A DNA stretch of 21,581 nt, from assembly GCA_038217285.1 (NCBI GenBank), contig JBBQPO010000075.1, positions 1-21,581 on the forward strand, given 5' to 3'. Every line of letters starts with the position of its first letter. Position 1 is the stretch's first letter. This DNA is from Chthonomonadales bacterium (lineage in GTDB: Bacteria > Armatimonadota > Chthonomonadetes > Chthonomonadales > Chthonomonadaceae). The notes beneath the pieces are model-generated. The model worked only from the letters and a program-made list of their open reading frames with translations. It was not told where the DNA came from and made no database searches. Position numbers and translations under genes: made by a program. Shown here in pieces: positions 1 to 21,581 of the stretch.

Positions 1-28
1 ATCGGTCGTAAGCGGACGGAGAAAAAAT

Positions 29-703
29 ATGAATCGAGACATAGCCTATCTCTCTTCCATCCCGGAAGAGGCACGGGAGAAAGTGACGGCGCGCTACGGC
101 AAGATCGGCAAGAAGCGTGCGGAGTATTACAACGGTAAAGAGCGCGTCGGCATTCGGGAGTTTTTCGTTACCGGAGAACCGGAATCCGAGTGGTCCTTCC
201 AGAACGATGTCAGGCATGGTAGAGAGTACCATTGGTATGAGCCTGATAAACTGATGTCCTGCGCCCCGTACGAAAATGGTGTCGCGCATGGAACGGCGTT
301 TCAATGGGGGAGAGATGGCAGCCTCCTCGGCTCCTACACGATGGATCGGGGAACAGGGATCGACCTCTGGTGGCAGGATTGGGAAGACGGCTCGGCAACT
401 CTTGAGGAAGTACATTACGAACGCAACGGCAGCTCCCACGGTTTCGAGTGGTGGCTAAACACCGATGCATCCCTTCGGGAGGAGCGGCACTGGTGTGAAG
501 GGGAAGGGCACGGTATCGAGCGGGAATGGAACGCGAAAGGTGGTTTGAGACGCGGCTGCCCACGCTATTATGTCCACGGCGAGCGCGTGACGAAGAGACA
601 GTACAGCAAGGCATCCGCGCAGGACACGACATTGCCGTCCTGCCGCCCCGAGGACAACGCTCCTCAGAGAGTTTTCCCACCGGAGATTGCTGTCCATCTC
701 TGA
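29..703 (+). CDS. YwqK-family/MORN-variant repeat protein (putative antitoxin-like)
   Basis: Repeated units of the form Y.NG..HG....W...G.L (NDVRHGREYHWYEPDKL, ENGVAHGTAFQWGRDGSL, RNGSSHGFEWWLNTDASL, EGEGHGIEREWNAKGGL); GGAGA upstream of ATG 29. Confidence 0.65.
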   Translation: MNRDIAYLSSIPEEAREKVTARYGKIGKKRAEYYNGKERVGIREFFVTGEPESEWSFQNDVRHGREYHWYEPDKLMSCAPYENGVAHGTAFQWGRDGSLLGSYTMDRGTGIDLWWQDWEDGSATLEEVHYERNGSSHGFEWWLNTDASLREERHWCEGEGHGIEREWNAKGGLRRGCPRYYVHGERVTKRQYSKASAQDTTLPSCRPEDNAPQRVFPPEIAVHL

Positions 704-881
704 CCGGAAGGCCAGCCCGTGAGATGCCCTTGCGAAAACGTTTTCCTCTATTGAGATCTCATGTGTCTCTCTCGGATGTGCCGCAGAAGGACTTCAATGG
801 CAGGATGAGGAATTCTAGGGCTTATAAAGTAGTTCGCGGTCGTCTGCCGCTCGGATGGCCGTGGGTTTAGGGAGCAGTTGA

Positions 882-1166
882 ATGACGATTACCCTGAATT
901 TACCTCCGGATATCGAAAATAGCCTGGAAGCGCATGCTGCCGAATGCGGTTTACCAGTGGAAATCTACCTCGAACGCTTCCTGGAACAAGCCTTCTCTAC
1001 GGAGCCTGCCGAAACCGAGGGCAAACTCGACCGCCGCAGTTTCCTTAAACTTCCGCTTGCCGAGCGCCGCAAAATTCTTGCGGCGCAGGCTGAGCAGATG
1101 GCTCCTTACTACGAACAAAATAGCGACTGGAAAGAGTGGCTTGGTGGAGATTTCGTTGAGTATTGA
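882..1166 (+). CDS. Putative type II antitoxin with RHH-like N-terminus
   Basis: 94 aa; N-terminus MTITLNLPPDIENSLEAHAAECGLPVEIYLERFLE resembles ribbon-helix-helix antitoxins; GGAG SD before the ATG; stop overlaps the downstream toxin start. Confidence 0.7.
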   Translation: MTITLNLPPDIENSLEAHAAECGLPVEIYLERFLEQAFSTEPAETEGKLDRRSFLKLPLAERRKILAAQAEQMAPYYEQNSDWKEWLGGDFVEY

Positions 1167-1527
1167 ACGGCCTCAACCCAAACGCGGCGAGATATGGAGA
1201 GTGGATTTCGACCCGACAGTAGGGTCTGAAATACGCAAAGCGCGTCCGGCGGTCGTTGTTAGTTTGGATGCCGCCGACAGATTGCCCGTCAAACTTGTCG
1301 CACCGATCACAGGTTGGAACCCTGGTTTTGCAAACAATCTATGGCACGTCCATCTCTTGCCGAACTCCACGAATGGTCTGAAGAAAGAATCGGCGGTGGA
1401 TGTTCTTCAGATGCGGGGCGTTGACATACAGCGGTTTGTCGTGCGCATCGGTGAGGTTTCACAAGCAGAGTTGACGGAGATCACGCGGGCAATCGCCGCA
1501 GTGGTCGAGTTTGATCCAGAAGCATAA
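1156..1527 (+). CDS. mazF: PemK/MazF-family endoribonuclease toxin
   Basis: Motifs RGEIWRVDFDPTVGSEIRKARPAVVVS, VAPIT, NGLKKESAVDVLQMR, RIGEVS. The start is more likely TTG 1156 (GGAGA at 1146-1150) than the ORF-track start at 934. Confidence 0.9.
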   Translation: MSIERPQPKRGEIWRVDFDPTVGSEIRKARPAVVVSLDAADRLPVKLVAPITGWNPGFANNLWHVHLLPNSTNGLKKESAVDVLQMRGVDIQRFVVRIGEVSQAELTEITRAIAAVVEFDPEA

Positions 1528-1591
1528 TCCCTGTCTGTTTTCAGGCAAAAAACAGATTTCGCATTATCAGGAAGCGTGGGAAGAGGGTTGT

Positions 1592-3700
1592 ATGGCGGAT
1601 AGAGAACTGGAATCGGCGGCGGCGGTGCGTGAGGCGCTACGCGAGATACGCGACGCGCGGCAGGCGCTCAATGAGCGTGTCGTGTTGGCGGTGCAGCAGC
1701 GCAACCGCATGCAGGATGAGTGCGTCGTCCGGGAGCGCGAAATCGCCGACATTGAGACGAAAGCCGCGCTGGCAGAGCGCATCAACCGCCTTGAACTGGC
1801 GATAGAACTTCGCGCAGAGCGCAAAAAGCGCGAAGCGGAACTGATCTTTTTGCGGCAAAAGCTGACGGAAGCGGACGCCAACGCCGAGAGTGCGAAGATG
1901 CGTCTGCCCGAAGAGGAGGCACGACTGCTGCTGCAGGTCAACGCGCTGCAGGCGCAACTGGTGCAGGCGGCTGGAAATCGGATGCGGGCTTCGGAAGAGC
2001 TCGATCTCGCCAGCCCCTCCGAAGAGATGTGGCAGCGCGCCTCGGAGAAGGTGCGGGAAATGGGCCGCGAAGCCTCGGCGCGCGAGGAAGTGGCGGGTAT
2101 TCGCAGTGGACAGCCCTCGACCGGCGCTCTCTATACCGCACGCGCCGCGCCCCTCTCCCACGATGAGAACGCCGCGCAGCAGCTTTCGGAACTCGAAACC
2201 CGGCTCGGCCTTGCCCCGGCCGCCAAGACAAACGCACTGCCTGCCGCCGGCGTCAATACCCGATTTCTGGAACTGGATGATACGCCCCCTGTGGCAGCAA
2301 CCGAGGTTCCGCACACAGCAACAGCGGCTTCGGACCCGGCTTCTCCGCGCACGGTCGCGATCACACCGCAAAAAGTGGCGGAGCCGCCGGCCTTTCACAT
2401 CGTCAAACAGACTCAAGGAGAAACCTCGCTTATGGATCCGACACAGCGCGTCCGCGTCGCCGCCATTGGAACAGGCGGCATCTTCCGGGGAGCACATCTT
2501 CCCTGCTATCCCGACATCGCCAATGCGCACCTCGTCGCCTTTTGCGACCCCGATTCGACAGCGCAGAAGCTGACCCGCAAACGCTACGATGGGCTGGTCG
2601 ATACGAAGATCGCGCAGTGTAAGGAGCGCGGCGACACCGACACCATCGAGCGGCTGGAGCGCGACCGCGAGCAGATCAAGTTCTACGAAGATATCAGCCA
2701 GATCATCGCGGAGGTCAAGCCGGACCTCGTGGACATCTGCACCCAGCCTGTTCTGCACGCCCCCCTCGCCATACAGGCCCTCGACGCGGGCATCAACGTC
2801 ATGTGCGAAAAGCCGATATCGCGGAGCTGGCTGGAGTCCGAGCGCGTCATTGCCGCCGTCAAGCGGTCCGGCAAGGTCTACCAGCATAACGAAAACTGGC
2901 TGTTCGAGCCAGACTACTATACCGTCAAAAAACTCGTGGATTCCGGGGCTATCGGCGAGCTTGCCATGATGTTTCTGACGCAGGCGCACGGCGGGCCGGA
3001 AGGCAACCCGCGTTTCTGGAACTCCGATTTCGGCGGCGGCGGCTCCCTGCTCGACAACGGTATCCATGCCATCGGCGCCGCCTGGTACGTCGCCGGACTG
3101 CACAAGACGCCGACGCTCGTCAAAGCCGCCGCGCCGTTCGGCATGAGTATCCGCATGCCGCACCGCATCATCGACGGGCGGCTCCAGCAGGTCACCGTGG
3201 ACGATGACGCGCACATCCTCATCCGCTTCGAGGATGCGCAGAGCGGAGCCTGGAGCACCGCCCATGTGGAAGGCTCATGGAGCGAGCAGGACTCACCCGA
3301 TACCGCCTATATCGGCACCACCGGCTCGATCAAGATGGTCGATACCGATGGCAAACGCTTCGCCGTCGTGACCGACGCCCACGGGCACGAGAGCCGCCGT
3401 CTCCGCGTCAGCGGCTCCAACTGGCAGCACTGGCCCTCCTCGTTCTACGGCGAGATCCAGAACATGGTCGAATGTCTCCGCAACGGCGTACCCTCCGTGA
3501 TGACAGCGGAGTTCGGCGCGGACTGCTCCGCCATCGTCGGGGCTTCGTATCTCTCCGAAAAGAACGGCAAGCGCGCCGTTACGCTCGACGAGTTCCGACA
3601 GTTCGCCCACGACATCGCCGCCCGTTATCCCGACGATCCCACCGGCGCCGACAACGCCCTCGTCGACTCGCTGCTCTCGGCCGTTCGCGACAAAAAATAG
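1592..3700 (+). CDS. PspA/IM30-like coiled-coil domain fused through a low-complexity linker to a Gfo/Idh/MocA NAD(P)-dependent oxidoreductase
   Basis: N-terminal ~205 aa are helical with a PspA-like pattern; from ATG 2432 there is a Rossmann motif VRVAAIGTGGI, CEKPI and GGGSLLDNGIH. Start ATG 1592 follows AAGAGGG. Confidence 0.8.
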   Translation: MADRELESAAAVREALREIRDARQALNERVVLAVQQRNRMQDECVVREREIADIETKAALAERINRLELAIELRAERKKREAELIFLRQKLTEADANAESAKMRLPEEEARLLLQVNALQAQLVQAAGNRMRASEELDLASPSEEMWQRASEKVREMGREASAREEVAGIRSGQPSTGALYTARAAPLSHDENAAQQLSELETRLGLAPAAKTNALPAAGVNTRFLELDDTPPVAATEVPHTATAASDPASPRTVAITPQKVAEPPAFHIVKQTQGETSLMDPTQRVRVAAIGTGGIFRGAHLPCYPDIANAHLVAFCDPDSTAQKLTRKRYDGLVDTKIAQCKERGDTDTIERLERDREQIKFYEDISQIIAEVKPDLVDICTQPVLHAPLAIQALDAGINVMCEKPISRSWLESERVIAAVKRSGKVYQHNENWLFEPDYYTVKKLVDSGAIGELAMMFLTQAHGGPEGNPRFWNSDFGGGGSLLDNGIHAIGAAWYVAGLHKTPTLVKAAAPFGMSIRMPHRIIDGRLQQVTVDDDAHILIRFEDAQSGAWSTAHVEGSWSEQDSPDTAYIGTTGSIKMVDTDGKRFAVVTDAHGHESRRLRVSGSNWQHWPSSFYGEIQNMVECLRNGVPSVMTAEFGADCSAIVGASYLSEKNGKRAVTLDEFRQFAHDIAARYPDDPTGADNALVDSLLSAVRDKK

Positions 3701-3803
3701 GAGCATTTCGTTTCCTTACAGGAGGCGTGCGGCTTTCCACGCCTGATTTCGGGTAAAATGTAAGCACAGATACGGGCAGTTCAGGCGTGGAAGAGGGGAA
3801 CCG

Positions 3804-4676
3804 ATGGCAACGATTCGACAGGTGCGATCACGGATTAAGGTCGCCAAGAATATCCAGCAGATCACCAAGGCGATGAAAATGGTCGCGGCGGCGCGTTTGA
3901 AACGGGCGCAGGATCGCGTCCAGGCGGCGCGTCCCTACGCCCGCGCGATGCGCGAAATGATGACCAGCCTGGCGCGCGCGGTCGGAGATTCAGCGGAGCT
4001 TCCGCAGTTGGAAGTGCGGGCGCCGCGCAACATCGGCTTCCTGATCGTGACATCGGATCGCGGCCTGGCCGGCTCCTACAACTCCGCCCTGCTGCGGCGG
4101 GTCGTGGAACTGCTCAAGGGGTATGACAAAGAGCGCGTTCGGCTCTATGTCGCCGGGCGCAAAGGCATCGCCTTCCTGAAACGGCGCGGTTACAACGTGG
4201 TGCAGGAGTTCGCGTTCGCGAACACCGGGGTGACCTTCGGAGATGCCCGCGACATCACCCGGATTATCAGCGACGATTTTGCAAATGGGCAGATCGATCA
4301 ACTGTTCATGGTCTATAACAGTTTTCTGTCCGCGATCTCTCAGAAGCCGACCGATGTGCAGCTCCTGCCGATTCAGACGCCGGATGCAGACGATGCGGCC
4401 CCCGGTGACGAAGTCGAGGACTATATCTTCGAGCCGTCCGCAGATGTCCTGATGCGCGCCCTGCTGCCACGCTATCTGGAGGGCCAGACCTATCAGGCGC
4501 TGCTGGAAGCGACCGCAAGCGAACACGGCGCCCGCATGACCGCGATGAGCGCGGCCACCGACAACGCCGGCAAAATGATCACCTCTCTGACACTGCAGCT
4601 CAACCGAGCGCGACAGGCTGGAATTACCCGCGAAATCTCCGAGATCGTGGGTGGTGCAGAGGCCCTCAAGGGCTGA
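3804..4676 (+). CDS. atpG: F1Fo ATP synthase gamma subunit
   Basis: IQQITKAMKMVAAARL, VTSDRGLAGSYN, ASEHGARMTAMSAATDNA, NRARQAGITREISEIVGGAEAL. Confidence 0.98.
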   Translation: MATIRQVRSRIKVAKNIQQITKAMKMVAAARLKRAQDRVQAARPYARAMREMMTSLARAVGDSAELPQLEVRAPRNIGFLIVTSDRGLAGSYNSALLRRVVELLKGYDKERVRLYVAGRKGIAFLKRRGYNVVQEFAFANTGVTFGDARDITRIISDDFANGQIDQLFMVYNSFLSAISQKPTDVQLLPIQTPDADDAAPGDEVEDYIFEPSADVLMRALLPRYLEGQTYQALLEATASEHGARMTAMSAATDNAGKMITSLTLQLNRARQAGITREISEIVGGAEALKG

Positions 4677-4704
4677 TCTCAATCCCGAAGCCCGAACGCA
4701 GAAG

Positions 4705-4751
4705 GCAGAAGGCAGGCGGTCTACGCCCTCGCCTCCTGCTTTCTCTCTTTT
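4705..4751 (+). terminator. Possible intrinsic terminator after atpG
   Basis: Imperfect stem GCAGAAGGCAGGCG / CGCCCTCGCCTCCTGC followed by the pyrimidine tract TTTCTCTCTTTT. Confidence 0.35.
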
Positions 4752-4779
4752 CACTCTCCTTCCGGGAAACGGAGCCAGG

Positions 4780-5667
4780 ATGCCGGACACACTTCCCTTT
4801 ACAAAGATGCAGGGCGTCGGCAACGATTTCGTCGTCGTGGACGGACGCCAGGATGGGGACACGGACTGGTCGGTGCTGGCGGTAGAGATCTGTGACCGCC
4901 GCACCGGGGTAGGCGCCGATGGCCTGCTCGTGCTGGACGACACGCATAGCGCCGACATCATGATGCGGATGTACAATCCGGATGGCACGCCGGACGTCTG
5001 CGGCAACGGCCTGCGCTGTCTGGCACGCTATGCGGTGGAACACGGCATCGTCCGCACCGAAACCCTGCGGATCGCCACGCTCGCCGGGGTGCGTGCCGCG
5101 CAGATCCACCGGGTCGGCGGTGGCGACATCACCTCCGTCACGGTCAATATGGGCCTGCCCCGCTTCGACCCCCCTTCGATCCCAATGCGGGTGCCGCTGG
5201 AGCGCGTCATGGACTATCCGCTCGAACTTGACGATGGTCTGCTCCTGCCTGTGACTGCGCTCTCCACAGGCTCGACGCACGCCATCGCCTTCGTCGAGAC
5301 GCTGCCGGACGACGAAACATTTTTCTCCATCAGCCCACAGGTCGAGGAGCATCCGCTCTTTCCGGCCCGTACCAGCCTGATGTGGTGTCAGGTCGAGTCG
5401 CCGACCGTTCTGCATCTGCGAATCTGGGAGCGCGGAGCCGGGGAGACATGGGGATGCGGTACCGGAGCCTGCGCCGCCGCCGTCGCCGCCGTGCTGCACG
5501 ACTACGCCGCTCTCAACGAACCCATCCGCGTACGGAGCCACGGCGGCGATCTCATTGTACGCTGGAAGCCTGGGGCCTCGATCGAAATGACCGGCCCTGC
5601 CGAAACCATCTATGCAGGCATCTACGCACTCGATCCCGCCCGCCCCACCGCTCTCTTCCCCGTCTGA
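4780..5667 (+). CDS. dapF: Diaminopimelate epimerase (divergent)
   Basis: FTKMQGVGNDF, GADGLL, YNPDG..VCGNGLRC and ERGAGETWGCGTGACA, so both catalytic Cys are present. Start ATG 4780 follows GGAG. Confidence 0.9.
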   Translation: MPDTLPFTKMQGVGNDFVVVDGRQDGDTDWSVLAVEICDRRTGVGADGLLVLDDTHSADIMMRMYNPDGTPDVCGNGLRCLARYAVEHGIVRTETLRIATLAGVRAAQIHRVGGGDITSVTVNMGLPRFDPPSIPMRVPLERVMDYPLELDDGLLLPVTALSTGSTHAIAFVETLPDDETFFSISPQVEEHPLFPARTSLMWCQVESPTVLHLRIWERGAGETWGCGTGACAAAVAAVLHDYAALNEPIRVRSHGGDLIVRWKPGASIEMTGPAETIYAGIYALDPARPTALFPV

Positions 5668-5696
5668 ACTGCCTGCACGTCAGGCCGCAACGAAAC

Positions 5697-5739
5697 AAAA
5701 AAGGCAAAGGACGAACAGACATGCTGCTCGTCCTTTGCC
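5697..5739 (-). terminator. Intrinsic terminator of the 6S RNA transcript
   Basis: Perfect 12-bp stem GGCAAAGGACGA (5703-5714) / TCGTCCTTTGCC (5728-5739), with an A6 run at 5697-5702 that gives a U tract on the minus strand. Confidence 0.8.
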
Positions 5740-5750
5740 ATAAGCCCAAA

Positions 5751-5935
5751 GCCACCCCGCCAATACCGTGTGTATCAGAGCGCATGAACCCGAGGGGGTT
5801 CAGAAGAGGCAGAGGCTCTCCGGTGTTGCGTTTGCCCCGACAAGCGAGGCTATCACTATTCCGAATGTTGCATCCGCCCATGCAAGTACGTTGGCTCTGC
5901 GCCCACAGATGCATCACGAGTACAGCAGGGTGAGT
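5751..5935 (-). ncRNA. ssrS: 6S RNA
   Basis: About 185-nt rod on the minus strand. The 5' arm CUCACCCUGCUGUACUCGUG pairs with the 3' arm CACGGUAUUGGCGGGGUGG, and the inner helix is GGGCGCA/UGCGCUC. The central bubble has GAGCCAACGUACUU on the 5' side and the hairpin UGAACCC-CCUC-GGGUUCA on the 3' side, resembling E. coli 6S GAGCCGAUAUU and UGAACC..GGUUCA. Flanked by a sigma70 promoter and a terminator. Confidence 0.8.
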
Positions 5936-5966
5936 CCGCCATTCAAGCTACGATCACTACGGCTCT

Positions 5967-5996
5967 ATTTTAGCACATTCCCCCCGTTCAGCGCAA
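5967..5996 (-). promoter_or_regulatory. Sigma70-type promoter of the 6S RNA
   Basis: Minus strand TTGCGC-N18-TAAAAT with an extended -10 (TG-C-TAAAAT, 5975-5967). Confidence 0.7.
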
Positions 5997-6036
5997 CCGT
6001 TTTCGACCCCTATTTCCCCCATCGTCACGAACATAA

Positions 6037-6118
6037 GGAACCTTCCGAAGCAGTTCGGCGTCCGTTCGGGTAGAAGTTGTGGCAGGTCGGCACGAACCTT
6101 CTGGCGAGGAGTGCCGAC
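6037..6118 (+). promoter_or_regulatory. Two tandem ECF-sigma-like promoters upstream of the BON gene
   Basis: GGAACC-N16-CGTC (6037-6062) and CGAACC-N16-CGAC (6093-6118). Confidence 0.5.
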
Positions 6119-6149
6119 CTCACCATTTTGCGACCGAAAGGACACTGGA

Positions 6150-6875
6150 ATGCGAATAATAACCTTTGTAAAGGGCGTCGGTATCGGCGCGGCGTTGATG
6201 TATTTCTTCGATCCGGAGCGTGGCAATCGGCGACGCGCCCTGGTGCGCGATCAGGCGATTCACACCACGACTCGACTCGGCAAGACCGTCGATGCAGCCT
6301 CGCGCGATCTTACGCATCGCGCAGGCGGCCTGATGGCGGAACTGCAGTCCGTCTTCTCCTATGAGACGCCGACCGACATCCGTGTGGTCGAACGCGTTCG
6401 TGCGCGAATCGGGCATGTCGTCACCCATCCGTCGAAAGTGCAGGTCGCCGCCCACTATGGCGTCGTCACCCTGAGCGGCTCCGTTTCATCTTCCGAGGTG
6501 AACGTTTTGTTGCACTGCGTCACCGGCACGCGCGGCGTGGTCGGGGTGCGTAATGAGCTGTTGTCTTCTTCTGTGTCGGGAGCCGACCCCGAGCACATGG
6601 GCGAAGTCATCGTCATGACGAGGTGCAGCGCGCCCTTGCACTGGTCGCCTGCCACACGTCTGGTGGTCGGCGCCGCCGGAGGCGCGATCGCCTTCTACGG
6701 CAAACGACAGGGCGGCATGCTCGGCGGCGCTGTCAGTGCGCTCGGATTCGGGCTGCTGACCCGCAGCCTGACCAACACCGTCCCTGTCCAGAATGCCCGC
6801 CCCGTGCCAGCCCCGCCAACTCCGGTATATGTGTTGGAAACTGCCTTGCCCGAAACGCCGATGATAACGATCTAG
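6150..6875 (+). CDS. BON-domain protein with a membrane-associated N-terminus and a DUF2892-like hydrophobic C-terminal region
   Basis: GIGAALMYFFDPERGNRRR N-terminal motif; BON motif D..VVERVRARI...VQV....GVVTLSGSV...V..TRGVVGVRNEL; AAGGA SD before ATG 6150. Confidence 0.8.
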   Translation: MRIITFVKGVGIGAALMYFFDPERGNRRRALVRDQAIHTTTRLGKTVDAASRDLTHRAGGLMAELQSVFSYETPTDIRVVERVRARIGHVVTHPSKVQVAAHYGVVTLSGSVSSSEVNVLLHCVTGTRGVVGVRNELLSSSVSGADPEHMGEVIVMTRCSAPLHWSPATRLVVGAAGGAIAFYGKRQGGMLGGAVSALGFGLLTRSLTNTVPVQNARPVPAPPTPVYVLETALPETPMITI

Positions 6876-6878
6876 GGC

Positions 6879-8012
6879 TCAGGCGAAAACAGCCTGGAAG
6901 GCTTCGGTGGTGCGTAGGTAGTTGAAGGCGGGGTCGTCGCGCACCGCGTCCAGAACCTCCTTACCGCCGAGGTGCAGAGCGCGGGTGAGGCAGAGCAGAG
7001 TACGGGGTGAGTCGCGCTGCCAGGCATACTCGATGGCGAGGGTGCGATAGTCGGCGGCGCGACGGACGGCGTCCAGCTTGTGGGCGAATCGGGCCACCTC
7101 CATGCCATTGGTCGGATCGGTCAGGAAACAGTCGACCCCGAGCTCCCACGCCTGGAACAGGCGGGCATCGGTGGCGCGCTCTTTGGGAACCAGGAACATC
7201 ACCGCGATGTGCCGCAGGCGCGGGTCGAGACGCAGGGTGCGCAGCGCATCGTTTTCGTCGAGTGTACCGAAGGGCGTGTTCAGGATCAGAATGTCCGGAA
7301 CCTGTCGGCGCAGGCGCTGCAGAAGCATCTCCTCGGAAGAGATCACCGAGAGAATAAAATCCTCCGAGCGCAGCGCCGACCGCAGGGTTTTCGTCTGAAG
7401 GGCGTTGGCGTCGGTCAGCGCGATGCGGGTTTTGGGCAACGAGATCGCGGCCTCTTCCGTTGTCGGGTTCGCTATTTGCATTCCCATCCTTTCCAACTCC
7501 TTTCGCATATGCCGCCGTCCACTGTCGAGGCGGCCTTTGATCGTGCTTGCGGGCAGATGCCAGAGCGCGGCCAACTCCTTCTGCGTCATTCCATGCAGGT
7601 AGAACAGGCGAATCGCCAGGCGTAACTCCGGCGGCAGATTTGCCAGCGCCTCTTGCAGGGTAAGACGTTCGAGCGTCTGCTCGGCCGTCTCCATCATGCC
7701 CGTCACTTCCGATTCCGCCGGATCGAGGGGCAGATGGTCTGGCTTGTCGCGGGGCAGCCAGTTACGGCAGGTGTTCAGCGCAATCTGCGTGAGCCAGGCT
7801 GGCAGAGCCTCGATGTTCTGAAGCTGCCTCAGACGGGTGCAGGCGCGCACCAGCGTCTCCTGCGCCATATCCTCCGCGTCCGTCGTGTTGCGCGTCCATT
7901 TCAGACAGAGCGCATAGAGACGCTGCTGCTGACCAGCCAGGAGATCCTCGCAGGCGTTTCGATCTCCCTCCTGGGCCCGTTGCAGTAACTGTGCTGTTCG
8001 CTCCACGGTCAT
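6879..8012 (-). CDS. ECF RNA polymerase sigma factor with a C-terminal pseudo-receiver and TPR-like tail
   Basis: Region 2: DAEDMAQETLVRA, AWLTQIALNTCRN. Region 4: LPPELRLAIRLFYLHGMTQKELA...STIKGRL. A REC-fold segment and a DPAFNYLR tail follow. Start ATG 8012 with GAGGAG at 8029-8024. Confidence 0.85.
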   Translation of the reverse strand: MTVERTAQLLQRAQEGDRNACEDLLAGQQQRLYALCLKWTRNTTDAEDMAQETLVRACTRLRQLQNIEALPAWLTQIALNTCRNWLPRDKPDHLPLDPAESEVTGMMETAEQTLERLTLQEALANLPPELRLAIRLFYLHGMTQKELAALWHLPASTIKGRLDSGRRHMRKELERMGMQIANPTTEEAAISLPKTRIALTDANALQTKTLRSALRSEDFILSVISSEEMLLQRLRRQVPDILILNTPFGTLDENDALRTLRLDPRLRHIAVMFLVPKERATDARLFQAWELGVDCFLTDPTNGMEVARFAHKLDAVRRAADYRTLAIEYAWQRDSPRTLLCLTRALHLGGKEVLDAVRDDPAFNYLRTTEAFQAVFA

Positions 8013-8084
8013 TTTGGCGTCTGCTCCTCGGTTTGCTCTCCCTGATATAGACACACCGAACGCACAAAATGGAAGAGCAGACGC

Positions 8085-8120
8085 AAAAAAAGAGAGGTTC
8101 ATGAGGAACCTCTCTTTTTT
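8085..8120 (-). terminator. Intrinsic (potentially bidirectional) terminator after the DUF1559 gene
   Basis: Perfect 15-bp inverted repeat AAAAAAGAGAGGTTC (8086-8100) / GAACCTCTCTTTTTT (8106-8120). Confidence 0.8.
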
Positions 8121-8197
8121 GCACCGAGTGGCGAGAACGGAGAGCCGTTCTCGCTGACACTCAAAGGGAGTGTTAGCGGGAACCATCAGGAGCGGAA

Positions 8198-9139
8198 TCA
8201 GTTGCACTTCGGATGAGGGCCGTCCTGATCCGTCGTCCAGAGGCAGACATCGCCGACGACGCGGTTGTAGGGAAGCGACTTTGCATGGCCGTCCACAAAC
8301 TGGACGTTGACCTGCTCACTGTGGCGCTGCTTGCCCAGCGGAACCGCCTGGGCGCCGTTTATCGTGCCGCCACTATAGCTCCAGTTGGCGTTGCCGATAT
8401 TTTCCCAGTATTTGTTGTACTGGCCGCCCTGGTCTGTCGCGAACTTCAGTTCAACGCCGCAGTCTGTGCCATTGACACAGTTGGCGGTGGCCTGGTAACC
8501 ACTCGAGTTGGCATCGCCAGGCGCGTTGGCGTCAAACGCCGCGCCGTAATAGGTGGCATCGGAGATGATGATGGTAGAGGAGACGCGCGGAACCGCAGCG
8601 AGCGCGACACTCGCAGGCTGTCCATTCGCGCCGGAGAACTTGCCCGCCGGACTCAGATACATATCGTTGTGGCCGTAACTGTTCTCGCCGCCATACGCGG
8701 TTCCAACGCATCCGGCGCCGGTGCAGTTGGGCGAGGGGCCTGAGGTCGGCGTAAACGCGTTCGGATTGCTCGGGCAGGCGAACACCTGATAGTTCTTGAC
8801 GTAGGGCTGGAGCATAAATATCCAGTAAAAGCGGAACTCGGAACCTCCGGAAAATTTGGCGGCGTCCGGATTGTTGACATACTGCGGACAGATGCTGCCT
8901 GCACCGGGGCCGGGGCAGTTGAAGCGGTGCGGATAGAACTGCTCGTCGTAGTCCTGATTGTACATCGCGGTGGCAGTTCCGATCTGCTTAAGATTGGAAA
9001 TACAGGCGATCTGGCGTGCTTTGCCGCGGGCCTGGGCGAAAACGGGGAAGAGGATGGCTGCCAGGATCGCGATAATCGCGATGACAACCAGCAGTTCGAT
9101 GAGCGTGAATCCGGAACGGGTTCGACGATCTAAAGTCAC
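8198..9139 (-). CDS. DUF1559-type prepilin N-terminal cleavage/methylation protein with an H-X9-DG motif
   Basis: [44 protein letters not shown]-terminal [22 protein letters not shown] before GTG 9139. Confidence 0.93.
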
Positions 9140-9274
9140 AATGGTTCTCCTTTACACATACCAGCGGAAAATGATAAATACCGTCAGGGAGCGGCTTTCG
9201 TGATGCCGTCTATAAGGTACGCCGCAGTCCTGCTTATCCGTGCAGCGACTACATGCATAGAATGACAGCGATAT

Positions 9275-9313
9275 GTTAAGGGGGCGTTAAGGGAAGGTTA
9301 AGATTTCGTAAAA
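9275..9313 (-). promoter_or_regulatory. OmpR/PhoB-type direct-repeat operator (Pho-box-like)
   Basis: GTTAAG at 9275, 9286 and 9297, plus degenerate GTAAAA at 9308, with an exact 11-bp period; minus strand reads CTTAACCT/CTTAACGC/CTTAACAT. Confidence 0.65.
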
Positions 9314-9333
9314 TCGTTTTGATCGGCTATAAT
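9305..9333 (+). promoter_or_regulatory. Sigma70 promoter of the PfkB kinase gene
   Basis: Perfect TATAAT at 9328-9333; weak -35 TTCGTA 17 bp upstream. Confidence 0.55.
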
Positions 9334-9384
9334 AGTCCGATGTGAAAAAAACACCCGGCGTTTGACGTTGGAAGGGGAGTGTGC

Positions 9385-10365
9385 ATGAGTTTCGATGTTT
9401 TTGGGATGTGTAACCCACTCTATGATATTCAGGCGGAAGTGCCGGACACCTTACTGGCGGAACTGGGCGTCGCGAAGGGCGGAATGTTTCTGATCGAAGA
9501 GGCGCAGCAGAAGGAGATGGTCGCCCGCATTTACGAGCATATCGTCAATGCGGAGTCCGGCGGTTCCGGCGCGAACACCATGATTGGGATCGCTATGCTG
9601 GGAGGCAGCGCCTGCTATACCGGTAAGATCGGCAACGACGAGCATGGCAATCTCTACGCCGATAAGCTCAAAGAAAAAGGCGTACAGGTCAACACCGCAG
9701 CCGGGGTGGGCACGACGGGGATCTGTCTGGTGCTCGTCTCGCCGGACGCCGAGCGCACCCTCTGCACCTATCTGGGGATCTGCCGTGAGCTCGGGCCGGA
9801 GGATGTGCAGGCCGACCTCATCGGGCAGAGCAAGTATCTCTATGTGACCGGTTACCTGTGGGATACGGATACGCAGAAGGCGGCGGTGCTCAAAGCCATG
9901 CAGGCGGCGAAAGCCGCAGGCGTCAAGGTCGCGCTCAGCCTCTCCGACCCGTTCTGCGTGAATCGGCACAAAGCCGATTTTCTCCGGATCGTGCAGGAGC
10001 ATGTCGATCTGGTCATCGGCAACCATGAGGAGGCGATGGCGCTGACAGATACCGACAACCCGCACGACGCGATCCGCGCGATGGCGCCCTGGTGCGATCT
10101 GGCTGCGGTGACGATGGGCGGCGATGGCTCCCTGCTGCGACAGGGGGACCACCTCGTAGAGGTCGCTCCTTTCAAGGTGACCCCTGTGGACACCACCGGC
10201 GCGGGCGACATGTATGCCGCTGGCCTGCTCTATGGCCTGACGCACGGTCTTCCTCTGGAGAAGACAGGAAATCTGGCCGGCTATCTCGCGGCCCAGGTCG
10301 TGGCAAAACTCGGCCCCCGCCTCGAAACCCTCGACCAGGAAGCGATTCAGCAGATCGTCGCCTGA
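9385..10365 (+). CDS. PfkB-family carbohydrate/adenosine kinase
   Basis: SGGSGANT, GKIGNDEHG, ERTLCTYLG, VDTTGAGDMYAAGLLYGL; GGGGAG before ATG 9385. Confidence 0.92.
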   Translation: MSFDVFGMCNPLYDIQAEVPDTLLAELGVAKGGMFLIEEAQQKEMVARIYEHIVNAESGGSGANTMIGIAMLGGSACYTGKIGNDEHGNLYADKLKEKGVQVNTAAGVGTTGICLVLVSPDAERTLCTYLGICRELGPEDVQADLIGQSKYLYVTGYLWDTDTQKAAVLKAMQAAKAAGVKVALSLSDPFCVNRHKADFLRIVQEHVDLVIGNHEEAMALTDTDNPHDAIRAMAPWCDLAAVTMGGDGSLLRQGDHLVEVAPFKVTPVDTTGAGDMYAAGLLYGLTHGLPLEKTGNLAGYLAAQVVAKLGPRLETLDQEAIQQIVA

Positions 10366-10428
10366 TTTACCGATTCTCCTGGCCCTCTGACGTTGTGTCG
10401 CTCACGCTACGTCGTCTGTGGAAAGGCG

Positions 10429-11475
10429 TTATCGAGAGAGGTCGGGAAGGCCTGCGTGGCCTGTTGGGAGCGCAGGCCCGGTTCCAGGCAGGAACAGGTG
10501 CAGCGACTGCCCGTAGTCGAGGCGGCTGATGACGCGCGCGTTGGCGACGAGTTGGATACGCTGGCGGGAGTCTATGCTCTGCATCTCACCGACGAGGGCG
10601 GCGAACGGCCTGGAGCCATCGTCCGGGATCAGCGTGATGGCATCGCCGGGTTTGAGAGATTTCGCGCGGTCGGCACCGCTCCAGGCGACGGAGATGACGA
10701 CCGAACCGGAGATTGGGTCAAGGTCGTTGATAGAGGCAGGCAGGCCGAGGCGATCCTGATCGGCCCGGTGACGCGCGTCCTGCGCGGCGCGTACGGCGTC
10801 GTCGCCCTTGCGGTCGAGGATTTCGGTCGCCGCGAGCAGGCCGTCCTTTTCGACCAACTGGGTGATAACCTCGTCGCCTTCGCGGAGCGTCTCGATCCCG
10901 CCGGGGCGCTCGCTTTTCCAGATTTTTACGGAAGGGAAGTAGCCGAACTCTTTTGCAATCGTTTTCGTCACCTCGCCCTTGCTGTTCTTCTCCTCCCGCT
11001 GCGTCGTGATAATGCGCTTTGTTGTATCGATCCGGACGACCTTCGCGAACCATCCGTGCCGTGCAGAGACGTGGATCTCGTCCTGCACGGCGCGAGGATA
11101 CGTCCAGTTCCTGGCGTCGTCTACATAGAGGAAGAGCATGACGTGCTGGCCGGGGAAGTAGTCGCTGAGTTCGCCCCAGGAGTCGTGGAAATGGAGCTCG
11201 GTGTCCTGTCGTATCGGCACTTCGCGTATCGTGCCGCTGCCGTCCTGTTTGATGGTCAGGATCTTGCGTTTCAGGTCGATCTTCTGCACGATGCAGAAAG
11301 CGCGGGGCATCTCCCCGAAAAAGTCACACGTCCGCTCGGGCTGCGTTCTCTTGTTTGACGAGCGGCGAGCCTTGAATCGGACGGTGTCCGGCGTTCTCGG
11401 CGACCTCCCGTCCGCATCTCCGTAAGACCGTGTCCCTGCAGGTTCGCCGTCGGATGGCAATATTCCTGGCAACAC
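10429..11475 (-). CDS. Hypothetical protein with repeated beta-strand (OB-fold-like) units; start uncertain (11475, 11472 or 11310)
   Basis: Protein-like composition from MPRAFCIVQKIDLKRKILTIK onward; similar units KVVRIDTTKRIITTQ and SINDLDPISGSVVIS. Confidence 0.6.
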   Translation of the reverse strand: MLPGILPSDGEPAGTRSYGDADGRSPRTPDTVRFKARRSSNKRTQPERTCDFFGEMPRAFCIVQKIDLKRKILTIKQDGSGTIREVPIRQDTELHFHDSWGELSDYFPGQHVMLFLYVDDARNWTYPRAVQDEIHVSARHGWFAKVVRIDTTKRIITTQREEKNSKGEVTKTIAKEFGYFPSVKIWKSERPGGIETLREGDEVITQLVEKDGLLAATEILDRKGDDAVRAAQDARHRADQDRLGLPASINDLDPISGSVVISVAWSGADRAKSLKPGDAITLIPDDGSRPFAALVGEMQSIDSRQRIQLVANARVISRLDYGQSLHLFLPGTGPALPTGHAGLPDLSR

Positions 11476-11521
11476 ACTCCCCCTTTTTGTGTCTAAGCCG
11501 CATAACGGTGTCCTGCTCTCT

Positions 11522-11550
11522 GCACGAACCTGTGCGTTCGAGACGACGTA
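11522..11550 (+). promoter_or_regulatory. ECF-sigma-like promoter of the TPR-ExbBD operon
   Basis: CGAACC-N16-CGTA; shares the 10-mer GCACGAACCT with 6090-6099; GAGGAG SD at 11564-11569. Confidence 0.45.
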
Positions 11551-11579
11551 TTCGCTCTGTGATGAGGAGATCTTGAGAT

Positions 11580-13802
11580 ATGCAAAAGTTGGCGATCCTC
11601 CTGATGGTCGGAACCGTCTGCCTTTCGGCGGGCGCGGTCCGGGCCGACACGCCCGATGAACAACTGGCAGCCGCTTCCGCGCTGTTCGATGCCAAAAAAT
11701 ATCCGGAAGCGGCGCAGAAACTGGATGCGTTTCTGGCGGCCAACCCGAAACACCCTAAAGCGCCGACCGCGGCTTTTGTGCTGGGACGATGTCGTGCGGA
11801 GCTGAAACAGTACGCTCAGGCCGTGCCTGCCTACGAAAAAGCGATCGCCGGCAAAGACCCTGCGATCCTGCCGCTCGCGCAGCTCGGCCTGGGGGAAGCC
11901 GCTTACTACGCCAAGCAGTACGACAAGGCTGCTCCGCCGCTGGAAGCTGTCACCAAGACCAACCTGCGTCCGGAACAGGCCGCTTATGCCTGGTTCTGGC
12001 TGGCGCAGTCCGATTTCAACCTGAAGAAGTATCAGCCTGCCGAAGACGCCTACGAAAAGGTCTACCGCGACTACGGGCGCAGCGAGTTCGCGGATGCGTC
12101 GTACTACGGTGCGGGCCTCTCCGCCCTGCGTCTGAACCGCAGCGACGTCGCCAGGGATCGCTTTCGGGAGTACCTCAATCGGAACCGTAAGTCGCCCGAC
12201 CGACCGCAGGCTATGCTGATGCTCGGGCAGATCGACCTGGAGGCCAAACGCTATGGGGAGGCCCGGTCCGACTTCGAGCGTCTGCTCAACGACGACGCCT
12301 CGAAAACGGCGACCGAGGCGCGCGCGGAGGCGGAGGACGGGCTGATACAGGCCCTGTTGGAGCAGAAAGACTACAATGCGGCCGCGACCCGGCTGGAGTC
12401 GGCCCTCAATCGCCTGCCTGCCACCGACCCGCAGCGCTATCGGGCGGCTCTCAGCCTCGGAAACTGCCGCTACCGACAGCAGCAGTACGAGCCTGCTGCC
12501 AACGCCTACAAGATCGCCGCCGGGGCGACGGAGCCGGAAGTCGCCGTGCAGGGCCTCTACTGGAGCGCCACCGCTGTGCTGGCGCAGAACCGTCCGGCCG
12601 AGGCAGCGCCGCTGCTGGCAAAGTTCGTCAAGACCTATCCGAAGAATCCGCTCGCGCCCAAAGCCCAACTGAAAGCTGCCGGCGCCTACCAGGCGGCGAA
12701 GCAGGGCGATGCCGCTCTCGCCGCCTATCGCCTCCTGGTGACCAACTATCCGACCTCTCCAGAAGCGGCGGAGGCCCGAAAGGGACTGGCCGGAATCGTC
12801 TCCTCGACCAGCGATCCTGTCCAACTCGCCGCCGCGCTGAAGAACGCGCCGCCTGCCGAGCGCGCCAAAGGCATGCTGCGCGTGGCTCAACTCTACTTCG
12901 ATGCCAAAAAGCCGACCGAAGCGACGACCACGCTGACAGAGCTTCTGAAGTCCAAACCGGAAGAAGAGACGCAGGCGGAGGCGCAGTACCTGCTCGGCCT
13001 GATCTACGACAGCGTTCCGAAAACGACGCCTGCCATTATGGCCCTCGCAGAGGCGATCCGCCTGCGGCCTGCGGCCCCGTGGGCCGGAGACGCGCAGGCC
13101 CGGCTGGCCCTGCTCTATCTCGACGCGAAGCAGCCTGCCGCTGCGGAAAAATCGGCCAACGCCTCCCTGATGCTGAAGCCGACGAAAGAGGTGGAGGAGC
13201 AGGTGCGCCGCGCACTGGTACAGGCGCAGATCGATCAGCAGCACTGGGACGCCGCGCTTGCGAGTGATCAGGCTCTGCTCGACATCAGCCCCTCCCCGGA
13301 AACAGCCGCGACTGCCCGCTATCTGCAGGCCTGGATCACGGAGAAACAGGGCAAAACAGACGATGCGCTGGCGCTCTGGACGAAGATCGCGGACGATGGC
13401 GCGAAGAATCTCTACACGTCGGAGGCCCTCTTGCGCGTGGGGAACGCCCGGCTGAAGGCGCAGAAGTACGACGAGGCGCGGCCGCGCTACGAACGCCTGC
13501 TCGCCGATGATGCGAAAAGCCCCTTCGCCACGGAAGCCCGATTCAATCTCGGCAGCACACTCTACAATCTGAATCTGCCCGCTGAGGCCGCCGCTGCCTT
13601 CGACGCCGCAGCGGGTGATAAAGCCGCCGGAGCCTATATACCCACGGGTCTCTACTGGGCGGGAGTCGCCTACGACAAGGCGGGCAAAAAGCCGGAAGCG
13701 ATCCAGCGCCTTGATAAACTCGTCATGCAGTTTCCCCAGCATGAACTCGTCAAAAAAGCAAAAATCCGTCTTGCCGCTCTCAAAGCGGTCAGCGGTCAAT
13801 AA
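11580..13802 (+). CDS. Secreted multi-TPR protein (CpoB/BamD-like TPR pairs)
   Basis: Signal peptide MQKLAILLMVGTVCLSAGAVRA; TPR repeats along the whole length, with loops such as YPKNPLAPKA, YPTSPEAAEA and FPQHELVKKA. Confidence 0.9.
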   Translation: MQKLAILLMVGTVCLSAGAVRADTPDEQLAAASALFDAKKYPEAAQKLDAFLAANPKHPKAPTAAFVLGRCRAELKQYAQAVPAYEKAIAGKDPAILPLAQLGLGEAAYYAKQYDKAAPPLEAVTKTNLRPEQAAYAWFWLAQSDFNLKKYQPAEDAYEKVYRDYGRSEFADASYYGAGLSALRLNRSDVARDRFREYLNRNRKSPDRPQAMLMLGQIDLEAKRYGEARSDFERLLNDDASKTATEARAEAEDGLIQALLEQKDYNAAATRLESALNRLPATDPQRYRAALSLGNCRYRQQQYEPAANAYKIAAGATEPEVAVQGLYWSATAVLAQNRPAEAAPLLAKFVKTYPKNPLAPKAQLKAAGAYQAAKQGDAALAAYRLLVTNYPTSPEAAEARKGLAGIVSSTSDPVQLAAALKNAPPAERAKGMLRVAQLYFDAKKPTEATTTLTELLKSKPEEETQAEAQYLLGLIYDSVPKTTPAIMALAEAIRLRPAAPWAGDAQARLALLYLDAKQPAAAEKSANASLMLKPTKEVEEQVRRALVQAQIDQQHWDAALASDQALLDISPSPETAATARYLQAWITEKQGKTDDALALWTKIADDGAKNLYTSEALLRVGNARLKAQKYDEARPRYERLLADDAKSPFATEARFNLGSTLYNLNLPAEAAAAFDAAAGDKAAGAYIPTGLYWAGVAYDKAGKKPEAIQRLDKLVMQFPQHELVKKAKIRLAALKAVSGQ

Positions 13803-13820
13803 CCTCAGGAGTCACGCCTC

Positions 13821-14474
13821 ATGAAGCTGAATTCGATATTCGGTAATACGCTCATCGCGCAACTGTTCGACAAGGCGGGTTGGGTCGCCATTCCGCTCGG
13901 TATCTGTTCGATACTGGCGATGGGCGTGCTTTTCGAACGGCTCTACACCTACTCGCGGCTGCGACAGGCCGAGGATGCCGCGTATCAGGCGCTGTCTACC
14001 GCCCTGGCGAATGGGGATACCAACCGTATTGCCGATCCTGCCCTCGCTACCGCGCCACTGACACATATCATGAATACGCTGAACTCCCTGCGCGGGGTCA
14101 GCCCGGAATCGATGCAGCAGGCCGCCGACATCGCCTTTGGTGTGCAGCGTCTGCGCCTCCGCCGCTATCTGAGTACCCTGGCGACCATCGGCAACATCGC
14201 GCCCTATATCGGACTGTTCGGAACGGTTCTGGGCGTTCAGACCGCCTTTCAGACCCTCTCTACCGGCGGGGCGGGCGCAGACAAGATGTCGAGTGGTATC
14301 TCCGAAGCGCTGAGCGCCACGGCGCTGGGACTGCTGGTCGCGATCCCCTCCGTCGTCGCTTACAACTTCCTGCTCGGCGAACTGCAGAAACATCTGCTGC
14401 AGATTCAAGGCCACGTCGCGCATCTGATGCCGCTGCTGCACACCCCTCCTGTGCGCGAAAGAGAGAGGGTCTGA
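13821..14474 (+). CDS. exbB: MotA/TolQ/ExbB proton channel protein
   Basis: LATIGNIAPYIGLFGTVLGV..AF and GISEALSATALGLLVAIP. Confidence 0.93.
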   Translation: MKLNSIFGNTLIAQLFDKAGWVAIPLGICSILAMGVLFERLYTYSRLRQAEDAAYQALSTALANGDTNRIADPALATAPLTHIMNTLNSLRGVSPESMQQAADIAFGVQRLRLRRYLSTLATIGNIAPYIGLFGTVLGVQTAFQTLSTGGAGADKMSSGISEALSATALGLLVAIPSVVAYNFLLGELQKHLLQIQGHVAHLMPLLHTPPVRERERV

Positions 14475-14475
14475 C

Positions 14476-14898
14476 ATGCAAGGAGACATCTCTTCCGAAG
14501 ACGAGCCTATGTCGCAGATGAACCTGATTCCGCTGATCGACATCGCGCTGACCATGCTCATCATTATGATGGTCACTACGGTATTCATCAAGAAGCCCGG
14601 CGTCAATCTGACTCTGCCGGAGACCGCGACCCGCGAAGGCGCCCCCGAAACCACGAAGGACCTGACTATCTACATCGGTGTCGATAACAAGATGTATGTG
14701 GACGCGAAGGAACAGAAGCCGGAGCAGGTGCAGGGTCTGCTCATGACGACGGCGAAGAAGAACAAAGACGCGCGTGTCCTGGTGAAAGCCGACCGGGCCG
14801 TCCTGTACGCGAAAGTGATGGAGGTGATGGATATGGCCCGACAGGCCGGACTCACCCACATTACGCTCCCGACCGAGCCAAAAAAGATAACCCCTTGA
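14476..14898 (+). CDS. exbD: ExbD/TolR family protein
   Basis: MNLIPLIDIALTMLIIMMV with the conserved TM Asp; VLVKADR; VMEVMDMARQAG. Confidence 0.93.
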   Translation: MQGDISSEDEPMSQMNLIPLIDIALTMLIIMMVTTVFIKKPGVNLTLPETATREGAPETTKDLTIYIGVDNKMYVDAKEQKPEQVQGLLMTTAKKNKDARVLVKADRAVLYAKVMEVMDMARQAGLTHITLPTEPKKITP

Positions 14899-14902
14899 TT
14901 CT

Positions 14903-15150
14903 CTCGGGAAGAGGTACGAAACGATGCGTGTCGAAAAGCGATGGAATGAATTCCTTCGCTAGAGGCCTTCGGCCGAGTGACCGCCTTCGCGGGCACAAAC
15001 GCGCTGAATGCAACCTTGTCTCTCGTCCGCGAGGACGATACGGCGGAGCCGCGTAGCGAGGGGTGATAACCCCTTGACCGCCCCAAGACGCTGGCTACGT
15101 CCCTTGATTCGGGGTAGCTCAGGAAGAGGTAGGAAACGATGCGTGTCGAA
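14903..15150 (+). repeat. 33-bp direct repeat (RBS plus first four codons) flanking a palindrome cluster
   Basis: CTCGGGAAGAGGTACGAAACGATGCGTGTCGAA (14903-14935) versus CTCAGGAAGAGGTAGGAAACGATGCGTGTCGAA (15118-15150): 31/33 identical. Confidence 0.9.
14937..15098. mobile_element. REP/REPIN-like palindromic element
   Basis: Hairpins AGCGATGGAA-tgaa-TTCCTTCGCT, GTGACCGC-cttc-GCGGGCAC, TCGTCC-gcga-GGACGA and GTAG-CGAGGGGT-gata-ACCCCTTG; CTAC at 15095-15098. Confidence 0.55.
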
Positions 15151-16725
15151 CGCTGGTACTGGCTGGTCGCCTTCTGTCTCGTCTCGTTCTGTGTGCATCT
15201 GGGTATGACACGGTTCGGGCCGGCCTATGGGCTGCCGGCGGCAGCGGAGAAGTCGCCGGAGATCGTGGTGGCGCTCCAGCCTATGCCGGAGCCAGAGAAG
15301 AAGAAGCCGGAGCCCAAACCGCTTCCGAAGCCGAAACCGGTCGTCAAACTGACGCCGCAACCGCAGCCGACACCGAAGGTCGTTCTCGGCAAACGGATGA
15401 CGGCGGCGGTGAAGCCGACCCCGCGCCCGGTCGTTGTCGCGCGCAAAACGGAGCCGGTGGTCGCCCCGAAGCAGCCGCAGCCGATCTCCCCGGCACCGAA
15501 AGTGACGGTCAGTGGGGGCATTGAAGAGATCGAGAACGAAAAGCCTGTCGTTCTCGGCGCTCCCAACGCTCCGAAGGCACAGACTCCCTCCCTGCCGCAT
15601 CTGGCAGTGGCGCGGCGCGAGGCGAATGTGGGCGGCGGAGCGCCGTCGCCCTCCCTCGTTCCGGATGGCAAAGGGGGCGCGTCGGGGCCGGAAGCGCCTC
15701 CGGAAGAGGTGCTCTACAACGGCGGAGGCAAAGGCGGCAAGCAACTGCCGAAAGAGGCGCCTGCGCTCGGCGGCGGAGGCGGCGCTTCGATCCTCTCCGT
15801 CAACAATCCGCTGGCAAAGGATGTTATCGCGGAAGACAAGCCGGGTGCGGGGCCGGGCACGGGCGGCAATGTGGGAACCGGGACCGGCGGCGGAGTCGGC
15901 TTCGCCCGGAGCAAGGGCATCGGCACGAACCCTAACGGACGCCTGCCCCTCGCCTCACTCTCGAACGCCTCCGGCAGCGGCAATGGCAATAGCCGGGGCA
16001 GCGGGACGGGAACCCGTCCGCCCGGCGGTGGCCACGGCACGGGTTCGGAACTGCCGGGAACCGGCGGCGAGGGCCTGGGCTATGGACGCGGCAAGGGCGT
16101 CGGAATTGGCCGCAGCAATGGCGTGAGTGTAGGCGAGGGTGCAGGCGGCAGCGCGTTCACCGGCAAGGGGTCGCCCTCCTTCGGCGACATCGGCGGGCTG
16201 CTGGCCGGAGATCGGAACGGCGGCGGCGGCCTGAATGGTGGAATCGGCGGGCGGGGGACAGGGGCTTCCAACGCGGGCAGCTTCGGCTCGAAAGAGCAGA
16301 TACCGTTCGCGCTCAAAGGCGACATCTACTATCTCGATCCCGGCACCCAACACCTGCCCACCGATTTCAAGGCGCTGAAATCCGTTGGAAGTATCTACGC
16401 GCCGAGCCTGAATATACCTACCCGCAGCTTCATGCAGGGTTTTCCCGGCGTCACCAACCGCTTCGAGTGGTTCGCCATCGACTACAATGGAGAGTTCCGT
16501 GTGCCGATACCAGCCCGGTATCAGTTTCGTCTTACTTCCGACGACGGCTCGAAGCTGTTCATCGACTCGAAACTGGTGATCGATAACGACGGCTTACATG
16601 CCTCTCGTATGAAAGAGGGTAGCATTCGCCTGAGATCCGGCAAACACACCATCGAAGTGCAGTATTACCAGGGGCCACGCGATCAGGTGGCGCTGGTACT
16701 GGATGTCAAGGCGGAAGCGGAATGA
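15139..16725 (+). CDS. TonB-like membrane-anchored Pro/Gly-rich protein with a C-terminal PA14 domain
   Basis: TM helix WLVAFCLVSFCVHLG (S-x3-H); PEPEKKKPEPKPLPKPKP linker; Gly-rich core; PA14 motif FAIDYNGEF...YQFRLTSDDGSKLFID..VIDNDGLH...GKHTIEVQYYQG. Confidence 0.85.
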   Translation: MRVERWYWLVAFCLVSFCVHLGMTRFGPAYGLPAAAEKSPEIVVALQPMPEPEKKKPEPKPLPKPKPVVKLTPQPQPTPKVVLGKRMTAAVKPTPRPVVVARKTEPVVAPKQPQPISPAPKVTVSGGIEEIENEKPVVLGAPNAPKAQTPSLPHLAVARREANVGGGAPSPSLVPDGKGGASGPEAPPEEVLYNGGGKGGKQLPKEAPALGGGGGASILSVNNPLAKDVIAEDKPGAGPGTGGNVGTGTGGGVGFARSKGIGTNPNGRLPLASLSNASGSGNGNSRGSGTGTRPPGGGHGTGSELPGTGGEGLGYGRGKGVGIGRSNGVSVGEGAGGSAFTGKGSPSFGDIGGLLAGDRNGGGGLNGGIGGRGTGASNAGSFGSKEQIPFALKGDIYYLDPGTQHLPTDFKALKSVGSIYAPSLNIPTRSFMQGFPGVTNRFEWFAIDYNGEFRVPIPARYQFRLTSDDGSKLFIDSKLVIDNDGLHASRMKEGSIRLRSGKHTIEVQYYQGPRDQVALVLDVKAEAE

Positions 16726-16791
16726 GGCCGGGCAGTCGGGCCTTAGAGTCAAATCTCCGCTCGGGCCGCAGGCTACAGGAGAGTAAACACA

Positions 16792-18387
16792 ATGCGCGCT
16801 GAACGCTGGTACTGGTTGATCGCTTTTTGCGTGGTGTCGTTCCTCGTTCATGTCGGGGCTGCATGGACGGGGCCCGGCTACGGAATGTCTGGTGTCAGGG
16901 CGCGAGATCCTGAAATCGTGATCTCGCTGCAGCCGGAGAGCGCTGCGCCGAAACCGGAGGTCAAGTCGGTCGCGAAGCCCAAGCCGATTCCACCCCCGCT
17001 CGCCAAGACGCCGACGCGGTCCCTCGAGAAGACGGCCGTCAGTCACCGTGTGATCACGGGCAATAGGCCCACCGTTGTGAAGGCACCGCGGGAGCATGCT
17101 CGGAAGACTGGGGCTCCTGCCGCAGGCAGTCTTGCCATGCCCGACGACAAGCCAGCGCCGCTCGGCCTCCCAACCGCCCCCCATGCTCCGCCGCAGCCAC
17201 GCAGCCATATCGCGCTGAACAACGTGCATGCCGGCGGCGGAACGCCATCGCCCTCGGTCATTCCGGACGGCAAAGGTGGCGCGCCCGGACCGGAAGCTCC
17301 GCCCGAAGAGGTGCTCTTCACAGGCGGCGGCAAGGGCGGCAAGCAACTGCCGAAGGAAGCGCCCCGAATAGGCGGCGGAGGCGGCGCTTCGATCCTTTCC
17401 GTGGAGAATCCCCTGGCGAAGGAGAGTAGACCCGAGGACAAGCCCGGCGTCGGCCCTGGCACAGGAGGCAACCTCGGCGCGGGCAGCGGGGGCGGAGTCG
17501 GTTTTGCCAGGGGCAAGGGCATCGGCACGAACCCCAACGGCAAAGTGGCCGTCGGTTCCTTCTCCAATCAGGTCGGGCAGGGGAACGGCAACGCCAGTGG
17601 GAGCGGCGCGGGCACTCGCGCGCCCGGCGGTGGGCACGGCACCGGTTCGGAACTGCCCGGCACCGGGGGTGAATCGACGACCGGTTACGGCCGCGGTAAA
17701 GGAACTGGGATCGGCAGCGGTGCGACGAGCGGCACGGAAGGCAAAGGCAGTCCTTCGTTTGGCGATGTCGCCGGCCTGCTCGGCGGCAAGGGCCGGGGTG
17801 GGGGCGGAACCGGGCAGGGCGGCGGAGGAGACGGGACTCGCGGCGGCGTCTTCGGCACTAAACCCAAAGCGGACAGCAAGGGAGCCCTCCATATCGTCTA
17901 TGTCCTCGATGTCTCCGGCAGCATGCGCGAAGGCAATAAGATCGGCAAAGCGAAAGAGGTGCTCAAGGAGGCGCTGCTCGGGCTGAAAGAAGGCGATACG
18001 TTTAATATCATCAGCTTTAGCCGGGAGGTGCGGCGGCTCTATCCGGATATGCTGCCTGCCGACCCGGATATAGTACAGTCCGCCATGGAGTATGTGGATA
18101 GGATGAGAATGGGCGACGGCACCAATATCTCGGCAGCGATGGATATCGCCCTTAAATACGAGGGCGTCTCGCAGATCTATCTGATGTCCGATGGCGAGCC
18201 GAATGCCGGTATCGAAGATTTTCAGCAGTTGCGCGACTATATTCACGACCACAACAAGAGTAATGTCCGTATCTCGACGATGGCGCTCTGTCTGGGCGAA
18301 AAGTATAAGGGCGAACCCCTGATGCGCGGCATTGCCGGCGACACACAGGGCACCTACAGCTACATCAATATGAAACTCATTCGGTAG
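16792..18387 (+). CDS. TonB-like membrane-anchored Pro/Gly-rich protein with a C-terminal vWA domain
   Basis: TM helix WLIAFCVVSFLVHVG (S-x3-H); the same Gly-rich core; vWA MIDAS residues VYVLDVSGSM, GDGTN, LMSDGEPN. Confidence 0.88.
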   Translation: MRAERWYWLIAFCVVSFLVHVGAAWTGPGYGMSGVRARDPEIVISLQPESAAPKPEVKSVAKPKPIPPPLAKTPTRSLEKTAVSHRVITGNRPTVVKAPREHARKTGAPAAGSLAMPDDKPAPLGLPTAPHAPPQPRSHIALNNVHAGGGTPSPSVIPDGKGGAPGPEAPPEEVLFTGGGKGGKQLPKEAPRIGGGGGASILSVENPLAKESRPEDKPGVGPGTGGNLGAGSGGGVGFARGKGIGTNPNGKVAVGSFSNQVGQGNGNASGSGAGTRAPGGGHGTGSELPGTGGESTTGYGRGKGTGIGSGATSGTEGKGSPSFGDVAGLLGGKGRGGGGTGQGGGGDGTRGGVFGTKPKADSKGALHIVYVLDVSGSMREGNKIGKAKEVLKEALLGLKEGDTFNIISFSREVRRLYPDMLPADPDIVQSAMEYVDRMRMGDGTNISAAMDIALKYEGVSQIYLMSDGEPNAGIEDFQQLRDYIHDHNKSNVRISTMALCLGEKYKGEPLMRGIAGDTQGTYSYINMKLIR

Positions 18388-18429
18388 TCCGGTAGTAGAG
18401 AAGGACCGATAGGATCTCAGGAGGAGAAG

Positions 18430-20460
18430 ATGCGCTTCCTTCGTTGTCTCTTGGTGCTGGCAGGAAGCTGCCTGACCGCCCCGATCCCGGCGCAGGCGCC
18501 CCAACCGCACTTCGTTGATGTGCCGGACTCCACGACGCCGATATCGGGGCAGTTTACCCTGCGCATCGGGATGGAGGCGCGATCACGCACGATCCGTCCT
18601 CTGCCCGCTCCTCCCCGTGCGGGGAAAGGAGGCGTGCGCGTCACGGTCTATCTGGACGGCAGCCTGTTTCTGAGCGACGAGGCGCCGCTGACCTACACCT
18701 GGGACACGCGCACGGTACGGAACGGGCAGCACACGCTTCTGCTGCGCGGCCTCGATGCGACCGGCCATACCGAGCAGACGCTCGAAAAAATTATGCTTCT
18801 CATTGCCAACGACAGCCCCGTCGTTGTGCCCACGCCAGGACGCGACCGTCCCAATGCACCCATCGCCGGACGAACCCGTTACCCGGAACGTAATTTCGGC
18901 AGTCCCTCTGCGGCAGCGGTCGCCCCCGAACGTCGCGTCCTTGCTATCCTGCATCCGCAGCAGAGCAGCCTCTCGCTCACGGCGAACGCGCATCCGTTGG
19001 AGGTGCATGCCACGGCGCTGAATCTGGTGGGGGACCGACTCTGTATCGGTCGGCCGGACGGCGGTCTGACCCTCTACGATGGCAAAAGCCATCGCGGGCA
19101 GACGCTCCGACTGCCGCAGCCGACCGGCAAAGTCGTCGCCATTCAGAGCGACGCTGAAACGATCATCTGGCTGACCGACCCGGTGTCGGCCCCTGCGCCC
19201 TCACCCACGACCTCCGACCCCGTGCGTGATTCGACGCCGCCGACCCTGCGTCAGCTCTTCGTCTATCGGCCTGCGGAGCGGACGCTGACCAGCTTCTATC
19301 TCGGGGAAGCGAACACCTTCGCCGCCACCACCCGCGTCACCCCCTGGCAGTCCGGCATCGCCCTTTTCGCCGGGAGCGCCAACGGCCTGCTCGACCCGGC
19401 CACCGGCGAGATCGTCAATCTGGAGTCGCAGTTGCCGCCGGGATCGACCGACAGCGCCTCTCGCTACTCCGCGCTCTATCTGGCTGCGGACGGGAGCGAT
19501 GGGCTGCTGGTGCGTGCCGACACCCGCCTCGACGACGGACCCGGCGCAAACGGCAACATCTCCCGCCTGCGGCTGGCCCTGTGGCGCCTGCACGACGCGA
19601 CCTGGACCTCCTCCGGCGTTTTTCTCTCCGCAGCCACCGATACGTGGCGGCTCGTCCCGCTGGCGGTGACGCCGCAGGGCGTCTGTTCCGTGGAAAATAG
19701 GACGGGGCTGCACGTCGGTCTCAACGAGGGACTGGGGCAGTCGCAGCCGCTCACGCTGCCTTTCCGCAACTACTTCCAGTCGCAAAACGCGCAGGTCGCG
19801 TTGGGAGGGCGGCATCTCTGGACGACCGACGGCGCGGTGCTCTACCACACCGATCTCGACAGCACCACCTCGGACGCGTTTCTGCCCTGGAACGACAAAG
19901 GTCTCCGAATCCTGGCCTTCGCTCCCGAAAAGAAGGACGGCGTCTGGCTGGCCACCAGTCATGATGTTCGCCATCTTTCCCTGAACCACCCCGATCCCAA
20001 ACTCGGCTATGCCGGGCTCATCAAGTTCCGGCTGGGCACGGAGTCCGCCACGCCCACACGGCCAACGGACCAGAAGCTGGCGAGCCTCGTGGCGGAGTGG
20101 CAGGGCGTGCCGTACAAGTGGGGCGGCAGCACCAAACAGGGCGCCGACTGCTCTGGCTTTGTCATGGCGGTGCATCAGCAGTTCGGCGTCTCCCTGCCTC
20201 GCGACACGGTCGGCCTGCGCGACAGCACCAAGGGCGCGCTCATCCACGATGAGCTTCAGTATGGAGACGTCCTCGTCTATCCCGGCCACTGCGCCATCTA
20301 CATCGGCGACGGCAAAACGGCGGAGACCGTGGACAAATCCGTCAGCTACGCCTCCGTCTGGTACCACGACGAGGTCGTCGTCCGCCGCTTCCTCCACACC
20401 CAACAGAGTCAGCCGCCTGACTCAAATACAAAGCACCGATCCAAACAACGCTCTCGCTAG
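18430..20460 (+). CDS. Secreted NlpC/P60 (C40) peptidase with an N-terminal Ig-like domain and a beta-rich middle region
   Basis: Signal peptide; Ig-like VTVYLDG...APLTYTWDTRTVRNGQHTL; C-terminal GVPYKWGG...GADCSGFV...YGDVL..PGHCAIYIGDGKTAE. Confidence 0.87.
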   Translation: MRFLRCLLVLAGSCLTAPIPAQAPQPHFVDVPDSTTPISGQFTLRIGMEARSRTIRPLPAPPRAGKGGVRVTVYLDGSLFLSDEAPLTYTWDTRTVRNGQHTLLLRGLDATGHTEQTLEKIMLLIANDSPVVVPTPGRDRPNAPIAGRTRYPERNFGSPSAAAVAPERRVLAILHPQQSSLSLTANAHPLEVHATALNLVGDRLCIGRPDGGLTLYDGKSHRGQTLRLPQPTGKVVAIQSDAETIIWLTDPVSAPAPSPTTSDPVRDSTPPTLRQLFVYRPAERTLTSFYLGEANTFAATTRVTPWQSGIALFAGSANGLLDPATGEIVNLESQLPPGSTDSASRYSALYLAADGSDGLLVRADTRLDDGPGANGNISRLRLALWRLHDATWTSSGVFLSAATDTWRLVPLAVTPQGVCSVENRTGLHVGLNEGLGQSQPLTLPFRNYFQSQNAQVALGGRHLWTTDGAVLYHTDLDSTTSDAFLPWNDKGLRILAFAPEKKDGVWLATSHDVRHLSLNHPDPKLGYAGLIKFRLGTESATPTRPTDQKLASLVAEWQGVPYKWGGSTKQGADCSGFVMAVHQQFGVSLPRDTVGLRDSTKGALIHDELQYGDVLVYPGHCAIYIGDGKTAETVDKSVSYASVWYHDEVVVRRFLHTQQSQPPDSNTKHRSKQRSR

Positions 20461-20749
20461 ACCCGCGCTTTTGGGGTATCCAGATCCCTCTTGACCTGTT
20501 CCAACTGTTTCAATGCGGGTTCGGTTGTCTTTGGGGGTCCCCAAGAATGCCCATATTGTTGTGTAATTTCGCTTCTGCTGCCTCTATCCGCTCATCGGGG
20601 GCAGGACTCAACTAAATGCCGTTTCAGTCAGAAGGCGGAAGGAGATAGCCGAACTCCCATGGAATCACCCTGGTAAGATCGTCGGGTACTCGCTTTCTAC
20701 AGGCGAGCGTAATCTGACGGCAAGCATACCACACGGAGGGGAACTACCG

Positions 20750-21581
20750 ATGAGAGCGTATAGAGGGATGTCGGCCGTGCTGTTCGGAACGCTGCTCCTG
20801 TTTTTGAACGCACGCGTCGCGACACAGACCGCAGGGGCAGGGCAGCCGCCGCAGAACTCGACCGAGTGGTCGAGCTATGGCGGAGGTCCCGATGGAATTC
20901 GATACTCGCCACTCACTCAGATAGACCGCTCGAACGTCAGCCGGCTTCAGGTCGCGTGGACCTACGATTCCGGTGAGGGGCCGGGCGGTACCCAGTGCCA
21001 GCCGCTCGTGGCCGGGGGCGTGCTCTATGCCGTCACCCCCCAGCACAACGTGGCTGCGCTGGACGCCGCCACGGGGCACGTGATCTGGAAGTTCGAGTCC
21101 GGCATCACCGGGCGCGGCCCGAACCGCGGAGTCACCTACTGGACCGAGGGCAGCGAGCGGCGCGTCTTTGTAGCCGTCACGCAGTTTGTCTATGCACTGG
21201 ATGCAGCCACCGGCAAGCCGATCCCGAGCTTCGGCACGAATGGGCGCATCGACTTGCGCGAGGGGGTGGGGCGCGATCCGGCCAAGCAGTCCGTCATCCT
21301 GACGACCCCGGGGGTCGTCTTCAAGGACCTCCTGATCGTTGGCGGCCGCGTGTCCGAGGGGCTGCCATGCACTCCCGGCGACATCCGCGCCTATGATGTC
21401 CGTAGCGGCCGGATGCGCTGGTCGTTCCACACGATTCCCCATCCGGGCGAGTTTGGCTACAAAACATGGCCCCGACTGGCATGGAAGGTCTCCGGTTCGG
21501 CCAACAACTGGGCAGGAATGACTGTGGATGCCGCGCGTGGAATGGTGTTCGTGCCGACCGGATCGGCGGCCAGCGACTTCT
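20750..21581 (+). CDS. PQQ-dependent (glucose/quinate-type) dehydrogenase, truncated by the window end
   Basis: Translated by hand because it is not in the ORF track: signal peptide, then EWSSYGGGPDGIRYSPLTQIDRSNVSRLQVAWTY, ALDAATG..IWKF, FGTNGRIDL, PGDIRAYDVRSG..RWSFHTIP, NNWAGMTVD..RGMVFVPTGS. GGAGGG SD upstream. Confidence 0.9.
   Translation, partial: MRAYRGMSAVLFGTLLLFLNARVATQTAGAGQPPQNSTEWSSYGGGPDGIRYSPLTQIDRSNVSRLQVAWTYDSGEGPGGTQCQPLVAGGVLYAVTPQHNVAALDAATGHVIWKFESGITGRGPNRGVTYWTEGSERRVFVAVTQFVYALDAATGKPIPSFGTNGRIDLREGVGRDPAKQSVILTTPGVVFKDLLIVGGRVSEGLPCTPGDIRAYDVRSGRMRWSFHTIPHPGEFGYKTWPRLAWKVSGSANNWAGMTVDAARGMVFVPTGSAASDF

Follow-up and report, generated by a model that had tools for sequence, protein, structure and literature searches.

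In Myxococcus, the Agl-Glt gliding machinery unites a vWA adhesin with a TolQR-like motor and with TPR and TonB-like proteins; GltG and GltJ have TonB_C domains, and CglB is an outer-membrane lipoprotein in its own right. Both vWA and PA14 are classic adhesin domains, and PA14 is often carbohydrate-binding. A class of vWA force transducers—of the architecture TMH-SHLS-linker-vWA, designated Tichowtungia-type—was predicted in section 8 of a 2025 article in Mol Biol Evol (PMC12204202), where the transducer gene is preceded by a TPR gene and by tolQ-like and tolR-like genes. The phyla named for this class are Proteobacteria, Planctomycetes, Verrucomicrobia, Bacteroidetes, and Rhodothermaeota, with Armatimonadota not among them. 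A pulling mechanism of the kind set out below was proposed there independently, and gliding was raised.

The window analysed here, a 21,581-nucleotide stretch of DNA, contains six genes (Table 1) that probably make up a module for Ton/Tol-type transduction of the proton-motive force in an Armatimonadota (Chthonomonadaceae-like) bacterium. As the preliminary description had stated, the six are co-oriented and a repeat lies in the gap after exbD: all ORFs are on the + strand, with successive gaps from g1 to g6 of 18, 1, 240, 66, and 42 nt. When the 13 other ORFs in the window were scanned, none had a domain of TolB, Pal, or a TonB-dependent receptor, again in agreement with that description. The window also holds a pseudopilin-like gene.

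Table 1. Features of the module, with positions numbered from the first nucleotide of the window.
Feature	Position	Strand	Description
g1	11580-13802	+	Secreted 740-aa TPR protein, first gene of the operon
g2	13821-14474	+	ExbB/TolQ-type proton-channel subunit, 217 aa
g3	14476-14898	+	ExbD/TolR-type subunit, 140 aa, single copy
Intergenic insertion, g3-g4	14899-15138	+	Duplicated g4 start region
g4	15139-16725	+	TonB-like transducer, 528 aa, PA14 C-terminal domain
g5	16792-18387	+	TonB-like transducer, 531 aa, vWA C-terminal domain
g6	18430-20460	+	Secreted 676-aa protein with Ig-like domain, propeller-like all-beta region, and NlpC/P60

The motor subunits can be assigned to family. The g2 product matches MotA_ExbB (Pfam PF01618, E 4e-30), and its nearest solved chains are TolQ (E 2e-16), which scores best, followed by ExbB (E 1e-13); g3 matches ExbD (PF02472, E 1e-25), with ExbD (E 4e-12) and TolR (E 4e-7) as its nearest solved chains. 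Neither is a TolQ or TolR equivalog, since both fall under all NCBIfam equivalog cut-offs: g2 scores 104.5 bits against a cut-off of 221 for tolQ (TIGR02796), its best NCBIfam match, and g3 scores 89.4 bits against 127.3 for TolR (TIGR02801). The proton-channel motifs noted earlier are indeed kept in alignments of the homologues, with ExbB T135, T167, and P176 invariant in 17/17 sequences, E162 present in 16/17, and the transmembrane aspartate of ExbD, D22, invariant in 18/18. D22 and the conserved ExbB residues presumably correspond to E. coli ExbD D25 and ExbB T148/E176/T181.

The first gene of the operon encodes a protein of CpoB/YbgF-type repeat units. It matches Pfam TPR families (TPR_16, E 8e-46), and it reaches 190 bits against the NCBIfam tol_pal_ybgF model TIGR02795 (cut-off 90.1), albeit with this score spread over eight repeated stretches of the 740-aa protein. 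The homologues listed (120 of 258) are 666-764 aa in length and at least 46% identical. Homologues of g1 possess SPase-I-type signal peptides and no conserved lipobox cysteine, and the automatic pipeline label on this type of TPR protein is 'TolA-binding protein'. This secreted, CpoB-like protein is the most conserved partner and would probably act as the scaffold or target.

The two downstream proteins, g4 and g5, are paralogues, being 56% identical over residues 1-351. Each has S16-x3-H20 in an N-terminal TM helix, after which come around 330 disordered residues: a linker rich in Pro/Lys at first, then a conserved, Gly-rich part in which short NPLA-type motifs occur. The S-x3-H motif reported previously is real and conserved: in an otherwise variable helix, S16 is found in 20/20 and H20 in 19/20 aligned N-termini, and both are invariant in 16/16 full-length vWA homologues. 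With respect to the SHLS motif, the serine and histidine alone are conserved, the N-terminal alignment containing no conserved leucine or second serine at the positions expected for them. Just past the helix lies a conserved EI(E/V)VxLxP stretch (V44, L46, and P48 at 90% or above), which is a candidate 'motor box'; the monomer model has no strand there (pLDDT 43-47).

Pfam searches at a cut-off as loose as E<=10 found no TonB_C, TonB_2, or TolA match, whether in g4 and g5 as a whole or in the initial ~150 residues of each. The relationship to TonB appears when the first 80 residues alone are used as a profile against 1.84 billion representatives. This yielded 91 matches, 38 of them at least 299 aa long, and these 38 comprise 31 vWA-ended, four PA14-ended, and two TonB_C-ended proteins together with one without an assigned family. 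The TonB_C-ended pair, P0212 (E 7.6e-6) and P0214 (E 3.2e-5), carry genuine Pfam TonB_C domains (E 1e-18 and 4e-15, respectively), and g5 and P0214, aligned pairwise, are 29% identical over 49 aa (E 6e-4). Against the PDB, the same profile matched no TonB or TolA chain at E<=10. Because one 80-residue profile retrieves vWA-, PA14-, and TonB_C-ended proteins, the N-terminal module of g4 and g5 is, judged by sequence, TonB-type, with the C-terminal head swapped; the link to TonB_C proteins consists of two matches of ~40 bits.

The heads are those given in the preliminary description. In g5, Pfam places VWA_3 at residues 367-523 (E 2e-15), and the structural model comprises a TM helix at residues 4-26, disorder from 31 to 363, and a vWA fold from 364 to 531 at pLDDT >90. 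A Foldseek search with this protein returned vWA structures only, BatB (3ibs, E 2e-11) being among the best matches of the head; together with the blank TonB_C/TolA scan, this leaves no sign of a hidden TonB_C fold. The metal-ion-dependent adhesion site (MIDAS) is intact, with D373, S375, S377, T444, and D467 invariant in 16/16 homologues. In g4, PA14 occupies residues 444-517 (Pfam, E 2e-14), and the PA14 end of the protein (27%-29% of its length) is 57%-63% identical to proteins bearing both PA14 and OmpA_C; in two of these, a signal peptide is followed by PA14 and then OmpA_C. Among solved structures, the PA14 sequences nearest to that of g4 come from anti-sigma factors, in which they serve as carbohydrate-sensing modules. 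A PA14-ended form of the transducer appears not to have been described before.

Twenty-eight related loci were compared, three of which are cut at a contig edge, leaving 25 that are informative for the position of exbD. In 22 of the 25, exbD immediately precedes the transducer gene. For the TPR gene, 20 loci are informative: it is found upstream of exbB in 19 of them, and L017 lacks it. In L003, L006, and L025, a transducer paralogue is present without motor genes. The window and every colinear locus contain one exbD only, with the TPR gene and exbB present and conserved. The PA14 paralogue occurs in four of the 28 loci, all close relatives, and an NlpC/P60 gene follows the module in three; otherwise, the genes 3′ of the vWA gene are variable. 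Across 18 neighbourhoods, no further gene family occurs in three or more, save one M56-vWA gene, and no TonB-dependent receptor, plug domain, TolB, or Pal is recurrent. TPR-ExbB-ExbD-vWA transducer is a conserved four-gene core in Armatimonadota, to which the window's own clade has added the PA14 paralogue and the NlpC/P60 gene. Synteny holds for the core but not for the full set of six genes. The assignment of g4 and g5 as TonB/TolA-type transducers without TonB_C, with genetic links to a TPR protein and an ExbBD-type motor, is supported by this synteny across Armatimonadota, by the g5 model, and by the TonB_C proteins that the N-terminal profile retrieves.

The last gene of the window's set, g6, is a lineage-specific addition outside the core. 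Its product fuses a propeller-like region to NlpC/P60 (residues 559-643, E 8e-18) and also contains Big_7 (Pfam). Besides the protein itself, 13 homologues of 64%-79% identity were found, together with one marginal match (E 2.8e-4). Its model, with a mean pLDDT of 54, is poor, and the beta-propeller matches obtained for the propeller-like region are of low confidence.

The insertion between g3 and g4 contains a 33-nt repeat, positions 14903-14935 being 94% identical to 15118-15150, which copies the ribosome-binding site, start codon, and first four codons of g4. On translation, the repeat copy forms a mini-ORF at 14924-14962 of 12 codons followed by a stop. The insertion is common to the window and one related locus (L001) only and is missing in L002, L004, and L024; its predicted fold is no better than that of shuffled sequences (z -1.47).

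In the proposed mechanism, ExbB and ExbD would form the inner-membrane proton motor, as family membership and the conserved residues suggest. Both g4 and g5 would dock on this motor via the N-terminal TM helix with S16-x3-H20 and then the candidate motor box, and the ~330 disordered residues would take the swapped C-terminal head across the periplasm. The heads—a vWA domain with an intact MIDAS in g5 and PA14 in g4—would hold a ligand, and the motor would pull on anything so held. A peptidoglycan-directed branch, made up of the NlpC/P60 enzyme and the PA14 head, may be an extra of the window's clade. As to the object pulled, no TolB, Pal, or TonB-dependent receptor candidate is present in the window or recurrent in the loci.

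Tentatively, a Tol-like role, in which the module would maintain or remodel the peptidoglycan layer and the outer membrane, is favoured over motility or nutrient import, although with less than even probability. Such a role is suggested by the TPR protein, which is above the CpoB/YbgF cut-off and highly conserved, by the resemblance of the PA14 end of g4 to proteins that also carry the peptidoglycan-binding OmpA_C, and by the adjoining NlpC/P60 gene. A further pointer is Fimbriimonas ginsengisoli, a cultured member of Armatimonadota described as non-motile (PMC4072686), whether or not it carries the module. A further-reaching reading is unlikely: the module would be the Armatimonadota counterpart of Tol-Pal, a proton motor whose heads (vWA or PA14 and, in relatives, also TonB_C) are interchangeable on one conserved TonB-type N-terminal module. 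In this reading, the conserved NPLA-type motifs of the long Gly-rich linker would be recognised by the 740-aa TPR protein, and in the window's clade PA14 would grip the glycan strands of peptidoglycan and act with the propeller-NlpC/P60 enzyme in remodelling the wall under force.

An adhesion or gliding motor, in which the vWA and PA14 heads are adhesins dragged on a surface-exposed partner as in Agl-Glt with its vWA adhesin CglB, is unlikely. PA14, like vWA domains whose MIDAS is intact, typically serves in adhesion or in the binding of glycans, and Agl-Glt also has a TolQR-like motor and TPR proteins; the pseudopilin-like gene in the window would fit, as would the raising of gliding in PMC12204202 (section 8). 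Both heads, however, have their anchor in the inner membrane, and around the module no gene of Glt type or for an outer-membrane conduit is recurrent. The NCBIfam matches for GltC (15.6 bits, cut-off 450) and Tgl (51.2 bits, cut-off 225) are far under threshold, and with no conserved neighbours past the core, the Myxococcus gliding analogy drawn in the preliminary description is without specific support. The non-motility reported for F. ginsengisoli (PMC4072686) also counts against gliding, with the same proviso as to the module.

Improbable, too, is Ton-like import, in which an outer-membrane transporter encoded elsewhere would draw its energy through the heads, or the heads would catch periplasmic glycans or polymers for uptake. 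The tightly conserved TPR partner is a Tol-like rather than a Ton-like feature, and no vWA MIDAS is known to bind TonB boxes. The N-terminal module is nevertheless common to genuine TonB_C proteins, and PA14, often carbohydrate-binding and nearest here to carbohydrate-sensing modules, would suit glycan capture. That no receptor or plug domain lies in the window or recurs in the neighbourhoods speaks against import, although tonB genes are frequently unlinked to receptors according to PMC12204202. Finally, it is very improbable that g4 and g5 are uncoupled, membrane-anchored periplasmic binding proteins (Bat-like or scaffold-like) with ExbBD serving a canonical TonB elsewhere: the three loci without motor genes, the BatB-like vWA fold, and a linker far longer than the periplasm span requires would fit, but S16 and H20 are near-invariant in a variable helix, exbD is directly upstream in most informative loci (22 of the 25), and the MoxR ATPase and DUF58 partners of Bat operons are not in the window.

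The module that is tentatively read as a Tol-like envelope machine shares parts with several known systems. With the BatA-E/MoxR aerotolerance operons it has in common membrane-anchored vWA proteins alongside TPR proteins, but it differs in its ExbBD motor and in the S-x3-H of its TM helix, and neither a MoxR AAA+ ATPase nor DUF58 is among the window ORFs scanned. It differs from Agl-Glt in having no Glt homologues and no conserved additional neighbours. Like TonB-ExbB-ExbD, it combines an ExbB/ExbD-type motor with conserved channel residues and a transducer with S-x3-H in the TM helix, a Pro-rich linker, and an N-terminal profile matching two TonB_C proteins; in contrast, g4 and g5 are without TonB_C, no TonB-dependent receptor is nearby, and a conserved TPR partner is present. 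As in Tol-Pal (TolQ-TolR-TolA, CpoB), motor, transducer, and a TPR protein with CpoB/YbgF-type repeat stretches lie in one operon; however, g4 and g5 have no TolA C-terminal domain, neither TolB nor Pal occurs among the 19 window ORFs scanned, and the TPR protein is 740 aa long, has eight repeat units, and stands first in the operon.

The architecture, which the preliminary description did not recognise as a characterised system, is indeed experimentally uncharacterised, but its vWA-ended core is already predicted in PMC12204202, where the force-transducer role is itself a prediction. The likeness to that class, drawn from the described architecture and gene order, extends to a TM helix with SHLS-type serine and histidine, a disordered linker, a candidate motor box, and a vWA head, and to the order TPR, tolQ-like, tolR-like, then transducer. 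The Armatimonadota module departs from it in having one tolR-like gene rather than a heterologous pair, a linker of ~330 residues with a conserved Gly-rich region rather than one of ~100, and—beyond the difference in phylum—a second, PA14-ended transducer together with an NlpC/P60 gene.

The locus probably encodes a proton-driven motor and, coupled to it, TonB-type transducers whose heads have been swapped. All six co-oriented genes named in the preliminary description exist as plus-strand ORFs, and its observation that the window encodes no TonB-dependent receptor, TolB or Pal is borne out by a domain scan of the 13 other ORFs, in which none of these domains was found. The neighbour 5′ of g1 lies on the opposite strand, its minus frame being 78% identical to the counterpart in the related locus L002 versus 52% for the overlapping plus frame; g1 is therefore the first gene of the operon. 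Promoter and terminator scans gave no signal above shuffles, an Rfam search of 11300-20800 returned just two sub-threshold chance matches, and PADLOC assigned none of the six proteins to a defence family.

Coordinates of the features of the window and of related loci (L numbers)
Feature	Sequence	Position	Strand	Description
g1	window	11580-13802	+	740 aa; Pfam TPR families (TPR_16, E 8e-46)
g2	window	13821-14474	+	217 aa; Pfam MotA_ExbB (E 4e-30)
g3	window	14476-14898	+	140 aa; Pfam ExbD (E 1e-25)
g4	window	15139-16725	+	528 aa; Pfam PA14, aa 444-517 (E 2e-14)
g5	window	16792-18387	+	531 aa; Pfam vWA, aa 367-523 (VWA_3, E 2e-15)
g6	window	18430-20460	+	676 aa; Pfam NlpC/P60, aa 559-643 (E 8e-18), and Big_7
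Gap insertion	window	14899-15138		between exbD and g4
Gap insertion	L001	1556-1744		counterpart of the above
Mini-ORF	window	14924-14962		12 codons
Upstream gene	window	10429-11475	-	neighbour of g1
Toxin-domain ORF	window	934-1527	+	PemK/MazF-type toxin domain (aa 83-190, E 4e-24); true start probably later
Sigma factor region	window	6879-8207 and 8198-9139	-	ECF-type sigma factor fused to response-regulator receiver domain; overlaps end of DUF1559/N-methyl pseudopilin-like gene
M56-vWA gene	L020	3685-5514		just 5′ of TPR gene, same strand
M56-vWA gene	L027	4130-6421		just 5′ of TPR gene, same strand; masked stretch
M56-vWA gene	L053	2234-4513		just 5′ of TPR gene, same strand
Transducer paralogue	L025	4719-11416		region without motor genes
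Gap	L004	5825-6641		about 0.8 kb, between PA14 and vWA genes
Gap	L015	7532-8834		about 1.3 kb, between TPR gene and exbB

A genome scan, whose patterns derived from Armatimonadota sequences and are thus blind to distant members, yielded 77 loci, and locus counts were made by tblastn and ORF inspection. The match extends beyond the vWA domain in 28 of them (L001-L027 and L053), which, where a label exists, are Chthonomonadales, Chthonomonadaceae and Armatimonadaceae MAGs, with two Actinomycet- labels and one 'uncultured bacterium'. Three of the 28 are cut by contig edges and uninformative; among the remaining 25, exbD lies directly 5′ of the transducer gene in 22, and the other three (L003, L006 and L025) carry a transducer paralogue without motor genes. 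A TPR gene precedes exbB at 19 of 20 informative loci, the exception being L017. A PA14 paralogue, 74-80% identical to g4, occurs at only four of the 28 loci (L001, L002, L004 and L024) and an NlpC/P60 gene at three (L001, L002 and L004); elsewhere, the vWA gene is followed by unrelated or opposite-strand genes, among them DXP synthase, GNAT acetyltransferase and response regulators. When 155 flanking ORFs from 18 neighbourhoods were compared all against all, a single family recurred, an M56-vWA fusion found at three distant loci. From these counts and the variable flanks, the conserved unit comprises four genes: TPR, ExbB, ExbD and the vWA transducer. The six-gene system originally proposed thus stands as regards this core and its synteny, but the six genes do not form a conserved unit, the PA14 and NlpC/P60 genes being additions of the window's clade.

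The M56-vWA product combines a BlaR1-type M56 membrane peptidase with a vWA domain, the M56 part being detected in two of the three. The L025 paralogue follows same-strand genes for DUF1549/DUF1553, DUF1501 and PPC-domain proteins, and is the second transducer of an Armatimonadaceae MAG that holds the full module in L018. L003 and L024 are contigs of one MAG, a near relative in which the operon is apparently split: exbD-PA14 closes the operon on one contig and is followed by an opposite-strand ORF, and the vWA paralogue lies elsewhere, lacks an NlpC/P60 neighbour and has genes for a LolA-like protein and a PMT_2 glycosyltransferase 3′ of it. The remaining 49 loci (L028-L077 except L053, mostly Planctomycetota and Bacteroidales) were rejected as relatives, as they match in the vWA domain alone and tblastn found no ExbB, ExbD or TPR gene there. 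ORFs were read at 45 of these 49, and none opens with the N-terminal module; many starts are signal-peptide-like and others are uncertain.

Within the motor, the residues said to be retained in the proton channel are indeed conserved: D22 in the transmembrane (TM) segment of ExbD is invariant in 18 of 18 sequences, and T135, T167 and P176 of ExbB in 17 of 17, with E162 in 16 of 17. ExbD D22 presumably corresponds to the essential D25 of Escherichia coli ExbD, and we take the conserved ExbB residues to correspond to the essential T148/E176/T181. By sequence, g2 and g3 are intermediate between Ton and Tol. The NCBIfam models tolQ and tolR rank first for them, both under cut-off; among solved chains, g2 comes closest to TolQ (E 2e-16) and ExbB (E 1e-13), and g3 to ExbD (E 4e-12) and TolR (E 4e-7).

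The transducers g4 and g5 are paralogues: they share 56% identity over aa 1-351, the remainder is unrelated, and their genes are joined by long DNA repeats of 77-78% identity. The S-x3-H motif described for their TM helices is upheld across 20 aligned N-termini (S16 in all 20, H20 in 19), in which L9 is also invariant, and E4, R5, W6, W8 and F12, together with V44, L46 and P48 of the post-helix motif EI(E/V)VxLxP, reach at least 90% conservation. S16 and H20 are likewise invariant in 16 full-length vWA-type homologues (42-76% identity to g5), as are the MIDAS residues D373, S375, S377, T444 and D467 and, within a Gly-rich region of about 200 residues, dozens of Gly/Pro positions and short motifs. 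Searched against the ESM Atlas, the Gly-rich linker scored 0.75 at best, under the lead threshold. At a cut-off as loose as E<=10, g4, g5 and their N-terminal 150 residues still gave no match to a TonB_C or TolA family. For g5, an AlphaFold2 model (16-row alignment, mean pLDDT 55.7) places a TM helix at aa 4-26, a region of pLDDT below 50 at aa 31-363 and a vWA fold of pLDDT above 90 at aa 364-531; Foldseek against the PDB returned vWA domains only, for example inter-alpha-inhibitor heavy chain 1 (E 1e-14) and Bacteroides BatB (E 2e-11). No TonB_C fold is hidden there, in agreement with the absence of TonB_C claimed at the outset.

A profile confined to the N-terminal 80 residues, run against 1.84 billion representative proteins at E<=0.001, gave 91 matches. 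Pfam was applied to the 38 of at least 299 aa, the 53 shorter ones being taken as mostly fragments, and the C-terminal heads comprised 31 vWA, four PA14, two TonB_C and one without a family. The TonB_C-ended proteins, P0212 and P0214 (profile E 7.6e-6 and 3.2e-5; Pfam TonB_C E 1e-18 and 4e-15), are the strongest indication in this analysis that, in g4 and g5, domain I is a genuine TonB-type coupling module with an exchanged head, a reading based on these two matches of about 40 bits. P0214 opens with the same ERWY...S-x3-H...EIEV pattern as the transducers and is 29% identical to g5 over 49 residues (E 6e-4). Against PDB sequences at E<=10, the profile gave three chance-level matches (E 0.8-6.6) and no TonB or TolA chain. 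The PA14 end of g4, amounting to 27-29% of its length, shares 57-63% identity with proteins combining PA14 with peptidoglycan-binding OmpA_C; the two of these that were inspected, which bear the names of Longimicrobium and Byssovorax, have a signal peptide followed by PA14 and then OmpA_C. Three PA14-ended matches (P0177, P0184 and P0210) share the N-terminal module, but their GLEYA-like PA14 looks by eye to be a different subtype from that of g4, which suggests that PA14 heads may have been gained more than once.

Only the window and L001 share the insertion that forms the gap between exbD and g4. Within it, the ribosome-binding site, start codon and first four codons of g4 are repeated, creating a mini-ORF; a hairpin lies inside this, with two compensatory changes between the window and L001, and 3′ of the mini-ORF is a second GC hairpin. 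Folding of the gap was not above shuffles (z -1.47). The gap could be a leader or attenuator, or the scar of recombination between paralogues.

The poor model of g6 (12-row alignment, mean pLDDT 54) suggests an Ig-like domain at aa 26-125 and, at aa 170-535, an all-beta region that best matches generic beta-propellers; the NlpC/P60 part is modelled at low confidence. Twelve sequences all keep D573, C574, S575, G576, H620 and E632, of which C574, H620 and E632 presumably form a catalytic triad. Besides the window's own protein, g6 has 13 homologues (64-79% identity) and one marginal match (E 2.8e-4). Two pairs of g6-like NlpC/P60 proteins (P0127/P0131 and P0129/P0130) each share an identical longest-contig figure (20479 and 16572, respectively), and thus the gene may be duplicated in some relatives.

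As to cellular role, a Tol-like envelope function is tentatively favoured as a possible reading. The TPR protein g1 scores 190 bits against the CpoB/YbgF model TIGR02795 (cut-off 90.1), split over eight stretches, and its homologues carry SPase-I-type signal peptides and a conserved mature N-terminus with no conserved lipobox cysteine. The 120 listed of 258 homologues all measure 666-764 aa and share 46% identity or more with g1, many being auto-named 'TolA-binding protein'. A Tol-like role is favoured because this CpoB-like partner is conserved, no outer-membrane transporter or gliding gene recurs in the neighbourhoods compared, the PA14 head of g4 is akin to OmpA_C-linked PA14 domains, the NlpC/P60 gene adjoins, and PMC4072686 reports as non-motile one cultured member of the phylum, which may or may not carry the module. 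Conservation is stronger in g1 than in the transducer, for which identity is 35-49% in the distant loci, a pattern more in keeping with a housekeeping partner than with an accessory adhesin factor. Adhesion or gliding is unlikely, Ton-like import is similarly improbable, and that there is no coupling at all is very improbable. A complex prediction with two copies of ExbD aa 38-140 and g5 aa 27-80 scored 0.02 against a mark of 0.32 and was counted neither way.

Energy delivery to the outer envelope is largely unknown for diderm bacteria outside Proteobacteria. One TonB-type coupling module bearing at least three heads (vWA, PA14 and TonB_C) in one lineage would be direct evidence of modular force-transducer evolution, and the locus offers ExbD D22, transducer H20, the vWA MIDAS, the PA14 ligand and the TPR protein as test points. 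Were the module the Tol equivalent of its phylum, it would bear on the evolution of envelope-stabilising systems.

By architecture, the core is a member of the vWA transducer class predicted only in 2025 (PMC12204202), and this extends the class to a Terrabacteria-side phylum. PMC12204202 was the sole paper on vWA transducers found in a literature search, which returned none on a PA14-ended TonB-like protein; a preprint mentioning vWA and TolQ proved unrelated. The architecture, unrecognised at first sight, had thus already been predicted in its vWA form, but not, as far as was found, in its PA14-ended form. PMC12204202 describes transducers, encoded 3′ of TPR, tolQ-like and tolR-like genes, that combine an SHLS-bearing TM helix with a motor box, about 100 residues of domain II and a vWA head, with AF3-predicted docking on the motor via the conserved His and no known phenotype. 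Its text lists Proteobacteria, Planctomycetes, Verrucomicrobia, Bacteroidetes and Rhodothermaeota, mentions Armatimonadetes only as a phylum with TonB reported and once in the reference list, and does not contain the term "PA14". Compared with the class as described there, the window locus lies outside the listed phyla, has one ExbD, has a linker of roughly threefold length that includes a conserved Gly-rich region, and adds a PA14-ended paralogue and an adjacent NlpC/P60 gene.
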